Shown: positions 1-64,000 of the stretch, piece by piece
Numbering within the stretch: the stretch's first letter is position 1
Layout: each line of letters starts with the position of its first letter
IMG/VR virus record: IMGVR_UViG_3300032038_000003
Location: 146,315-210,314 of that record
Length of the DNA stretch: 64,000 nucleotides
Direction: 5' to 3' (one strand)
DNA from: a virus
Lineage: Duplodnaviria > Caudoviricetes
Notes under the pieces: model-generated
Database searches by the model: none
Seen by the model: the letters and a program-made list of their open reading frames with translations, nothing else
What the model was told of the DNA's origin: nothing
Translations under genes and position numbers: made by a program

Positions 1-743
1 TGAGAAGCCATATTTTCTATACCAGACTGTATATCTTTAATACTGTCTGGATTAGAAATATTAAGCTGATTTACAAAAGTATAAGTCTTGCCATTCCATT
101 CTCCCTGAAAAGTTGAAAATCCATGAGATCCAAGCGTACTATGACGAGACGCTCTTTCCATAGCAGATTTTTCTGCATCTGTCAGTTTTTGACCGTTAAT
201 CTTTTTCTGCAATACATCTTCAAGCCACTTTTTCTGCTTAGAGTCTATACCAAAAAAGAAAGACCCTGGTGGATTTGTTACTGTACGAGCATTACTATAG
301 TTTTTGCTAATAGCCCCCTTATGATGTTCAACGGCAAAGCCTATTTCTGTAATACCAATATTTTCAACAGCTCTTCTTTCGGCTTCATCGTTTGATAATA
401 AATTACCAGCAAAGTCACCTATTGTTTCTGTATCGAAGGCAAGGATATTACCACCATTTTTCATGATTTTATCCAGTGCCCACCATGCTTTTCTATTATC
501 GTATAGATTATTTTCTGCTCTGTGTAATACAAAATTAAATGGTTCATTATCCCATTTTGCTTTACCTATATTTGTTAAACGTTGTGCTACAAATACATCA
601 CGAGCAGCCCAATAGTCTTCTGCGTCAGTTGTGCCTGTAACTTCCATAAACTTATCCATTGGCGTCCATTGAAGGTCTGGATTGTTCATAAAAGCAAATG
701 TATTTGGTGCTGTGTAATTACTTCCAAATAATGTAATTGGCAT
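1..743 (-). CDS. N-terminus of a large probable virion protein with a DnaQ/DEDDh-like 3'-5' exonuclease motif (runs off the window)
   Basis: Not in the ORF track. ATG at 743 behind a GGAG RBS, open frame MPITLFGSNYTAPN..., contains ILAFDTETIG...GITEIGFA (ExoI plus IxEIG motif of DEDDh nucleases). Confidence 0.75.
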   Translation of the reverse strand, partial: MPITLFGSNYTAPNTFAFMNNPDLQWTPMDKFMEVTGTTDAEDYWAARDVFVAQRLTNIGKAKWDNEPFNFVLHRAENNLYDNRKAWWALDKIMKNGGNILAFDTETIGDFAGNLLSNDEAERRAVENIGITEIGFAVEHHKGAISKNYSNARTVTNPPGSFFFGIDSKQKKWLEDVLQKKINGQKLTDAEKSAMERASRHSTLGSHGFSTFQGEWNGKTYTFVNQLNISNPDSIKDIQSGIENMAS

Positions 744-754
744 GTAAATCTCTC

Positions 755-3700
755 CTAACTATAATTAAGATTCTTAATCTGGTAATCTACTTCTGATCTG
801 GTATCCTGTCTAATATTAAAGTCAGATGAATCACCATTTATACCATTCATATAAGAGACTTGGACACTATTTAAACCGTTACTGCCTAATATTCTGGTTA
901 ATTGTGCCTGTACTCTTCTTGGGTCATTACGAGTTCTTATTTTTGGAATAGGGATATTAACTTGGTCAGCTTTCCGTTTGTTATCAGTCCAGATATCAAA
1001 TTCACCAGGATCTAATCCGTTAGCATTGACCATCTTAATCTTAACATCTTCAAGATCTGTATCTTCTTGCCATCCTACCCAATTTTCATCTGGTAATGCA
1101 TGATTTTTAAAGTATTCTGTAAGCTCTGGTTTTTCGTCAACATGCATACCCCAAGAAGCTTGTAATGCCCGTCGTAAATAACTTGGAGCTATTCTAAGTA
1201 TCTTTTGCTTTTCTTCTTCTGGTGCTTCTACTAACTTAGAATAATATTGTCTTTCTTTCTTAGGTAAAGCAGCCATTATATTTCTTACATCGTCACCAGG
1301 ATCATATCCGTACATAGTACGTTCTGCGGCCTGTTTATAAGAAATAGCTTTAATAGCATTTAATGGCAATTTTTCTACTTTTCTGTCATTAGATATCTCA
1401 GCAAGTTCTTTATTAATAGCTCTTACAACTTCTTTTTTGGATTGCCCTTTTTCTTCATATTTAGGCTCTCCATACTTAAAATTATAATTACCACGATGCT
1501 TGAAATCAAGTTTAACAAGGCGTTTGTAGTTGTTTAATTCTTGCTGTCTAGCCTTATTATCTTCGCCTTTTTGCTCTTGTTTTTCGATATATGCATCAAC
1601 ATCAAAGTGATCTTTCTTTTTAGCGAGTTCCTTATATTGATTGTAAAGTTTAGTGTTTTTAACATATTTAAGGGTATCAATATAAGTATTCATTTCTTCT
1701 TGCTGTCTACGTCTCTTAGGTCTCCATTCACGATCCTTATTAGAACCAAGATGATGTATAGTAGTTCCTATAGCTGGCACAGCAGCACCAAATATGGTAG
1801 CGATCATTTTACCGTATGGGCCTTTACCCATCATGCTACCAAGAAATGCACCGCCAACAATAGCACCAATTGGATGTTGAGAAGACAAGTCTTCTACAGT
1901 AGGAACTACGAAATCTCTAATAGGGTGATTCCAAGATTTGAAATCTTTATTATACACTTCACGTTTACGGTATTGTTCATAAGGACTTCTAATCTGGAAG
2001 AACTTATCACCTATAAACGGTAATTTAGATGCACTATGAGTTAAGGTCTCCATCATAGAACCAAAAGCTATATCTCCTTTGGAATATCTTGCATGGATTC
2101 CAGCTGGAGAATCATCGGTTTCTTTCTCTTTAGCAAGACCTTTATCAAGCATACGTCTATTAAGATTAGTACCTTTTGCATTAACGATAGCCCTAATTGA
2201 CTGTGTAGAGTCTTTATTATATTTGTTACGTTCATCAGCATCATATTGAATGGTAATACGTTGACCAGGCTTGAGATACTTTCTCAATTCGTCATTTGCA
2301 GCTTGGTTCATTGTTTTACCAGTTCTAACTGTACGCTCTCTACCAGTAGCCTTATTAATTTCTTTCTTTTCTTTAACGGTAGGCTTATATAACGTACTAT
2401 TGGACTCTGAAACATTAATGCCAGCAAATTTAATAGCGTGTTCTTTACCATATTCGTTAACAATAATGGTATTATTATCTATTATCTCTTTAACGGTAAC
2501 CTTTTCTGATTTTAAGTTTGCTGTCTTAAACTTATAATCATATACTCTTAAAGGTTCTTTTTGCTCCTGCATACGCTCACGAGCAGCTTTGACTTCTTTC
2601 TTTTCTGCTTCTGATAAATGAGCATGAGAAACTTGAGCAGATATATCTTTAAACTCTTGAGAGTACGGAGCAGTATCTGCGAGTATTTTGTATTTCTCTA
2701 CAAGAGAATATAAATCTCCTCTTGAGATTTCGCCTGTCTGTAAACCAGTATATATATCTTTCTTGGCATCATTAAGATTTTGGATACTTGAGCGTAAATC
2801 TTTTTTATTAAATCTTACTCTTGCTTTATATATATCATCTGGGTTTTCTTTATCATAATAATAAACATAACCTCTGCCCTTGGTATTATTTAAAGCATAT
2901 AAATCATAATTCATTTCGTAATAATCTTGATTACGAATATTATGACCTTGCTGGAGTCTTTTGAATTCGTCAGAACTTACGCCTCGAATATTAATCAAAG
3001 ACTCTCCAGTGCGTGAATGATAATCTTTTATTCTTGCATCTACAAGACCAGATATATCATGCTGAGCGTCATTAAATTTAATTCTTGAACCCAATAAAAC
3101 ATCTGCATCTCTAAAATGGTCTAATATTTTAGAGACAAACTCTTCTACTTGATTAAGATTTTGGATATCATATTGGTCGTTAGTAATTTCTTTAGGACGC
3201 TTATCACGTTTTAATGATTTGATATCTTCTTCTTGCTGATACGTTAAGTTAGTATCTTGATGCAAGAAATGTCTTACATGTGCAGAACGTGAGTTGCCAA
3301 TCATGCTGGCACTAATATTAAAGCTGAAATCTATATTGTTTAATCGCTCATATCCTTCACCTGGGAGCCTCTCTTCGCCATTCATGATTTTAGAATAAGG
3401 ATCGCCGTGTAAATAATCAGTAAAGTAATTAGATCCTGGCATCCAAGTAGGCATAGTATTCCTGATAGGATTTAAAAACTTTGTATCGTTATCTCTTTTA
3501 TGAATGAAACGACGAGAGATTTCCGAAAGTTCTCCGCCTAAACCACCAAGGTTCTGATTCCAAAATGATCTGTTCGCAGAATAAGCATAACTTGATGTCT
3601 CTACTTTAGTAGAGCCAATGTTCTGCTCGCCAGTAAACATAGATTGAATCAAGAAACCTTTTAAACCATAGATATTAGCAATATCGTTAAACTCTTCTCC

Positions 3701-6700
3701 GATATTCCATAAAATATCATTATCGGTTTTTTGTGATTCTTCTTCTTGATATCCTTTATCATATTCGTTTATACTAATACGCTGATTAGTACCATAAATC
3801 TTATTTAAAGAATAATGTTTAATCTCTTCGTTGACTTTATATAAGTTAAGATTTTCTGGCACGTCAACAACAGATATGCTACCAGATGGAGTAGTATAAA
3901 CATCTAATGCAGTATCGTAACGATTATAATCTCTATAAGGTAATGTAGATGATTGTAATGGGCTTGCATATTCTTTTGCTTTAGTAAATAATCTTTGCTG
4001 AAAATTCTCTGCATCTGAATATGGTAATGTTCTTACAACATCTAACTTACCAGGAGTATTAGGATTATAAGCAACGGTATATGTTTTTAAGGCATTATCG
4101 TACAACGGTGTTTGTTTAAACTGAGTAAATGTATTATTAGTTTGTGGTGTACGAGCCTCTGTTAATGTTTTAGCTGTAAATAAGTCTAACAATCTTTGAT
4201 TAGCAGCTTTATGATATTGTTCTTGAGTCTTTGTATTAATTTGATTGAATGTGTCTGTATCTATAAAAGCTTTTTCTAATGTCTTTAAAATATCGTTTAT
4301 AAAGCCAGTTTTTGCTTTTGCAAAACTAGACTGACCAGTCATTAATAACTGGCTAGGTTTTTCATCTTCTGGATTAACAGTTTTTAAAGTACCGTCTGGA
4401 TTCCAATATTCTTTGTGCATCTTATGACGGTATACCTGTCCTACAGTACCAGATACTAATGGACCAATCAAAGGAATATTTTCGCCTTTGGCAGCAGTTT
4501 CTGCATATGGTCTATCGTTATAATGCTTTTTATCCCAATGATTCGGGTCAGTAATAAAATGTCTGATAGGAGCTAATGGACTTACTAAATTAGGATACCA
4601 AGTATTTTGATAATATTCTTTACGAGAACCATACATGGTATCGCTATATTTAACATCAGCCTCTATACGACGATATATATTAGGTCTCCAGTGGTCAATT
4701 TTTGCACCAGTAAAAGGAGTATTAGAAACAGACCAGTAACGATTTTTACGTACTGGATCGTATCCTTTTTCGATATATTCCTTACGTTCTTCTGCTGTTT
4801 GACCAAGACCTAATTGATATATTCCAGGTAACTCATTAAACTGATCAGATCCTGGTGTCATTTCTTGAAGATACTTAAATATCTTTGTAAATCCTAATGT
4901 GTCACCAAGTTTGTGTGCTCCTATATCAATAGGTTTCACAACGTCTCGCATTAATGTTTTACCAAGAGTATCAGTTTTACCTTGTTCACGTTCCTCTTTA
5001 CTAGTAAATAATGGCTCAGAGAAATAGTTAATCATACCAGGAATCTGAGTTAACATGAATACTGGCAATGCTCTTTTTACTAATAAATTTCCAACTAATG
5101 CTCCAGTAGAACGTTTAGATTTAAGACTCAATCCCAATCCAATACTAGCAAGACCAGAATCGAGTACATTAAATACATCGTACAATGTAGAAGATTTTTC
5201 ATTAAAGTATTTCCCCATTGTACCATCTGCTTTGAAACCAGAAAAACGCTGTCCAAAAAATCCTTTAAGATCATCTACGAATTTTTCTTGATTTTTATCT
5301 TTTGTATCTTGTATTAAATCGCTAAAGTTAATACCTTGTTTTGTTAATATTATGTTTTTCCCATGTACTTTTGTACCATTTTTAGTGATAAAATCATCAA
5401 AGCCTTTACCAAATGCCATGTTATATGATTTATCTCTAATATTAGATGCAGCTTCTTCGTAAGTAGCATATTGAAAATTGTCTGTTTTAAATAAATTAGA
5501 ATGAGAAACTTTATCTAATAAATCATCAAAAGTATTGTCTGGGTTAAATGAATCACCTATATTTCCAGCACCACCATCACTAAGGCTTACAAATTCTTGA
5601 TGTCCAATATCTAATATATCACCAATTCTTTTTCTAATTTTTTGGCTAAATGTTAAGTTAGCAAAAGGAATGTCTTCTCTAACATCTTTATTAAGATGAT
5701 AGTTAGCCATTTGACGCATTGTTTCTACGTGATGAGGCATTTTAAATTTTTTATCTACATCTGAAATATCCCAAGCATCAAAACCAGAACCTATAAACTC
5801 TTTAGTACCTCCAGTACCAAGAGCATAAAGGTCTCCATCTGCAAATAATAAATGAAATGTTTCGTCAAAATTATTAAATCTTTTCTGAAGAGCGGTATTT
5901 ATATCATCACCTATTCTACCGCCTTTACCAGAAATATATGGTGAATAATTACCAACACCATTGATTAATGCAAATGAAGTATCTCTACGGTTAAACATAT
6001 TGTCTAACGGAGTGACTTTAATAGCACTATCAATAGGGTTAAATCCTAATACTGGTAAACCAAAATCTTTTCTTATAGAGTTAGTAAAGAATCTTAAGGC
6101 ATCTTCGCCCATCATATAGTTAATAATATTGTCGCCTTTTGCATTGATGTTTAATGCTGGATCTATAATAAATTTCTTCCAGACATCATCAAAGTTACCT
6201 AATGCACCTATTTTATCGCCTTGCTGATAAAGATAATTCGTATTAGTAAGAAAGCCTGTCATAGTTTGTAATACAGTTCTTTCGTCTTTACCAACGGTTT
6301 CGTTAAGATTTATTTTAAATTCATCAAAGAGTCTCTTTTCGTTAAAGCCTTCTTTAAAAATTAATTTCTTTTCTTTTTTGTCAATACCTTCGAAGATATC
6401 TCCAAAGGTGAGCGTCTTATATCCAGTGTGTTTAATCTGATACTGAGCTGCTTCATCAGTTAATGAGATACGACGAATAAAACGCTCCATTAAATCGGCA
6501 CTAACACTATTTCCAGACTGATTTAATCCAGCTCTGTCAATACTACGCATAATATCATTCATTTCGTATGTGTGTTTAATAAAGCTAGATTCTTTAATAC
6601 TGGCATTACGATGTTTAATTCTTTTTCGTCCATCTTCCATTAAAGCATTTGTACGTTCTTTTATAGTACGTTTAATAACATCTTTTGGTTGACCATCCAT

Positions 6701-7219
6701 TTCTTCCATAATGGATTTACGTAACGCTTTAACTTCTGCTGTAGTATAACCTCTTGTGTCTTTTTCAATCATTTGATTGAGAATATCTAAGTCTGCAACG
6801 GTATCATTAATAATACGTCTGGTATTAGTTGTGTATAATTGACCTCTTGCAAATGATTCTTTTAAATCTTGCCATAAATCATATCCAAGAGAAGAAGCTT
6901 TTTTAGCATTAAATAAGCTATGATCTGGACGCAGAAATTCTCCAGTATGACCATTAGCCCAGTTTTTCATAGCTTTTGAACGATGATATCCTTGATTAGA
7001 AGACATTTCTGCAAAGGACGCACCTACTTCTTTCATTTTGCTTGCAATAGGGCGTAAAGCACCACTCTTGTATAAAGCTACACCGCCAGCAATTACAAGG
7101 CCAGCAGTAATAGCTTTTCCAAGAGTATCATTTTGATTTGCATCCTGTTTATCATCTATTGTTTGATTAGTAAGCAAATTACTATTGTTTTGCCTTAGTT
7201 TTTTGTTCTCTAAAGCCAT
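755..7219 (-). CDS. Tape-measure-like / ejected giant virion protein (2154 aa) with degenerate PD-(D/E)XK-like and SNase-like domains
   Basis: Follows tube genes and two tail chaperones; hydrophobic Gly-rich helices; SNase-like segment VTVKEIIDNNT..KFAGINVSE..NLNRRMLDKGLA; ISGLVDA..INIRG..YVYYYDKEN segment. Confidence 0.65.
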   Translation of the reverse strand: MALENKKLRQNNSNLLTNQTIDDKQDANQNDTLGKAITAGLVIAGGVALYKSGALRPIASKMKEVGASFAEMSSNQGYHRSKAMKNWANGHTGEFLRPDHSLFNAKKASSLGYDLWQDLKESFARGQLYTTNTRRIINDTVADLDILNQMIEKDTRGYTTAEVKALRKSIMEEMDGQPKDVIKRTIKERTNALMEDGRKRIKHRNASIKESSFIKHTYEMNDIMRSIDRAGLNQSGNSVSADLMERFIRRISLTDEAAQYQIKHTGYKTLTFGDIFEGIDKKEKKLIFKEGFNEKRLFDEFKINLNETVGKDERTVLQTMTGFLTNTNYLYQQGDKIGALGNFDDVWKKFIIDPALNINAKGDNIINYMMGEDALRFFTNSIRKDFGLPVLGFNPIDSAIKVTPLDNMFNRRDTSFALINGVGNYSPYISGKGGRIGDDINTALQKRFNNFDETFHLLFADGDLYALGTGGTKEFIGSGFDAWDISDVDKKFKMPHHVETMRQMANYHLNKDVREDIPFANLTFSQKIRKRIGDILDIGHQEFVSLSDGGAGNIGDSFNPDNTFDDLLDKVSHSNLFKTDNFQYATYEEAASNIRDKSYNMAFGKGFDDFITKNGTKVHGKNIILTKQGINFSDLIQDTKDKNQEKFVDDLKGFFGQRFSGFKADGTMGKYFNEKSSTLYDVFNVLDSGLASIGLGLSLKSKRSTGALVGNLLVKRALPVFMLTQIPGMINYFSEPLFTSKEEREQGKTDTLGKTLMRDVVKPIDIGAHKLGDTLGFTKIFKYLQEMTPGSDQFNELPGIYQLGLGQTAEERKEYIEKGYDPVRKNRYWSVSNTPFTGAKIDHWRPNIYRRIEADVKYSDTMYGSRKEYYQNTWYPNLVSPLAPIRHFITDPNHWDKKHYNDRPYAETAAKGENIPLIGPLVSGTVGQVYRHKMHKEYWNPDGTLKTVNPEDEKPSQLLMTGQSSFAKAKTGFINDILKTLEKAFIDTDTFNQINTKTQEQYHKAANQRLLDLFTAKTLTEARTPQTNNTFTQFKQTPLYDNALKTYTVAYNPNTPGKLDVVRTLPYSDAENFQQRLFTKAKEYASPLQSSTLPYRDYNRYDTALDVYTTPSGSISVVDVPENLNLYKVNEEIKHYSLNKIYGTNQRISINEYDKGYQEEESQKTDNDILWNIGEEFNDIANIYGLKGFLIQSMFTGEQNIGSTKVETSSYAYSANRSFWNQNLGGLGGELSEISRRFIHKRDNDTKFLNPIRNTMPTWMPGSNYFTDYLHGDPYSKIMNGEERLPGEGYERLNNIDFSFNISASMIGNSRSAHVRHFLHQDTNLTYQQEEDIKSLKRDKRPKEITNDQYDIQNLNQVEEFVSKILDHFRDADVLLGSRIKFNDAQHDISGLVDARIKDYHSRTGESLINIRGVSSDEFKRLQQGHNIRNQDYYEMNYDLYALNNTKGRGYVYYYDKENPDDIYKARVRFNKKDLRSSIQNLNDAKKDIYTGLQTGEISRGDLYSLVEKYKILADTAPYSQEFKDISAQVSHAHLSEAEKKEVKAARERMQEQKEPLRVYDYKFKTANLKSEKVTVKEIIDNNTIIVNEYGKEHAIKFAGINVSESNSTLYKPTVKEKKEINKATGRERTVRTGKTMNQAANDELRKYLKPGQRITIQYDADERNKYNKDSTQSIRAIVNAKGTNLNRRMLDKGLAKEKETDDSPAGIHARYSKGDIAFGSMMETLTHSASKLPFIGDKFFQIRSPYEQYRKREVYNKDFKSWNHPIRDFVVPTVEDLSSQHPIGAIVGGAFLGSMMGKGPYGKMIATIFGAAVPAIGTTIHHLGSNKDREWRPKRRRQQEEMNTYIDTLKYVKNTKLYNQYKELAKKKDHFDVDAYIEKQEQKGEDNKARQQELNNYKRLVKLDFKHRGNYNFKYGEPKYEEKGQSKKEVVRAINKELAEISNDRKVEKLPLNAIKAISYKQAAERTMYGYDPGDDVRNIMAALPKKERQYYSKLVEAPEEEKQKILRIAPSYLRRALQASWGMHVDEKPELTEYFKNHALPDENWVGWQEDTDLEDVKIKMVNANGLDPGEFDIWTDNKRKADQVNIPIPKIRTRNDPRRVQAQLTRILGSNGLNSVQVSYMNGINGDSSDFNIRQDTRSEVDYQIKNLNYS

Positions 7220-7892
7220 TTAAAAGCTCCTTATTATTCCATGCCAATCCTATAATAAATGGATTATCAACCATGTTATTATTAGCATTGACTTCTTTTT
7301 GTATTTCATCTTGAAATAGAATCAATGGGTTAATCTTTTTATTTAACGCATTCTGGATATCATCTTCGTTATGAATACTTGGTTTATGTGTTTGCTGTTC
7401 TATGTCTTCAGAACGTTCGATATGATAATTATACCCTTGAAGATTAGCTATGTTTTCTGCACGAACAGTCATATCCATAAGTTTTTGCCATGTCCAGTCT
7501 TCCATTTCTTCGTATGTATAATCGCCAATAAATGCTTTGATTAAATCCATACATTGTTGATATAAATTGCTAGATGCTTTAGCGGCATCATATTCATCAA
7601 AAATATCTTGTGAACTATCAAACGCAGATAGCTTTTTTAAATATCCAGCAATAACAGAAGGCAAGACGCCAAATTCACATTCTGAAAACTCGTATCCATC
7701 TGGATGTACACATGCAATATTACAAATAGCGGTTTCTTGTTTGAACTGATCAGAATACATTTTGAGTATCATTTCGTATTCTTTAACAGTAAGTGTTCTG
7801 AATACAAAATCTTCGTTCGAAAAACGGACATAAATTAACTTATGTCCGCTGTATTCTTCTTTATAGTATTGTAATTTTTGGTCACTGATCAT
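7182..7892 (-). CDS. Tail assembly chaperone-like protein (paralogue of 7893-8483)
   Basis: Lies just before the tape-measure-like gene; shares FxFRTL..EYE.I..E..IC..CV..P with its neighbour. Confidence 0.6.
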   Translation of the reverse strand: MISDQKLQYYKEEYSGHKLIYVRFSNEDFVFRTLTVKEYEMILKMYSDQFKQETAICNIACVHPDGYEFSECEFGVLPSVIAGYLKKLSAFDSSQDIFDEYDAAKASSNLYQQCMDLIKAFIGDYTYEEMEDWTWQKLMDMTVRAENIANLQGYNYHIERSEDIEQQTHKPSIHNEDDIQNALNKKINPLILFQDEIQKEVNANNNMVDNPFIIGLAWNNKELLNGFREQKTKAKQ

Positions 7893-8483
7893 TTATAAAA
7901 CCTCGATTCCATAATCATTAGTAAAGCCAGAGTTTTCCATTATGATCTGTGCAAGTGTTCCAGGATAACCAGCGTCATCTTTACCCATAGCAGCATAATC
8001 ATAATTGTATGGAAACAGTACACATGTTTTACAAATCAGCTCTTCGTTTGTGAGCGAATCTAATGCAAGAGATGCAATTTGTTCATACTCTGCACGATTT
8101 AATGTTCTGAATAAAAAGTGTCTGTCTAAGATTTTAGTATGATAAATTCTTGAAACGCCGTATTGCTTTTTCCAAAGCTGTACTTTGGATACTCCAGGTC
8201 CACCTTCGAAAATTGGTGCATCGTTTGGATCTATAAAGTAATCGTCATCTTTATCATACGTCATTTCTCCAGGATAGATATCTGGTTTAGAGTCATAGTC
8301 AATCTCTCCAGTAATCTCTGGTTTAGCATCAGAATCTTGATTTTCATCATCGATTTCTGCTTCTGCTCTCAGAGATGCGTAGATATCATCTGGAGAATCT
8401 GGTTGCTCTTCTGTAAGAGTACCGTTCTTTTCAAACTCAAGTTTTTGTTTAGCAGCCTTCATTAAATCATCGTATTCGCTCAT
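7893..8483 (-). CDS. Tail assembly chaperone-like protein
   Basis: Acidic N-terminus; WKKQYG..FLFRTLNRAEY..ICKTCVLFP..IMENSGF; position between tube genes and tape measure. Confidence 0.6.
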   Translation of the reverse strand: MSEYDDLMKAAKQKLEFEKNGTLTEEQPDSPDDIYASLRAEAEIDDENQDSDAKPEITGEIDYDSKPDIYPGEMTYDKDDDYFIDPNDAPIFEGGPGVSKVQLWKKQYGVSRIYHTKILDRHFLFRTLNRAEYEQIASLALDSLTNEELICKTCVLFPYNYDYAAMGKDDAGYPGTLAQIIMENSGFTNDYGIEVL

Positions 8484-8494
8484 GGTAATCTCCT

Positions 8495-8857
8495 TTAATA
8501 GTAGTTATTTGTAAAATCTTGTGTTTCTAGTTCGCTTAATTTGGAATCACAATCTTCAATATCTTTATTGCAATTTTCAATGTCTTCAGATAATTGTTCT
8601 TCTTGATTATAGGTTTCAAGTTGCTTTTTGAGTTTTAATAAGTCCTTTTGCCGATTAGTTTTTTCGATTTCTATATGTTCCCATTTAGCCATTGTAAGAT
8701 AGAAACCTACATATACTGCACCAATACCAAATGTTGAAATTAATAATTGCGACAAAGAACTTAGATCGTTCTGATGATGCATTTCGTACATAGCATATCC
8801 AACAATAATGACTAATACGATTGCAATAAAAACGCCTATCCTTTTAGACATCGCCAT
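8495..8857 (-). CDS. Small membrane protein, two TM helices plus coiled coil (holin-like candidate)
   Basis: Two hydrophobic stretches followed by a charged heptad tail. Confidence 0.45.
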   Translation of the reverse strand: MAMSKRIGVFIAIVLVIIVGYAMYEMHHQNDLSSLSQLLISTFGIGAVYVGFYLTMAKWEHIEIEKTNRQKDLLKLKKQLETYNQEEQLSEDIENCNKDIEDCDSKLSELETQDFTNNYY

Positions 8858-8929
8858 AAATCTTGGCGTAGGTTTAATACGTCTTTTTTCTTTCTTTGTT
8901 TTTGTGGAATCATAAGAATATCTCCTTTA

Positions 8930-9604
8930 TTAAATATCTTTGAAGAGCGTATCATAAGAATATTTAATATCAGAAGATGATGATAATTCACTTTCTTCTC
9001 CCACGTATTTATTGTAATCTTCAGAGGCATCAGATTCTTTAATGTCTCTGGCGATAAAATTATAAGTTTCAGATATAGGATTGCCTGACGTATCTACTTG
9101 AACAGAAACACTTCTCATAAATACATCTTTAATAGTTTTAGTGTTAGCCCCATCGCCAAAAGATATTATAATATCTTTATGATTCTTTCTATAAACTTTA
9201 CTGCTGTTGTTTAAGAAAAATGGATCATAGTGAGCGTCGTATACATCTGAGCTAGTAAAATCATTATTGTCATCATCGCCATTATTTGATGAATCACTTA
9301 TCTCATTACTAGCTCCATTATTTGCTCTTTTATAAATGTCATGTAATAGGTTATCGTCAAGAACTCCAGTTTGTGGTAACCCAAATTTCTTTTGATAATT
9401 TAATATTATATTTCTAAAAGTAGAACCTACAGCACTTACTCTTGTATTAGTAATATCCCCGCCAGCTCTATCTATCAGATTTACAACCTCTTGTACGAGA
9501 GGACCAGAATAATTATTACCAGTAGAATCATAGCCAAGCGATGAAAATTGTCCATGTGTAAGGTCTCGTATGGAACTACCTTCATTTATAAACATATTAG
9601 CCAT
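8930..9604 (-). CDS. Peptidoglycan-binding domain fused to the C-terminal half of a tail-tube-like fold (baseplate hub/tube initiator)
   Basis: YQKKFGLPQTGVLD (PG_binding_1-like); DIIISFG..IKDV..SVQVDTSGNPISETYNFIARDI matches the tube C-terminal pattern. Confidence 0.55.
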   Translation of the reverse strand: MANMFINEGSSIRDLTHGQFSSLGYDSTGNNYSGPLVQEVVNLIDRAGGDITNTRVSAVGSTFRNIILNYQKKFGLPQTGVLDDNLLHDIYKRANNGASNEISDSSNNGDDDNNDFTSSDVYDAHYDPFFLNNSSKVYRKNHKDIIISFGDGANTKTIKDVFMRSVSVQVDTSGNPISETYNFIARDIKESDASEDYNKYVGEESELSSSSDIKYSYDTLFKDI

Positions 9605-10382
9605 TGATTATCGACCCCTTTACATAATGTCTTTTACCGTTCGAATCCATTACCCAATATGTTATACCATCAAGACCAGGTATTGATTCAAGAATCAGAC
9701 CGTCTCCATATAATTGTTTTCCTCCTCGTGTCATAGCGAGGTCATCATATCCAGTTACACCACTCAAATCAATTGAGGTTGCAGATTTCATTTGAAACTG
9801 TTCTTCAAGTGCATTTTTTGTAATCTGATTCGGTACACCAGTAGCAGTAATATCGTTATTCTTCTGAAATTCTTTTAATGCCTTTTGATATTGCTGTGTA
9901 CTGGAATTAGTATTTACGTCATAACCTAAAGCGATTAGCTTAATTAAAGTATCAGTATCTATATTAGTATTATTGTGTCTATCAATATTACGAGCTGTAG
10001 ATCCAAACCAATCTGTATTGTATAGATTAGTTTCTTCGTTTAGATTGTATCTGTTATTGCCAGATGTAATTGAGTTATCATAGTCACCATAAGGCTCAAC
10101 TGTAAATACTTGAGGAGCCTTATTTTTAATTGGAACGGTAAAAGTACCAGTAACGATACGATTACCGATAACTACATCGTCAAATGTTCTTGAATTGTAT
10201 CCATATACTGGTTTTAACTGTTCTTGGATTTCGTATTGTATGAAGCCAATTTCTGTTTGTTCTTCATCATCCATATAGATTTTAGTATCTGTACTTGAGT
10301 AATATTCTTCTCTATATAAATTGGCTTCTCTATGATCAACAGTTGGAGTATATGAATAATTAAATGAAGGATCTTTCGCCAT
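9597..10382 (-). CDS. N-terminal half of a tail-tube-like fold plus peptidoglycan-binding domain
   Basis: YYSSTD..IQYEIQEQLKPVYGYNSRTFDDVVIGNRIVTGTFTV parallels the tube N-terminus; LIALGY..ALKEFQKNNDITATG..TKNAL PG-binding motif. Confidence 0.6.
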   Translation of the reverse strand: MAKDPSFNYSYTPTVDHREANLYREEYYSSTDTKIYMDDEEQTEIGFIQYEIQEQLKPVYGYNSRTFDDVVIGNRIVTGTFTVPIKNKAPQVFTVEPYGDYDNSITSGNNRYNLNEETNLYNTDWFGSTARNIDRHNNTNIDTDTLIKLIALGYDVNTNSSTQQYQKALKEFQKNNDITATGVPNQITKNALEEQFQMKSATSIDLSGVTGYDDLAMTRGGKQLYGDGLILESIPGLDGITYWVMDSNGKRHYVKGSIING

Positions 10383-10388
10383 AATTCA

Positions 10389-12011
10389 TTACTCCTTTAC
10401 TTTAAAATGCCACTTGTATGGTGTACTACCATAAGGATATATAATATAATAAACATCCGTTGGAGTAAGATTCTGTGGATCATCTTTAAACATATCTTCA
10501 AACTCTGAAATAGAATGTGTTTGTGGTCCTTCAAAAACTAATACTTTAGAATCAGTCTTTGTATTACCGTTTTTATAAACAGACAAAACAGAATATTTCA
10601 CTTGTTGAGGATTATTATTAGTAATTGTACTTTCAAACTGATCCAAAGTCTGAAGGTCTGTTATATCATATATGCCAGGTTCTTTTGTTAATTGGACATC
10701 AGCATGATTAGAAATATAACCTCGATACATGGTATTTGTCTGAGATTCTAATATATTCCAAGTATAGTTATCACAAATACCAGTCTCCATTAAATCATTA
10801 TCTTGCTGAAATCTTTTTACATAGCTTTCCGTTTTTTCATCAAACGTTCCAGAAGTATAGTCTTGAAAATTAGGATACAAAGTAGAAAGTGCATTTTGTA
10901 ATACTGTTACTTGTGGACCGCTATCTGCATAACGAAGTTGTTCAAAAGTATAAGCATCTGCTGGATTATCAAGATAATTATATACATCATATAATGAAAT
11001 ATAACCATCTTGTGTCTGATAATAAGTTTCTAAGTTATTCATTACTTTATTAAAGACTTCGACAGATGCTAAATATGATAAAGTCTTTGTAATTGCAGAA
11101 TTGGAATCTGGAGATTTATAAATATATGCTCCAGACTTATTAATGACTTGTACGAACTTACTATCTACACCATGTTTAGTGTATTGTAATAATTTCGTAT
11201 AAACGCCATTATCTACAATACCATCTACGATTAATCCTTGCGTTGATTGAAAATCACGAACAGCTTGGTCAGTGATTCGATCAAATTTATATGTAATTGG
11301 AATGTCACGATCAAGAGCCATGTTTAATAATTGCTGTACGCCAGCAATATCACTGCCCATCATCGGACTGCCATTAGTAATCAAATATAATGTACGACTT
11401 AATGGTCGAATTTCATATTGACTATTTTCAATAGTAGCCTGTCTTTCTTGTTCGTCTACATAATAGTTTCTTAAAACACCAGTGCTTACTGTGTATAATG
11501 TCTTCTGTTTTTGATCAGAAGCAGTAATGATGTTTTCATCAAATACAGAGATTTCTCTTGCAACAAACTTAAATAAGTTTTCTGTAAATAAATCTTCTAC
11601 GGAGAGAGTTTGTGATTCATCAGTAAAGTCTACTCCATAAATGAACATACTACATGAACTACCATATTCGTTTGCAGATACGATCATAATGTCAAACAAT
11701 GGTAGTTCGTCAACTTTAAGCGTAGGATAATCCTGTAAATATGGTGCTTGGTCTTGTAATTCTCTTAGCCAATGTTTATTGATAAGAGTAAAAACCATAG
11801 TACCAGCATATATTCTTGAACCTCTGGTAATACCGTTAATATTAGTACGACCAATGTTGATTACTGGTACTTTATTTCTATACATGGAATAACTAATAGT
11901 AGTTAAAGAACCAATAACAATAGGCTTGAGTCCTGGAAACATTAAAAAGGCAATGGTATCTGTACCAGAGAAAGATTTATAAAACCTAGAAATAGACATA
12001 CCTTTATCCAT
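10389..12011 (-). CDS. Tail-tube-like protein fused to two PG-binding domains and an SH3-like domain
   Basis: SFSGTD..IGSLTTISYS..RGSRIYAGTMVF..ELPLFDI (tube paralogue); AVRDFQSTQGLIVDGIVD and VKRFQQDNDLMETGICD; SH3-like YQTQDGYIS. Confidence 0.7.
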   Translation of the reverse strand: MDKGMSISRFYKSFSGTDTIAFLMFPGLKPIVIGSLTTISYSMYRNKVPVINIGRTNINGITRGSRIYAGTMVFTLINKHWLRELQDQAPYLQDYPTLKVDELPLFDIMIVSANEYGSSCSMFIYGVDFTDESQTLSVEDLFTENLFKFVAREISVFDENIITASDQKQKTLYTVSTGVLRNYYVDEQERQATIENSQYEIRPLSRTLYLITNGSPMMGSDIAGVQQLLNMALDRDIPITYKFDRITDQAVRDFQSTQGLIVDGIVDNGVYTKLLQYTKHGVDSKFVQVINKSGAYIYKSPDSNSAITKTLSYLASVEVFNKVMNNLETYYQTQDGYISLYDVYNYLDNPADAYTFEQLRYADSGPQVTVLQNALSTLYPNFQDYTSGTFDEKTESYVKRFQQDNDLMETGICDNYTWNILESQTNTMYRGYISNHADVQLTKEPGIYDITDLQTLDQFESTITNNNPQQVKYSVLSVYKNGNTKTDSKVLVFEGPQTHSISEFEDMFKDDPQNLTPTDVYYIIYPYGSTPYKWHFKVKE

Positions 12012-12077
12012 TATATCTTTCTCTCCTTTCTTCTAAATTATAGCAAAGGATATTATTTAATACAAGAAATAAGAATG

Positions 12078-12107
12078 AACCCAGCAGCATTATAGCATAC
12101 TGGGTCC
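12078..12107 (-). terminator. Stem-loop downstream of the tail tube gene
   Basis: gaacccag...ctgggtcc inverted repeat, followed by a T-rich run on the minus strand. Confidence 0.45.
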
Positions 12108-12148
12108 ACCCTTATCTATTTTAAGCTATGATTAAATTAGATTCTTGA

Positions 12149-13078
12149 TTAGATAGTAACCATATTGGTATCGCTTGTAACGTCGTTAACAAGTTTACCA
12201 ATGATAGTACCGTTCTGATCACGAGTGTAAACACCACGGATCAATGGACTTAATCTACGAGCGATCCATGTTAACTGTCTGCTCATGATTACTGTATCAA
12301 CAGAAGCACCAGAGCTTTCGTTAAGGATATCAACATCGTAAATCTTCTGGAATGCAGTGTGTCCGTACTCAGAACCGAATGTAAGAGTAATATCGAATGG
12401 AGGTAATGTATCTGCATAGATTACATTCTGTCCACGGATTGGAGCGAAGCCAGCTGGAACATTGATTGTATCAGCTGCATTGTCATCCCATGCTCCTAAT
12501 CTCTGATCAACAAAGCCATTGGAATCAATGGTAGGTTTGTTGTTCGAACCCTTTGCTGTCTGAGCAGAAATTGGGTTGCTGTAAGAACCAGCACGACCAG
12601 TACCCTGTGAAGTAGCTGTATTCGAGAATGAGAATCCGTATCCAGCTCTGTCGTTTGTTGAAACTCCGTTTAAAGCATAGATAGGATTGTTAGCATCTGT
12701 CTGACCGTTTGCTGTATAGCTAACAGTCTGGTTCCACTTAATCATGTCCATAGCGTTTGTGAAATCTTCTGAACGAGATAACACATTGTTTGCAGCAGCA
12801 GTAAACATAGCTGAAGGAGCGATGTCTTGCCATACTGTCTGTAAAGCCTCTACTAAAGAATCATGATCGAAAACTGCGAATACCATAGATCCAGCGATAC
12901 CACGTTTTCCACGAGAGAAAGAACGAGCATCAGCAGAACCACAAGTAAACACAGGAGCTTTATCTCTTTGTACAGCCCATGAAATTTGCTGTAACTCACC
13001 AATGGCTTTATTAGCGAACGTAGCAACAAGGTCTGCACCAGAAAAACTAGTTAATGTGCTAATTGTTGGACTTGCCAT
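12149..13078 (-). CDS. Tail tube protein
   Basis: Directly downstream of the sheath gene; strong AAGGAGG RBS; SFSGADL..IGELQQISW..RSFSRGKRGIAGSMVF..LPPFDITLTF pattern. Confidence 0.8.
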   Translation of the reverse strand: MASPTISTLTSFSGADLVATFANKAIGELQQISWAVQRDKAPVFTCGSADARSFSRGKRGIAGSMVFAVFDHDSLVEALQTVWQDIAPSAMFTAAANNVLSRSEDFTNAMDMIKWNQTVSYTANGQTDANNPIYALNGVSTNDRAGYGFSFSNTATSQGTGRAGSYSNPISAQTAKGSNNKPTIDSNGFVDQRLGAWDDNAADTINVPAGFAPIRGQNVIYADTLPPFDITLTFGSEYGHTAFQKIYDVDILNESSGASVDTVIMSRQLTWIARRLSPLIRGVYTRDQNGTIIGKLVNDVTSDTNMVTI

Positions 13079-13154
13079 ATCTTTTTCCTCCTTAAATTAT
13101 TTTATCAATTCCTGGATGGCTGTTATACCACCCAGGATGCTTCATTTACAGTTC

Positions 13155-15839
13155 TTATTCAGCTGCTCTAAGAGCGACTACAGTAGTGATCTTCTTTAAT
13201 GTCATTGCTGGGATGATTGTAAGTGCGATACTTGCTTCACCCAGTAACTGCTGCTGAATGGTTGCACTTACTTCGAACTCGTAACTCTGGATTTCTCCAA
13301 GCTCAACCAACTTAGCTAATCTCTTAGAGATTAAAGCTGAAAGAGCGTTACGCTGTTCAACAGTATTCTGCTCACCAATGAATGGATCAGCAACCTGTCT
13401 GATGTTATCAACTACGTCGGTAACAACCTTAACGATAGCGATATCAGAGTAGTCACATCCAGGAGCACCAGAAGTTACACCGTCAACTACATAAGGAGTA
13501 GAAGAAGCAGTAGCCATGCCTTCATTCTTAAGCTTGAAGCAAACCATTCTGTTACCGATAAGAGCGTCCATCTGCTTGTTAGAGAATTTGAACTTAATAC
13601 CGTTAACATTGCGGATTGCCTTGTTAAGAGGAGAAGACTGAGGCTGTAATACAGCGTTGAGGGCTGCATAAGCGATAGCTGGTGAACCATAGTATGTTCC
13701 AAGAACATCAGAGTTCATAACTACCTCTGGACCAACAACAACTGATGTATACCAGCCAATGTCCATAGGTTTGTTATCTGCGTCGTAGATAACTTCGCCA
13801 TTCTGATCTACCATGTAGTAGAGGTTTGGATGCTTGCTGATTAACTTAGCAACATAAGCATCGATACCAACGAGTGTAGTGTTGCTGTTTGGCTTAACAT
13901 CGATGAAACCATGAGTCATCTTGGTTCTGTATGTTAATACTGCACAAACAAGTGCTAATTCTCTCTGGAAGTCAGAGTAAGGATTAACCGTCTGAACAGA
14001 GTCAGCATATACACCAGCTGGATAGATATAATCTACGTTGTAGTTCTCAAGAATCTGGTAAGCACCTTGAGTCTTAAGGTAGCCAATCATTTCCTCTGTA
14101 ACGATAGCGTCAGAGTATTCAGATACAGGCTGGCCTACATCGTCGATTGTATATCTTGCACCAGAAAGAGCGATGAACATTTCGTTAGCTGAAGGCTTAA
14201 GTCCATCTTCACCACCATCTGAAAGTTTCTTAGGTCCAACAGCAACGAGCTGGTCAAGAGTATCTGAACTTTCACCCTTAACGATTTCAACCTCAAACAT
14301 GTTAAGGTTGTTAATATCGTTCTGCATTGCAAGAATAAGATCGTCAACAGTTGGATAGTACTTAGAAGAGTAAGAGTAAGTCTTTGCAACTTTCTCTTTA
14401 GGTCTTGTAAATACGATTTCGGTATAAGTCTTACCGTCTTCAGAATCTACAACCTTCTTAACCTCAACACTGCCCTCTTTGTATACAGAGCCACCCCACT
14501 GAGATTTAATCTTCAGTTCAAGGTCTGATACGATAGGCTTCATATATGTATATGTTGCCTTGATAACACCACCAACTGGTAATCCAACTGAATCCTTAAC
14601 AACAAGAGAGTTGCCCTGGACTTCAAACTTGGTGTTGTAATCGCTTGTAGGGTCATCGTTTACAGTAAAGCTTGTAGAAGTTCCAGTAATGTTATCTGTA
14701 ACGGTAATGAGCTTAAGAGCTGCATCTTTCTTTCCTTCTAAAGCTGCTAAGCTTAAAGAAGACTCAGGTACATTGTCATTAAATGTTGTATGGAATGATC
14801 TGTTAACATCAACTAATCTATAAGGATAGTAAGTTAATGTGAAAGTATCACCGTTTGCGATACCAGCTGGAGCAGTAGTGAACTCAACAGTATACTTAGT
14901 TCCATCAGCACTTAATGTACCTGTGTATGTAGAAGGATCAATAGCACCAGAACTATTGGCAAGTTTGAAACCATCTGCATTGTAATCTGCACCGATTACT
15001 GGTAACAAATCAAGAGTGTCGTGATCATTTACTGTAAAGTTCTGAACTCCAGATGTAAGTGCAATAGAAAGATCGAACTCAATACTGAAAGTATTTTCAG
15101 TTGTATCTTCAACTGCTTGACCAGGATCAGAAATGTGACTTACAAAATCATTATCCTTATACTTCTCTTTGTCACCAAGAAAATTGAATCCCTTACATTT
15201 AACAGAGATATCAGAAACCATAGGATATACATTCTCTTTGATACTAAAACCTTGATATGGGTTCCAAGTGATTTTATCACTGTTTGTTCCAAGCCCTACA
15301 GCGACTCCATCAATAGTCATAGTAATGTTTGGATCGCTTTCACTATAAGCTTTAGAAACGATGATTTTCTCTGGAATTGTTCCATCATCACCAGCTTGTG
15401 GGTTGGTGAAATCATAACTGAATGCAGGATTACCAAGAATATGACCATCGTTTGCGTCTTCTGCTGGAACGATGCTCTCAGTAACTTGTTCTTCAGCAAT
15501 TTGCTGCTCGCCATAGATAGTTGTATAAGCCTGTGAACCAGTGACCCTCATACAACGAACATCATCGAAACCGTTTTTGAATGCTTGTTTTGCGTATTTA
15601 GTAAGAGTAGCACCGTTAGGATAACCAGCTTCGTTAACTTCTTTACCAAATACCTGGGATACAGTAACAGCATCAATCTTAACAGGCTCATTGATAGGAC
15701 CATCAGTAGCAGTACCAAGAATTAATAAACTCTTAGTAGAACTTGTGTCTGTTGATTTGGTTGTTAACTGTAATCCGCCGTCCTTGAACTCTACAAGATG
15801 TCCAGGGAGATTAGAGTATAAATTTGTTACAGCCATCAA
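13155..15839 (-). CDS. Contractile tail sheath protein (894 aa, large inserted beta domains)
   Basis: LILGTATDGPINEPVKI N-terminus; C-terminal VVDGVT..IAIVKVVTDVVDNIRQVADPFIGEQNTVEQRNAL sheath motif. Confidence 0.88.
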   Translation of the reverse strand: MMAVTNLYSNLPGHLVEFKDGGLQLTTKSTDTSSTKSLLILGTATDGPINEPVKIDAVTVSQVFGKEVNEAGYPNGATLTKYAKQAFKNGFDDVRCMRVTGSQAYTTIYGEQQIAEEQVTESIVPAEDANDGHILGNPAFSYDFTNPQAGDDGTIPEKIIVSKAYSESDPNITMTIDGVAVGLGTNSDKITWNPYQGFSIKENVYPMVSDISVKCKGFNFLGDKEKYKDNDFVSHISDPGQAVEDTTENTFSIEFDLSIALTSGVQNFTVNDHDTLDLLPVIGADYNADGFKLANSSGAIDPSTYTGTLSADGTKYTVEFTTAPAGIANGDTFTLTYYPYRLVDVNRSFHTTFNDNVPESSLSLAALEGKKDAALKLITVTDNITGTSTSFTVNDDPTSDYNTKFEVQGNSLVVKDSVGLPVGGVIKATYTYMKPIVSDLELKIKSQWGGSVYKEGSVEVKKVVDSEDGKTYTEIVFTRPKEKVAKTYSYSSKYYPTVDDLILAMQNDINNLNMFEVEIVKGESSDTLDQLVAVGPKKLSDGGEDGLKPSANEMFIALSGARYTIDDVGQPVSEYSDAIVTEEMIGYLKTQGAYQILENYNVDYIYPAGVYADSVQTVNPYSDFQRELALVCAVLTYRTKMTHGFIDVKPNSNTTLVGIDAYVAKLISKHPNLYYMVDQNGEVIYDADNKPMDIGWYTSVVVGPEVVMNSDVLGTYYGSPAIAYAALNAVLQPQSSPLNKAIRNVNGIKFKFSNKQMDALIGNRMVCFKLKNEGMATASSTPYVVDGVTSGAPGCDYSDIAIVKVVTDVVDNIRQVADPFIGEQNTVEQRNALSALISKRLAKLVELGEIQSYEFEVSATIQQQLLGEASIALTIIPAMTLKKITTVVALRAAE

Positions 15840-15856
15840 TTTTTCCTCCTTTATGA

Positions 15857-16693
15857 TTATTTGTAAGTTATTCCGTTGTCTCCATCAAAGAAATCTAATT
15901 CAATCATATCTTTTTCTTCTTTTGATTCTAGCAACGTTTTAACTTCTGTAGAAGTGACTTGATTAGCACCAATTTTAGCATTGATTTTATTGATTGTGCT
16001 TACCTTGATAGGAGTCACACATTCAAACCTTACATAATATAATATACATCGCATAGGGGTGTTTTCGCTAAAGTTTAAAGAACTTTTTGGAGAAATTTCT
16101 CGCAAGAAGAAAATTTCAGCCAACCCCTTACGTTTAAGGTATCCAGAATAGACCATTATAAGATTCTCAAAACGTTGAAGTAGCTCTCTACATTCTTTAT
16201 TGTTTTGAGCGTAAATATCGAACTCGATATTTGCGTCGAACCACTGTCTATACATTAAATAAGACTCACCAGTCTCATTTCCTTCTCCGTCCTTTTCTAT
16301 TTGGACATCCATAAGAACTGGTTTTAATGGAAAGCCGTCTGTGATATCTCTGGTATTAACATCTACAAGGATTTGGGGAAGGACAATTTTAGAACTGTCC
16401 TCCCCATTTTTAATGTCCATTGAAAGTTCGCCCCATTCATTGCCCCATGCAGCATTACATAGCTCCTTAAGGATTCGAGCTAAGTCTTCAACATTAGAGA
16501 TGTTTCCATCTGCTTTGTTATAATAACTTACTTCATGATCAGTACCCATGACTGTCTCTTTAACATGAACACGAGCACCGTCATCCTTAAAGACTTTTGT
16601 GTTACCAGAGATAATAGCTTGAGAAGCATTCTCATGATCGTTTAAGTCTTTAAAATAGTTATTGTAAATTTCTTCGTTAGATAAATTACTCAT
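15857..16693 (-). CDS. Tail completion/terminator-like protein
   Basis: Directly upstream of the sheath; QWFDANIEFDIYAQNNKECRELLQRFENLI pattern. Confidence 0.55.
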   Translation of the reverse strand: MSNLSNEEIYNNYFKDLNDHENASQAIISGNTKVFKDDGARVHVKETVMGTDHEVSYYNKADGNISNVEDLARILKELCNAAWGNEWGELSMDIKNGEDSSKIVLPQILVDVNTRDITDGFPLKPVLMDVQIEKDGEGNETGESYLMYRQWFDANIEFDIYAQNNKECRELLQRFENLIMVYSGYLKRKGLAEIFFLREISPKSSLNFSENTPMRCILYYVRFECVTPIKVSTINKINAKIGANQVTSTEVKTLLESKEEKDMIELDFFDGDNGITYK

Positions 16694-16842
16694 ATGCTAC
16701 TTTCTCCACCTTTATCGTAAAAAACATTCATAAAAACATTCATAATAGAAGCAATTAGTGCAAATCCAAACGTTGATATAAAGATTAGCTCACCTAGTCC
16801 AAATATAAAGCCAAACAAGCAAATTAATATACCAACAAGCAT
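16690..16842 (-). CDS. 50-aa hydrophobic membrane peptide (MLVGILICLFGFIFGLGELIFISTFGFALIASIMNVFMNVFYDKGGESSI)
   Basis: GAAGGTG RBS; ATGA overlap with the next gene; below the ORF-track cutoff; contains a 12-bp tandem duplication. Confidence 0.6.
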   Translation of the reverse strand: MLVGILICLFGFIFGLGELIFISTFGFALIASIMNVFMNVFYDKGGESSI

Positions 16843-16858
16843 AGTTAACACCTTCTTT

Positions 16859-16987
16859 TTATACTTTGGTTACATAATCAAGCGAGATCCAACCTACGCC
16901 CGATTTTAACTTGCCCCATTTAGTAGCACCCTTTCCATCAGCTTCTTCAACTATAGTATAAACGTTAGGTTCGATAAAACCACCTAT
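16859..16987 (-). pseudogene. Start-less remnant of an endolysin C-terminal SH3-like cell-wall-binding domain
   Basis: Reads IGGFIEPNVYTIVEEADGKGATKWGKLKSGVGWISLDYVTKV*; in-frame stop just upstream; no start codon or RBS. Confidence 0.7.
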
Positions 16988-18594
16988 TCTTCGGCATTAA
17001 TATTAATTACCGAGTTTATTTTTAAAGATTTAGTCATATAATTAGTTAATATATCGAGATTAACGATTAATGTACCCTCTCGATAATTAGGTTCAAGGCT
17101 ATATTTGTAGTTCGTAATAACATTCTTCGATTCAAGAATACTAAGAATGTTATCTATATTATTATGAATAATATCTATATTATTATGAATAATACGTTTT
17201 TCTATTAAATTTCGTAAATTCAATCCTATATAGAATTGGAACAAACGATTTAAATAAGAAATACACATTTGTATCATACGTACATTACAATATAGCTTTA
17301 GCTGTGAATCTTCTCTTGTAACTGTTGTAATTCCGTCATATACAACGACAGAGTTATATAATGGGCTATGTCTAAAAGTTACAATACCATGTGATGCAAG
17401 ATCTGCTAATACCTCTTCAGAAAATTCATTATATAATCTAATGTTATCTGATACTGGAATATTAGTATTACCAACATTTACTTGTATGGATGCATTGAAT
17501 GCTCCATATGCAAGATAACCATTATCAATAATGATATTCTTATTATAACCAATGTCTCCAGCAACACAAGAGACCAAAAAGCTGTATGCTGGATTAGTAC
17601 ACATATGCCTATTGTATTCAAGGCAATGTTTAAACATTTCAGCAACATCATCTGATTCGTATAAATAATCAGTCGTATATGAATTTACTGGGTTAAAACC
17701 CAATATACCAGTAGTGACACAGCCAAAATTTAACTGTTTCATGCAAAATTCGATTAGCTGATTCATAAATGAACGTGGATTACCAAGAGTGTCTGGGGTA
17801 AGATAATCTTTAGTAGATTGGTAATATTTCATGTTATATTGCCATTGATCATCTTCAGAATCATCTGGATACAAATCATCCAGAAAGGCATCTACTGGAA
17901 TAACTATATCTATTGGAAGTGATTCAAGAATATCGTAAGTTCGATTAAGGCAAGTATACAATAAATTCTTTGTATATCCAAGACCACATTGTCCACCATA
18001 TAAAGATACTATGTCTGGATTGCATACATAAAAAGCATCTTTTGTACGTGTACTTGGGTCTACCATATAGTTTGCATTAATAAAACTACGTTTATTCTTA
18101 GTATCTTTATTAATGGCATTAGCAAGTAATTCTATCGTATAATACTCATTGAAATCATAGGTTAATCTATGTTCTGGTACATTTAAATCGTCTGGAAATA
18201 CAATAGTCATAGAGTCGATATCGATTTCTATTTTAACATCATTATATAATTCATTCGATTCTGAAGCCATTAAGATAAATGCATTGCTAATGATTTCTTC
18301 ATCTATGATATTTACGTTAAGATACGCTATTGCATGTTCTCCAGTTGTTTTAACAAGATACACTTCATTATCTTGAGTAGTATATTTTACTGCATGAAAG
18401 GCATCTATAAGAGTACCAGTTTTGCCAAACTTATTATACAAACCTACTGTAGATTTAATTCTTACAGGTTCATTTGTAGGACCATATTCTGCTGAACCAA
18501 TTAAATACAGTTTTTTACCATGAAGTTTATCATTCATAATGGTCTGTATTAAGGTTCTCAGTTGCGAATTTAAGGTTGCAATTTCGCTGGCCAT
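16984..18594 (-). CDS. Second, divergent tail-sheath-like protein
   Basis: LIGSAEYGPTNEPVRI parallels the sheath N-terminus; VVVYDGIT..NVRMIQ..FYIG C-terminal motif. Confidence 0.7.
   Translation of the reverse strand: MASEIATLNSQLRTLIQTIMNDKLHGKKLYLIGSAEYGPTNEPVRIKSTVGLYNKFGKTGTLIDAFHAVKYTTQDNEVYLVKTTGEHAIAYLNVNIIDEEIISNAFILMASESNELYNDVKIEIDIDSMTIVFPDDLNVPEHRLTYDFNEYYTIELLANAINKDTKNKRSFINANYMVDPSTRTKDAFYVCNPDIVSLYGGQCGLGYTKNLLYTCLNRTYDILESLPIDIVIPVDAFLDDLYPDDSEDDQWQYNMKYYQSTKDYLTPDTLGNPRSFMNQLIEFCMKQLNFGCVTTGILGFNPVNSYTTDYLYESDDVAEMFKHCLEYNRHMCTNPAYSFLVSCVAGDIGYNKNIIIDNGYLAYGAFNASIQVNVGNTNIPVSDNIRLYNEFSEEVLADLASHGIVTFRHSPLYNSVVVYDGITTVTREDSQLKLYCNVRMIQMCISYLNRLFQFYIGLNLRNLIEKRIIHNNIDIIHNNIDNILSILESKNVITNYKYSLEPNYREGTLIVNLDILTNYMTKSLKINSVININAEE
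17151..17192. repeat. Perfect in-frame 21-bp tandem duplication (IHNNIDI/IHNNIDN)
   Basis: tatctatattattatgaataa x2. Confidence 0.9.
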
Positions 18595-19166
18595 ATATAT
18601 TTACCTCCTTTCAGTAATTCTTGTATTGCTTTGTGAGGTAAAGATTTAATGGTCTTAGTAAAAGCATCCACTAAATCTGTTCTATTATTTGTAAGACAAG
18701 CAAAAAATTCTGTTCTGCCATTATCTCCACGAGTATCCCATATATTGATCAGCTCTAATACTTTAACTACATCAACTGGGTTTTGATCTTTATCCCAGGT
18801 TACTTTAATAACGAAATCTCTTTCTTTTGGAGTATATTTATGTTTAATGTAATAGATTTCGTTTTTCTGATCAGTAACACCGATTTTAAGTTTATCTATA
18901 CTATTATTAGAAGAATATGGTGAGTTACTTGATTCAATTGCTGGTATCATCTGAATAGAATTAAAGTATCCAGATCCATGACAATACGGACATTTCGAAT
19001 CTCCAGTTTTATTAAGGTCATCAAAGCATTTGCATTTAACGAATTTATTGTTTCTTACATAAAGCACATTAATCCCAAATTCTTCAGTGAGAATTTGGGT
19101 TTCATGTCGCAGATCAATATCTACGTTACGAAATTCAGTTCCAACTTTATCAGAAAATTTATACAT
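18570..19166 (-). CDS. Neck/head-closure-like protein with a Zn-binding motif
   Basis: CKC..CPYCHGSGY; DTRGDNGRTEFF; position between adaptor-like and sheath genes. Confidence 0.55.
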   Translation of the reverse strand: MYKFSDKVGTEFRNVDIDLRHETQILTEEFGINVLYVRNNKFVKCKCFDDLNKTGDSKCPYCHGSGYFNSIQMIPAIESSNSPYSSNNSIDKLKIGVTDQKNEIYYIKHKYTPKERDFVIKVTWDKDQNPVDVVKVLELINIWDTRGDNGRTEFFACLTNNRTDLVDAFTKTIKSLPHKAIQELLKGGKYIWPAKLQP

Positions 19167-19175
19167 TCAATCACC

Positions 19176-20018
19176 TTACCATGTAGTATCTCTATTCCAG
19201 TCGTCATATTTATAATTAGTACCAGCTTTGATAGCAGAAGCAACAACGTTGGTTCCTCTGATGATTTTATCTGCTTCATCCCATTGCTTTCTTAACATAT
19301 CAAGCAAGTTATCTATATATGGCAACTTAGTAGTTCTTTCGATTTTAATATCACCAATGTTTTTCAATTCACTACCATAGTGATAAGAAATCCCAAAATA
19401 TCTTGCAAGAGTAAGATCAATATCTGTTTTATATCTTACCCAATTATTTACTGCTTTGTATTTAGTAGTATAAAATCCATCATCATCTTGCTCATAAGTA
19501 ACGTTTTCTACAGGAGTTTCTTGAGCAGCTAACGTATCAATTAAATCTATTACTGCAACACTATTATCATAAATTTTAGAATTGATATATTCTTCTGTAA
19601 ATCCATCTATGAATTCCCCTATGTCTTCATATATCTTTTTGGCAGTAGTAAACATAGGATTCTGTCTTGAATTGAATTCCCATTCGTAAATGTCTTTGTC
19701 GATAGCAATTCCAATTCTGTATTTGTTATTCTCATTTAGTTTAGCATCTGAGCTAAAGCGAGAAATAACTGAATTAGCATTGATTTTGCCTGGACTAATA
19801 AAAGCTTTATTAGTATCAACTGTATGATTTAAAGTAACCTTTGATTCTTCTGGTAAATCAACGGCAAAGACTACTTTGCCGTTTTTGACAAAGTAGTCTT
19901 CATCTGCCGTTAATAATTCGCCATCCAGAAAAACAGACTTAAGATTGGATAAGCCATAATCAGATGATACTTTATTCTTTTGTGTAATTCTTGATTCGCT
20001 TATCGAATACTGTTTCAT
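19176..20018 (-). CDS. Head-tail adaptor/neck-like protein with a small N-terminal beta domain
   Basis: Position; VFLDGELL..DYFV N-terminal domain; KNIGDIKIE motif. Confidence 0.45.
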   Translation of the reverse strand: MKQYSISESRITQKNKVSSDYGLSNLKSVFLDGELLTADEDYFVKNGKVVFAVDLPEESKVTLNHTVDTNKAFISPGKINANSVISRFSSDAKLNENNKYRIGIAIDKDIYEWEFNSRQNPMFTTAKKIYEDIGEFIDGFTEEYINSKIYDNSVAVIDLIDTLAAQETPVENVTYEQDDDGFYTTKYKAVNNWVRYKTDIDLTLARYFGISYHYGSELKNIGDIKIERTTKLPYIDNLLDMLRKQWDEADKIIRGTNVVASAIKAGTNYKYDDWNRDTTW

Positions 20019-20029
20019 ATAGTCTCACC

Positions 20030-20635
20030 TTATTTTTTATTATTTTTAATAGCTTCTTCTCTTCGTTTTATCTTGATCATGTCGTCAAGTTCATTGGCTT
20101 TTTCGTCAGAGATTACTTCTAGTTCGATGACATGTTCATAACCAGCTTTCGCATGAGAGTTACCACCCATCTTTTTATATGGAAGATAAATACTATCTAA
20201 TGTAGCTCTTTCCTTTAAGGTGATAAATCCACGTTCTGTTATTTTATCTGTCATATAGACGATTTTATCATGAGCCATTCCGCTGAGGGTATCACATACA
20301 TTATTTTGATTATCAAAGATTTGTTGAAGAGTTTTTTCAACACGTTCGTCATTGTCTTTAAGTTGATCAAACGTTTTAAGTAATTGCTGAAAATCTTCAG
20401 AATGTACTTTTATCATTCCTTGAATATTTTTTTCATGCTTCTCAAAACGTTCAGCTCCAGTTTTTTCACGAGCGTCTAATCCTTCTTGCATTTCTTTATG
20501 TAATTGTTCAAATCGTTCATCGATCTTTTTATCTTCTTTAGTGTCTTTTCTTTGTATTAAGAACTGAAGAAAAGAGAACAACGCTCCTGAGCCAAGAATC
20601 GTTAAAAGAATCTGTAAAGCATTAGTTTGATCCAT
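20030..20635 (-). CDS. Membrane-anchored coiled-coil protein (holin-associated type)
   Basis: N-terminal TM helix, coiled coil, RGFIT..YLPYKKMGGNSH motif. Confidence 0.5.
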   Translation of the reverse strand: MDQTNALQILLTILGSGALFSFLQFLIQRKDTKEDKKIDERFEQLHKEMQEGLDAREKTGAERFEKHEKNIQGMIKVHSEDFQQLLKTFDQLKDNDERVEKTLQQIFDNQNNVCDTLSGMAHDKIVYMTDKITERGFITLKERATLDSIYLPYKKMGGNSHAKAGYEHVIELEVISDEKANELDDMIKIKRREEAIKNNKK

Positions 20636-21840
20636 TAATTATCTTCTCCTTCTTTCATACCTTCTCCGCCACCTTCCATGCCTTCTCCACTACCCCACAT
20701 AACTTGTGCGAAGTGATTTAAAGTACTTACGAGAATACCCGCAAGCTGGCTCTCTGAGATAAACTTGTTTGGTGATAAATTATCTCCGTTTGCGTCGGTA
20801 GGATCGTAAGAACTTGCATCTGGACCATCTACAGCAGCAATAGCATCTAATACCATCTGCTCAAATTCAGAGGCTGTCTTTTCTGACTGATTGACTTCTA
20901 CTCTGATTTGTTTTGTGTGACCAGTAGAATCAGCAGAATCATTTACTACAGTTGTAACTGTAGTATCTGATGTACTGCCAGAATATAAATTAATTAAACT
21001 ATGAAGGTTAACAAATACCCATTCATCGTTGCCATCATCGCTTTTAATACCAGTTTGACAGAAAAATACGAGTCCAATATCGCCAGCATGGTCGTTTGTA
21101 GAAATTGTAGCTGTTGCAGTTATAGGATTATGTGTATCTGGATCTTCTCCGACTGTAAAAGTAATTTTTCCAGCTGTAATATCAGCAGCTGTTAAAGTAA
21201 CGGTTTTAACATCTTTAAAGAACGAAATACTTAAAATTGTTTTGCTATTCACAACAGCGTTAACTAATGTTGAAACAGCAGCCGATGTCATTAAATTAGT
21301 ATCTGTTCCAGTAAATGTTTCGTCCAGAGAAGCATCGTCTGAGTGAATTGCTTGAGATGCAACATAATTTGTCATATAAGTCGTAAAGATACTTAATGAC
21401 AATTCTTGTGGAATTGAGCTGGCATTTGTTACCCATATAGAACCAGTTTTTGCTGTATGAGTAACTGGTGTTGCTTGTCCATCTGTAATTGTACAATCAG
21501 CTGTCACAAAATAGAAACTGTTAGGCTTTAAAACGTCAGCAGTGATATTACTAGAAATCATATTGAATTTACTAGCATCGCCACCGAATAATGGAGTATC
21601 ACCAAGATAGCCCACGCCACCTTTGCCAAAAAGGTAAAAAGTATATGGATTGTGCCGATGCGTGGTTGAATCTGCTAAACTATCATATATGGCTTTACAG
21701 GCTGCTTCGGTAGCTCCTGTCAGTATTCGAAATTGAAATTTAGCCATTTTGAATACCTCCTTTTTATTTTTCGATACAAATAATTTGTTATCAAATGTTG
21801 TAAGAATTTTTGAGTCGGAGGTTACTATAATTTTGTTCAT
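20635..21840 (-). CDS. Virion structural protein; second in-frame start at 21747
   Basis: 401-aa ORF with AGGAGG RBS and late-promoter motif upstream; internal AAGGAGGT before MAKF. Confidence 0.55.
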   Translation of the reverse strand: MNKIIVTSDSKILTTFDNKLFVSKNKKEVFKMAKFQFRILTGATEAACKAIYDSLADSTTHRHNPYTFYLFGKGGVGYLGDTPLFGGDASKFNMISSNITADVLKPNSFYFVTADCTITDGQATPVTHTAKTGSIWVTNASSIPQELSLSIFTTYMTNYVASQAIHSDDASLDETFTGTDTNLMTSAAVSTLVNAVVNSKTILSISFFKDVKTVTLTAADITAGKITFTVGEDPDTHNPITATATISTNDHAGDIGLVFFCQTGIKSDDGNDEWVFVNLHSLINLYSGSTSDTTVTTVVNDSADSTGHTKQIRVEVNQSEKTASEFEQMVLDAIAAVDGPDASSYDPTDANGDNLSPNKFISESQLAGILVSTLNHFAQVMWGSGEGMEGGGEGMKEGEDN

Positions 21841-21856
21841 AATAAACCTCCTTCTG

Positions 21857-21870
21857 TATTATAATATACA
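21857..21870 (-). promoter_or_regulatory. Putative phage late promoter TGTATATTATAATA
   Basis: Exact 14-mer also at 45816-45829 and 53759-53772, each just upstream of a late gene. Confidence 0.6.
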
Positions 21871-21899
21871 GTAAAATATTTAAATATGCTGATAAAAAT

Positions 21900-21930
21900 C
21901 GCCTTTACTAATAATATAAAAGTAAAGGCG
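21900..21930 (-). terminator. 10-bp stem-loop downstream of the Mtd-like gene (terminator and/or DGR hairpin)
   Basis: cgcctttact-N11-agtaaaggcg followed by ATTTTT on the minus strand. Confidence 0.6.
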
Positions 21931-21979
21931 TTTAGTTCTATAAATATTTTAAATGATAAAAACTTAAGTTGCAAGCAAG

Positions 21980-23665
21980 TTATTTTGTCAATATTCGGCT
22001 CGACCCACGAGAACCAGAGCCGTCACTCACATAAGAACGGCGGTTAAACGAACTACGCGAACGCGACCCGCAACTAGCACCGCTAGACCAGCTACCCCCA
22101 GCACGAAGCACATATGGGTCTCCGTATTCTTGTCCAAATGAAGCATTCTGGTCAGTTGTCGTCCATCCATTTCCTCCAACAGAAGAAGTTTCTTGTAACC
22201 ATTGCCATAAATATCCACACATTTCTTCACATCCAATGGCAGATATCATACGTCTATTATCAGTATCTTTATGACCACCAACAGTACTAGCATCAGCTGT
22301 TCCAGCAATACTTGTTTTTTCGTTAGAACCCAGTGCAGCACTTGTAAATTCGTTATCATATAATAACTTTTTACCAACCATACGCATATCTTCGGCATGG
22401 TTATATGGTTGTCTGGACACCGTATGAGTCTGATTATATTTAGAACGTGTATTATGTCCAGTACCAGACTGTAAATAGATATCTATTACTTTATTAATGT
22501 CTTTATCATAAACCATTCCATCTTCAAATAAAGTATCTGGATACCAGTTAAGACAGAATACAGATTCTGGTAAAATATCTCCAGCTTGAAATCCAGAAAG
22601 AGGATGGTCTACAGTTACTACATCATATTGAGATTGTGTAGTAACAGTTTTTACTTTTTTATTATAAAAGGCATAAAAATCTGGATCTTTTTCTTGTCTA
22701 TAAGATTTAATTAAATAATCTGTATTTGTGGTATATCCAGAAGAAGCTGGTGCTGGAGCTGTCATAGTAACATTAACTCCAACATCTACACATAAAGTGT
22801 GTAATCTACCTATTTTATTACCAGTAGATTGATAGTCTGTGTAAGCTGAAATATCTCCATTATTGTCTATATATAAATAATAATCAGCTCCGCCTTGTGT
22901 AATATAACTGGTTAAATCTATATGAGTATCTGTAATATAAGATTTAATAGAGCCATTAGGAAGTTTAATATTAGTACCAGCTTTGATAATAACACCACGT
23001 TTATTTTCTGGATCAAATCTAAGCCATCTATCTATTAAAGCATTTCCAGGTACTTTTTCAGAAGTTCCACTACTACCAGAACCAGATGTATCTATTTGAG
23101 AAATTAAATTGTCTACTTCTGTTTTTGTATAGTAACTAGTTAATGTATTTTGAAAACTTGTAGTAGATACATAATTAATTAAAGCCGCATTAAGAGCAGT
23201 TAATGTCACATAATCAGACAAATTAATTTTTGTATCACCAATAAGTTCCCATCCTTCAGTTGTACCATCTAAATTAATGTATTCGTCTTTAATATTCCTA
23301 GTTTTAGAAGTAGTACTTGGCACAAGATAAATATGGTTAGTCGAAATATCAGTAGTTGGCAATTCGTTTACTAACAAAAAGCCACCAGATGTTTGCTGAT
23401 TAATTAAAGTATTAACCTCGGTTTTTGAATATGTTTCTGTTTTTAAATAATAATTTATTAAATTATTAACAGTATTAGTAATAAAACCAGAATCGTTATT
23501 TAAATCACTGGTTTTTGTAGGCTGTGACATATTATCGATTTTAGTAAGTAAAGTATTAATTTCAGACTGAGTATACTGAATTGTCTGCATATCTTGTTTA
23601 ACTTTGTCGAGCATTGCTTCGATTTCAGTAGAGGTATGTTTAGATATAAATTTTTCTTCAGCCAT
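21980..23665 (-). CDS. Tail fibre adhesin with a C-terminal Mtd-like C-type-lectin domain; DGR target protein
   Basis: RRMISAIGCEEMCGYLWQW..LRAGGSWSSGASCGSRSRSSFNRRSYVSDGSGSRG resembles BPP-1 Mtd-family C-termini; N-terminal fibre repeats YTKTEVDNLI. Confidence 0.8.
   Translation of the reverse strand: MAEEKFISKHTSTEIEAMLDKVKQDMQTIQYTQSEINTLLTKIDNMSQPTKTSDLNNDSGFITNTVNNLINYYLKTETYSKTEVNTLINQQTSGGFLLVNELPTTDISTNHIYLVPSTTSKTRNIKDEYINLDGTTEGWELIGDTKINLSDYVTLTALNAALINYVSTTSFQNTLTSYYTKTEVDNLISQIDTSGSGSSGTSEKVPGNALIDRWLRFDPENKRGVIIKAGTNIKLPNGSIKSYITDTHIDLTSYITQGGADYYLYIDNNGDISAYTDYQSTGNKIGRLHTLCVDVGVNVTMTAPAPASSGYTTNTDYLIKSYRQEKDPDFYAFYNKKVKTVTTQSQYDVVTVDHPLSGFQAGDILPESVFCLNWYPDTLFEDGMVYDKDINKVIDIYLQSGTGHNTRSKYNQTHTVSRQPYNHAEDMRMVGKKLLYDNEFTSAALGSNEKTSIAGTADASTVGGHKDTDNRRMISAIGCEEMCGYLWQWLQETSSVGGNGWTTTDQNASFGQEYGDPYVLRAGGSWSSGASCGSRSRSSFNRRSYVSDGSGSRGSSRILTK
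21995..22111 (-). other. DGR variable region (VR)
   Basis: Only 11 A in 117 coding nt; positions that are Asn in the usual template consensus carry NNC/NNT codons. Confidence 0.75.
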
Positions 23666-23676
23666 TTTGTTTTCTC

Positions 23677-23961
23677 CTATTTACTATAAAATATTTTACC
23701 GTCTGCGGTTACTATTAATTTATTATCACTCGTTCTAAAATTAGTATTAGGCTCTATATCATAATTATCAAGCATTTCTTGTATCATAGCTTGAATTTCT
23801 GCTTTTGTATAGGTCTGTACTTCTGGTATATTATCAATCTGTGTATTTACATATTGTTTTAACGAATCAGTAGCGTCTGATAATAAAGACTGAAAATATT
23901 TTTTAAGTTCTTTATTATTTTCTTCCATGACTCGCTTTATATATTCTTTAGTATTCATCAC
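23677..23961 (-). CDS. Small fibre-module protein
   Basis: YTKAEIQAMI helix and FRTSDNKLIVTADGKIF motif shared with neighbours. Confidence 0.5.
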   Translation of the reverse strand: MMNTKEYIKRVMEENNKELKKYFQSLLSDATDSLKQYVNTQIDNIPEVQTYTKAEIQAMIQEMLDNYDIEPNTNFRTSDNKLIVTADGKIFYSK

Positions 23962-25334
23962 GAGTCACCTTCTTTCGCTACGAATACTTTATTGTCTTGA
24001 GTATTGTCAGCCATAATAAAATTCGTTTTATATTCTGAAGGCCATAAATAGTTAATCAGTTTAGTAACATCTGATTCAGTAAAAGCTTCTATTAGTTCGT
24101 TATTATTATATAGTAATTTTCCGTCATTGTCAGTAGAAAACTTATCTATAACTGATTGATTAGTATGTTTATGACTGTTATCAATAACAGTTTGAGTCAA
24201 ATTATCAAGAGCTAATTTATTAGTATGTTTATGACTATCATCTATTATTTGTTGCGTAACATTATCTAATACAGACTTATTAGTATGAGTATGAGAATTA
24301 TCTATTACTGATTGTGTAAGATTATCTAATACTGATTTATTGCTATGAGTATGAAGATTAGATATATTTGTATTAATATTATCTATATCTTGACCTAACT
24401 GGTCCAGCTCATCATTAACATTTTGTTCTAATTGGTCAATTTCGTCATTAATATCTTGAACGTCTTGATCATGTTTATTTTCAAGTGCATCTATATTATC
24501 TTGTAACTCTTTAGCTTTGTCAGTAATAGTTTTATTGATATCAGTATCTAATTGTGTAACAGTATCAGATAAATCAGAAATGTCTTTTTGTAAATCTTGG
24601 ACATCTTGATTATGTTTCGCTTCTAAATCAGAAATAGACTTGTTAATAGCTGTTTCTTTTGTAGTAATAGTATTATTGATGGTATCTACTGCTGATTGTA
24701 ACATGGTTTTAGTTACATAATCAGATAAGTCAATCCTGGTATTTCCTATTTTTTCCCATTGACCATCAAGGTACATATATTCTTCATATAAGTCATCCTG
24801 TTCTGGATCTATCTGAAGAAAATATATGGTCATTGTTTTAATATCTTCTGTAGGTAATTCAGTACATTTTATAATCTCAAAACTTGTTAACTGATCAAAT
24901 AAAGATTTTGCATATGCTTTTGCATTACCAAGAGTAGCGTTCCATAAATCTTTATCTGCTTGAGTAACGTGAATTGTAAGATTGTCTGCATGACTTTTAA
25001 CAGTATCGTCTGTATATTGAGCGGTACTGTTCCATTTATCACGTTCAGCTGCTGTAATATGTATATCAGTATTATTTTTGTGTAAGTCATAATCATCAGC
25101 AAGATTATTAATACGATTAGTAAATTTGGTATCCAATAAAGATATCTGATATGTCATATCAGAATTAAGCTGATCAATATCGTCATCAAGAGATTGCAAT
25201 TTATTATCTATTGTATTATGTAAATCTTTTTGATTTGTAGCAAATTGATTTACGTATGCAATTAACAAATTAATCTCTTGATTAATTTTTGCATTATTTA
25301 GTTGCAACGCTAATTTTAAATTGTTTAATGTCAT
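23958..25334 (-). CDS. Coiled-coil fibre protein with HxH repeats
   Basis: Long heptads; IHITAAERDKWN motifs; ELPTEDI..EEYMYLDGQWEKIG domain; four H(T/K)H(S/T)N repeats. Confidence 0.65.
   Translation of the reverse strand: MTLNNLKLALQLNNAKINQEINLLIAYVNQFATNQKDLHNTIDNKLQSLDDDIDQLNSDMTYQISLLDTKFTNRINNLADDYDLHKNNTDIHITAAERDKWNSTAQYTDDTVKSHADNLTIHVTQADKDLWNATLGNAKAYAKSLFDQLTSFEIIKCTELPTEDIKTMTIYFLQIDPEQDDLYEEYMYLDGQWEKIGNTRIDLSDYVTKTMLQSAVDTINNTITTKETAINKSISDLEAKHNQDVQDLQKDISDLSDTVTQLDTDINKTITDKAKELQDNIDALENKHDQDVQDINDEIDQLEQNVNDELDQLGQDIDNINTNISNLHTHSNKSVLDNLTQSVIDNSHTHTNKSVLDNVTQQIIDDSHKHTNKLALDNLTQTVIDNSHKHTNQSVIDKFSTDNDGKLLYNNNELIEAFTESDVTKLINYLWPSEYKTNFIMADNTQDNKVFVAKEGDS
24150..24360 (-). 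repeat. About 3.5 degenerate 60-bp (20-aa) coding repeats HTHSNKSVLDNLTQSVIDNS
   Basis: Visible in both protein and DNA (ttagtatg..tatga every 60 bp). Confidence 0.85.
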
Positions 25335-25359
25335 TAGCCTACTCCTATTATAATGTATA

Positions 25360-25692
25360 TTAGTTTAATTTTCCTATTTCCAAATATGGGTCAGTTGACC
25401 ATAATGTGTTTATCATTGTAGAAATGTTTTCATCTTTATATTCACGAGATACAATAACGTCGTCAAAATATAGTTCTTGATCATGATAATCAAATCTGTC
25501 TAAAAAAGTACCATCAACAAATAAACCATCTGATTTTTTTACAAGATGGTTATGCTCTTGTTGTGAAAGTTGGATATTCTGAAATAAAGGATCGTCTTTA
25601 TAATATAAGACTCCACTTACTTCAGAAAATGCCTCTAACACATCAAAGTGATTATGATAATGAAGTTTTATTAATCCACCAGCTTCAAGCAT
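25360..25692 (-). CDS. Fibre-module protein
   Basis: HNHFDVLEAFSE..LYY and NHLVKKSDGLFV motifs shared with 25692-26897. Confidence 0.5.
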   Translation of the reverse strand: MLEAGGLIKLHYHNHFDVLEAFSEVSGVLYYKDDPLFQNIQLSQQEHNHLVKKSDGLFVDGTFLDRFDYHDQELYFDDVIVSREYKDENISTMINTLWSTDPYLEIGKLN

Positions 25693-26897
25693 TATCTCAC
25701 TCCTATAATTTTATATATACAAACATGATTATAATAAGTTATTTGTAATTTATTACCGTCCATAAATCTTATTTTGGTATTATATGTACTAATACCGTAA
25801 TCATGTTCAAGTATATAATCTATATGTTTCTCGTATAATTCTAATAATCCATCTACATCTATCATTTCCATTTTGGCATCGTATGGATCCAGGTTAGGAT
25901 CATCTGGCATTAAATAATAATGAATCATTAGAAAATTAAAATTAGAAATATCTTCTTCAAGTTCGTATATACCAGAATCATTACAGTTCTGTTCAAGTAA
26001 TACTACTTTAGAAAGACTAGCTTGTTTTGCTATTGATTCTAATTCAGAACTTAAATCTTTTACGTATAATTTGTTATCGGATCCTCTAAAAATAGCATTA
26101 TTAGGATCGTCAGATATTTGCATAACATCAAGAATATCTAAACCATTGTACAAAAGACGATGTGTATTTTCGTCTTCTGTAAACTTATCCAGAACATCTT
26201 TATTGTCATGATTTTGATAATCTTCTTTTTTAAAGAAAGTATCATCTACATATTCTTTGCGAGCAAATAATTTATACGTTTCTTTTGTAATGTCTAATGG
26301 TATCCAGGTATCCTCTCGATACAAGTATCTTACAAGATATGTCTCTTCTGAATCTGGTATTTGCTCTTGAATACAATACACCGTCGTAGGTTTAATAAGC
26401 GAAGAATCAATTAAATCAAGGTCATCTACGATTGCATAATCATAAATAACAAGTGCTTTTACTAAGTCATCGGCATATTTTTTAGCAAGTTCTAAGATTT
26501 TATCCCAGTTTTCTTTGTCTTGAGCTGTAACGTGGACATCAGCATCATCCAGATGTTCTTGTAATATCTGAGACAAATCTTTTATATAAATACCATCTGG
26601 TTTAACAACGATAGCATTGCCTTCTTCTTGAGAAGGTTTAATAACAATAGGTTCGCCTTTATAACATAAGACATCATCAACAAGAGTAAAATTTCTCAGT
26701 ATGTCAGTTTCTTGATTTGTTGTATGAACATCATCGTTATTTATATGGTCTTGAAATGCTTGATAGAAATCCAGCACGAAAAGACCATCTTCTTTTCTTA
26801 CAAAAGCATTATTAGGCTCTTGAGAGAATTTGAAGAGGGCTTCTAATATGTCTATTAGATCTTCTTTTCGTAATACAGGAGTTTCGTTATCTATCAT
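25692..26897 (-). CDS. Fibre-module protein
   Basis: Repeated NA(F/I)V.K.DG(L/I)(F/Y)V; HVTAQDKENWD; HDNKDVLDKF motifs. Confidence 0.55.
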   Translation of the reverse strand: MIDNETPVLRKEDLIDILEALFKFSQEPNNAFVRKEDGLFVLDFYQAFQDHINNDDVHTTNQETDILRNFTLVDDVLCYKGEPIVIKPSQEEGNAIVVKPDGIYIKDLSQILQEHLDDADVHVTAQDKENWDKILELAKKYADDLVKALVIYDYAIVDDLDLIDSSLIKPTTVYCIQEQIPDSEETYLVRYLYREDTWIPLDITKETYKLFARKEYVDDTFFKKEDYQNHDNKDVLDKFTEDENTHRLLYNGLDILDVMQISDDPNNAIFRGSDNKLYVKDLSSELESIAKQASLSKVVLLEQNCNDSGIYELEEDISNFNFLMIHYYLMPDDPNLDPYDAKMEMIDVDGLLELYEKHIDYILEHDYGISTYNTKIRFMDGNKLQITYYNHVCIYKIIGVR

Positions 26898-26905
26898 AAT
26901 ATCTC

Positions 26906-27538
26906 CTAATAAATATCATTTTTTATACGGGTAATAAGGTCTTGTATCTCTTGAGAGGTATAATACCTTAATTTATCCTTTGGTTCATAATTTGCATTGT
27001 CTCGTAAATTAGTAGCTGTTTTAAATAGTTTATTATCACTATTTACGAATAAATATGGTTCTGCTGAAGCAAAGAATACTTGTGGACCAAATCCAACAAA
27101 GTATCCACGCTGTATATTTACATATATACCATCATTTGTCGTTACACCTATTATTTTACTTACAATATTAGGTTCGTCTTGAACAAGCTTGCCAGAAATA
27201 TTTTGTGATAGATATAACGGAGTATTAAGTGGTATACTACTGTATCTATCTAATATTATACTTCCTTTAAGGGTTAATTCAAAGGAATCTTTATCTATGA
27301 TTTTACTTACAACACCAATAACTTCAGACATTATCTGATTCATCGCTAATGCTCGTCTGTAATGATTTGTTTTATAATCATAATAAATAGCATCGCCTAA
27401 TAGAAAGCCATTATCTAATTCTGTAAGAGAGACGGTTTGCTCTTCGGTTCCATGCATTCCTATATAACTGAAATCTATTAAGTTATTATCATCTACGACA
27501 TCTCTAAAGATAACTGAGTTATTATGCTGTTCTATCAT
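26906..27538 (-). CDS. Virion fibre/cement-fold-like protein
   Basis: GDAIYYD..YRRALA..VIGVVS..PLYLS..GKL domain shared with 27535-29553 and 30747-32747. Confidence 0.5.
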   Translation of the reverse strand: MIEQHNNSVIFRDVVDDNNLIDFSYIGMHGTEEQTVSLTELDNGFLLGDAIYYDYKTNHYRRALAMNQIMSEVIGVVSKIIDKDSFELTLKGSIILDRYSSIPLNTPLYLSQNISGKLVQDEPNIVSKIIGVTTNDGIYVNIQRGYFVGFGPQVFFASAEPYLFVNSDNKLFKTATNLRDNANYEPKDKLRYYTSQEIQDLITRIKNDIY

Positions 27539-29553
27539 GCGTTATTAAATACCTCTTGTATAATATTTTGTTTGTCTGTTTCTGTAATATGTGGCAAATC
27601 CTGTTCATGTTCGTATACTGTATCGCAGTATTTTTTTAATACATCTCCCACTGAAGAGTCTAAAATATTAAGCGTAATAGTATTTCCAGTATAGAATCCA
27701 ATTGGAGTATAAAAGTTAGTAGTTAATTCATCATATGTACAGAATTTTCCAGGTTCTGTATCTGATAGATATAAAATACCAGAATCAGAACTGAAATTAT
27801 AATTTGTTTCTATTTGACCAAAAGTAAGTAATACAAATTCACTTGCATTAACTATTTTACTTACAATACCAATAACACCATATTGTTCCTCGTTTGCAAG
27901 TCCTTTTTTGTATAGACCATTATTATCTTGATATACTAAATCATATAAGTCAAAATTATGTTTATATTGAAAAATAGTATTTTCTTGTTTATAAACACCA
28001 GTAATATTATTTTGTATTTTATACAAATCAAATAATATATTTTCAAATATATTTTTATAAATATTAGTATTTACTCTATCTTGATTAGTAGATTCAGCAT
28101 AAATAGTTATATCTTGTGCTGGCATTTTAAATGTTGTATCTTTTAAAAATGCAGCATATATTTCTACTTGATCATCAGATTTCCAATTTTTAAATTTAGA
28201 TAATGAATCATTAAAATATCCTCTTGTATATTGTAAATTACCCTGTTCTTCAAAAAGATAGGTATATTTTAAGCTTGTACCACCTCGAACAATGAGATTA
28301 TAGCTATTTCGTTCGTAATAACAATTTAGAGTAATAATATAATTATCGCTGCTATATTCGATATTTGTAAAATACAAACCACGAATATTTTTAGGTATAA
28401 AATTTTCTGTATATAATAATTGTTCAGCTTCTTTAACAACAAATTTATTTGTAGTTAAACTTCTAACAAGATAATTTACTTTAATTATTGTATGCTCATT
28501 AAGTAATTCAGAAAAATTATCAATTGATAAAGTGCCATCGCCACCAGTACCACCGTTACTCTTTGATGTACCACCTTTTACTGAACTTACCAATTGTAAT
28601 TGTGTAATGATATTCTGACCAGTAAAAATATTGATTGATCCACCACCAGATCCACCACCACCTTTATTACCTCCACCACCTTGACTTCCATCGGCAGTGT
28701 ATAAACCGTTACCGTTAATAATACTTGAATAAATAATAAGTAATCCGCCAGTACCAGATTCTCCATCTAAATTTGTGCTCCATCCAGAAGCATATCTTCC
28801 ACGTCCACCAGGATTACCAGCACCACCACCAGCATTACGGTTATACCAACTAGAAGACCAACGTGCTCCATATCCGTCTGTACCAGCACCAGTTCCAGGA
28901 TTAGGTTTTGGTATAGTAAATGTACCAGGATGATTTAAGTCGCATCCACCAGAGCCTGCTCCACCAGAATAAGAAGATCCTTGACCTCCTCCTTCATGAA
29001 TCGTAGTTGACCAATGATCTCCATTACCATGTCCAGATGCACCGTTAGCTCCACCGCCAGTCTGTCTTCCAGTGCCATTATAACCAGACCCCCTAGCCAA
29101 TGGACCTTCCCATTTTGCAGTATCTGTTTGAGAATCAGCACCTAAAGCTCCATCTTTTGGAACTATTTGATATTGATCATTTATTTTACAAAGATATAAA
29201 TCATTTCCATTACCTTTTGCTCCACGAGCTTTCATGGAAATATTTCCATTATTGGATAATACATTACAATATATGATCATACCTTTACACCGATATGGTG
29301 GTGTAAAGATTACATCAGAATCAATAGTTATATGTCCGCCTATTATAAGTTGAGTTGCTGCATCTTCTGTATCGCACAAAGAAAAAATATTTTGAACTTC
29401 TTCATTAGAAGAAAAAGTAAATGAATCTGGTAACTTATATATATTAAAGCTTAATTGCTGTGTATGAATAGTATCAGTAACTGATATTTTTTCATCAGCA
29501 ACTAAACGATCTTTATAATATAAAATTAGATCATAAATAGTATCAAAAGTCAT
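27535..29553 (-). CDS. Glycine-rich tail fibre/adhesin protein
   Basis: Polyglycine tracts, GTGGLLIIY..GGSGGGSINIF; paralogue of 29554-30735; C-terminal shared domain. Confidence 0.65.
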   Translation of the reverse strand: MTFDTIYDLILYYKDRLVADEKISVTDTIHTQQLSFNIYKLPDSFTFSSNEEVQNIFSLCDTEDAATQLIIGGHITIDSDVIFTPPYRCKGMIIYCNVLSNNGNISMKARGAKGNGNDLYLCKINDQYQIVPKDGALGADSQTDTAKWEGPLARGSGYNGTGRQTGGGANGASGHGNGDHWSTTIHEGGGQGSSYSGGAGSGGCDLNHPGTFTIPKPNPGTGAGTDGYGARWSSSWYNRNAGGGAGNPGGRGRYASGWSTNLDGESGTGGLLIIYSSIINGNGLYTADGSQGGGGNKGGGGSGGGSINIFTGQNIITQLQLVSSVKGGTSKSNGGTGGDGTLSIDNFSELLNEHTIIKVNYLVRSLTTNKFVVKEAEQLLYTENFIPKNIRGLYFTNIEYSSDNYIITLNCYYERNSYNLIVRGGTSLKYTYLFEEQGNLQYTRGYFNDSLSKFKNWKSDDQVEIYAAFLKDTTFKMPAQDITIYAESTNQDRVNTNIYKNIFENILFDLYKIQNNITGVYKQENTIFQYKHNFDLYDLVYQDNNGLYKKGLANEEQYGVIGIVSKIVNASEFVLLTFGQIETNYNFSSDSGILYLSDTEPGKFCTYDELTTNFYTPIGFYTGNTITLNILDSSVGDVLKKYCDTVYEHEQDLPHITETDKQNIIQEVFNNA

Positions 29554-30735
29554 TTATTCACCTTCTATAAACATTAATAGTTTGGTCAGTTCTCCTACGG
29601 CTTGTTGTGTGCTATCTTTATAAATATCAGAATTTAATCTTTTATCGTTATATAAAAAGTAATGTGGAAAATATGATGATGGTATCATATCTACAGATAT
29701 TGTTCCATTACCACCATATCGTCCTCCTTGTCCTCCAATTGCATCGATAGAACCACGGATAAATTGTTTACTGTAAAAAATATTAACTGATCCACCGCCA
29801 GAACTACCAGCACCACCATGCCAAGAAGCAACTCCATTTGAACTGATAGAACCGTTATTCTGCAAATTAAGAGCAAATATTATCAATAATCCACCAGTTC
29901 CACTTGCTTGGTTATGGTCTGTACTTGCATTTAATTCTCTTGTAAAACGTCCATCAGTCCATCTTGTGTGTCTACCAGATGGGTTACCAACACCACCAGG
30001 ACAGCCATAATCAGAATAGGCATAATCCCAGTTTTGTGAGCCATGACCACCATGACCACCGTCATCAGTTCCGTTTGGGTCTAATATAGGCCCTCCATAT
30101 TCAGAACTATGTCTATTCCACTGACCAGCTCCAGTACCTCCAGAAAATGATGTACCATTACCACCACGACCAGTCCAAAACCAAATACTGCCCCAAGTCC
30201 AAGCTCCACCAGCTATTCCACCGCCACCGCCGCCAGTTTGTCTTCCTGTACCGTTATAACCATTACCACCCCATACCCAAGTACTAGGGTGTCCTGACCA
30301 TCCGCTAACAGAAGGAGCACCAGCAGCTCCTACTGCTGGCACATATTCGTTATTATATAGCCATATATTTTGTCCAGTTGCATGTGCTCCACGAGCAGTC
30401 ATAGATATAGTGCCATTATTTACAAGATCTTGAACGTCATATATAATTATTCCTTTGCATCTATGCGGAGGAGTAAATATTACATCATCTTCTATGGTTA
30501 AAGAACATGCCAAAACAATTTGTGTTGCACAATCATCCGTAGTACAAAGAGAAAAAATATTTTTCACGTCGTTACTATTATAAACCACAGTTTTAGGTGG
30601 TAATTTGTATAAATGCACATTTAAATTTATACCATTGATATTCAAAGTAATGGCTAAAGACGCATTGTTTTTTAGTTTAGTATAAAAATATTTACAAGCT
30701 TTTATTAAATCAGTAAAATGATCTTGATATTGCAT
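29554..30735 (-). CDS. Glycine-rich tail fibre/adhesin protein
   Basis: FTPPHRCKG..NGTISMTARGA..YNGTGRQTGGG..GTGGLLIIF. Confidence 0.65.
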   Translation of the reverse strand: MQYQDHFTDLIKACKYFYTKLKNNASLAITLNINGINLNVHLYKLPPKTVVYNSNDVKNIFSLCTTDDCATQIVLACSLTIEDDVIFTPPHRCKGIIIYDVQDLVNNGTISMTARGAHATGQNIWLYNNEYVPAVGAAGAPSVSGWSGHPSTWVWGGNGYNGTGRQTGGGGGGIAGGAWTWGSIWFWTGRGGNGTSFSGGTGAGQWNRHSSEYGGPILDPNGTDDGGHGGHGSQNWDYAYSDYGCPGGVGNPSGRHTRWTDGRFTRELNASTDHNQASGTGGLLIIFALNLQNNGSISSNGVASWHGGAGSSGGGSVNIFYSKQFIRGSIDAIGGQGGRYGGNGTISVDMIPSSYFPHYFLYNDKRLNSDIYKDSTQQAVGELTKLLMFIEGE

Positions 30736-30746
30736 ATAAAGTACTC

Positions 30747-32747
30747 CTAAAATGCTTTAATAAATAAGTTTAAGCCATTTGGCACATTACTTGAATCATA
30801 TAAATCTTTAGTATTAATAAAGTTAAGAATATTATTAGCTTCATCTATTATTAAGTATTCTTCTTTAAAATAATCATCAACTTTATCTAATAATTTGCTT
30901 ACAAGAGAAAGTTTATAATCTACATTTTCTACTATCTTTATAAATCCATCAGAACGGATATTATAATCATTTGCAGAGGCTTTAAAGTCACCAATTTGAG
31001 CTTCTTGATTATATTGAATACCTCTTTCAATACTGATTATTAAACCAATATCAGCTATAGGATATCCAACTGCTTTTGATATATCTGGTTGTTCCTGTGT
31101 TACTTTTCCTGGATTAGTATCTGAAATATATAATGGCATACCTTGAATATAACCATTACTTGTATTAAATAAATCAGTTTCTACAAATCCAGAACAAACA
31201 TATTCGAATTTGTTATCATCATATATATAACTAACCATACCAACAATGTTAATATCAAAGCTGTCTATAGCAGTCGCTTTTTGATATAAATTAGTTCTGT
31301 TATCGTAGTATATAAAATCGCCAACTATAAATCCATGGTCAGTTTGAGTAACATCTATAAAGCTATGAGATTTATGCACATAATATTCACCAGTTGCTGG
31401 CTGTTCAAGGCCATTTAATCTTTTGTCTGCAATACTCATTGCAGTAGCTTTAACGAAATAACCATTTTCATGCTGTGTTAACGCATTATTTTCATCTGGA
31501 GAAATTATAAATTCTTTAACAAATAATCCGTTTTCATTTATTTCAATGGCATTATGTGGTTCATCTTGTACTTTTACGTTAGCAAATATTTTTTTTGCTG
31601 AATGTTGATCTTTTGAACAAAAGAATACTTTTCCAAAAGATGATGCAGCTTGCGATATATTTGAATAACCATATCTTACTTTTCCATTAAAGAAATGACC
31701 CCAAGAATAGTCATTTAAGTCTATACTAAGAGTATGCTCAAACGGTAAAAGTTCTGCTTCTTCTATACTGGTAACTGTGTTGTCATAATCCCATGCAGTT
31801 GCAGAAGCACTAACAAGATTTTTGTCTTTTGTAATGAATAGCGTAATACTTTTACCAGACCACCCACTATTTGAATTGGTAAGTGCATAGTTAGCTATTA
31901 ATGTCTGATTTGGCAGATAAAAATTATAATATAAAGCAAATCTGAAGCTGCCAAAGTCGTTACCTCTTTGTATTACTACAGATAATGTATGTGGATAACC
32001 ATATTCATCAAATGCAAAACCAATAATAACACCGTTAGCATCACTATCTGAATCTGTTGAGTATAGTCTTACTGTATGTTTGTAGTAATCATAAAAGTTT
32101 TGAGTAACAAAACCATTATATGTAACGGTATTTTTTGGTTGTACGAACGACTCTAAAACGTCATCCCAATACCAAGCATTTGCTTCTGTTGCATTGTACA
32201 TGTTATTATTAGTTCCGTTATGGCTGAAACGAATACCATCTGCAAACAACTCAGCAAGGGATTCGCCTTGAGAGATAGAATCCCATGTAATAGTGTCGGT
32301 ATCTTTTGTAACTAATTTGGGAACATAAAGACCATCTGATGTACAGACAAGAGAGTTTGTTCCATCTGGATCATCATAAATGATGACATCAGCTTTTAAA
32401 CTATTGGTTATTTGATTGTAAGTTAAATCTATAGATTCAGTATCAATGATTTTATCTATAACATTTAAATCATCGATACGTGCATTAATTGTATTGCCAA
32501 GAACAGTAACTTTTGTATCTGTATATTGCTTGAGATCATTACGAACAGCAATATCGTTTTCATTAATAAGATTAGTAATATTGATTAAGTTAATCTCTAT
32601 TGTATTTAAAACTTCTTGAAGTCCTGTAATGGCATAAATAGGGTGCTGATCCACCCAATCACGATGAAGTAAATCATCATGATTATGGGTGCCAGTATAA
32701 TCCATTTCATCTACTTCAAAGTTGTGAATAACAAGTCTGACTCCCAT
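30747..32747 (-). CDS. Tail fibre protein with a central lectin-like beta domain
   Basis: HDDLLHRDWVDQHPIYAITGL N-terminal fibre motif; STDSDSDANGVIIGF beta domain; C-terminal shared domain. Confidence 0.6.
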   Translation of the reverse strand: MGVRLVIHNFEVDEMDYTGTHNHDDLLHRDWVDQHPIYAITGLQEVLNTIEINLINITNLINENDIAVRNDLKQYTDTKVTVLGNTINARIDDLNVIDKIIDTESIDLTYNQITNSLKADVIIYDDPDGTNSLVCTSDGLYVPKLVTKDTDTITWDSISQGESLAELFADGIRFSHNGTNNNMYNATEANAWYWDDVLESFVQPKNTVTYNGFVTQNFYDYYKHTVRLYSTDSDSDANGVIIGFAFDEYGYPHTLSVVIQRGNDFGSFRFALYYNFYLPNQTLIANYALTNSNSGWSGKSITLFITKDKNLVSASATAWDYDNTVTSIEEAELLPFEHTLSIDLNDYSWGHFFNGKVRYGYSNISQAASSFGKVFFCSKDQHSAKKIFANVKVQDEPHNAIEINENGLFVKEFIISPDENNALTQHENGYFVKATAMSIADKRLNGLEQPATGEYYVHKSHSFIDVTQTDHGFIVGDFIYYDNRTNLYQKATAIDSFDINIVGMVSYIYDDNKFEYVCSGFVETDLFNTSNGYIQGMPLYISDTNPGKVTQEQPDISKAVGYPIADIGLIISIERGIQYNQEAQIGDFKASANDYNIRSDGFIKIVENVDYKLSLVSKLLDKVDDYFKEEYLIIDEANNILNFINTKDLYDSSNVPNGLNLFIKAF

Positions 32748-32765
32748 ATATCTTTACCTTTCGTT

Positions 32766-34115
32766 TTATTCTATTATAAGTTTAAATCTATACTTATTCG
32801 CTACAGAATAAAATTCTTGCTTAGGAACATCAGACAATTTCATTACTAACTCTACACCAGTATGTGCCTCCAGTTTCGGAATCATAAGTGATTGTTTATA
32901 TGTATATGGTGGTACAGATTGATATTCCATATTCTCTTTATAGAAATCAAGCTGCACAACTTCTTCACCATTATAATATTCCGAAAATGCAGTAATTGAG
33001 ACTGTAATATTAGCAAGGTCTATATCTTCGTTATTATAAATAACGATATTTTTTCTGAATGTATCAGTAAATAATGTTCCTAAATCATATGGTTCTCCGT
33101 TTGGTACGATTTCGTTATCAATACGCAATTGAATATCATAGCTAATTGTAAAGATATCACCACCAAAAGTAAGATTATCCATATCAAATTGAGCCACTGT
33201 ATCATTATAATGACCCTTTGTATATATTCTAATCCAGGCATCTGTTAATGGTAATACCATATGGGTAGTGTCTATTTGAACACGATTGCCATGATGACTA
33301 ACCATTAACTGTCCGTGAAGAGTATCATCTGAACGTAAAATAGTTTTATTTAAACGTCTATCAAAGATTTCAAACTCCTGTAAAATATTTATACCGTTGA
33401 TAGTAATGTATCTGTTTTTGTATAAAGCAAATTCATGAACGATAAATTTACCTCTTTGAAGAGTTCGTGCATCTTTAGTGCCGTACAAAAAGAATCCTAT
33501 GCTATTACGTCTTATTGTATCAAAGTTTCCTACTTCGATCCAGTTAAATCCATCCGAACTAGCAAAGAACTGATATGTATATCCTATAGCATTATTATAT
33601 TTGATGACTTTAAGTATTTTATAGATAGTATCTACAAATCCAGTAGAAGTGTTTACAATTGTCTCTTCATCGGAAGAAGACGAACCCCCTTCATGAGATT
33701 CGTCTTCTTCGTCATCAAATCTATAACTTACATAGTGAGCACCTAAGTCATAGCCAGCATTTACATTCTCTCCATTATTTCCAATGGTTGATGGCGAAGT
33801 TGCTAGATATGTTTGAAATTCAGCATAATTATTAGTATCTGACATCACTATCAGTCCAGCAATATCTTCTTCTGTTATTGGCGTATGATCAAGATGCATG
33901 ATTAAGCAATAACATTCTTTTCCTTGACCACTTCCTCTAGCTTCTGGTTCTTGAAGCATATATGTTACATATTGATTCGTATGTAATATTCTTAATCCAT
34001 CTTCACCATATCTTAAACAGTCTGTTTCGGAAGGAGTTAATGACCAAATCAAAGGATTCTCATGGAAGTATTCGTTGTATAAAATTCCTTCTTCTTCTTT
34101 GATTAGTGTCGCCAT
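32766..34115 (-). CDS. Virion protein with a concanavalin/lectin-like beta sandwich
   Basis: AGLIVMSDTNNY..YQFFASSDGFNWIEVG pattern resembling GH43 C-terminal-like domains. Confidence 0.45.
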   Translation of the reverse strand: MATLIKEEEGILYNEYFHENPLIWSLTPSETDCLRYGEDGLRILHTNQYVTYMLQEPEARGSGQGKECYCLIMHLDHTPITEEDIAGLIVMSDTNNYAEFQTYLATSPSTIGNNGENVNAGYDLGAHYVSYRFDDEEDESHEGGSSSSDEETIVNTSTGFVDTIYKILKVIKYNNAIGYTYQFFASSDGFNWIEVGNFDTIRRNSIGFFLYGTKDARTLQRGKFIVHEFALYKNRYITINGINILQEFEIFDRRLNKTILRSDDTLHGQLMVSHHGNRVQIDTTHMVLPLTDAWIRIYTKGHYNDTVAQFDMDNLTFGGDIFTISYDIQLRIDNEIVPNGEPYDLGTLFTDTFRKNIVIYNNEDIDLANITVSITAFSEYYNGEEVVQLDFYKENMEYQSVPPYTYKQSLMIPKLEAHTGVELVMKLSDVPKQEFYSVANKYRFKLIIE

Positions 34116-34124
34116 AATTTCTCC

Positions 34125-34682
34125 TTATACAATGTCGATATATTGTGTTAAGTCTACTTCTTTACCTACCAGGATATTCTCTTTTCCAAATAAATCTACT
34201 AACATTTCTGCTTTTGACATTGCCGCTCTTAAAGAATGATATGTAGAGTGGAAAAACCATGGTTTGATATTAACACGCTTCATCTTATCAAAGTAAAGTT
34301 GTGTCTTTTGAGCATAGTCACTACTGGTATCGTTAACACCCTTTTGGTCTTTATAATTAAAATATCCAATACCATCGTAAACAAAAAGCATATCGTATTT
34401 TGGATTATTTACTCTTGTAGATTCAAGAATATACTTTTCATAGTCTCCAGTAGTTTCAGCAGTATCAGTAGTTTCGTTTGAGATACGTATAATCTCAACG
34501 GTTTCCTGATCTTTAGCTACTAATGTAGGGTCGAGATCTGTAATATCAATGTATTTATCATCAAGAGATTTTCCTTTATAGGTTGTCTCTAAGGCAGAAT
34601 ACCATTTACATTGACTAGTATTACTAACGGCTTTACCAATTGCATCGTTATAGTAATGCATGAAAACTGTATATGTAGTCAT
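34125..34682 (-). CDS. Virion protein, short paralogue of 34696-36237
   Basis: Shared N-terminus and PW..HS..SL..A..LV..G..N C-terminus. Confidence 0.5.
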   Translation of the reverse strand: MTTYTVFMHYYNDAIGKAVSNTSQCKWYSALETTYKGKSLDDKYIDITDLDPTLVAKDQETVEIIRISNETTDTAETTGDYEKYILESTRVNNPKYDMLFVYDGIGYFNYKDQKGVNDTSSDYAQKTQLYFDKMKRVNIKPWFFHSTYHSLRAAMSKAEMLVDLFGKENILVGKEVDLTQYIDIV

Positions 34683-34695
34683 GTGATTTTCCTCC

Positions 34696-36237
34696 TTATT
34701 TTATTTTAACAAACTGATCAAATGGTACAGTCTTAATAAGCTTAACATTATCAATACCAATCATTGATACTAATGTTCTTGCTTTTTCAAGACCAGACTC
34801 TAACGAATTATGTACAGAATGTAAGATCCATGGTGATAAAGGAATCTTTTTATAATTATCCTTAATCAGATAAGGAGTCTTACCACTTGGTTCATAATGT
34901 GCTGGAATTGGATATCTGGTAATATTAGATTGGACAACAGTAAGAGAAGCAATAAAATTGCCCATATTTGCAGCTTCGAGATCAGATATTTTCCATCCCT
35001 TATACCATAATAAATGAGGGTGTGTAGATTGGCTCATACATTGATTACGGTTATCTGTTTCTGTATATCCTTTAGCATCAGTGGAAGTATTTCCAGCACT
35101 TCTATTATTTAAAGATGCCGTATATTGAGCAAATGCATCATATACATCATCGCCAACTGTTGAACTTTGTGCTGAAGGTAAAATGGTACTTGCATCGGCT
35201 AATGTAGTACCGTCTTCAGATGCAAATGTAATTTCTTTAGGAATAACAGTACCACAATTGAAGAATAATGTTCCGAACGTTACTCTTTTACCACCAGAAC
35301 CAGCTGTCGTTAACATACTTTCATGCACAGTACCATCGAAAGCACAGTCATAATAACGAGCTTGTATTTCTCCCCATTCATTAGTATCTCTTCTTGTTTG
35401 ACTAAACTTAATATTAGACCAATATTCAACAGCTTCTGTAATAAGATAATCATCACCATCAAGGTTAACAATTCTGTATCCGTTAGGACTAAGTAATGTA
35501 TTAATTGTCTGTTTCGTAACTGGATCTAACTCTGCTGGAGTCTCGCCATATCTTGGAACATAACTATCATCTTGTGGATTGTACCAGTCAAAGATTAAGT
35601 TATTAGCGAATTTTTCTCCAGATAATACTATCTGTCCTTTTTTGGAGTTAAATTCAGAATACTTAGTCTTATCCTTATAAGCCTCTATATATTCTGATTT
35701 ACATACGAGAAAAGCTCCGTCAATACCTGGTTTTGAGCCACCAAGCATTACGAAGTGTTTAGAGTAATCATCTGGACCAGTTGGCATCTGTCTTGCTGGT
35801 ATACCAGCTACATTTGCTACTTTATATCCTATTGATTCTGGAACAAAGGTTTTATGATATTCTTTAGTAGTACCAGAATATACGTAGAAGTTATTAGACT
35901 TATTAGCGTTAGCCATTTCATTAAGAATAATAGCTTCTCTTTCAGATTCTGCTTCGCCAGTAATTGATGCTACATAATCAGTGCCAGCAGTACCAGTGTA
36001 AATTGCACCAGTTGCAGCATCTGGATCGCTCTTATTATCAAACCAAAACTGAAGATCCATTTTGTTTTTGGAATTTTTACTATCCCAACCAAAGTTTTTC
36101 AGCTGTGTTGTAGTAAAATACAACTTATGATCTGGTGTGTAAAATTCTTTAGTTTCGGTATAATCGTATTCGTCAGTAATAGCAGTATTAGTAGTTTCGT
36201 TAACATATCTGTATAGTAACTGATATTGTGTCTGCAT
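34696..36237 (-). CDS. Virion protein (hypothetical)
   Basis: 513-aa ORF with AGGAGG RBS in the late region. Confidence 0.5.
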   Translation of the reverse strand: MQTQYQLLYRYVNETTNTAITDEYDYTETKEFYTPDHKLYFTTTQLKNFGWDSKNSKNKMDLQFWFDNKSDPDAATGAIYTGTAGTDYVASITGEAESEREAIILNEMANANKSNNFYVYSGTTKEYHKTFVPESIGYKVANVAGIPARQMPTGPDDYSKHFVMLGGSKPGIDGAFLVCKSEYIEAYKDKTKYSEFNSKKGQIVLSGEKFANNLIFDWYNPQDDSYVPRYGETPAELDPVTKQTINTLLSPNGYRIVNLDGDDYLITEAVEYWSNIKFSQTRRDTNEWGEIQARYYDCAFDGTVHESMLTTAGSGGKRVTFGTLFFNCGTVIPKEITFASEDGTTLADASTILPSAQSSTVGDDVYDAFAQYTASLNNRSAGNTSTDAKGYTETDNRNQCMSQSTHPHLLWYKGWKISDLEAANMGNFIASLTVVQSNITRYPIPAHYEPSGKTPYLIKDNYKKIPLSPWILHSVHNSLESGLEKARTLVSMIGIDNVKLIKTVPFDQFVKIK

Positions 36238-36250
36238 ATCTTTGACCTCC

Positions 36251-39200
36251 TTATGTTCTTTTAATTGTCAGACGCTTACCCTTATCTTTATCTTGCCAGT
36301 GCAAATCCCAGTAAGTTAATAATGTTTCATACACTTCACTAAGATGTACATTGCCTCGTACTAACTGACGCATGATTTCTTCGTTGTCATTATAAAGATT
36401 CATGTAAGCAATGACCTTTTGTGAAACATGATTAAGTACCTTGTTTCCTTGAATTTTCGGGTTAAAATTTATTTCAAGATTACCATTAGAACCCATTCCT
36501 ACAATAACAATATTTCCTATAAAGAAGTCGTTATCGTGGTTGTCCGCACCTAGCTTCTTAATGGTAAAAATATTAGTATCTCCTGTATATGGGATATTAT
36601 AAACCATTTTTCCCGTTGTTGGAAGAGTAATGGTATCCAGTATAGTTTCATTAGGTAATCCCTCATTTAATATTATATATACTGGAGTCAATGTATGCAA
36701 ACTAAAACTTATTGTAGTATCTCTGTTATTGTCAATATAGAATGTGATATGAGCCTCATGTCCTAGTGTGTTTGGATTATTAGTAATAATATGACGATTC
36801 GTATCAATGTACATTGTGTTATTAGGTATCGAATCATCTGGAGGCATTAAATCACTTGGAATCGCTAAATTAGTGTTATCAAGTTTGCCAGATGTTAAAT
36901 CGTCTGGCTCATAAGTAATATAATATTCAGAACATTCTATAATACCACGTTCAAGATACCATCTGACTTGTCTAAATACCCTTAAAGCTTCTGGTATATC
37001 TTCTTCAGCAAAAGACATTAAAATCCATACATATAAATAATCAAGTATTGTCTTTGCAGATTGTGGAATAGTCATTCTTGAAAATTCAAAAATATGGTCT
37101 TGCCATAATTTATAATATCCAATAAAGACTTTTCTCATAATACTTGTACGTACATCCAGGTATTCTACTGCTATATTTTTATAGGCATTTTCTCCATTCT
37201 CGTCTTTAATAGGATAATGATTAGGATATTTTGCTATAAATGTATAATCGTCAATAATTTGTACTGGATTACGTGGTTTTAATGTTTTACGGTTAAATAA
37301 TATATCTTCAAAATCTTCATATCGAGAATCATTTTCTGGAAGTAACAATTCATCAATTTTAAATGGATCGTCAAAGCCTTCATCCTCTTGATATACCCAT
37401 GCCCAATCTATTTCGTCATTTGTAAGGACATCAAGATCTTTAGCGATTTTATGAATTTCATCCAAAGATGGTAATGTATTTACAATAATATCTTTGGATA
37501 AAAAATACTGGTCATAAAATGCAGCTGGAAAGTTATTAGTACGTACAACGCTTAATGCCTCATACATTTTCATATGTTTATCAATAGTATGTTTATCAAT
37601 AGTAGCAAATTCTTGATCAAATTCATCTACAAGATTCTGTTTAAAAGTCCATATACCAGTATCATCTGCATATGTCTCTTGTAAATTTCTAAAAGTAGTA
37701 ATGTCTTGATGCATAAAAGCATATCTCATTGTTGTAATCCATTCTTGAGAAAAGGCATCAAGAGCTGAACTATCACGAGTTACATATACATTACTACTAA
37801 TAAATGCTTGAAGATACTTATTTAAAAATAAATTGTTTTCATAGCATATTTGTTTAGTATTACGATATACGGATATATTACTTTCTTGTAAAATCTGATA
37901 ACGCATTTTATTGATAAACAATGTTTCATTAACAAGTGTACCACTTGGTAATTTATCAATGAAAATGTCGTTATTAAAAAATGACGTTTGAATACGTTTC
38001 TTAATAACCATGGTATTAAGTAACGAAATAAAGTCAGCGTTATGCATTAATTTATCACAGATTAGATTTTCCTGTATAAACGTACTTTTTATAAGTTTAT
38101 TCAATAAAGAATCGGTATTAAATACTTCTGTTTCTTTAGCGTGTTTCATAATTCGATCTATGATTTCCGAAGTAAACATTGGTTTGTTTACTTTGTTAAT
38201 ACTAATCACAGACTGTTGATTGTCAACGTTAAAATATTCTTTAAAAATATCAGAAACGTAGTCGGTATTTAATGATGTTTCTTTATATTCTTTATACAAG
38301 AATCCAGCCGTATTATCTAAGAAAAGATTTTTATAGTATTTGTTGCTGAAGATAAGATCAAATGTACCTTGTAAAAAATGGTTAATCTTATCCAGTTCAA
38401 ACATAGTTAATTTATGATTAGTAAGTTTAGATTGTTTATTAATGCTGGTATGAGTATTTGTAATGTATATTCCTTTACTGATTTTTGTAAAAAAGTCTTT
38501 ATTTTGATTTAAATACATTTTATTCGACTTTTTTTCAAAAAAATTCGTATTTAAAACGATTTGAAATGCTTTTTTAGACTTTTGAACTGAATTTATTCCA
38601 TTATATATTTTAATCCAATGGTATCCTTTATCAGCAAAATCTTGCTTAAAAAGAGTATAAATATGTTTTTTGCTCATGTTTGCAAACATATTATTCTCGT
38701 CTATAAACATAAATCTATATACATCTTTAAAAAAGTTAAAGCCTGTATGTAAGGACAAATCTTTATAAGAAAGTGTAAAACTTTCTATTTCAGACATATA
38801 CATATTTGCATTATATTTCATTGCAAATTCTATATTGATAGTATCAAATAAGAGTTTTGCAGATGACGTACTGAACGAGTCTGTATTATTAAGATATAAA
38901 TATTTTATGTCTTTAGTAAATGGTATAATATCATATACTGATAATGAAGTATGAACATTTTTATTAACAGCTTCGTATAGGTCTTGCACGTTAAGAGTTT
39001 TATTAGAATTTTGTACAAAGCTTGAGTACTGATCAGTATATAATGTTTTGTTATCTTTATTAAAAGCTTCTATCTGATTAGCAATTAATCCTTTACCATT
39101 CATAGAGAATGCGGCATACGTATTAAAGTAATTTAGATATGTTAATGCATTCTTATTAAAGGCACTGATATTATTAATATACAGTGTCTTAATAGGGATT

Positions 39201-40207
39201 CTGAATGGATCTATTTTATTAACGGTTAATTGTCCAGTATAGACCTTATGTGCATTATTATTCTCAAAATGATTAAGTATATAACCTTGTCGTACTCCCA
39301 TATTGTTTTCAAAAGTATTGAGTATGCGATTAAAGTTTTCTTCGACGAAATCATTAGAATAATATCGTGCAGCAATTTCTTCAGATTGAGCAAATGTGTT
39401 TTCGAATCTATATAATGCACGATCATTTTCTTGTCCAGTAACTATTTCGTTAAAGATATTAATAATCATACTATAAGAAATTTTTGCAAATATGTTTTCG
39501 TATAGTATTATATCTTTATCTTGTAATTGCATTGATAAAGCATTTTGAAGATACATATTTTTATCGTCTTGTTCAAGAAACATTTCACCTTCTACAAATA
39601 AGAAATTGTCTCTATGTGTAAAGATGTCTTCAAAAATGTTTAAATACGGCTTGATTCTATAATGAACAAGAGGAACATGTTCATATATATTTAAAATAAA
39701 GTCTTTATGAGTAAAATAAGACTTTAAAATAGTCATGTTATCGTCACTTACTCTATCAAGACTAATGTTTTCTAATTTACTGAGAAAGTCGTCGTAATAT
39801 CTCTCTAAAGATAAATTTTCAAATTTAGCGGTATAATGTTTAAATGTAGGGTACGCCATAAAAGATGTAGTAAATATATTAAGTAATGGCAGATATTTAG
39901 TTAGATTGATAATAGTATAAAGACGTATCGGTTTTTGCATTTTGATACATATTAAATCATTTTGTAATTCAATATTTTCTTGATGATGCTCAATAGGTAA
40001 ATATGAGCATAATAAAGAAGACCTGGTAGCCTTCTTTGAGAGGAATACCAGGTCTTTGAAATACTCTACGTCTAAAGATATACCATCTCTTTGATATATA
40101 AACTGATATTTATCTATAATAGAGTAGTTACGATATTCAAATAAAAATTCTTCGTATCGCTTCTTTTGTTGGTTGTCAAAAGATAGTATAAACTCTTGTT
40201 TCGACAT
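36251..40207 (-). CDS. Large virion-region protein with a long N/F/K-rich quasi-repetitive segment
   Basis: 1318-aa ORF, strongly biased composition over ~930 aa, more globular C-terminus. Confidence 0.5.
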   Translation of the reverse strand: MSKQEFILSFDNQQKKRYEEFLFEYRNYSIIDKYQFIYQRDGISLDVEYFKDLVFLSKKATRSSLLCSYLPIEHHQENIELQNDLICIKMQKPIRLYTIINLTKYLPLLNIFTTSFMAYPTFKHYTAKFENLSLERYYDDFLSKLENISLDRVSDDNMTILKSYFTHKDFILNIYEHVPLVHYRIKPYLNIFEDIFTHRDNFLFVEGEMFLEQDDKNMYLQNALSMQLQDKDIILYENIFAKISYSMIINIFNEIVTGQENDRALYRFENTFAQSEEIAARYYSNDFVEENFNRILNTFENNMGVRQGYILNHFENNNAHKVYTGQLTVNKIDPFRIPIKTLYINNISAFNKNALTYLNYFNTYAAFSMNGKGLIANQIEAFNKDNKTLYTDQYSSFVQNSNKTLNVQDLYEAVNKNVHTSLSVYDIIPFTKDIKYLYLNNTDSFSTSSAKLLFDTINIEFAMKYNANMYMSEIESFTLSYKDLSLHTGFNFFKDVYRFMFIDENNMFANMSKKHIYTLFKQDFADKGYHWIKIYNGINSVQKSKKAFQIVLNTNFFEKKSNKMYLNQNKDFFTKISKGIYITNTHTSINKQSKLTNHKLTMFELDKINHFLQGTFDLIFSNKYYKNLFLDNTAGFLYKEYKETSLNTDYVSDIFKEYFNVDNQQSVISINKVNKPMFTSEIIDRIMKHAKETEVFNTDSLLNKLIKSTFIQENLICDKLMHNADFISLLNTMVIKKRIQTSFFNNDIFIDKLPSGTLVNETLFINKMRYQILQESNISVYRNTKQICYENNLFLNKYLQAFISSNVYVTRDSSALDAFSQEWITTMRYAFMHQDITTFRNLQETYADDTGIWTFKQNLVDEFDQEFATIDKHTIDKHMKMYEALSVVRTNNFPAAFYDQYFLSKDIIVNTLPSLDEIHKIAKDLDVLTNDEIDWAWVYQEDEGFDDPFKIDELLLPENDSRYEDFEDILFNRKTLKPRNPVQIIDDYTFIAKYPNHYPIKDENGENAYKNIAVEYLDVRTSIMRKVFIGYYKLWQDHIFEFSRMTIPQSAKTILDYLYVWILMSFAEEDIPEALRVFRQVRWYLERGIIECSEYYITYEPDDLTSGKLDNTNLAIPSDLMPPDDSIPNNTMYIDTNRHIITNNPNTLGHEAHITFYIDNNRDTTISFSLHTLTPVYIILNEGLPNETILDTITLPTTGKMVYNIPYTGDTNIFTIKKLGADNHDNDFFIGNIVIVGMGSNGNLEINFNPKIQGNKVLNHVSQKVIAYMNLYNDNEEIMRQLVRGNVHLSEVYETLLTYWDLHWQDKDKGKRLTIKRT

Positions 40208-40223
40208 TTAATATCTCCATTTA

Positions 40224-41801
40224 TTATGATCCAATTTGTATGCTGAAGTAAACAGTAACATTGCTACCAGCACCAAGAGCGTTTTCATTCAATGTTAACG
40301 TAAGTGAACCATTGAATGGAACAGCCTCTGATGTATTCAAGTACAGATACTTAGTATTGTTAAGATCTGCTGTGAACTCTGTGTTATCCCCGATTGTACT
40401 TGTCGGATCTGCATCTGAGGCACTATTAACATCAATAGCACTATATGAACTATGTAATGGTTGAGTAAAGTTAATTTCCATAGCAGAGAACATATTATCA
40501 GTAAAGCCAACTGGGTTACCTTCTACTGGTGAGTAAGAATAACCAATCTTTGTTTCATCAACAACAGGATTGGTATCAGTTGTAATCATTGTGCTAAACT
40601 TAGATGGTAATTGTAATACAACATGTTTACCAGCTGGAATTGTAATATTTTTTCTATTGTTCTGAGAATTGTTAGTTCCAATGGTCGTATCATCAACTCC
40701 ATAACTTGCAAGTGCTGTTGGTGGAATAAACCATCCAAGTGAGAATGATTGTGCAATGTTTTCACGAATATCTTCAAGTCTTACAAGCTGGCTTAAAAAG
40801 CTAATGCCAGAAATATCTTTGGTGATATTGACTGATCCGTTGTCATATGACCATTTAGTTGTAATTTTGTTCTGATCTGTATTCTTAGAAGCAAATCTAT
40901 AAAGGACAACTTCACCTTTAGATTTAGAGTTCTGAATACCATATGAAGAACAATCTTCATTACTTAAATCTCTACTTGCTAAGCCAGTCACAGTATAAAG
41001 ATCACGATCCATCTGCCATGCTTCTGTGGCTGGTATTGTAGTTACTTCTCCAGTTGCAGAAACTAATGAAGCTGAATCGTTTGGAGTATAGTATGAAGGG
41101 AATGTAAACTCTAATGTTGGAACATTATCGTCATTTGTCGAATCAATAATACTATCAATTCCAATTGCTGTTAAAACATTTAAAGCTGAAGGAACCGTTA
41201 AATTAGAATGAATTGCATTCTTATTCGTATTGTTGTTCTTGATAAGATCCCAAATCTTTGTTTCTGTCCAGTACTCAGTAATAGTACCAAGAACCTCTGC
41301 TTTAGTGTACATAGGTACAGTAAAAGGTCGTCTAATGATTTCTACTTCATCACCGCTTTTAACAGACATCTGTAATGTTGCTGTAAATCCAGAAGAAGTA
41401 GAAGATGCATTATATGGTGGTCTTTTAATAACTTCACCATTGTTAACATTAACGATACGATTATGATTTACGTCTTCACCGCTATCAATTAATGAAGAAT
41501 TACCACTTGGAGAAGTAATATCACCATAAAATACATTACAGTATGTAGCAGCTTTAGAAGCTTCTACAACGCCTCTAATCTTGTCAGTAATACGTGTCCA
41601 GTCTGGATTATTACTATCAAGAATGGACGCAATCGTTTGTGCATCTCTGATTACTTTTTCTTTGTCCGATAAGCTTTGCGGTTGCACAACGATAGAAAAA
41701 TCTTGATAATCATAAGCTGATTTATCTGGACTTACAATTTTGGCTGTGATTATAGTACCAGATTCTACTTTACGATTATTAGTTTTTAATTTAAAGCCCA
41801 T
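40224..41801 (-). CDS. Beta-rich virion protein (Ig-like domains likely)
   Basis: 525 aa, S/T/N-rich, strong RBS, NGEVIKRP..ATLQMSV..F.VP pattern. Confidence 0.45.
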   Translation of the reverse strand: MGFKLKTNNRKVESGTIITAKIVSPDKSAYDYQDFSIVVQPQSLSDKEKVIRDAQTIASILDSNNPDWTRITDKIRGVVEASKAATYCNVFYGDITSPSGNSSLIDSGEDVNHNRIVNVNNGEVIKRPPYNASSTSSGFTATLQMSVKSGDEVEIIRRPFTVPMYTKAEVLGTITEYWTETKIWDLIKNNNTNKNAIHSNLTVPSALNVLTAIGIDSIIDSTNDDNVPTLEFTFPSYYTPNDSASLVSATGEVTTIPATEAWQMDRDLYTVTGLASRDLSNEDCSSYGIQNSKSKGEVVLYRFASKNTDQNKITTKWSYDNGSVNITKDISGISFLSQLVRLEDIRENIAQSFSLGWFIPPTALASYGVDDTTIGTNNSQNNRKNITIPAGKHVVLQLPSKFSTMITTDTNPVVDETKIGYSYSPVEGNPVGFTDNMFSAMEINFTQPLHSSYSAIDVNSASDADPTSTIGDNTEFTADLNNTKYLYLNTSEAVPFNGSLTLTLNENALGAGSNVTVYFSIQIGS

Positions 41802-41825
41802 GAGTTTTCCTCCTTTAATTTTTAG

Positions 41826-41853
41826 CTGCGGGTAATGTTTCCACTACCCGCAG
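41826..41853. promoter_or_regulatory. Intergenic stem-loop upstream of an RBS
   Basis: ctgcgggta..tacccgcag. Confidence 0.55.
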
Positions 41854-41867
41854 TTTGAATTATTTTA

Positions 41868-44800
41868 TTACGCTCTTTCTGCAACGCTTATGAACAAATC
41901 ATCAAGCATTTTGGCAGCTGGAATGTTTACTGTAGTTCCACTGATAGTAACATCGGTATCAATATTAGAATAGTGGCTCTTAGTAATCTTAACTTGACCA
42001 GTAAGATTCTTTACAGTAAACGATAATGCTTCGTTGTAAGGATAGTATTGATATTCCTCTCTTTGCTTAATAGCACCATCGATATAAATACCATTATTAG
42101 CATTTGTTGTATCAGATGCATATACAGTAACTGAGCAAGGATACTGTAACAGATCAAAATATGCCTGTCCAAGAGCATATTGAGTATTATCTGTCTTGTC
42201 ATAATCTGGATTATGTAAAGGAACAGATACATAGCTCTTGATTAACTGGTCATATACTTCTGTTTCGGTGTTGTTCTCTGCATCGTAGATTACTCCAGCT
42301 ACGCTTGACATATCATCTTTTGTAAAGAAGATATTTAAGTATTTATCTGGATGTGCATTGAACAGTTCTTGTGTCCAACGACTTGTAATCTTACCAGCAT
42401 CAGTTCCGCTTTGTTTAGCAATATCTTCAAGAGAAATAGGATAACCAACGATAGTAATGAATTTATCATTATCATATGCATACCGATGGATGTTATCGAT
42501 ATGAGTACCGTCATCCATAGTTTCGAATGCTTTTGTACCGCCAGTTAATCCAGTTAATACTGTATCACTGTAAGCGTAGTATACATGAGTAACTTCGCTT
42601 GAAGGATCGAATCCACCAGTAGGAGGAGTAACTACGATTTCTGATTTGAAATCATCTGTTTTTGCAGTACCCTTCGCAATAGTGAAGTCAATAGCTGCTG
42701 GAGTATATGAAGTGTCTGTACCAGGGTGATAAGTATCTGATAATGCAATATAAACGTTATCAGCATCATAACCTTTAACGATCTTATGAAGTACAGTGCC
42801 GTCTGCAAGAACAATTTCTCTGTTTTCACCATCAGATGCTGCGATCCAGTTAGAACCTTCTTTTACAGACCAATATACTTTACAGCCATTAGATAACTCA
42901 TGAGGAAGATTGATATCGTCATTAATAATTAAGCTGTTGCCCATAACTGCGATAAGTTCGTTCTTACCAATTTGGATAAGTTTAGAACTATCTTTGTATT
43001 CTGGTTCTCTTTCTGATTTCTTTAATGCGATACCATAACGAGCATTAGGTCCATCAGATAAAGGAGAGTAAGGAGCAGTTACAGGGAAGTATGTGAATGT
43101 CTCTTCAAGTTCTTCAGAAGACTTGCTGAAGTCTTTATTAATAACCAATTCGTCCTTTGGATAAAGTGAGCTACTATCAATTACAAGAGTATCACATAAC
43201 ACACCACGAGGACCGTCATTACCATGAGTAATTTTGATACGATCTGCATAGTATTCTCCAGTATAAGAAGATTTACCATACATAGCCTTACTCATATACT
43301 CTTCAGTAGTTGCAAATAAGAAGTGATGCTTCTGATAGAACGCTTTTGATCTTGTATGATACATAGATACACTAGTAACACCATCAGAAGTGTTTTTACC
43401 AAAGTCATCAATTGTTTCGATATCTATTACATTACCGAAAGTATCTCTGGTAATACCAGAAGTAATTACGAACTTCTCTTCATAGTAACCAAAGTTGAAG
43501 TATACTTTATAATCAGACTTGTTCTTTCCCTCAAAAGTTTTAGGGTTAATGTAAACAGCAACCTGGTTAGAACGTGTATCGCTAACTCCATAGATAAATG
43601 TACGATACGCAACAGTATCATAATATACTGGACGGCCTAACGAGTCTACGTTATTACCAAGAGGTAATGGTTCGTTGGTGTTTTTATTAATAACCATATA
43701 ACGAGGGAATTCATTTTCGTTAAAGAACTTATTACCAGTTAATGTAATATAGTAAACATCAAGACCAAGATCAGAAATCTGAGAACATTCTTGTTCTCCA
43801 CCAATCTTATGCGAATACTCTTTATATGCTTCGATATTACCGCTGCGTCCAGTTGCTTTTGGATATTTACTAGCGTATTCTGGGTGTTTTGTATTATTAG
43901 CCATACCAATAGCACCATCAACAAAGCAATCGTTAACAAAATCTGCGTTGATATGATATTGAGTAGCATAAGAATCCATTACTGTCTTACATGGAGTAGT
44001 ACTTGATGATGTATATAATGCAAAGTTACCAGAAACGTCGTTAATTGAATTCTCGAAAGAATCAATACGACCAATATAGCAACTTGAGATTAAATGTCTG
44101 TCTCTTTCATAATCAAGAGCTGGGTTACCCATAACAACGAGAGAAACTCTATCGTTATTGGTATTAACCCAATAAGAAATACGAGTATCAGATGTAAGAC
44201 CAGCAGTTTCTAATGGAACTAACAGTGTACCATCTGTAATACTTGTAACACTAACATCTTCATCGATATGATCCATCATGATCTCTTCAAAATCTTGATA
44301 CCAAGACAACTTTGACCATGGTGAAGTATGAGAATTAGTAACAGTAATATTACCCTTGTTATCCTGGATATTAGGTTCTGGACCAGAGAAATCAGCGTTT
44401 GGATTATCAAACATACGGATTAAACAATAGTGATTGTTCTCAAGAGCAACACTATCTGTTATCTGTAAAGAGTTTAAGTCAGTATAATCAAGATGTTTAT
44501 CATAGTTGAAACGAATTACAATTGTTCCGTAAAGAATATTTTCATCACTGACTCTATCTAAACAAAATTGTAATTTTTCATCAGAGAAAGCAACATTATC
44601 ACTTTCTAAACCACCACCAGAAAGATTAAGATATTTATCTGGTAATGGAACATAACGTCCTTCGGAATATAACTCTGGTTTTATTACATCAAGAGCCTCA
44701 TGACCATATTCATCTTTAACATTAAGTAACCCATTTGATTTAATGGTATAAATATCAACAGTCTTCTCAAATGTAAGAGTGACTCCATAATTGTAAGAAG

Positions 44801-45785
44801 TTTCTGTTTCAATATATGTTACCTTAATGTTCATCTCTTTGATAAGATCATAATCTGTTTCAGTAAATGAAGTTTTATTTCCGCATACATCACAGATAAA
44901 CTTATAAAGAGTAGGCTCTGTTTGTTTAATCTGGTTCAACTGAGAGCGTTGTAAAACACAAAAAGTTTCACGATTCGTAGCTGTTGGTGCCTGGATGACA
45001 TTTAAGATAGATGTTTCGGCAAAGATATTTTTTAATCCGCTTAAATATCCATCATTCGTTTCATTAGAGTCACCAAGATTAGAACCAAAGAGTAAATGAG
45101 GAATAATATCATCAGATACAGCATCAACTCTTTCTTCTCTAGAAGTCTTTATAACAAGATCCTTGTGAACTTCCTGTTTAACGTTGCTAGGATCAGCTAA
45201 TGCTGCAAGATCGTATATAACAGAAGCAGTTGATTTTCTAGCTTCTTTATACATTTCTTTTGTGATTAACTGAGGTACAATACCTTTCAATTCAGCATCA
45301 AGAGGATATTCTTCTGGATTTGCTAAATATTTAGGTTTGTAAATTTGCACATACATTGTAGTCTGTGCAAGATCAGAATCACCACTAACAGAAAGATCGT
45401 CGTTATCTAAGTTAGCATCTCTTGCAGTGGTTGTTGTTTTTAAAACAACGTTATTAGTAATTTGAGCAATCTGGTTTTCGAGTTTTTCAGTAAAACGAGT
45501 ATAGTATTTATCAATACCATCATTGGGATCGTTAGTATTGCCAAAATACTTATCTCTTGTATTGATATGTTCATATCCATCAAATGACGAATCAACAGTA
45601 GGATACACAATATCCCAGTTTTTAACACGCATTGGGATAGTCTGTTTCTGACCGTTGCTGTCAATGTATGTTTCTTTTACACCAAGAGAAAGAACTTTTG
45701 CAATTTCTTTTACGAAATCGCCAGCAGCACAAACGCCTTCGTAGTATCTGAACTTTCTGTACTCGTTAGTGTTATTTTGAGCCAT
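41868..45785 (-). CDS. Large virion structural protein (1305 aa)
   Basis: Own late-promoter motif and AAGGAGGT RBS; lies between head and fibre modules. Confidence 0.6.
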   Translation of the reverse strand: MAQNNTNEYRKFRYYEGVCAAGDFVKEIAKVLSLGVKETYIDSNGQKQTIPMRVKNWDIVYPTVDSSFDGYEHINTRDKYFGNTNDPNDGIDKYYTRFTEKLENQIAQITNNVVLKTTTTARDANLDNDDLSVSGDSDLAQTTMYVQIYKPKYLANPEEYPLDAELKGIVPQLITKEMYKEARKSTASVIYDLAALADPSNVKQEVHKDLVIKTSREERVDAVSDDIIPHLLFGSNLGDSNETNDGYLSGLKNIFAETSILNVIQAPTATNRETFCVLQRSQLNQIKQTEPTLYKFICDVCGNKTSFTETDYDLIKEMNIKVTYIETETSYNYGVTLTFEKTVDIYTIKSNGLLNVKDEYGHEALDVIKPELYSEGRYVPLPDKYLNLSGGGLESDNVAFSDEKLQFCLDRVSDENILYGTIVIRFNYDKHLDYTDLNSLQITDSVALENNHYCLIRMFDNPNADFSGPEPNIQDNKGNITVTNSHTSPWSKLSWYQDFEEIMMDHIDEDVSVTSITDGTLLVPLETAGLTSDTRISYWVNTNNDRVSLVVMGNPALDYERDRHLISSCYIGRIDSFENSINDVSGNFALYTSSSTTPCKTVMDSYATQYHINADFVNDCFVDGAIGMANNTKHPEYASKYPKATGRSGNIEAYKEYSHKIGGEQECSQISDLGLDVYYITLTGNKFFNENEFPRYMVINKNTNEPLPLGNNVDSLGRPVYYDTVAYRTFIYGVSDTRSNQVAVYINPKTFEGKNKSDYKVYFNFGYYEEKFVITSGITRDTFGNVIDIETIDDFGKNTSDGVTSVSMYHTRSKAFYQKHHFLFATTEEYMSKAMYGKSSYTGEYYADRIKITHGNDGPRGVLCDTLVIDSSSLYPKDELVINKDFSKSSEELEETFTYFPVTAPYSPLSDGPNARYGIALKKSEREPEYKDSSKLIQIGKNELIAVMGNSLIINDDINLPHELSNGCKVYWSVKEGSNWIAASDGENREIVLADGTVLHKIVKGYDADNVYIALSDTYHPGTDTSYTPAAIDFTIAKGTAKTDDFKSEIVVTPPTGGFDPSSEVTHVYYAYSDTVLTGLTGGTKAFETMDDGTHIDNIHRYAYDNDKFITIVGYPISLEDIAKQSGTDAGKITSRWTQELFNAHPDKYLNIFFTKDDMSSVAGVIYDAENNTETEVYDQLIKSYVSVPLHNPDYDKTDNTQYALGQAYFDLLQYPCSVTVYASDTTNANNGIYIDGAIKQREEYQYYPYNEALSFTVKNLTGQVKITKSHYSNIDTDVTISGTTVNIPAAKMLDDLFISVAERA

Positions 45786-45815
45786 TGACTTTACCTCCTT
45801 CTGAAGATTTCTCTA

Positions 45816-45829
45816 TATTATAATATACA
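45816..45829 (-). promoter_or_regulatory. Putative late promoter TGTATATTATAATA
   Basis: Exact copy of the 14-mer. Confidence 0.6.
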
Positions 45830-45857
45830 TTCTAAGAATAAATTTTGCTACAATTTA

Positions 45858-46412
45858 TTATATAGTATAATCCGTTGTAACGCTATTTAATTCTTTTTCT
45901 GCATCAGCACCTACGCCTAAAGCATTTTCTGGTTCTGATAATTTAAAAACATCAAGTATCTCTGGATTAAGTAATTCGTCTGTTGTTTTTTCTCGTAATA
46001 ATCTTATACCCAACCAGACTTTTTTGGAAGTACCACTCATATTAACAAATTTAAGCTTGAAGTTGGATTGTGGTTCAAGTTTATAAACATACGTAGCGGT
46101 TCCTATATAGAGACCTTCTTTTACTTCAGTAGGAAACCATGTATCAAACCATCTTTCATTATTAACCCAAAGGTTATAGTAATCATTCTCTCCGTAACCA
46201 GAGCATGTTACCACTAATGATAAAAGTTCCATTTCTTCGTTAGGGCTGGTCCATTCAAGATCGTATATGCCCTCAACAGCTGGTAAGTTCATCATTAGCA
46301 TTTTATTATATGGTTGTGATAATTGAGCAAAGTTCTTGATTTCTTTAACGTATTCGACACGTTTAACTTTATCAAGTTCTCCACCCGCTACATAAACAAC
46401 GTGGAATGCCAT
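45858..46412 (-). CDS. Virion structural protein (hypothetical)
   Basis: 184-aa beta-rich ORF in the head module. Confidence 0.45.
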   Translation of the reverse strand: MAFHVVYVAGGELDKVKRVEYVKEIKNFAQLSQPYNKMLMMNLPAVEGIYDLEWTSPNEEMELLSLVVTCSGYGENDYYNLWVNNERWFDTWFPTEVKEGLYIGTATYVYKLEPQSNFKLKFVNMSGTSKKVWLGIRLLREKTTDELLNPEILDVFKLSEPENALGVGADAEKELNSVTTDYTI

Positions 46413-46413
46413 A

Positions 46414-47493
46414 TTATCCCTCTTCTCCAGTTTCTTCTATAGGTTCTTCTATTGGTTCTGTTGGTTCTTCTTCTGGCTCTTCTTCCTCTTCTGGAGGATT
46501 GATAAGATCTGGAGTAAAGATAATATATGTTACGTCATAATAAGAGTCATACACTACTGACCAAGAACCAGATATTGATTCGTGTGAGTATTCTTCATGA
46601 TCATCGTCAAGCGATTCTCCATATATATAACAATCATTAAGATTGATTCGTGATTCGTCTAACTTCCCTTTTATTTTAATATAGATAATATTAGTTTTCA
46701 ATGAATTGTTTATACTGTTAGGCTGAGGGAAATATTCAAGTATCTCAACAGGATCAACAAGTCCATCGAAGAAGTCATCGAATGCAAGCATTTCTGGAGT
46801 GTCTTCTTGTGCGATAACGGCATCTGTAATTGGTTTAATAAAGATTTGGTGAGTATCGCTCCATTCACCATTCTCACTTTTTACTCTGATAAAATACATT
46901 CCTTCTTGAGCATCAAATTTTGGAGTATAAGATATATCGTCTTCATATTCATTACCAGGAATAACTTCATCCAAAATTAAAAGCTCGAAAGAATTATTCT
47001 TTGAGATTTGGAATACATAAGATGGAGATTTTTGGTTATGCCATTTAAAAGTAGGAATTTCACTTGTGATGTTTCCATACTGTGGACTAACAATCTCGCA
47101 TCTTGGATAGCTGGCAACTTTTTCTGTATAAAATACAGAGATATATTTTTGTACCAGAGTATTTCCAATAATATCTGCTATTTTGTCATTCAACACAACA
47201 ATGTATGAACTATTTGTATTAAATGGCTTTTCTGGAGTATAAGTAAGAACTCTGTCCTTATAGTTTATACTACCTTTAACAACAGCATATTTAGAATAAT
47301 CTTTCAAGCTATTAGCGTTTTTATAGATTTTATTATAGTCCTCAAATACGACTATGTTTTTAGTAAGAGTAGAAGGATTAATATCAGAAGTAAAAGTAAC
47401 GTCAATGGTACTATTCACATTGACGTTACTTTCTGAATGTGAAGGAGACACAGATAATACTCTTAAACCTACTGTTTCATTTTGATTATTCAT
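46414..47493 (-). CDS. Ig-like (Big_5/SbsA-type) domain virion protein
   Basis: VLSVSPSHSESNVNVNSTIDVTFTSDINPSTL..LTYTPEKPF..Y.VVL..I.DIIGN.L. Confidence 0.75.
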   Translation of the reverse strand: MNNQNETVGLRVLSVSPSHSESNVNVNSTIDVTFTSDINPSTLTKNIVVFEDYNKIYKNANSLKDYSKYAVVKGSINYKDRVLTYTPEKPFNTNSSYIVVLNDKIADIIGNTLVQKYISVFYTEKVASYPRCEIVSPQYGNITSEIPTFKWHNQKSPSYVFQISKNNSFELLILDEVIPGNEYEDDISYTPKFDAQEGMYFIRVKSENGEWSDTHQIFIKPITDAVIAQEDTPEMLAFDDFFDGLVDPVEILEYFPQPNSINNSLKTNIIYIKIKGKLDESRINLNDCYIYGESLDDDHEEYSHESISGSWSVVYDSYYDVTYIIFTPDLINPPEEEEEPEEEPTEPIEEPIEETGEEG

Positions 47494-47521
47494 GCGTCTC
47501 GCTCCTTATTTTTAGATTTAA

Positions 47522-47914
47522 TTATGCCTTCTTTTGTCTACCCCTTTTTGGACTAGGTTTTTCTGAAGGTTCAGCTGGAGCTTCTTGTTGAGCTGGTTTA
47601 GATTCTACTTGTGCAGTTTCCTCCTTAACTTCTTCAACAGGTGCTGCTACTGTTTCTTCTTCAATTGAAGGCATAGCCTCTGTTGCTTTTACTCCTTCTG
47701 CCTGTACTGGTTTAGCTTCTGGTTTAGCAGTTTTCTGTCCTGTTACGTTATTATCAGATACTTCGATAATAGATTTGGACTTAAGCCCTCTTGAGATGTA
47801 AGGGGTAACCTCGTTGACAAATGCAACGGGGTTACTCCTTGTAAGATGCACTTTTGAAACAGGACAGAAGAAAGCATAATTACCAGGCTTGTTAAAATTT
47901 AATTGTAACTTCAT
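47522..47914 (-). CDS. Head-associated small protein with a low-complexity acidic tail
   Basis: Follows the major capsid gene; A/E/P-rich C-terminus. Confidence 0.45.
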   Translation of the reverse strand: MKLQLNFNKPGNYAFFCPVSKVHLTRSNPVAFVNEVTPYISRGLKSKSIIEVSDNNVTGQKTAKPEAKPVQAEGVKATEAMPSIEEETVAAPVEEVKEETAQVESKPAQQEAPAEPSEKPSPKRGRQKKA

Positions 47915-47945
47915 TATGTCTTCCTCCTGTTTTTATTCTGCCAAA

Positions 47946-49121
47946 TTATTTCTCGATAGTATATACACGCTCAGGTGTAGCGTAGCTACGAGCCATGCTA
48001 ATGTTCTTAGCAGAGCAGATTGCACGACCTTCGTTATAAGTACCGAAGCCATAACGCTCGATAACTTTAACGTTGTTAAGGTCACGAGAAGGATCACGGA
48101 ACTCTTCTGTCTTGAGTTCATCCTTAACGATCTGTACACCAACGTTATTTCTGTCTACGCAGAAGATATCGAATGTCTTATCGTAAACATCGATAGGAGC
48201 GAAAGGAGAAAGGTTAACGTTGAATGCGAAAGGTAATCTACCCTGGATGCTCTCTGGTCCAAGTTTGAACTGAGCATTAGGCATTTCTCTCTTGATGTCT
48301 CTGTCGTAAGGAGCTGTAAGAGAACCAGTTAAGCCGTTCTTTGCGAATACAGACCATACGAGTGGATGCATAACGAGATCTGTAGGAACATACTCGTTAT
48401 TGTAAACAGCGATGATAAGGTCAAGTAAGTCATCGATTGAAAGAGTATCGTTAAGATTTCCTTCGAAATCAAGACCAGTTGTACCAGCTGCTGGGATCTT
48501 TGCTCTCTGCTTGTTATCGAATACTGTCCAACCATGACGAAGCCATTCATTGAACGCTTTCTCTTCCTTAAGACGAGCCATTGCACGACCAGCTTCTTGT
48601 AATAATACAGATACAAGATCGAACTCAAGATCACTCTTTAATTCGTCGGAATACTGGATACGAACACCAGATTTTCCTACATGAATCATTGAGTTCTTGT
48701 GAAGCTGCCAGTCTACAGTCTCCTCTGGAATTTCCTGTCCTTCAGCAACATCGTGTGCTCTCATAACACCGATTGAAGGGAAAAGGACTGCGGAGCCATT
48801 CTGAAGACGAATCTTCTTATAGAACTTGGATGCAAGATATACAGGGTCTGCTGCCTGTCTCATTGTACCAATGATAACTCTTGGGATTAACACCTTAGCT
48901 GAAGGTGATGCTAAAAAGTCCTTAAAGTTGAAACCTGGAACTGTCTTACCGTCAAGAGTCTCAAGCCAAGCAGCCTGGATTTTCTTGTCATCTTCAGTCA
49001 GTTCGTATTGGTCAAGCTCTTTGTCAGTTAAATACTGTCCATTCTGAAGCTTTTTCTGAAGCTCGTCCTGGATCTTGGCATTAGCTTGAGCCATATTATC
49101 CATAATGTTTGTTAAAGCCAT
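47946..49121 (-). CDS. Major capsid protein (HK97 fold)
   Basis: VAEGQEIPE..GKSGVRIQYSDE..AGRAMARLKEEKAF..PTDLVMHPLVW..ERYGFG; strong RBS; position. Confidence 0.9.
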   Translation of the reverse strand: MALTNIMDNMAQANAKIQDELQKKLQNGQYLTDKELDQYELTEDDKKIQAAWLETLDGKTVPGFNFKDFLASPSAKVLIPRVIIGTMRQAADPVYLASKFYKKIRLQNGSAVLFPSIGVMRAHDVAEGQEIPEETVDWQLHKNSMIHVGKSGVRIQYSDELKSDLEFDLVSVLLQEAGRAMARLKEEKAFNEWLRHGWTVFDNKQRAKIPAAGTTGLDFEGNLNDTLSIDDLLDLIIAVYNNEYVPTDLVMHPLVWSVFAKNGLTGSLTAPYDRDIKREMPNAQFKLGPESIQGRLPFAFNVNLSPFAPIDVYDKTFDIFCVDRNNVGVQIVKDELKTEEFRDPSRDLNNVKVIERYGFGTYNEGRAICSAKNISMARSYATPERVYTIEK

Positions 49122-49146
49122 TATTTTATCCTCCTTATGATTATTT

Positions 49147-49174
49147 GCTGGCTCGCTCTTTTGAGTGAGCCAGC
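49147..49174. promoter_or_regulatory. Intergenic stem-loop directly upstream of the capsid RBS
   Basis: gctggctcgctc-tttt-gagtgagccagc. Confidence 0.6.
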
Positions 49175-49189
49175 TTGATCTATTTTACA

Positions 49190-50389
49190 TTATTTCTTCA
49201 GTAAGATATACATAGCACCTTGTACGCCCTTGAAGTCAGCCCATGAAGGTGTTCCATAGTGAAGAGCTTTGTAAGTAGCTGTTACAGTAGCATCAGAAGA
49301 AACATCTGCATCAAGAGTGATAGAGATTAATCCCTTCTCGTAGCTAACTGTAACTTTATCAGCAGAAACTTCAGTATTGTTAATCTTAACAGTAACGCCC
49401 TGCTGTAAGTTCTTAAGAGCACCGCCAGCAAAGTCCTTAGCCTGGAACTGAACAACAGTGTTTGCCTTAGTACCAGCAACGATAGTACCGATATTGATAT
49501 CGGTATATTCTGTATCGTTCTTACCAAATCCATCATAGTTACCAGAACCGTCATGGAGACCAAGGATACCAGTAGGATTGTGAACAAGGTTAGACTGGTA
49601 ATTCTGGAAGATTGTATTACCGTCTGTGTATGTAGGATCATAAGGATAACCTTCATCAGAAGGAAGGTTAGAAGCACCAGAACGATTGATGAACATGTCA
49701 TCTTCTTTCTTGTACTGCTCTTCCCATAACATCCACTTAAGCCATCCAGTAGGCTCAGCGTTGAGATCAGATGCAAGAACCTGTCCAACGATAAGATGTG
49801 GAGCATCATTATCTGGATCCCACTTTGTAAGACGACCAGAAGGAGTAGCCTTTACATAATCGCCGTTCTGAACTTCACCAATAACAGCACCCCAAGGCAT
49901 TCTGTTATCTACAGAAAGCATCTGCTCTTCTGCTAAGACACCAGCCTTAGTGAAGTTAGTGTTTGCTGTGAAACCAGGCATGTATGGTAACTCAACGTAA
50001 TCAAGAGTGATTACAGAAGGCTGGTTGCCACCGAAACGATCCATCTGGAACCAATCCTTTGTGAAGTTGTAAGGAGCCATACCGATTGTATTGCCGCCTG
50101 TAGCGAGACCAGGTAATGTGATAGTAGCAAGGTATTTCTTTGAAACATAATCCTTAACGGATGCTCCAACACCTACTACACGTCCTTTAGGAATAACGAC
50201 CTCGTCCATTCCAGGACCACCATACTGATAATTGAACAGTACACCATCTTTGAAGACACCGCTCATGTCAGCATCTTTGAATGCGGGATCAAGTAACCAC
50301 TTCTCTGCTGGAGACATATGACCAGAACGAACGAGAGCAGTATTAGAGCGAGATCCCTGTTGGTTTTGATAACCTCTAAATAAAGCCAT
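49190..50389 (-). CDS. Capsid-associated (decoration/cement) protein
   Basis: Between protease and capsid genes; VVIPKGRVV..GDYVKATPSGRL..IVGQVL beta-tulip-like pattern. Confidence 0.6.
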   Translation of the reverse strand: MALFRGYQNQQGSRSNTALVRSGHMSPAEKWLLDPAFKDADMSGVFKDGVLFNYQYGGPGMDEVVIPKGRVVGVGASVKDYVSKKYLATITLPGLATGGNTIGMAPYNFTKDWFQMDRFGGNQPSVITLDYVELPYMPGFTANTNFTKAGVLAEEQMLSVDNRMPWGAVIGEVQNGDYVKATPSGRLTKWDPDNDAPHLIVGQVLASDLNAEPTGWLKWMLWEEQYKKEDDMFINRSGASNLPSDEGYPYDPTYTDGNTIFQNYQSNLVHNPTGILGLHDGSGNYDGFGKNDTEYTDINIGTIVAGTKANTVVQFQAKDFAGGALKNLQQGVTVKINNTEVSADKVTVSYEKGLISITLDADVSSDATVTATYKALHYGTPSWADFKGVQGAMYILLKK

Positions 50390-50412
50390 TAACTTTTCCT
50401 CCTTTTGTTATT

Positions 50413-51144
50413 TTACTTGAACAACCTTTTGATTACTTCTTGAGCAGCGTCATCAACTGTTTTTATGTTATGGTTGTCTTGTGTTGTTTTATTAGTATCG
50501 GTAGCTGAATCAGTACCGTTACCAGCTGGGTCTTCCACTGCCAAGCAAGGACTAGTAATAGAAGCCTGTGTTCTCTGAACATTTGACTGCTGTGTACTTG
50601 CCTTGATTGTCTTAAGTTCCTTCATGGATTTAACCATGAGGTCCTTTTTACGCTCTTCCTTGGCATCATCGTTTTCAAATATTTCTTTTGCAACGATACT
50701 GTCAACGATAGCTTCTTTGTTTGCAGTAGCTAATGCCACACAACGCTGTTTGAAGTTATTAGCTTCTGTTCTTGCGTCTTCAGCTGTCTTTGTAAGAGTT
50801 TCAATCTGAGACTGAGCATCAATTGCTTCTGTCTCTAACTCTTCAATTTTAGCTTTAGCATCAGCGAGTTCTTGTTCTAGCTGAGTAATTTTAGCATCTT
50901 TTTCGTTGTCTTTTGGCTCTTCTTCAGTAGAAGTCTGTCCATCAGTTGTATCTGCTGGAGTCTGACCAGATTCATCTGTTGCTTGTCCAGCTTCAGTAGA
51001 GCCGTCTGCTGTTTCTGTAGTAGGCTCTTGAGTCTGGTCTTCAACAGGTGTAGTAGAATCTTGAACTTCTGCTGTCGGAGTAGTTCCCAATGCCTGATCA
51101 ATGATATCATCAACATTGGTTTCTGTAGAATCAGATCCGCCCAT
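50413..51144 (-). CDS. Nested in-frame scaffold protein (243 aa)
   Basis: Internal TAAGGAGG RBS upstream of ATG 51144 (MGGSDS...). Confidence 0.6.
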   Translation of the reverse strand: MGGSDSTETNVDDIIDQALGTTPTAEVQDSTTPVEDQTQEPTTETADGSTEAGQATDESGQTPADTTDGQTSTEEEPKDNEKDAKITQLEQELADAKAKIEELETEAIDAQSQIETLTKTAEDARTEANNFKQRCVALATANKEAIVDSIVAKEIFENDDAKEERKKDLMVKSMKELKTIKASTQQSNVQRTQASITSPCLAVEDPAGNGTDSATDTNKTTQDNHNIKTVDDAAQEVIKRLFK

Positions 51145-51921
51145 TGAATTTTCCTCCTTATTTTTATTATCTTGCTGTGTATCTTTGTCCGTTAGGACTG
51201 TAACTTTCATTATCTGGGCAAAGTCGTCTGCTGGGTTATTTACAATTGATACTTCATGATATTCAATATCTCTTGCTCCCCAATAACATACTTGATCTTT
51301 ATATGTCTCTCCACGCCAATGACCGCAGAAATGAAACTTACCATCTTTGAGAATTGTTTTGCCACAAATATTACATGTGACAGTACCCATTGAACCACCG
51401 ATACTTACTGTACCGTATCGTTTGTCTAAGAATTTTGGAATAGCATCCTGGTCTGTTACTCTTGCTCTTAAATGAATAGCAGAGCGTTCATCTGTTAATT
51501 CAGAAGGACCAGCATATGCCTGTGTCACTCTACCAAGTGGTTCAGAGTAATCATCGTGATTTTTAAGAACTGGTTTATGGAAAGGATTCATGAAAGATTC
51601 ACTATCTTTTTCCATGCTATCTTCATAATATATGCAATGATTATGGTTTTTACCAGAGTGAGTTGCCTCCATATCGACATCAAGTGCAACGATATTTACT
51701 TTACCATCACTTGCGTCTTTAAGCAACTGTGTTGAATCAATTACTTCGCCTTTAGAATTGACAACTTTCAAATCATGTTGAAAATTGATTCTATTCTTCA
51801 TAGCTGAGTCTTTGATGCTGGTAGATCCATCTGAATCACCATTAATATCACATATTTTAGAGATGTTCACGTCAAATTGTTTGCCGTTTGCATCTTTAAC
51901 TTGAATGATACTATCAGCCAT
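50413..51921 (-). CDS. Prohead protease fused to a scaffold
   Basis: ATHSG, PVLKNHD..PLGRV, TVSIGG..CNICG..FCGH, EVSIVNNPAD; acidic linker and coiled-coil C-terminus. Confidence 0.85.
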   Translation of the reverse strand: MADSIIQVKDANGKQFDVNISKICDINGDSDGSTSIKDSAMKNRINFQHDLKVVNSKGEVIDSTQLLKDASDGKVNIVALDVDMEATHSGKNHNHCIYYEDSMEKDSESFMNPFHKPVLKNHDDYSEPLGRVTQAYAGPSELTDERSAIHLRARVTDQDAIPKFLDKRYGTVSIGGSMGTVTCNICGKTILKDGKFHFCGHWRGETYKDQVCYWGARDIEYHEVSIVNNPADDFAQIMKVTVLTDKDTQQDNKNKEENSMGGSDSTETNVDDIIDQALGTTPTAEVQDSTTPVEDQTQEPTTETADGSTEAGQATDESGQTPADTTDGQTSTEEEPKDNEKDAKITQLEQELADAKAKIEELETEAIDAQSQIETLTKTAEDARTEANNFKQRCVALATANKEAIVDSIVAKEIFENDDAKEERKKDLMVKSMKELKTIKASTQQSNVQRTQASITSPCLAVEDPAGNGTDSATDTNKTTQDNHNIKTVDDAAQEVIKRLFK

Positions 51922-51942
51922 ATGATGAATTGTCTCCTTTCT

Positions 51943-53733
51943 TTATTCTATTAGGTATTTTACTAGTAAATCCTTGAAGATGTCAATTCTAACATTAACA
52001 AGGTCTATGATATTAGTAGGGTTGTAAATATCAAAACCAATTAAATCGCTATTTATACCATTAGTCAAGTCAGTTGCAAGTTTTATAAGCTTATTTTCAA
52101 TTCGTTTTGTATTTTCTTTATCTTGAGAGACGATTAAGATAATCTCTTCAGTACAATCTGTAATATACTTAGTAAGTTTTACTTGTAAGATTTCTGAATG
52201 ACTATCACAACAAGTCTTTAAATAATCATCTACATCATCATACAGGCCATCAATAGCATCTTTAATTAATCCGATTGAAGTAGGATTGATACTATCTTTC
52301 TTAGTTGCTTGTTTTTTAGATGATTGTCCGCCTTTATTTTTAGCCTTGTTATTTGTTTCTGGAGTACCGTTTTCAGATCCAGAAGTTTGTGCAGTTTGTG
52401 CATTCAGTTCTGCTTGAACTCTAAGAGTTTCTCTCGTAACAAGCTCGACGAACATTTTCTCTCTATCGGCATCTGGAATAGGATCCATTCCAATTTCTTC
52501 TCTCATTTCGTCTTCAGTAATTGCAGAGTGTTCATATTTATAGATAGCGTGTACTTGCTTTTTAATTTCAACATCAACATCATTATCGTTAAATTTGAAC
52601 TCAACCTTTTGGTCTGGATTTAATACTGGATCATATCCACCTTCCATTAAAAGTTCTTTAATAATAAATTCATTAAAGAACGTTTCGATAACTCTCTGCA
52701 TGGCCCTAATTCTATCTGCCATTTCAGATGTCATGTTATCACCAGTAGAACGATTAGCTGTATTACCACGACCAAACATGATTTCTGGAATACCGAGTCC
52801 AGAGAAGACTCTTGATTCCATATATTTTAAATAAGGCTCTGCGTCTATTACTTTATCAGAAGCAATCGGTTTGATTTCTACTCTTTCAGTAGTAACAAGC
52901 ATAGATTCAACATCCATGTCTTGTGCTTCGTTCTGGATATCCTCTACTTCTTTAGAAGTACCAGTTGCTTCTTCTGTACCCACTTTGATGTGATAGAAAG
53001 GATATACATTTCTATACATCATTTTTAAAATATTTTCTTCGGCACGACGTAATGCTTTTACATCTGGTATAACTGGAACTAAAAAACTAGTTCCATAAGC
53101 ATTACCTTTTTCTCTTTTATAATAGAAATGAACTACGTCTTCTGGTGGGAAAGTTTGTTTTCCTTTATCAGTTTCTTGCTGCCATTCAGTGACAGTACCG
53201 TAGTCATCACGTTTACATTTTGTAACCGTAGCATTAGCACAGAAGTAACCAGCTACGGGATCTTTTCCATAAAGACCTTGTACGTTTACTCCTTGAGGAA
53301 AAGCATTAGGATCATTTGATCTTGCTTTTACTACCATACAGTTACCGTATTTTACTACGTCTTCTGCTATGTCCATCAAGAATTGACTTGTTGGTGTAGA
53401 TGTAGCTTCAGCAATAAACGCAAGTCTCATTTTAAGATAATCAACTACGTTTGTGTCTGTGCCATAAAATTGGTAACCCTCTTTGAATATCTGATCTACA
53501 TATTTATCTACACCTTGTCTAATATAAGCATCTTTATTGTACGCATCTTGTAATTCTGTTAATTCAAAACTTGGATCTTCAAAATCAGTATCGTTATTGT
53601 CTTTATATACGATTTTTCCAAGTACTTGATTGGCTAATTCTCTTCCTGTTGCCCCTCCAGAACTTCCAGATGCGTCTTGTGGAAGTAACTCTTTGAAGAA
53701 GCGTTTAGCAAACATTAATTTTAATCTGTTCAT
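51943..53733 (-). CDS. Portal protein
   Basis: DVVKYGNCMV..EDVVHF..AYGTSFLVPV..VFSGLGIPEIMFG..ITEDEMREEIGMDPI; position. Confidence 0.88.
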   Translation of the reverse strand: MNRLKLMFAKRFFKELLPQDASGSSGGATGRELANQVLGKIVYKDNNDTDFEDPSFELTELQDAYNKDAYIRQGVDKYVDQIFKEGYQFYGTDTNVVDYLKMRLAFIAEATSTPTSQFLMDIAEDVVKYGNCMVVKARSNDPNAFPQGVNVQGLYGKDPVAGYFCANATVTKCKRDDYGTVTEWQQETDKGKQTFPPEDVVHFYYKREKGNAYGTSFLVPVIPDVKALRRAEENILKMMYRNVYPFYHIKVGTEEATGTSKEVEDIQNEAQDMDVESMLVTTERVEIKPIASDKVIDAEPYLKYMESRVFSGLGIPEIMFGRGNTANRSTGDNMTSEMADRIRAMQRVIETFFNEFIIKELLMEGGYDPVLNPDQKVEFKFNDNDVDVEIKKQVHAIYKYEHSAITEDEMREEIGMDPIPDADREKMFVELVTRETLRVQAELNAQTAQTSGSENGTPETNNKAKNKGGQSSKKQATKKDSINPTSIGLIKDAIDGLYDDVDDYLKTCCDSHSEILQVKLTKYITDCTEEIILIVSQDKENTKRIENKLIKLATDLTNGINSDLIGFDIYNPTNIIDLVNVRIDIFKDLLVKYLIE

Positions 53734-53758
53734 AATATCGCCTTTTCAATCGTATTCA

Positions 53759-53772
53759 TATTATAATATACA
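53759..53772 (-). promoter_or_regulatory. Putative late promoter TGTATATTATAATA
   Basis: Exact copy of the 14-mer, upstream of portal. Confidence 0.6.
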
Positions 53773-53780
53773 TCAAAATG

Positions 53781-54932
53781 TTAACTATTGCTACTTGTTG
53801 AGCGAGAAAGTTTCTGCAAATTATATTTTTGTTTTTCCAAAACGGTGATCTGGTTTAAATAGTTCTGATTATACATTAACACTCTGCTAACGTTTTTAAC
53901 AGCATCATTTAGTTTAGCTGTATATTCAGTAACTTTTCTTCCTAAAAATTTAGACTCTGGATTGCTTTGGTACAAGTTATATACGTCATTGAGATGTTTC
54001 CTTTTTTCATAGTAATTATACATTGATTTTTGTATAAGTTCTAGGTCTTCATTTCTCATGTATCCTCTGGAACGAATATCTAGTTCTTTTTCTATTTCAG
54101 CAAACATTTCTTTAAGTATATCCATGTCATTACTTGTTGCTTGAGCGTCTTCGTGACTGTCTATAACTTTTGCACACTTAATGGCACTTTTATTATCCTG
54201 GAATACTGTAAAGGATACTAATTTATTTAAAATAGCATCAAATGAAATAGTAAGATAATTAATCTTTCCATTCGTACCATCACGTTCCATAAGACGCATA
54301 TCATTTACATAAGCATTGTCAATTCCTTGTGCCTCTGGTATTGATATATTTGGTCTGCCATAATATACATCTTTAAAGTTTACATTAAGATTAGAAAGTT
54401 TTGTTTCTATATAATTAAGCTGATTGATTAATGCTGGAATGACAGTACCAGTTACGTCATTATATTGGTCTTCGAATTGCTGTGTAAAATCCGTATTACC
54501 ATTTTCTCCAGCATCAATCAATTTAGTAATATCATTATATGGATTATATGACTCGCCAGGTTTAGCATTATTAAGAATAATTTCTGTATCTGATAATCCA
54601 CCAGTAGAACCTTTATAAAATGGATTATCAAGCAATGCTTGTTCTTCTTTAAATTTTTCTGCAAGTTTCTGCTTTAATCTTTTTATGTTTTTAAGAACAT
54701 AATCGATATCAGTAAGAACACTTGAAGGAAGATTTTCTGCAAATCCATTTAATGTTTTTGTATATAACGTAGTATCTTTATCTGAATCGTAAGTTTGATT
54801 TGGATCTTGTCCAGGAATAAATTCACCAACAGCGGTACGTGGTTTTTTATATTCTAAGTCTGGTTGATAACCAATGACATTAGAATCATGATCCAATTGT
54901 TTTAAAATATGTTCATCTGCCATAATTACCAA
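53781..54932 (-). CDS. Hypothetical helical protein between TerL and portal
   Basis: 383-aa ORF. Confidence 0.5.
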   Translation of the reverse strand: MVIMADEHILKQLDHDSNVIGYQPDLEYKKPRTAVGEFIPGQDPNQTYDSDKDTTLYTKTLNGFAENLPSSVLTDIDYVLKNIKRLKQKLAEKFKEEQALLDNPFYKGSTGGLSDTEIILNNAKPGESYNPYNDITKLIDAGENGNTDFTQQFEDQYNDVTGTVIPALINQLNYIETKLSNLNVNFKDVYYGRPNISIPEAQGIDNAYVNDMRLMERDGTNGKINYLTISFDAILNKLVSFTVFQDNKSAIKCAKVIDSHEDAQATSNDMDILKEMFAEIEKELDIRSRGYMRNEDLELIQKSMYNYYEKRKHLNDVYNLYQSNPESKFLGRKVTEYTAKLNDAVKNVSRVLMYNQNYLNQITVLEKQKYNLQKLSRSTSSNS

Positions 54933-56842
54933 CTCCTGTTAAATTCTGACGGATAAAAACTGCCTCGTTTAGTTTTTGTAACAGTTACCATACCTTCAGT
55001 AACAGTACTTCTACGAATAACACGTATAGGGGTAACTTGTACTTCATCTATAGGTTTATCATTAATCTTACGGCTTTCAATACCGAAATCACGCTTATCA
55101 AGTACATTCTCAATAAATGCAATCTTTGAAGAATATACTTTCTTTAATAATGAATCATATTTTTGAGCAAATATCAATAATGCAAGATTCATCGCATCAA
55201 GAGCGTGTTCGTTTTCGCTTGTATAAGTAGGTAATCCAGCTGCACTAATCGATTGTACTCTATATTCTTCAAGTTCTTCGATTACATATTTATCAGCTGG
55301 GTCTAATATCATTTTTCTCTTCTCAAAGATATTAACTGAATTGTTTACCATAAATGGTTTCATATGTTTCTCGTCTTTTTTACGAGTATATGGATCAGTT
55401 ACTTGTATCTTTTGAGAGAATTGATATCCAACTACTTTATCTGCTAAACCAGATTCTGGATGTTGTTCACCATATTTATGGAATAACTCTAATTGAGTTT
55501 CTCCATAACCTCTATCTATTGCGATCCAATCAAATTTAAATTCTTTATTGAGTTCAATTACTCTATTCATTGCATTAGTATAAGTAAATTCTGAACGAGC
55601 AATTTCTTCTCTGAATAAGATTTTAAAACAAGGATCTACATGACCATTTTCATCTTGATGGAATCTATCGTATTCAACACATACCATATTGGTTGCATTT
55701 GCATATTTATCCCAATCAATACCAAGGAGTCTAATGTTTTGTCCTTGTGTACGTTTAAGATAAGATTCACGTTCATCTGCGGGCCATTTAGTAATATATC
55801 TATGACCAAGACGTTTACCTTCATCAACAGCCATTTGAATATATTGTTTTTGGTAAACACCAAGTTCTTCTTCACCAAATTCAGCAAGAACTTCTTGTGC
55901 ATATCTCATTTCAGATAATTCGTCTCGAATATCTTCAAGATATGTTTGTTGAGTATCTGGATTTATTTTTAACAGTTCTTTGTTAACGTTAGATGGAGCA
56001 TAAATCTCTGTCCAACCATTACCTTCTCCAACTTTACGCTCTTTAACTTCGAAACCAGAAAAAGTATTATTCTTTTTATCTGCATCACTAACATGATATT
56101 TCTTTGATGCGTCTTGACACCATTTATAATATTCTTCGTGTTTACCAGAAGGAGTAGAAGCTGCGATAAGTCTAATTCTTTCTGGATCTTCGTTTCTTAT
56201 GTTAAGAATGTTAGTAATCTGATTAGAACCAATATAATCGCACTCGTCTAATATAAGTACATCTGCTCTTTGACCACGGGAGCTATTTGCACCGCCAGAA
56301 CTATTATTAGCACCAGCAGTTAAACCAAGTATCGAACTTGTTGTTCCGTTAATATCAAAGCATAAATTATGATGTATATCTCTTGATATTAATGATGTAA
56401 GTAAAGGAGATAGATCAACTAACTGATGTAATCTTTTAAAGATTAAGTCGATCTGTGTTTCGTAAGGTGTAGCAATAAGAATATCGTACTGGTTATTTGG
56501 TCCTTTATTATATTGAGTATATGCGAACCATAAAATCATAATACACATACACTCTGATTTACCAAGTCGTCGTCCAAGTCTAAGAACAAGTTTCTTTGAT
56601 TTTTTAGACTCGACTATGATTGGTTCCTGGTAATCTCTTGCCTCCCAGTTAAGATATACTTTTGCCCAAAGAATTGGATTATCTGTTACTATATATTCTA
56701 AAGCGTGAGCTTTGGATTTTTTAAATTTGTTCATAACATAATTAACCCTTTTATCCAACTGGTTATCCAGTGGTTTCAAAAGAGTAATCATATTGTCTAC
56801 TTCTGAATCTGATAATCTTGATATTAATTGTTGTTCTGCCAT
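54926..56842 (-). CDS. terL: Terminase large subunit
   Basis: Walker A GRRLGKS, Walker B LILDECD, ASTP coupling motif, nuclease LGIDWD..IDRGYG..HALDA. Confidence 0.93.
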   Translation of the reverse strand: MAEQQLISRLSDSEVDNMITLLKPLDNQLDKRVNYVMNKFKKSKAHALEYIVTDNPILWAKVYLNWEARDYQEPIIVESKKSKKLVLRLGRRLGKSECMCIMILWFAYTQYNKGPNNQYDILIATPYETQIDLIFKRLHQLVDLSPLLTSLISRDIHHNLCFDINGTTSSILGLTAGANNSSGGANSSRGQRADVLILDECDYIGSNQITNILNIRNEDPERIRLIAASTPSGKHEEYYKWCQDASKKYHVSDADKKNNTFSGFEVKERKVGEGNGWTEIYAPSNVNKELLKINPDTQQTYLEDIRDELSEMRYAQEVLAEFGEEELGVYQKQYIQMAVDEGKRLGHRYITKWPADERESYLKRTQGQNIRLLGIDWDKYANATNMVCVEYDRFHQDENGHVDPCFKILFREEIARSEFTYTNAMNRVIELNKEFKFDWIAIDRGYGETQLELFHKYGEQHPESGLADKVVGYQFSQKIQVTDPYTRKKDEKHMKPFMVNNSVNIFEKRKMILDPADKYVIEELEEYRVQSISAAGLPTYTSENEHALDAMNLALLIFAQKYDSLLKKVYSSKIAFIENVLDKRDFGIESRKINDKPIDEVQVTPIRVIRRSTVTEGMVTVTKTKRGSFYPSEFNRSW

Positions 56843-56846
56843 GTAA

Positions 56847-57329
56847 TCACAATCCTAAATAGTAATTTCTTGCTTCGTTTCCAAATGCTGAATTAATATT
56901 TGCACCATTAGAACGAATAGCGTTAAGGGAACGCTGTCTCATTGTATAGCCAGCTGATGTCATATCAAAATGTCCAGAACCAATTCCCTTAAGATTTTCA
57001 GTACCCTGTCCTATTTTTAAGCCTGTATTTTCCATATGTTGAGCAGTTAAATTTGCAGCAACAGAAATACCAGCCATAGCAAGGCCGCCACCAAGACCTT
57101 GTGCTAATCCGCCGTTTGCCATAGCTCCATAAAACATTTCACCAGCCGCAAAATCAACTGCACCTTTAGCAGCTGACACTGCAATATGATCGCCTTCTTC
57201 TTGAGAGGCTTTCATTGTTCCAACAGCTGATACAACGTTGAATGCATCACCAACAAATCCAGTTACTAATGCTCCAGCACCAACTGCTTTACCAGTATTT
57301 GATATTGTTTGAGCGGTAACTGCACCCAT
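56847..57329 (-). CDS. Gly/Ala-rich small protein (putative internal/ejected virion protein)
   Basis: GxxxG-rich hydrophobic helices; TMRQRSLNAI C-terminus. Confidence 0.5.
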   Translation of the reverse strand: MGAVTAQTISNTGKAVGAGALVTGFVGDAFNVVSAVGTMKASQEEGDHIAVSAAKGAVDFAAGEMFYGAMANGGLAQGLGGGLAMAGISVAANLTAQHMENTGLKIGQGTENLKGIGSGHFDMTSAGYTMRQRSLNAIRSNGANINSAFGNEARNYYLGL

Positions 57330-57335
57330 AAATTA

Positions 57336-57713
57336 TCACCCCATACCATAAAATGCTGATACAAATTCGGTATCTGCACCGAATTCATCTATATTATTAA
57401 GGATTCCATCATCAGTACGTACCATCTTTTTAAGCATATCTGCTTGAACAGCTGGATCGTTCGTGACTTCTTTAATAGCTTCTACAGCTCCAGATGTTAC
57501 ATTGTGTGTCATGCGAGCTGGACCACCCTCATAAGAAACTGGCCCCATTTTCATCTTATTATGCTGTCTTAACATCTCTGTTCCAAGGGCAGCAGCAGCT
57601 CCAACACCAAATCCAACAGCTACACCAGTCTTTGTAAGTTGATATGGTATAAGTTTAGAGGTTAAGCCACCACCTTCTGCTATTGTACGATTAGGTTGGA
57701 AGAAAACACCCAT
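57336..57713 (-). CDS. Small Gly/Ala-rich protein with one hydrophobic helix
   Basis: GVAVGFGVGAAAALG. Confidence 0.5.
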   Translation of the reverse strand: MGVFFQPNRTIAEGGGLTSKLIPYQLTKTGVAVGFGVGAAAALGTEMLRQHNKMKMGPVSYEGGPARMTHNVTSGAVEAIKEVTNDPAVQADMLKKMVRTDDGILNNIDEFGADTEFVSAFYGMG

Positions 57714-57714
57714 A

Positions 57715-58563
57715 TTATTCCTCCTTATCGTCTATTTTTTGAGAATTTTCCGTATTTTCAGCGGTTTCATCTACGTTTTTTGTCGTTTCTTCAGTAATTT
57801 CAGTAAAATCACCTGGATTTTCTTCGATAATTTCACCATTTTCATCAAAATCAACGTCCATAATGTCAAATTTTGCTTTATTTTGCTCTCTTTGAAGTTC
57901 TTGCATCTGTTGAAAGATACGAACTGCTTCATCTGAAGCGGTTTCTTTACGTTTATCAGCAGCTTTATCCTTACGAGTAGCGTTTAATTGATTAAGGATC
58001 TTCATTTTCTTGTCTTGTAAAGTCATTAAAAATTCAGATTCTGGAGTAATTACAGTGCCATAATAAGCATTACACTTCTTATCAACTTCAACAAGAGTTT
58101 CTCCCATGAAATCACCAGATAATGCTATCTTATTTTCTGCTCTAAGTATTTGTATTTCTATATTTACAAGGTCTTTAATAAGCGTTGCATCTACTAAGTC
58201 TTTAGATTCTATCGTTTCACCTTCAATATTAATATTAAAGTGTTGACACCATTGATTAAATCTTGTAATTAGAGCAGCTATTTCCATAGGACATCTTGAT
58301 CCTACGGTACGTTCTGATGGGTCAACCATACATACGTCTTTATATGCACAATTCACCCCTCTACATAATATCGGGATGGATGCAAACATGCCATGTTTCG
58401 TAAAATAGACTTTACTAATGTTACTTACTTGTTTAGTCTTCGTTGGGGTTAATCCCCACATTGCAGCTAATAATTCTTCTCCAGTTTTATTGCTGACATC
58501 TGGTAATGAAGTATTATTATTAAAGTCTTTTTGTTTTGTCGTTATTGCAATAGTATTAGCCAT
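57715..58563 (-). CDS. Putative terminase small subunit
   Basis: Upstream of TerL; KHGMFASIPILCRGVNC..C..CPME Cys cluster, helical core, acidic tail. Confidence 0.5.
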   Translation of the reverse strand: MANTIAITTKQKDFNNNTSLPDVSNKTGEELLAAMWGLTPTKTKQVSNISKVYFTKHGMFASIPILCRGVNCAYKDVCMVDPSERTVGSRCPMEIAALITRFNQWCQHFNINIEGETIESKDLVDATLIKDLVNIEIQILRAENKIALSGDFMGETLVEVDKKCNAYYGTVITPESEFLMTLQDKKMKILNQLNATRKDKAADKRKETASDEAVRIFQQMQELQREQNKAKFDIMDVDFDENGEIIEENPGDFTEITEETTKNVDETAENTENSQKIDDKEE

Positions 58564-58587
58564 TTTTAAATCGACTCCTTTATGTTA

Positions 58588-59214
58588 TTAGAGCATCATT
58601 CTCATTTGCCCATCGAATTGAGTTCCTACTTTAATTCCACCTATATCTGTTACAGATCCAGGTTTAACCATTCCACCTACTGGAGAATTATTAACTGTAC
58701 GAGAAATACCATCACCCATACCAGCTCCCCATTTAGAAATGCGTTCTGCAATTGCAATTGCATCTACACTTGCATTTTCCATTAAACCAGCGTTGTTATG
58801 AACGGCCGCACTTACTGCACCGCCAACTGCACCACTAGCACCACCGATTAATGCTCCTTTAGCAGCACCGCCAAGGAATGTTTCATCTTCATTAACTCCA
58901 CCAGCGATGCCGCCAATTACAGCACCTCCAACAGCACCAGTAACTAATCCTTCTGTTCCTCCGCCAATAGTTTTGCCGATACGGGAATAATTATTATTTA
59001 CTCCTTGAGCAATTTTGCGTCTAACTCCTTTTACTGATTCATCAGAAAGAACATTACCGCTTTTTGATAAGATTTTCCTACCAGCAGCTTCTGATACAGT
59101 TTCTCCAATGTATCCATCTAAAGTTCCAGCACCAACACCAATAGCGTCAACAACTGCACCAGATGTATCAGATAATGCTTTTCCAACAGTTTTCAATGCC
59201 TTTACTACTTCCAT
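58588..59214 (-). CDS. Glycine-zipper membrane protein
   Basis: GAVGGAVIGGIAGG-VNEDET-FLGGAAKGALIGGASGAVGG hairpin. Confidence 0.6.
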   Translation of the reverse strand: MEVVKALKTVGKALSDTSGAVVDAIGVGAGTLDGYIGETVSEAAGRKILSKSGNVLSDESVKGVRRKIAQGVNNNYSRIGKTIGGGTEGLVTGAVGGAVIGGIAGGVNEDETFLGGAAKGALIGGASGAVGGAVSAAVHNNAGLMENASVDAIAIAERISKWGAGMGDGISRTVNNSPVGGMVKPGSVTDIGGIKVGTQFDGQMRMML

Positions 59215-59227
59215 AACCTGATCTCCT

Positions 59228-60181
59228 TTATTTCTTTCTTAATAACGAGTTCACATTGGCAGTAGTATTAGCAAAAAGTTTTGCATTATTGTTAAAGTAT
59301 CCACTTGCTCCGCCTCCAATACCGCCAAGAGTACCGCCGATTAATCCACCTTTTAATGCTCCACCGATAAATGTATCATCTTCATCAATGCCACCAGCAA
59401 CACCACCTATTACTGCACCCCCAACAGAACCCATAATTGCTCCTTGAGCAGCACCACCAAGAGTATTAGCTTTTTTAGAAACTTTATTGACAGCATCATC
59501 AATTAAATCATTTCTAAATACTTCTTTAGCTTCTTCTAATGTATAACCACCAAAGTTTTTTGCTATATGATCATTTGTAATTTTATTTGCAACTTTTTCT
59601 CCAATATCATCTATCTTATCTGCAAAATCTTGTGCTGATGCACCAACATTTTTAATGAGTCCTTTAGCTCCACCTTCAACTGCTTCATTTGAAGCACCTT
59701 TAGCGATTCCACCAGCAATTTTGGTGATATTATTTCCAAAAAGACCACCAACGATAGCACCGCCAGTTATGCCAGCTAATGCACCAGTAACAATCATTCT
59801 ATTTTGGTTGTCTTCATCTGCACCAGTAGCCATGCCAGTAATACTGCCTATACCAGCACCACTAATACCACCAATTGTAGAACCGATAAGTGCATTTTTT
59901 CCTCTGGAACTTTTTACTTTTTCTTCAACTATATCTTCAACGGCATCAGCAGCTCCATTTTTTGCTGCCTTTTTCTCAGTCTCTCCCATAAACACCAACG
60001 CTGATTCGGCGGCATGACTTCCATTTTGTGCAGCTTTTTTTGCAGCTCGCTTACTCAATTTTTCAGTGGCACCAAGAACGGCTTCAGCGGCAGCATTCGT
60101 TGTGCCTTTTTCCGCAGCTTTTTCAACGGCTTTTACGGCTATATTATCAACTTTATTTAAAGTTTTATTTATTAAGCCCAT
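59228..60181 (-). CDS. Glycine-zipper membrane protein (two hairpins)
   Basis: Two Gly-zipper hairpins with acidic loops; the second is nearly identical to the one in 58588-59214. Confidence 0.6.
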   Translation of the reverse strand: MGLINKTLNKVDNIAVKAVEKAAEKGTTNAAAEAVLGATEKLSKRAAKKAAQNGSHAAESALVFMGETEKKAAKNGAADAVEDIVEEKVKSSRGKNALIGSTIGGISGAGIGSITGMATGADEDNQNRMIVTGALAGITGGAIVGGLFGNNITKIAGGIAKGASNEAVEGGAKGLIKNVGASAQDFADKIDDIGEKVANKITNDHIAKNFGGYTLEEAKEVFRNDLIDDAVNKVSKKANTLGGAAQGAIMGSVGGAVIGGVAGGIDEDDTFIGGALKGGLIGGTLGGIGGGASGYFNNNAKLFANTTANVNSLLRKK

Positions 60182-60191
60182 ACTAATCTCC

Positions 60192-60557
60192 TTATCCTAC
60201 GGTAAATCCACCACGATTTCTATAACCAGACTCAGGCTGCTTACCATAACGAATTTTATTTTTCATTTTTTGATATACATTTTTATTGGAAGTATTAGTA
60301 TGACCGCTTAGAATTGTTCTTCCATAAACATCATAGCCAGATTGTGCCATTCTGTATTGGAGATTAACATCACCAGATGTTAGAGAATCAAACGAAGCCC
60401 TATTATATTGAGAATATTTGTTCTTGGCAGTTTCAGTTTCGATACGAATTTGTTTAGCAAGTTCTGCTTTGACATCTCTATCTTGTAGGATCACGTTTAT
60501 AATGTATTGTGCTGTTGCTCTATCAAGACCTAATCCACCTATCATGTTATATTCCAC
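60192..60557 (-). CDS. Hypothetical protein
   Basis: 121-aa ORF, coupled to its neighbours. Confidence 0.5.
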   Translation of the reverse strand: MEYNMIGGLGLDRATAQYIINVILQDRDVKAELAKQIRIETETAKNKYSQYNRASFDSLTSGDVNLQYRMAQSGYDVYGRTILSGHTNTSNKNVYQKMKNKIRYGKQPESGYRNRGGFTVG

Positions 60558-60915
60558 TCCATTTATCTAATGTATCGGATAACATATTTGCTAACGTATC
60601 GTATATATTCGTAGTCTGTTCATCTGTAAAAGAAATTCCTCTATCAAGCATATTTAAGTTTTTCATATTTTGAGCAGAATTTGCTCTTTTCCATATTTTT
60701 GTTGCTTTTTGCATTTTGTCTTCTCCAAAAAGCTCTATACCTTCTTCCCATGCATTGTTTTTATATAATACATCTTCCATTGAGCCAAAGATATATTTAC
60801 TTGCATTTGGATGACTAATATTTTTAAGTGCTTGACTAGATGCTTTTTTGCTAAAATTTTTTACACCGTTTTGATATTGCTCTAAAAAGAATTTCCCTAT
60901 CTGTTTTGTCTGCAT
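60547..60915 (-). CDS. Hypothetical protein
   Basis: 122-aa ORF with GGAG RBS. Confidence 0.5.
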   Translation of the reverse strand: MQTKQIGKFFLEQYQNGVKNFSKKASSQALKNISHPNASKYIFGSMEDVLYKNNAWEEGIELFGEDKMQKATKIWKRANSAQNMKNLNMLDRGISFTDEQTTNIYDTLANMLSDTLDKWSGI

Positions 60916-61190
60916 AATTGCTCTCCTTTGTTTATTTTAACAGCACATGCTGGACAACATATTCCAGGTTCTTCCTTTCTTCGAATATAATAAGTTGATT
61001 TGCAATTAGGACATACCACTGCTTTGTCCTTTCTCATATCCTTATTATACGTAGGAATGTTATATGCTTTTCTTATTTTTTGTACAGATACTCTGTTGTA
61101 CTCAATGATCGCAGCAATCTCTGCATCACGAAGACCTTCTTCTTGAGATAATCTTCTTACCTCATTTACAATTATTGGGCTTGTTTTCAT
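60897..61190 (-). CDS. HTH plus Zn-ribbon DNA-binding protein (candidate late regulator)
   Basis: GLRDAEIAAIIEYNRVSVQKIRK HTH; CPNC..CCPAC. Confidence 0.65.
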   Translation of the reverse strand: MKTSPIIVNEVRRLSQEEGLRDAEIAAIIEYNRVSVQKIRKAYNIPTYNKDMRKDKAVVCPNCKSTYYIRRKEEPGICCPACAVKINKGEQLCRQNR

Positions 61191-61240
61191 AATGCTATCT
61201 CCTTATACATAAAATGTAGCTTATTTTTACTTTTTAATTG

Positions 61241-61269
61241 ATTATAACCAATCAAGAGTATTTTCGCAA
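61241..61269 (-). promoter_or_regulatory. Sigma70/SigA-type promoter
   Basis: TTGCGA-17 nt-TATAAT on the minus strand, upstream of the HTH gene. Confidence 0.65.
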
Positions 61270-61279
61270 CATCTTATAC

Positions 61280-61313
61280 AAAAAAGTAGGCTAAGCATCT
61301 GCACTTAGCCTAC
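61280..61313 (-). terminator. Intrinsic terminator
   Basis: gtaggctaag-N8-cttagcctac followed by T6 on the minus strand. Confidence 0.8.
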
Positions 61314-61460
61314 CCTCTTGGAAAGGAGATCAGCCAAAGTAGCAAGACTGATGCGAATAGTAGTTTTAGTCCTATCCCAATATGGATATCATGAAAGTAT
61401 GATAATCGGGTTTAAATTTATTTATAAGAAAGGAGGTCACATGGAAACCTATTCTCATAG
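61280..61460 (-). ncRNA. Candidate ~180-nt sRNA with two anti-SD motifs
   Basis: Promoter-like motif at 61461-61486, terminator at 61280, several hairpins, ACCUCCUUUC and CUCCUUUCC motifs, no convincing ORF. Confidence 0.4.
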
Positions 61461-61522
61461 CTTTATTATATACAAGAAATAAGAATAAAGCAATTTTAAA
61501 TCTTAAACCCAATGTGAAATTC

Positions 61523-61711
61523 TTATTCTTCTGATTTTGTTAGATCATGATGAAAGAGATAGTCTTTAATTTCATCATATGAGTAGTCGGTTTTATATTT
61601 AGCATAAACAGTAGAATAAGCTTGCAGAATGTTCATCTGCTTTTTCCCATACATCAAATCGTAAACAAGTTGAGCAGTTTCTTGTATGGTTAATTCTGTG
61701 TTCTTTTTCAT
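61523..61711 (-). CDS. Hypothetical protein (62 aa)
   Basis: AAGGAGGTG RBS. Confidence 0.6.
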   Translation of the reverse strand: MKKNTELTIQETAQLVYDLMYGKKQMNILQAYSTVYAKYKTDYSYDEIKDYLFHHDLTKSEE

Positions 61712-62258
61712 ATAAACACCTCCTTACAATTTATAATATTACAAATTAAAATGCCAAAATGCTATCTCTAAATTTCCCAAGGACATAGAAGAAAAAACGC
61801 CGCCCATTGTAGATCATTTCTGTATACGAATACTATAATTAATTTTCCAGATATAGGATTAATTTTTATATATATATTTTTTGGGCGAAGCCCAAAAATT
61901 TCGCAATTTTCAAATATATTCTACCCCACCCCCTTCCCCCTTAACAGTATAATACGGCTCCCTTGGGAGCAACGTCTTTAGACTGTTTCCCCGTAAGAAT
62001 ATAAGAGAATGTCATCTTATTTGATCAGTTAAGACGTTCTTTATCTGGTCTTATATAAAAGTGTAGTGTTAAGCTACATTTTGCTCTTATATATCTAAAT
62101 ATAGATATATTTTTTGAAGCAACCACGTTTATATATTTTCAGTGCTTCTTTAGTTCGAAACCCTACCCCCTTACACAGAAAGAAAAGAATTCTTTTCAGT
62201 GCATCCAAGGGTAGAAAACATTATTGCACCTATGCGTCAAATAGGAGAAGGAGACACT

Positions 62259-62765
62259 ATGTTAAAGAGCATTATCATCGCAACACTTGGAGTAGCAGTA
62301 GTAGCAACAGTAGTTGAAGCTGTCAGAGAGATGAAGGCAGTGGGAGCTAAGAAAGAGGACTTCATTACCCATACAGAGATCGTCAACGGTACATATATGG
62401 GTGAGCGTAAGACATGGAATGTAAACGGAGTCAGTGTAATAGGAGTATATTCTCCTATCACAGTAGCTGTATCTAATTCACTGTACGCATCAGCTAACTA
62501 TGACGCATATGGCAATGCGGTCATGGTATATGACAAGAACTTTACAGAGCTGACAGAGGAAGAACAGTACGCAGTAGCATGTCACGAAGCTGGTCATCTG
62601 TACTATAAGCATGATTGGCGTGTGCGTAAGCTTGAGAATGAGCTACAGGCAGATGCATATGCAGTGGCAATCGTAGGAAAGAGTACTATGCTCTCTACAC
62701 TCAATAAGATCCTTGCTCGTAAGAGAAGAGATAAAGAACTGGTAGCACGTATCAATGCTATCTAA
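62259..62765 (+). CDS. Membrane-anchored zinc metallopeptidase (M48/HtpX-like HExxH)
   Basis: LTEEEQYAVACHEAGH..ELQADAYA; N-terminal TM; start reassigned to the ATG after GGAGAAGGAG. Confidence 0.75.
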   Translation: MLKSIIIATLGVAVVATVVEAVREMKAVGAKKEDFITHTEIVNGTYMGERKTWNVNGVSVIGVYSPITVAVSNSLYASANYDAYGNAVMVYDKNFTELTEEEQYAVACHEAGHLYYKHDWRVRKLENELQADAYAVAIVGKSTMLSTLNKILARKRRDKELVARINAI

Positions 62766-62777
62766 TACAACTGAATA

Positions 62778-62804
62778 GACCTAAGCATGTCATTAAACTG
62801 CTTA
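62778..62804 (+). ncRNA. Compact H-type pseudoknot RNA motif
   Basis: GAC/GTC stem; loop TAAGCA pairs with downstream TGCTTA; TAAAC linker. Confidence 0.5.
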
Positions 62805-62857
62805 TACTATTAACCCTATATTATGGTGAACCCTACCTAGTGGGAGAAGGAGACATT

Positions 62858-63262
62858 ATGTTTAAGTTTTTCAATGCACAGGCAACTAACAACACAAACA
62901 GCAACAAGGAGGATAAGACAATGACAAGAAAAGAAAGATGGATGGCAAACATCCACAAGGGCCAGGATCTTGGCTGTAAGGCGGCTCACAAGACTGGTTA
63001 TGGTCTTGGCTATGCTACTACTACTGTTAAGGAAGAAGTCAGCTATGCAGCTCGTAAGGTTGCAAAGACCGTTTCTGAGACCAGAGTAGCACAGGAAGTA
63101 CGTGATGGTTACTATGATGGTAAGAACGATGCTGGATACGCTTTTGCACAGAGATGCATCAAACGTGAGGAAAAGGCTCGTGAGAAGGCTAATGCAAAGG
63201 CTGCTGAGGCTGCTGTAGAGGAGCTTATGGACGAGTTCGAGGATGCTCTTGATGGAGAGTGA
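62858..63262 (+). CDS. Hypothetical early protein (alternative start at 62921)
   Basis: GGAGAAGGAG RBS; second AAGGAGG before MTRK. Confidence 0.6.
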   Translation: MFKFFNAQATNNTNSNKEDKTMTRKERWMANIHKGQDLGCKAAHKTGYGLGYATTTVKEEVSYAARKVAKTVSETRVAQEVRDGYYDGKNDAGYAFAQRCIKREEKAREKANAKAAEAAVEELMDEFEDALDGE

Positions 63263-63267
63263 TGCTA

Positions 63268-63334
63268 GTCGAAACCCCCTTTATATAAGGGGGTCTATGG
63301 GAGATGACCTACCCATACTGATGATGACAGGTCA
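63268..63334 (+). ncRNA. Hammerhead ribozyme, type II with pseudoknot
   Basis: GAAA 63271-74, stem III, GUC cleavage triplet ending 63295, stem I, CUGAUGA 63318-24, stem II GTC/GAC, loop TGACCT pairs with 3' AGGTCA. Confidence 0.88.
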
Positions 63335-63445
63335 ATATCGCACAACGTAGGCAGTAGCGACCCTACACAAATAAGGACCTAGACTCACTAGGATAGAACT
63401 ATTAATTTGCACAACCCTATGAAGAATAGGGAGAAGGAGACTAAC

Positions 63446-64000
63446 ATGGCTAAAGAGTTAACAAAGATGAGCGAGAGAGAGATTTTCGACAGAATGAATG
63501 CACTTGCACACAAATACGATCCGTTCATACAGTACATTGACGACTACAAGCAGTTTAAAACTGCTGAAATTAAGAACAAGGAAGCCAGTGAAGAATGGGA
63601 TACTATCTGCACATATATTGGTGTAGAGAATGCAAGTATCCGTACATATGCAGAGGATATTGATTGCATCAAGGAGAACTTAGGATATCTTTTTGCAGAG
63701 TCAAAAATGTTTAGTAAGAATAAGGAGGATAAGGATATGATGAACATGACAGTTAAGGAACTTAAGGCAGTTGCAAAGGAAGTAGGAGTAAAGGGATACT
63801 CTAAGATGAACAAGGCTGATCTGGTAGCAGCTATCCAGTTCTTCACCAATGAAGAGCGTAAGGAGTCTGAGGCAGTAGTAGCTCCTGTTATCGAGGAGCC
63901 TGTAGTTGAGGAGCCTGTAGTGGAAACAGTAGTAGAGGAAAAGGAAAATAAGGAGGTTTCTATGAAAGAGAAGTACATGGATGCAAAGTGGGATAAGTTG
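63446..64000 (+). CDS. Early protein containing a Rho N-terminal-like (HeH) nucleic-acid-binding domain (runs off the window)
   Basis: Not in the ORF track; ATG 63446 after GGAGAAGGAG; MTVKELKAVAKEVGVKGYSKMNKADLVAAI at ~63746-63835. Confidence 0.75.
   Translation, partial: MAKELTKMSEREIFDRMNALAHKYDPFIQYIDDYKQFKTAEIKNKEASEEWDTICTYIGVENASIRTYAEDIDCIKENLGYLFAESKMFSKNKEDKDMMNMTVKELKAVAKEVGVKGYSKMNKADLVAAIQFFTNEERKESEAVVAPVIEEPVVEEPVVETVVEEKENKEVSMKEKYMDAKWDKL

Follow-up and report, generated by a model that had tools for sequence, protein, structure and literature searches.

How can the receptor-binding tip of a phage carry the variable region (VR) of a diversity-generating retroelement (DGR) when the genome holds neither a template repeat (TR) nor a reverse transcriptase (RT), and is such a tip still being renewed? 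The question is raised by a cattle-gut phage (genome G000), of which we analysed a window of 64,000 nt at the end of a record of 210,314 bp. A first-pass annotation made from the letters of this window had described a diversified tip of the BPP-1 type and had proposed three explanations for the missing partners: a cassette acting remotely, a cassette supplied in trans by the host or by another phage, or a cassette that was lost.

The target gene (21980..23665, minus strand, like the other elements of the fibre locus and the second deletion described below), defined by its ORF and translation, encodes a protein of 561 aa with the C-terminus ...GSRGSSRILTK. Residues 1-200 are fibre-type N-terminal modules, also found in neighbouring genes, and residues ~200-561 form an Mtd-like receptor-binding domain with the VR at its end. 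In PHROGs, the protein belongs to phrog_11262, tail protein (E 3e-30), and a weak FGE-sulfatase match of Pfam covers residues 472-543. An AlphaFold model of residues 200-561, calculated from 47 homologues, has a pLDDT of 78 and a pTM of 0.81, the VR itself having a pLDDT below 50. When this model is compared to the PDB with Foldseek, Mtd alone is matched, through the structures 1YU0-1YU4 (E 2e-10, probability 1.0, TM 0.5), over ~346 alignment columns with 21% identity. A search of the PDB with the family profile (hmmsearch) also retrieves Mtd (E 1e-19) and aligns the A-poor stretch of the target on Mtd's own VR. By fold and by profile, the target is thus a homologue of the Bordetella phage Mtd, with the VR at its C-terminal end. 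Downstream, a fibre-module gene of 401 aa (20635..21840), assigned by synteny and BLAST, follows the target after 139 nt. No Avd match was obtained for the 94-aa gene that precedes the target.

The A-poor character of the end of the gene, on which the first-pass annotation was based, is confirmed. The 117 nt preceding the final ILTK codons and the stop contain 11 A (9%), vs. 35% A over the whole target gene. Four other 117-nt windows of the 210-kb genome are equally A-poor, but all four are antisense to Lys/Glu-rich genes; they were ruled out as additional VRs, and the VR is therefore the sole A-depleted stretch on a coding strand, genome-wide. The VR itself (22004..22111) consists of 108 nt that match the TR of sister genomes. 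Compared to the TR of one of them, L019, it is mismatched at 23 of the 31 A sites and at 8 of the 77 non-A sites (Fisher p 2.5e-10); with the TR of a more distant relative, L003, the counts are 21/29 and 10/79. Nine codons had been singled out as derivable from AAY. Eight of them indeed lie at AAY codons of the relatives' TRs, whereas the AGT of GCT-AGT-TGC sits at TCT. The segment 22004-22111 is a BPP-1-type DGR VR in the receptor-binding tip, as had been proposed.

At the 14 positions where the TRs of L019 and L003 differ, the window VR is a mosaic, and four further non-A positions agree with neither TR; hence, its last template was a variant other than those found. In line with this, the window VR shows 8-10 non-A mismatches to any TR found, vs. 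0-4 for intact relatives compared to their own TR. In both L019 and L003, TR/VR homology stops ~24 nt before the target stop codon. The tail of the gene that follows (21983..22003) has no TR homology, is IMH-like and ends with ...CCGAATATTGACAAAA ahead of the stop codon. Alleles with and without an RT have all retained it, with 1-3 SNPs among them, and from its position we infer that it functions as the IMH.

Variation among relatives is found at the same place in the proteins. The cluster, formed at 90% identity, that contains the window's protein has 24 members, most of them at least 90% identical and the rest 74-89%, and their differences are mainly at ~15 VR codons. Besides the VR, a patch at ~22160-22180 (~GGNGWTTTD), located ~50 nt upstream of it and outside any TR, is hypervariable among near-identical alleles. 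This patch is probably a loop of the binding face next to the VR, whose variety would come from ordinary mutation together with selection and recombination.

Could the partners of the VR lie elsewhere in the genome? The last 166 nt of the record (210149-210314; window 63835-64000) are identical to its first 208 nt (1-208) minus one 42-nt repeat unit, and the genome is therefore closed. The 42-nt unit belongs to a coding tandem repeat of the EEPVV type, and the difference of one such unit between the two ends explains why a closed assembly received a linear classification. Over the whole 210,314 bp, a BLAST search for a second VR copy returned only the VR itself and a 14-nt chance match. An adenine-tolerant ungapped scan of the whole genome found no TR, the best non-self placement having 30 non-A mismatches in 121 nt. 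Similarly, no RT was detected in the whole genome, either with Pfam RVT_1 in six frames (no match at E<=10) or by tblastn with the RTs of L003 and L009 (no match at E<=1), and no Avd family was matched among the proteins scanned. The absence of a second copy and of an RT, noted before for the window, thus holds for the entire genome. A TR and RT placed remotely in this same genome, one of the explanations first considered, is ruled out. The phage cannot re-diversify its own tip alone. Lacking two defining features of a DGR, the locus is a DGR target left behind rather than a DGR.

Complete versions of the locus exist in close relatives. Six sister contigs of up to 212.7 kb (L019, L020, L021, L031, L032, and L033), each encoding a member of the protein cluster, have both TR and RT. 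Their order is the target, a TR starting 39 nt after its stop codon, a DGR-type RT of 338 aa, and then the homologue of ORF 20635..21840; synteny is identical to that of the window save for the TR-RT segment. The RT matches RVT_1 (E 5e-17) and has the motifs IGNFASQ and YCDD. No Avd family was flagged among the called genes of the RT-bearing loci. In IMG/VR, four more distant relatives (L003, L004, L005, and L009) have targets 52-77% identical to that of the window, followed by a TR and an RT of 337-338 aa. Their VR/TR pairs show 15-22 A-site mismatches and 2-4 others, as counted in a 120-nt window reaching slightly beyond the TR. A copy differing from the VR only at adenines, for which a search had been suggested, was not found: the bias towards A sites is strong against the TRs of L019 and L003, but none of the TRs found is the exact template.

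Other arrangements occur among the relatives. In L003, the whole target-TR-RT module (1358-3782) is flanked on both sides by homologues (72-85% aa identity) of the genes found at 98400-104164 of G000. In G000, these genes (98.4-104.2 kb) are ~65 kb from the fibre locus and are ~54 nt apart, without the module; the Mtd-DGR module has thus changed its genomic site in one piece. L007, L008, and L010 have Mtd-like genes, 48-50% identical, with A-poor, GC-rich C-termini; these records are fragments (37-53% complete), and no TR or RT was found within 5-10 kb downstream. Finally, a close relative, L030 (JGI 3300041722, 5684-6048), has neither the TR-RT pair nor the junction of the window; a 60-aa fibre-repeat ORF follows its target, which makes it an independent RT-less arrangement.

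How the window came to lack the cassette can be read at the junction. In BLAST alignments with L019 and L021, positions 11689-12948 of L019 (1,260 nt) are missing from the window, the two flanking alignments overlapping by 7 nt. In detail, the sequence of the window is ...GACAAAATAA up to the breakpoint and CTTGCTTGCAACTTAA... beyond it, and the junction sequence of RT-less contigs includes ...ACAAAATAACTTGCTTGC... A microhomology, ATAACT, is present at the deletion junction (21978-21983). A relic of the RT remains (21964..21981): the codons AAC TTG CTT GCA ACT TAA, that is NLLAT followed by a stop codon, overlap the stop codon of the target. The relic, like the ~33 nt that follow it, corresponds to the 3' end of the RT gene of L003 and its downstream flank, whereas RTs of the L019 type end with NLLAS. 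No RT-bearing genome with the L003-type end (NLLAT) was found at this locus, so the direct progenitor is unseen. The intact sisters and the RT relic together indicate that the RT-less state was derived by deletion, in agreement with the earlier suggestion that the cassette was lost. Hence the VR is, in all likelihood, the orphan of a true DGR that lost its TR and RT through a 1.26-kb deletion.

The hairpin reported in the first-pass annotation is also explained by the sisters. It is present 50 nt after the target stop codon (21900..21930), with a 10-bp stem, an 11-nt loop, and a T run at ~21893-21898 (DNA fold z -3.2), and resembles an intrinsic terminator. However, in L019, L021, and L031-33 it comes after the stop codon of the RT; it is the operon terminator, and its role as a DGR target hairpin is ruled out. 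No GC-rich hairpin with a GRNA loop was found after the VR in the window or in the RT-bearing L019 (z -0.17), the sole hairpin there in the window being this terminator with its AT-rich loop.

A second clean deletion is visible at window 16862-16981, where positions 17922-18856 of L019 (935 nt) are missing. They comprise a 30-aa ORF and the gene for a 319-aa Amidase_2 lysin except for its last 40 codons, which remain in the window with 100% protein identity. The genome is 2,347 nt shorter than its 212,661-nt sister, and the deletions of 1,260 and 935 nt account for 2,195 nt of this difference.

These observations suggest the following course of events. An RT-bearing ancestor would have written the VR by adenine-mutagenic retrohoming. 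A single deletion of 1.26 kb, from the target stop codon to the 3' end of the RT gene, then removed the TR and left the RT with five codons and a stop. The deletion probably took place between two ATAACT hexamers, which points to a microhomology mechanism. The VR has since been an orphan, its 3' targeting tail intact.

Is the orphan VR a fossil, or is it still replaced? The answer comes from other RT-less contigs, every comparison being made between assembled contigs. The identical junction is found in L023, L024, L025, L026, L027, L028, L029, and L034, from at least eight samples and from three pipelines (ENA MEGAHIT, Logan, and JGI assemblies); the sources of the RT-less contigs include ERZ27256903, ERZ27291665, ERZ27291679, SRR32586392, SRR32996390, SRR30832678, and SRR29188446. 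In these contigs, which encode members of the protein cluster, a gap of 135-140 nt follows the target. One of them, L024, is an independent ENA contig that encodes the window's protein and is identical to the window over 9.7 kb. In IMG/VR, the deletion junction was not found. L022, the lone metagenome match to the junction, was discarded as a chance 23-mer with otherwise no similarity to the window.

Seven distinct VRs sit on this one junction, and only L027 and L028 share theirs. In pairwise comparisons, the seven RT-less alleles differ at 59% of the TR-adenine sites and at 8.6% of the other VR sites. In the flanks, they show 1-5.5% differences over 690 nt upstream and 0-2 differences in 143 nt downstream, the latter count being made without L027, whose downstream part is recombinant. 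Among the VR columns, 28/31 A-site columns vary in DNA vs. 21/77 non-A columns; inter-strain variation is thus concentrated where the first-pass annotation had predicted it. L029 and L034 differ at 19/31 A sites, at 1/77 non-A sites, at 0/143 positions downstream and at 3/600 in the next gene. Five RT-less alleles have an L019-type TR backbone (0-3 non-A mismatches), yet their relic is of the L003 type. Provided that all these junctions descend from one event, the VRs reached their place after the cassette had gone, and one deletion with seven VRs means that orphan VRs are still being replaced. From these comparisons, the tip seems to be still renewed with help from related phages.

By which route would new VRs reach the RT-less genomes? 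The likeliest ones are retrohoming in trans, with RT-bearing relatives as donors in the same infected cell, and short-patch recombination with such relatives; the contig data fit both. As RT and TR are nowhere in the genome, any supply in trans would have to come from a different co-infecting virus. New VRs would thus be brought by RT-bearing relatives during co-infection.

The somewhat likelier reading, to which we give a probability of about 0.42, is that this widespread RT-less and TR-less haplotype of a jumbo-phage fibre gene keeps a functional target, rewritten in trans when a relative with a retroelement infects the same cell; phages without the cassette would then free-ride on a shared good maintained by those that have it. 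Tentatively, the RT and the TR RNA of an RT-bearing relative would rewrite the orphan VR through its intact 3' tail. Such a process would change the segment covered by the TR and nothing at the junction, in agreement with the pattern observed: seven VRs on one junction, changes concentrated at TR-adenine sites, and L029 and L034 differing almost nowhere else in the VR or downstream of it. It would also be consistent with the five VRs whose backbone is of a type other than that of the relic. Possible donors exist, since RT-bearing relatives with near-identical target gene bodies were found. Moreover, according to PMC5758913, which cites earlier experiments, a plasmid-borne avd-TR-brt of BPP-1 works in trans, and the IMH with adjacent sequence suffices for targeting (PMC3240598). 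On the other hand, short-homology recombination does occur at this locus, the hypervariable patch at ~22160-22180 indicates that selection and recombination can yield local diversity, and the GC-rich GRNA hairpin is missing after the VR. Supply by another phage, one half of the trans explanation first considered, gains support from the population data.

In the second reading, which we regard as possible but doubtful, the orphan VR itself is frozen, and its variety among contigs stems from exchange with RT-bearing relatives, by homologous recombination or gene conversion, through a single crossover in the conserved tail of ~24 nt. Identity profiles among the alleles are indeed mosaic, and non-A variants at VR positions 5, 17, and 82 are common to some of them. 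In L027 and L028, the sequence switches to the L019-type downstream haplotype inside the terminator stem, ~60 nt after the target stop codon, through a crossover that spans ~15 nt of homology. In addition, the gene bodies of alleles with and without an RT do not form separate groups but intermingle in a tree of low resolution. However, each of the seven VRs would require a crossover within ~24 nt, and the differences end sharply at the 3' end of the VR. Beyond the tail, homology resumes only past the RT, and an ordinary double crossover would therefore be expected to bring the RT back instead of preserving the deletion. Backbone counts do not separate recombination from trans retrohoming, because the RT-bearing L031-33 themselves show 4 non-A mismatches between the VR and their own TR; for the same reason, the use of backbone decay as a clock since the last homing was dropped.

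The remainder beside these two routes falls to a recurrent, identical deletion or to something else. A DGR of the host chromosome, or of some unrelated element, is a very unlikely donor of TR and RT: DGRs can have distant targets (PMC5758913), but the VR backbone, searched as a 26-nt pattern with N at adenine sites, is absent from IMG/VR and from 185,579 species-representative prokaryote (GTDB) genomes, a set from which the host itself may be missing. The host half of the trans explanation is not supported by this result. Least probable of all is that the deletion is an assembly artefact and that the real phage has TR and RT, since VR/TR repeats can disturb assembly graphs but the junction lies outside the repeat, joins the stop codon to the 3' end of the RT gene through a microhomology of no more than 6 nt, is seen again in at least eight samples and with three pipelines, and was produced by pipelines that assembled the RT-bearing sisters intact.

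The two main routes have different implications. If renewal occurs by retrohoming in trans, a phage that loses the cassette need not be left with a fixed tropism, and the evolution of the phage's host range would depend on which co-infecting relatives carry the retroelement; hypermutation capacity would then be a good shared between viruses. If renewal occurs by recombination, the locus would be a clean natural case of DGR decay combined with very short-patch exchange at a receptor-binding tip. In the literature searched, we found no report of orphan, RT-less VRs or of trans-diversification between phages. DGR surveys find elements through an RT and a TR/VR pair, and a target that has lost both is thus invisible to them.

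BPP-1 is a 42-kb temperate phage. The phage described here has a genome of 210 kb, and its TR and RT are gone. The two systems are nevertheless alike in their target: in fold and in profile, all of Mtd is covered by the last ~360 residues of the target, and both proteins have the VR at the C-terminus; here, in contrast, the Mtd-like domain is fused to a fibre N-terminus of 200 aa. The likeness extends to the sister genomes, which have a TR, an RT with IGxxxSQ and YxDD motifs, and TR/VR differences that fall at adenines, apart from the few non-A mismatches given above. They are ordinary DGRs apart from their target-TR-RT gene order, which differs from that of BPP-1, and from the lack of a recognised Avd, no such family being flagged on called genes, and of a target hairpin. 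In BPP-1, the target signal is a GC-rich hairpin/cruciform with a 4-nt GRNA loop located 4-34 bp after the VR (PMC3240598), and no such element follows the VR here.

DGRs with non-adjacent or remote targets, for example in Treponema denticola, are known from the survey of Wu et al., in which remote targets are not expected for phage DGRs (PMC5758913). As in these systems, the VR of the window is away from a TR and RT, and homing would need factors acting in trans and signals 3' of the target. However, the genomes of those systems also encode the RT and TR, which are nowhere in the present one. A further comparison is with the cassettes of L003, L004, L005, and L009, which have homologous Mtd-like targets; the L003 RT has a 3' end that matches the relic of the window, even if the L003 cassette occupies a genomic place other than the fibre locus considered here. 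Set beside these systems, the locus is an orphan whose history can be read base by base, from a deletion, an RT relic, and intact sisters.

Follow-up and report, generated by a model that had tools for sequence, protein, structure and literature searches.

The window, as we call the whole stretch of DNA analyzed here, is the final 64 kb of a 210,314-bp IMG/VR virus record rated 100% complete by CheckV. The ends of the record overlap by 166-208 nt (window 63835-64000 against genome positions 1-208), and the two copies of the overlap differ by one 42-nt tandem-repeat unit (EEPVV repeats) inside a Rho_N-domain gene. The overlapping ends indicate that the "linear" record is a circular or permuted assembly with heterogeneous repeat number. 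Genes between about 80 and 208 kb of the record, including those for terminase, portal and capsid, lie on the minus strand. A plus-strand block begins near window 62100 and continues across the record end (~80 kb), with genes for UvrD and SNF2 helicases, Pol III alpha, an SbcCD-like nuclease, a primase and a YonO-like polymerase. The hammerhead ribozyme motif described below lies between the second and third genes of this block, about 1.2 kb from its start. The original prediction had placed a hammerhead between cistrons of an early region; the intercistronic spacer and the surrounding replication genes of the plus-strand block agree with it, while the label "early" derives from gene content only.

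The gene upstream of the spacer encodes a protein of 134 amino acids that matches no Pfam or PHROG model, and a search of IMG/VR with it found no relatives. The gene downstream encodes about 304 amino acids and runs over the record end into the record start; as expected, it carries a Rho_N domain (PF07498, E 2.7e-10, residues 100-130). The 12-mer GGAGAAGGAGAC, a ribosome-binding motif, occurs in identical form before three plus-strand genes, at 62244-55, 62843-54 and 63430-41, always 3-4 nt from the start codon. This shared motif marks the ATG codons at 62259, 62858 and 63446 as the true starts, rather than those of longer GTG or TTG frames. Repeats in the leader of the downstream gene had also been proposed, a claim that did not survive: the 110-nt leader occurs once in the genome, and all that recurs is the 12-13-nt ribosome-binding motif. 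Ahead of the first plus-strand gene lies a non-coding stretch (62056-62223) that holds a direct repeat, TTTTCAGTGC, twice, together with a GTTCGAAACCC motif. It has no Rfam match, and it is conserved at 76-86% identity in related contigs (positions 4738-4880 in L010, introduced below).

Several other features of the genome were recorded. The YonO-like single-subunit RNA polymerase (904 aa, genome 3147-5858) matches the RdRP model PF05183 at E 5e-20, has an N-terminal Rho_N domain, and has distant relatives in Bacillus phage 0305phi8-36 and in Enterocloster phages. A ROOL RNA (RF03087, 234 bits) adjoins a cluster of tRNA genes at genome 13593-14332, outside the window; L010 likewise encodes one (20421-21109, 230 bits). 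Just upstream of the ROOL RNA, genome 13375-13435 shows a D-arm-like stretch fused to a T-arm (GUGAGUUCAAGUCUCAC), lacking an anticodon arm, which neither ARAGORN nor the Rfam tRNA model called as a tRNA.

The spacer element was detected by the Rfam model for type II hammerheads, RF02276 (Hammerhead_II), whose match covers the full model (1-66) and reaches 40.4 bits, above the gathering score of 37. The E-value is 9.1e-5 for the 64-kb window, 7.2e-8 per genome, and 5e-6 for the 3.5-kb stretch at window 60500-64000. No other Rfam model reaches its gathering score in the window. The unconstrained minimum free energy fold contains stems III and I (z = -2.3). Table 1 lists the parts of the element together with its neighbors.

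Table 1. Coordinates of the hammerhead, its parts and the flanking features (window positions)
Feature	Position	Strand	Details
Upstream gene, 134 aa	62858-63262	+	Stop TGA 63260-63262; GGAGAAGGAGAC at 62843-62854
Upstream stop codon TGA	63260-63262	+	Followed by 5 nt (63263-63267) before G63268
Type II hammerhead, whole Rfam match	63267-63336	+	RF02276, 40.4 bits
Stem II, 5' strand GUC	63268-63270	+	Pairs with GAC 63326-63328; C63270-G63326 is the C11.1-G10.1 pair
Core GAAA (G12, A13, A14, A15.1)	63271-63274	+	Invariant in 51/51 sequences; G12-A-A14 is GAA 63271-63273
Stem III hairpin	63274-63294	+	63274-63281 with 63288-63294, 8 bp including A15.1-U16.1; loop UAUAUA
Cleavage triplet GUC	63293-63295	+	A63274 pairs with U63294
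C17	63295	+	Predicted cut between C63295 and U63296, from the GUC position against the Rfam and R1 consensus
Stem I hairpin	63296-63317	+	UAUGGG 63296-63301 with CCCAUA 63312-63317, 6 bp; 10-nt loop I
Core CUGAUGA (C3-A9)	63318-63324	+	Followed by one extra U, 63325, ahead of G10.1
Stem II, 3' strand GAC, and pseudoknot tail AGGUCA	63326-63328 and 63329-63334	+	
Pseudoknot UGACCU/AGGUCA	63305-63310 (loop I) with 63329-63334 (tail)	+	6 bp
Leader, ~110 nt	63337-63445	+	Hairpins 63347-63351/63362-63366 and 63378-63382/63388-63392; ribosome-binding 12-mer 63430-63441
Downstream gene, ~304 aa	63446-64000	+	Continues over the record end into the record start

The conserved core is canonical, reading C3-U-G-A-N-G-A9 on one side and G12-A-A14 on the other, and both the A15.1-U16.1 pair and an NUH cleavage triplet are present. 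Stems I and III are closed by loops and the 5' and 3' ends lie in stem II, which defines the type II topology. One departure from the RF02276 consensus is the inserted U63325, which stands between A9 and G10.1 and leaves G63326 and C63270 able to pair. Judged by its sequence, the spacer element of this ~210-kb phage is a real, textbook-type type II hammerhead ribozyme. The original prediction of a complete pseudoknotted type II hammerhead starting 5 nt past a stop codon is upheld by the Rfam match above cut-off, by a match to the subfamily model R1 described below, and by direct reading of the sequence, in which each core element was found at the position it had been assigned.

An RNA-based early-transcript processing system had been suggested as well, and a scan for more ribozymes proposed. 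Neither a genome search with RF02276 nor Rfam at gathering scores found another ribozyme in all 210 kb of the record, and no further hammerhead emerged from a permissive Rfam scan of window 60500-64000 or from R1. With one ribozyme in 210 kb, the suggested system is not supported, and the hammerhead is not a general processing mechanism for the genome. Its single copy also rules out production of circular or spliced RNA by paired ribozymes in this genome.

The 17-mer CTGATGATGACAGGTCA, which spans the core, the extra U, the 3' strand of stem II and the tail, has 65 exact matches at 57 IMG/VR loci, and 61 of the 65 belong to complete hammerheads built like that of the window. Sequences gathered through this 17-mer gave alignment A1, composed of 51 distinct hammerheads, the window's among them. 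Standard pairs fill 93.6% of its paired cells, compared with 20-50% in slid controls. Both sides have changed at 13 pairs (193 cells), a level reached in 0 of 500 shuffles; these compensatory changes affect all six pairs of stem I and seven of the eight pairs of stem III. That stem II and the tail do not vary in A1 is due solely to the search pattern, which fixed them.

The covariance model R1, built from A1, scores the window hammerhead at 82.2 bits, a value that is not independent, unlike the Rfam score, since the window sequence is one of the 51 training rows. R1 returned 85 matches in 697 kb, including extra members with different tails and stem II sequences. Among these further members, stem II occurs as GCC/GGC and AUC/GAU, and loop and tail form cognate pairs such as UGGUCU/AGACCA, UGGCU/AGCCA, UGGU/ACCA and GCCU/AGGC. 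In the pseudoknot, loop and tail covary over 10 tail classes. The longest Watson-Crick helix that a loop can form averages 5.2 bp with its own tail and 2.4 bp with tails of other classes, a difference that vanishes (4.8 vs 4.8 bp) when G-U pairs are allowed. The window hammerhead has the consensus lengths of this subfamily (stem I 6 bp, loop I 10 nt, stem II 3 bp, tail 6 nt). The extra U is found in most of the ~80 family members, whose stems still covary; it is optional, being present in about half and missing from about half of the members not selected through the 17-mer, and the two forms are mixed within single phage arrays. Perreault et al. 2011 (PMC3088659) report no test of an insertion between A9 and G10.1, nor is the window sequence among the constructs tested in the supplements of that paper. 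Going by its frequency in the family alone, the extra U would be tolerated by the core.

Arrays of 3-5 copies within 1-2 kb were found by R1 on six contigs (L029, L012, L050, L042, L058 and L065). Three regions from uncultivated phages (L029:1501-3129, L012:7484-8596 and L050:7157-8807) each hold 4-5 hammerheads, one per intercistronic gap. MAG contigs with subfamily members come mostly from Clostridia. One member resides in a cultured phage, Oceanotoga phage vB_OteS-UFV02 (OR420712.1, ~1029-1094; L073:979-1044), where it lies unannotated between two hypothetical coding sequences and offers a potential experimental system. The subfamily, recognizable as AGUCGAAA ... CUGAUGA-U-GAC-AGGUCA, is well populated in phages and simple to search for.

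Members of the family occupy a regular position relative to genes. In 70 of the 79 members with an upstream ORF, the 5' end of the hammerhead falls between -2 and +11 nt from the upstream stop codon, and an upstream TAG or TAA often provides the opening bases of AGUC. Of 77 members, 43 have the next start codon 5-28 nt downstream, and the others have it at a distance of 54-250 nt. The window hammerhead, with gaps of 4-5 nt upstream and 109 nt downstream, conforms to this placement and belongs to the long-leader group. No plus-strand terminator-like site was found between window 62259 and 63446, and neither the stem III hairpin nor the stem I hairpin is followed by a U-run.

Close relatives of the locus were compared across the spacer. 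When the conserved leader downstream of the ribozyme was used as a query, three metagenome contigs, L069, L070 and L071, were found to have a hammerhead in the equivalent spacer (81-83 bits with R1). Outside loop III these hammerheads are identical to that of the window, while their flanks are 78-86% identical; sequences this similar to one another cannot show covariation. The minimum free energy fold of the window contains a hairpin that would mask the core, GAUG (63320-23) with UAUC (63336-39), and this candidate was rejected because UAUC is absent from L069 and L071, so that the pairing is not conserved. The closest long relative is L010, the only fragment found in a search with the YonO-like polymerase, whose polymerase is 89% identical to that of the window. 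Homologs of the upstream gene precede the equivalent slot in all four contigs. L010 has no hammerhead, despite the homologous upstream gene and the shared leader, which shows that the hammerhead is dispensable for this phage lineage.

Homology to the relatives ends at 63388 or 63407, just past the second hairpin of the leader, and the N-terminal part of the downstream gene differs in each. Positions 63341-63392 are conserved in all five related contigs, whatever lies downstream and regardless of which element lies upstream. The two leader hairpins, of 5 bp each, read GUAGG/CCUAC and CCUAG/CUAGG (counterpart at L010:6110-6165), and the second reads CUAGG/CCUAG in three relatives.

In L010, the segment syntenic to window 63263-63340 (L010:6066-6107) carries instead of the hammerhead a 42-nt minihelix that resembles the acceptor stem and T-arm of a tRNA. 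It consists of a 7-bp acceptor-like helix, a 9-nt bulge, and a 7-bp arm with the canonical T-loop GUUCGAUUC; in order, its parts are ACACCAT, the bulge, GAGGGGG, UUCGAUU, CCCCCUC and AUGGUGU. It was not called as a tRNA by ARAGORN. As a host tRNA 3' end or an attP core it was also rejected, with 0 exact matches in 185,579 genomes (one per species), and within IMG/VR it occurs in its own contig only.

From these results we propose that the element is a working hammerhead that cuts its own polycistronic plus-strand transcript between cistrons, a reading in which identity, cleavage and processing are probable jointly. It draws on the Rfam match, the conservation among relatives, the covariation across the family, the placement next to stop codons, and the absence of a terminator-like site between 62259 and 63446. 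We infer from the sequence that the two cistrons are co-transcribed and that cleavage takes place in vivo, and likewise the direction of any effect on expression. Once transcribed, the tail at 63329-34 would pair with loop I at 63305-10, and the resulting pseudoknot would bring stem I alongside stem II and close the catalytic core formed by CUGAUGA and GAAA. The 2'-OH of C63295 would then attack its own 3' phosphate. Because the cut falls 33 nt past the stop codon, the upstream message would retain its stop and terminate in a 2',3'-cyclic phosphate at the base of the 8-bp stem III hairpin. The downstream message would open with a 5'-OH at U63296, the first base of the stem I hairpin and pseudoknot, and continue through the ~110-nt leader into the Rho_N-domain gene; such an end, also part of the original prediction, is a predicted consequence of established hammerhead chemistry.

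Two cistrons would in this way become separate molecules, each with a terminal hairpin, and their lifetimes and translation would be uncoupled. It is the type II topology that would close the new 3' end with the stem III hairpin and the new 5' end with the stem I hairpin and its pseudoknot, which hints at why this permutation suits the separation of cistrons. A hammerhead that starts at a stop codon would have its stem II and GAAA covered by the terminating ribosome. Folding therefore probably has to precede ribosome termination at the stop or alternate with it, and the placement makes this interplay of ribosome and ribozyme testable.

An active ribozyme could also act in the opposite sense, lowering expression of the Rho_N-domain gene by giving its RNA a 5'-OH that marks it for decay by 5' exonucleases. 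There is precedent in the glmS ribozyme of Bacillus, where a 5'-OH end can invite decay by RNase J1 in Firmicutes, and a Firmicute host is probable here, given the MAG contigs from Clostridia, the polymerase relatives in Bacillus and Enterocloster phages, and the ROOL RNA; moreover, the part that varies among relatives is the downstream region. However, the 3' product would open with a 6-bp hairpin, held in place by a pseudoknot, and would have no single-stranded 5' overhang, and fully paired 5' ends usually impede 5' exonucleases. Many family members place a strong ribosome-binding site and start codon within 5-28 nt, and some phage arrays give each successive gene a hammerhead-derived 5' end, both of which fit maturation of the message better than its destruction. 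We regard decay as an unlikely purpose of the cut. The patchy distribution of the element, present in the window, L069, L070 and L071 and missing from L010, and its location right at a mosaic junction, past which the sequence has been swapped, would also suit a small mobile or recombining RNA module of no benefit to the phage, kept only through recent acquisition. This account is distinctly improbable, since four phages that differ by 14-22% in the flanks share the same hammerhead sequence apart from loop III, since extensive compensatory change across the family shows selection on the fold, and since a neutral insert would not take so regular a position relative to stop codons.

Least probable of all, and hardly credible, is that the two hairpins serve merely as a structural stop, a stabilizer or weak terminator, in an element whose core is inactivated by the U inserted after A9. 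The insertion relative to the Rfam consensus is the one feature that speaks for it. Every invariant base of the core is nevertheless intact, the extra U is shared by most of the ~80 members with covarying stems and alternates with the U-less form inside arrays, and the hairpins lack the U-runs noted above. Processing of the transcript by self-cleavage accordingly stays the preferred reading.

The comparison with L010 raises a further, tentative idea, to which we give rather little weight: that the spacer after the stop of the upstream gene is an exchangeable slot for RNA punctuation, filled by the hammerhead in four phages and by the minihelix in L010, in each case ahead of the conserved leader with its two hairpins. 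It is plausible that the minihelix, known from a single contig, is a substrate for RNase P or RNase Z. The swap, seen in that one contig, hints at interchangeable processing signals. Should both elements provide the leader with the same processed 5' end, intercistronic hammerheads of phages would be equivalent in function to tRNA-like processing signals, and nature would have performed a swap experiment on the long-unresolved role of these ribozymes. With hammerhead and minihelix naturally exchanged among close relatives, the processing hypothesis can be tested simply by comparison.

By 2011 this class of ribozyme had already been published, together with its pseudoknot, its occurrence in phages and its proposed part in processing (PMC3088659). 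In that work, Perreault et al. described natural type II hammerheads with a very short stem II and a pseudoknot between loop I and the tail, which cleave fast and need the pseudoknot for activity. They found them to be frequent in prophages, in multiple copies flanking genes, and proposed that they cut long phage transcripts into gene-length messages. A 2019 review still described the biological role in bacteria and phages as undefined (PMC6765202), in accord with the original prediction. Alone, the window hammerhead matters little, being one more instance of an Rfam-detectable class in its commonest setting.

It shares with the RF02276 hammerheads of that study the core, the topology, the very short stem II, the pseudoknot and an intergenic location beside phage genes. 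It differs in its extra U between A9 and G10.1, in a pseudoknot of UGACCU/AGGUCA where the Rfam consensus is UGG./.CCA-like, in occurring as one copy rather than several flanking genes, and in being followed by a structured leader of ~110 nt instead of an immediate ribosome-binding site. The arrays found here (L029, L012, L050, L042, L058, L065) have the same core, extra U, GAC stem II, AGGUCA tail and start at the stop codon, with 3-5 copies per 1-2 kb and a ribosome-binding site at once after each, in contrast to the single copy and long leader of the window. Olzog et al. 2021 (PMC8782182) showed that three type II hammerheads near phage-like genes of Desulfovibrio vulgaris cleave in vivo, with minimal fragments 29-32 nt and 39 nt long. 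They too match RF02276, and minimal fragments from the window hammerhead would be 29 and 39 nt; the host lineage differs, and cleavage was measured there and is predicted from sequence here.

HHphage, located among early genes of haloviruses HF1 and HF2, stands 13 nt ahead of the start codon of an ORF, and mapping placed a transcript 5' end no more than 3 nt from its cleavage site (PMC3088659). The window hammerhead resembles it as a hammerhead of an early-gene region upstream of an ORF, "early" resting here on gene content; unlike it, HHphage belongs to an archaeal virus and has a variant core with insertions near C3. With tRNA punctuation, in which substrates of RNase P and RNase Z separate messages, the likeness is a functional analogy only, drawn through the L010 minihelix and its GUUCGAUUC T-loop.
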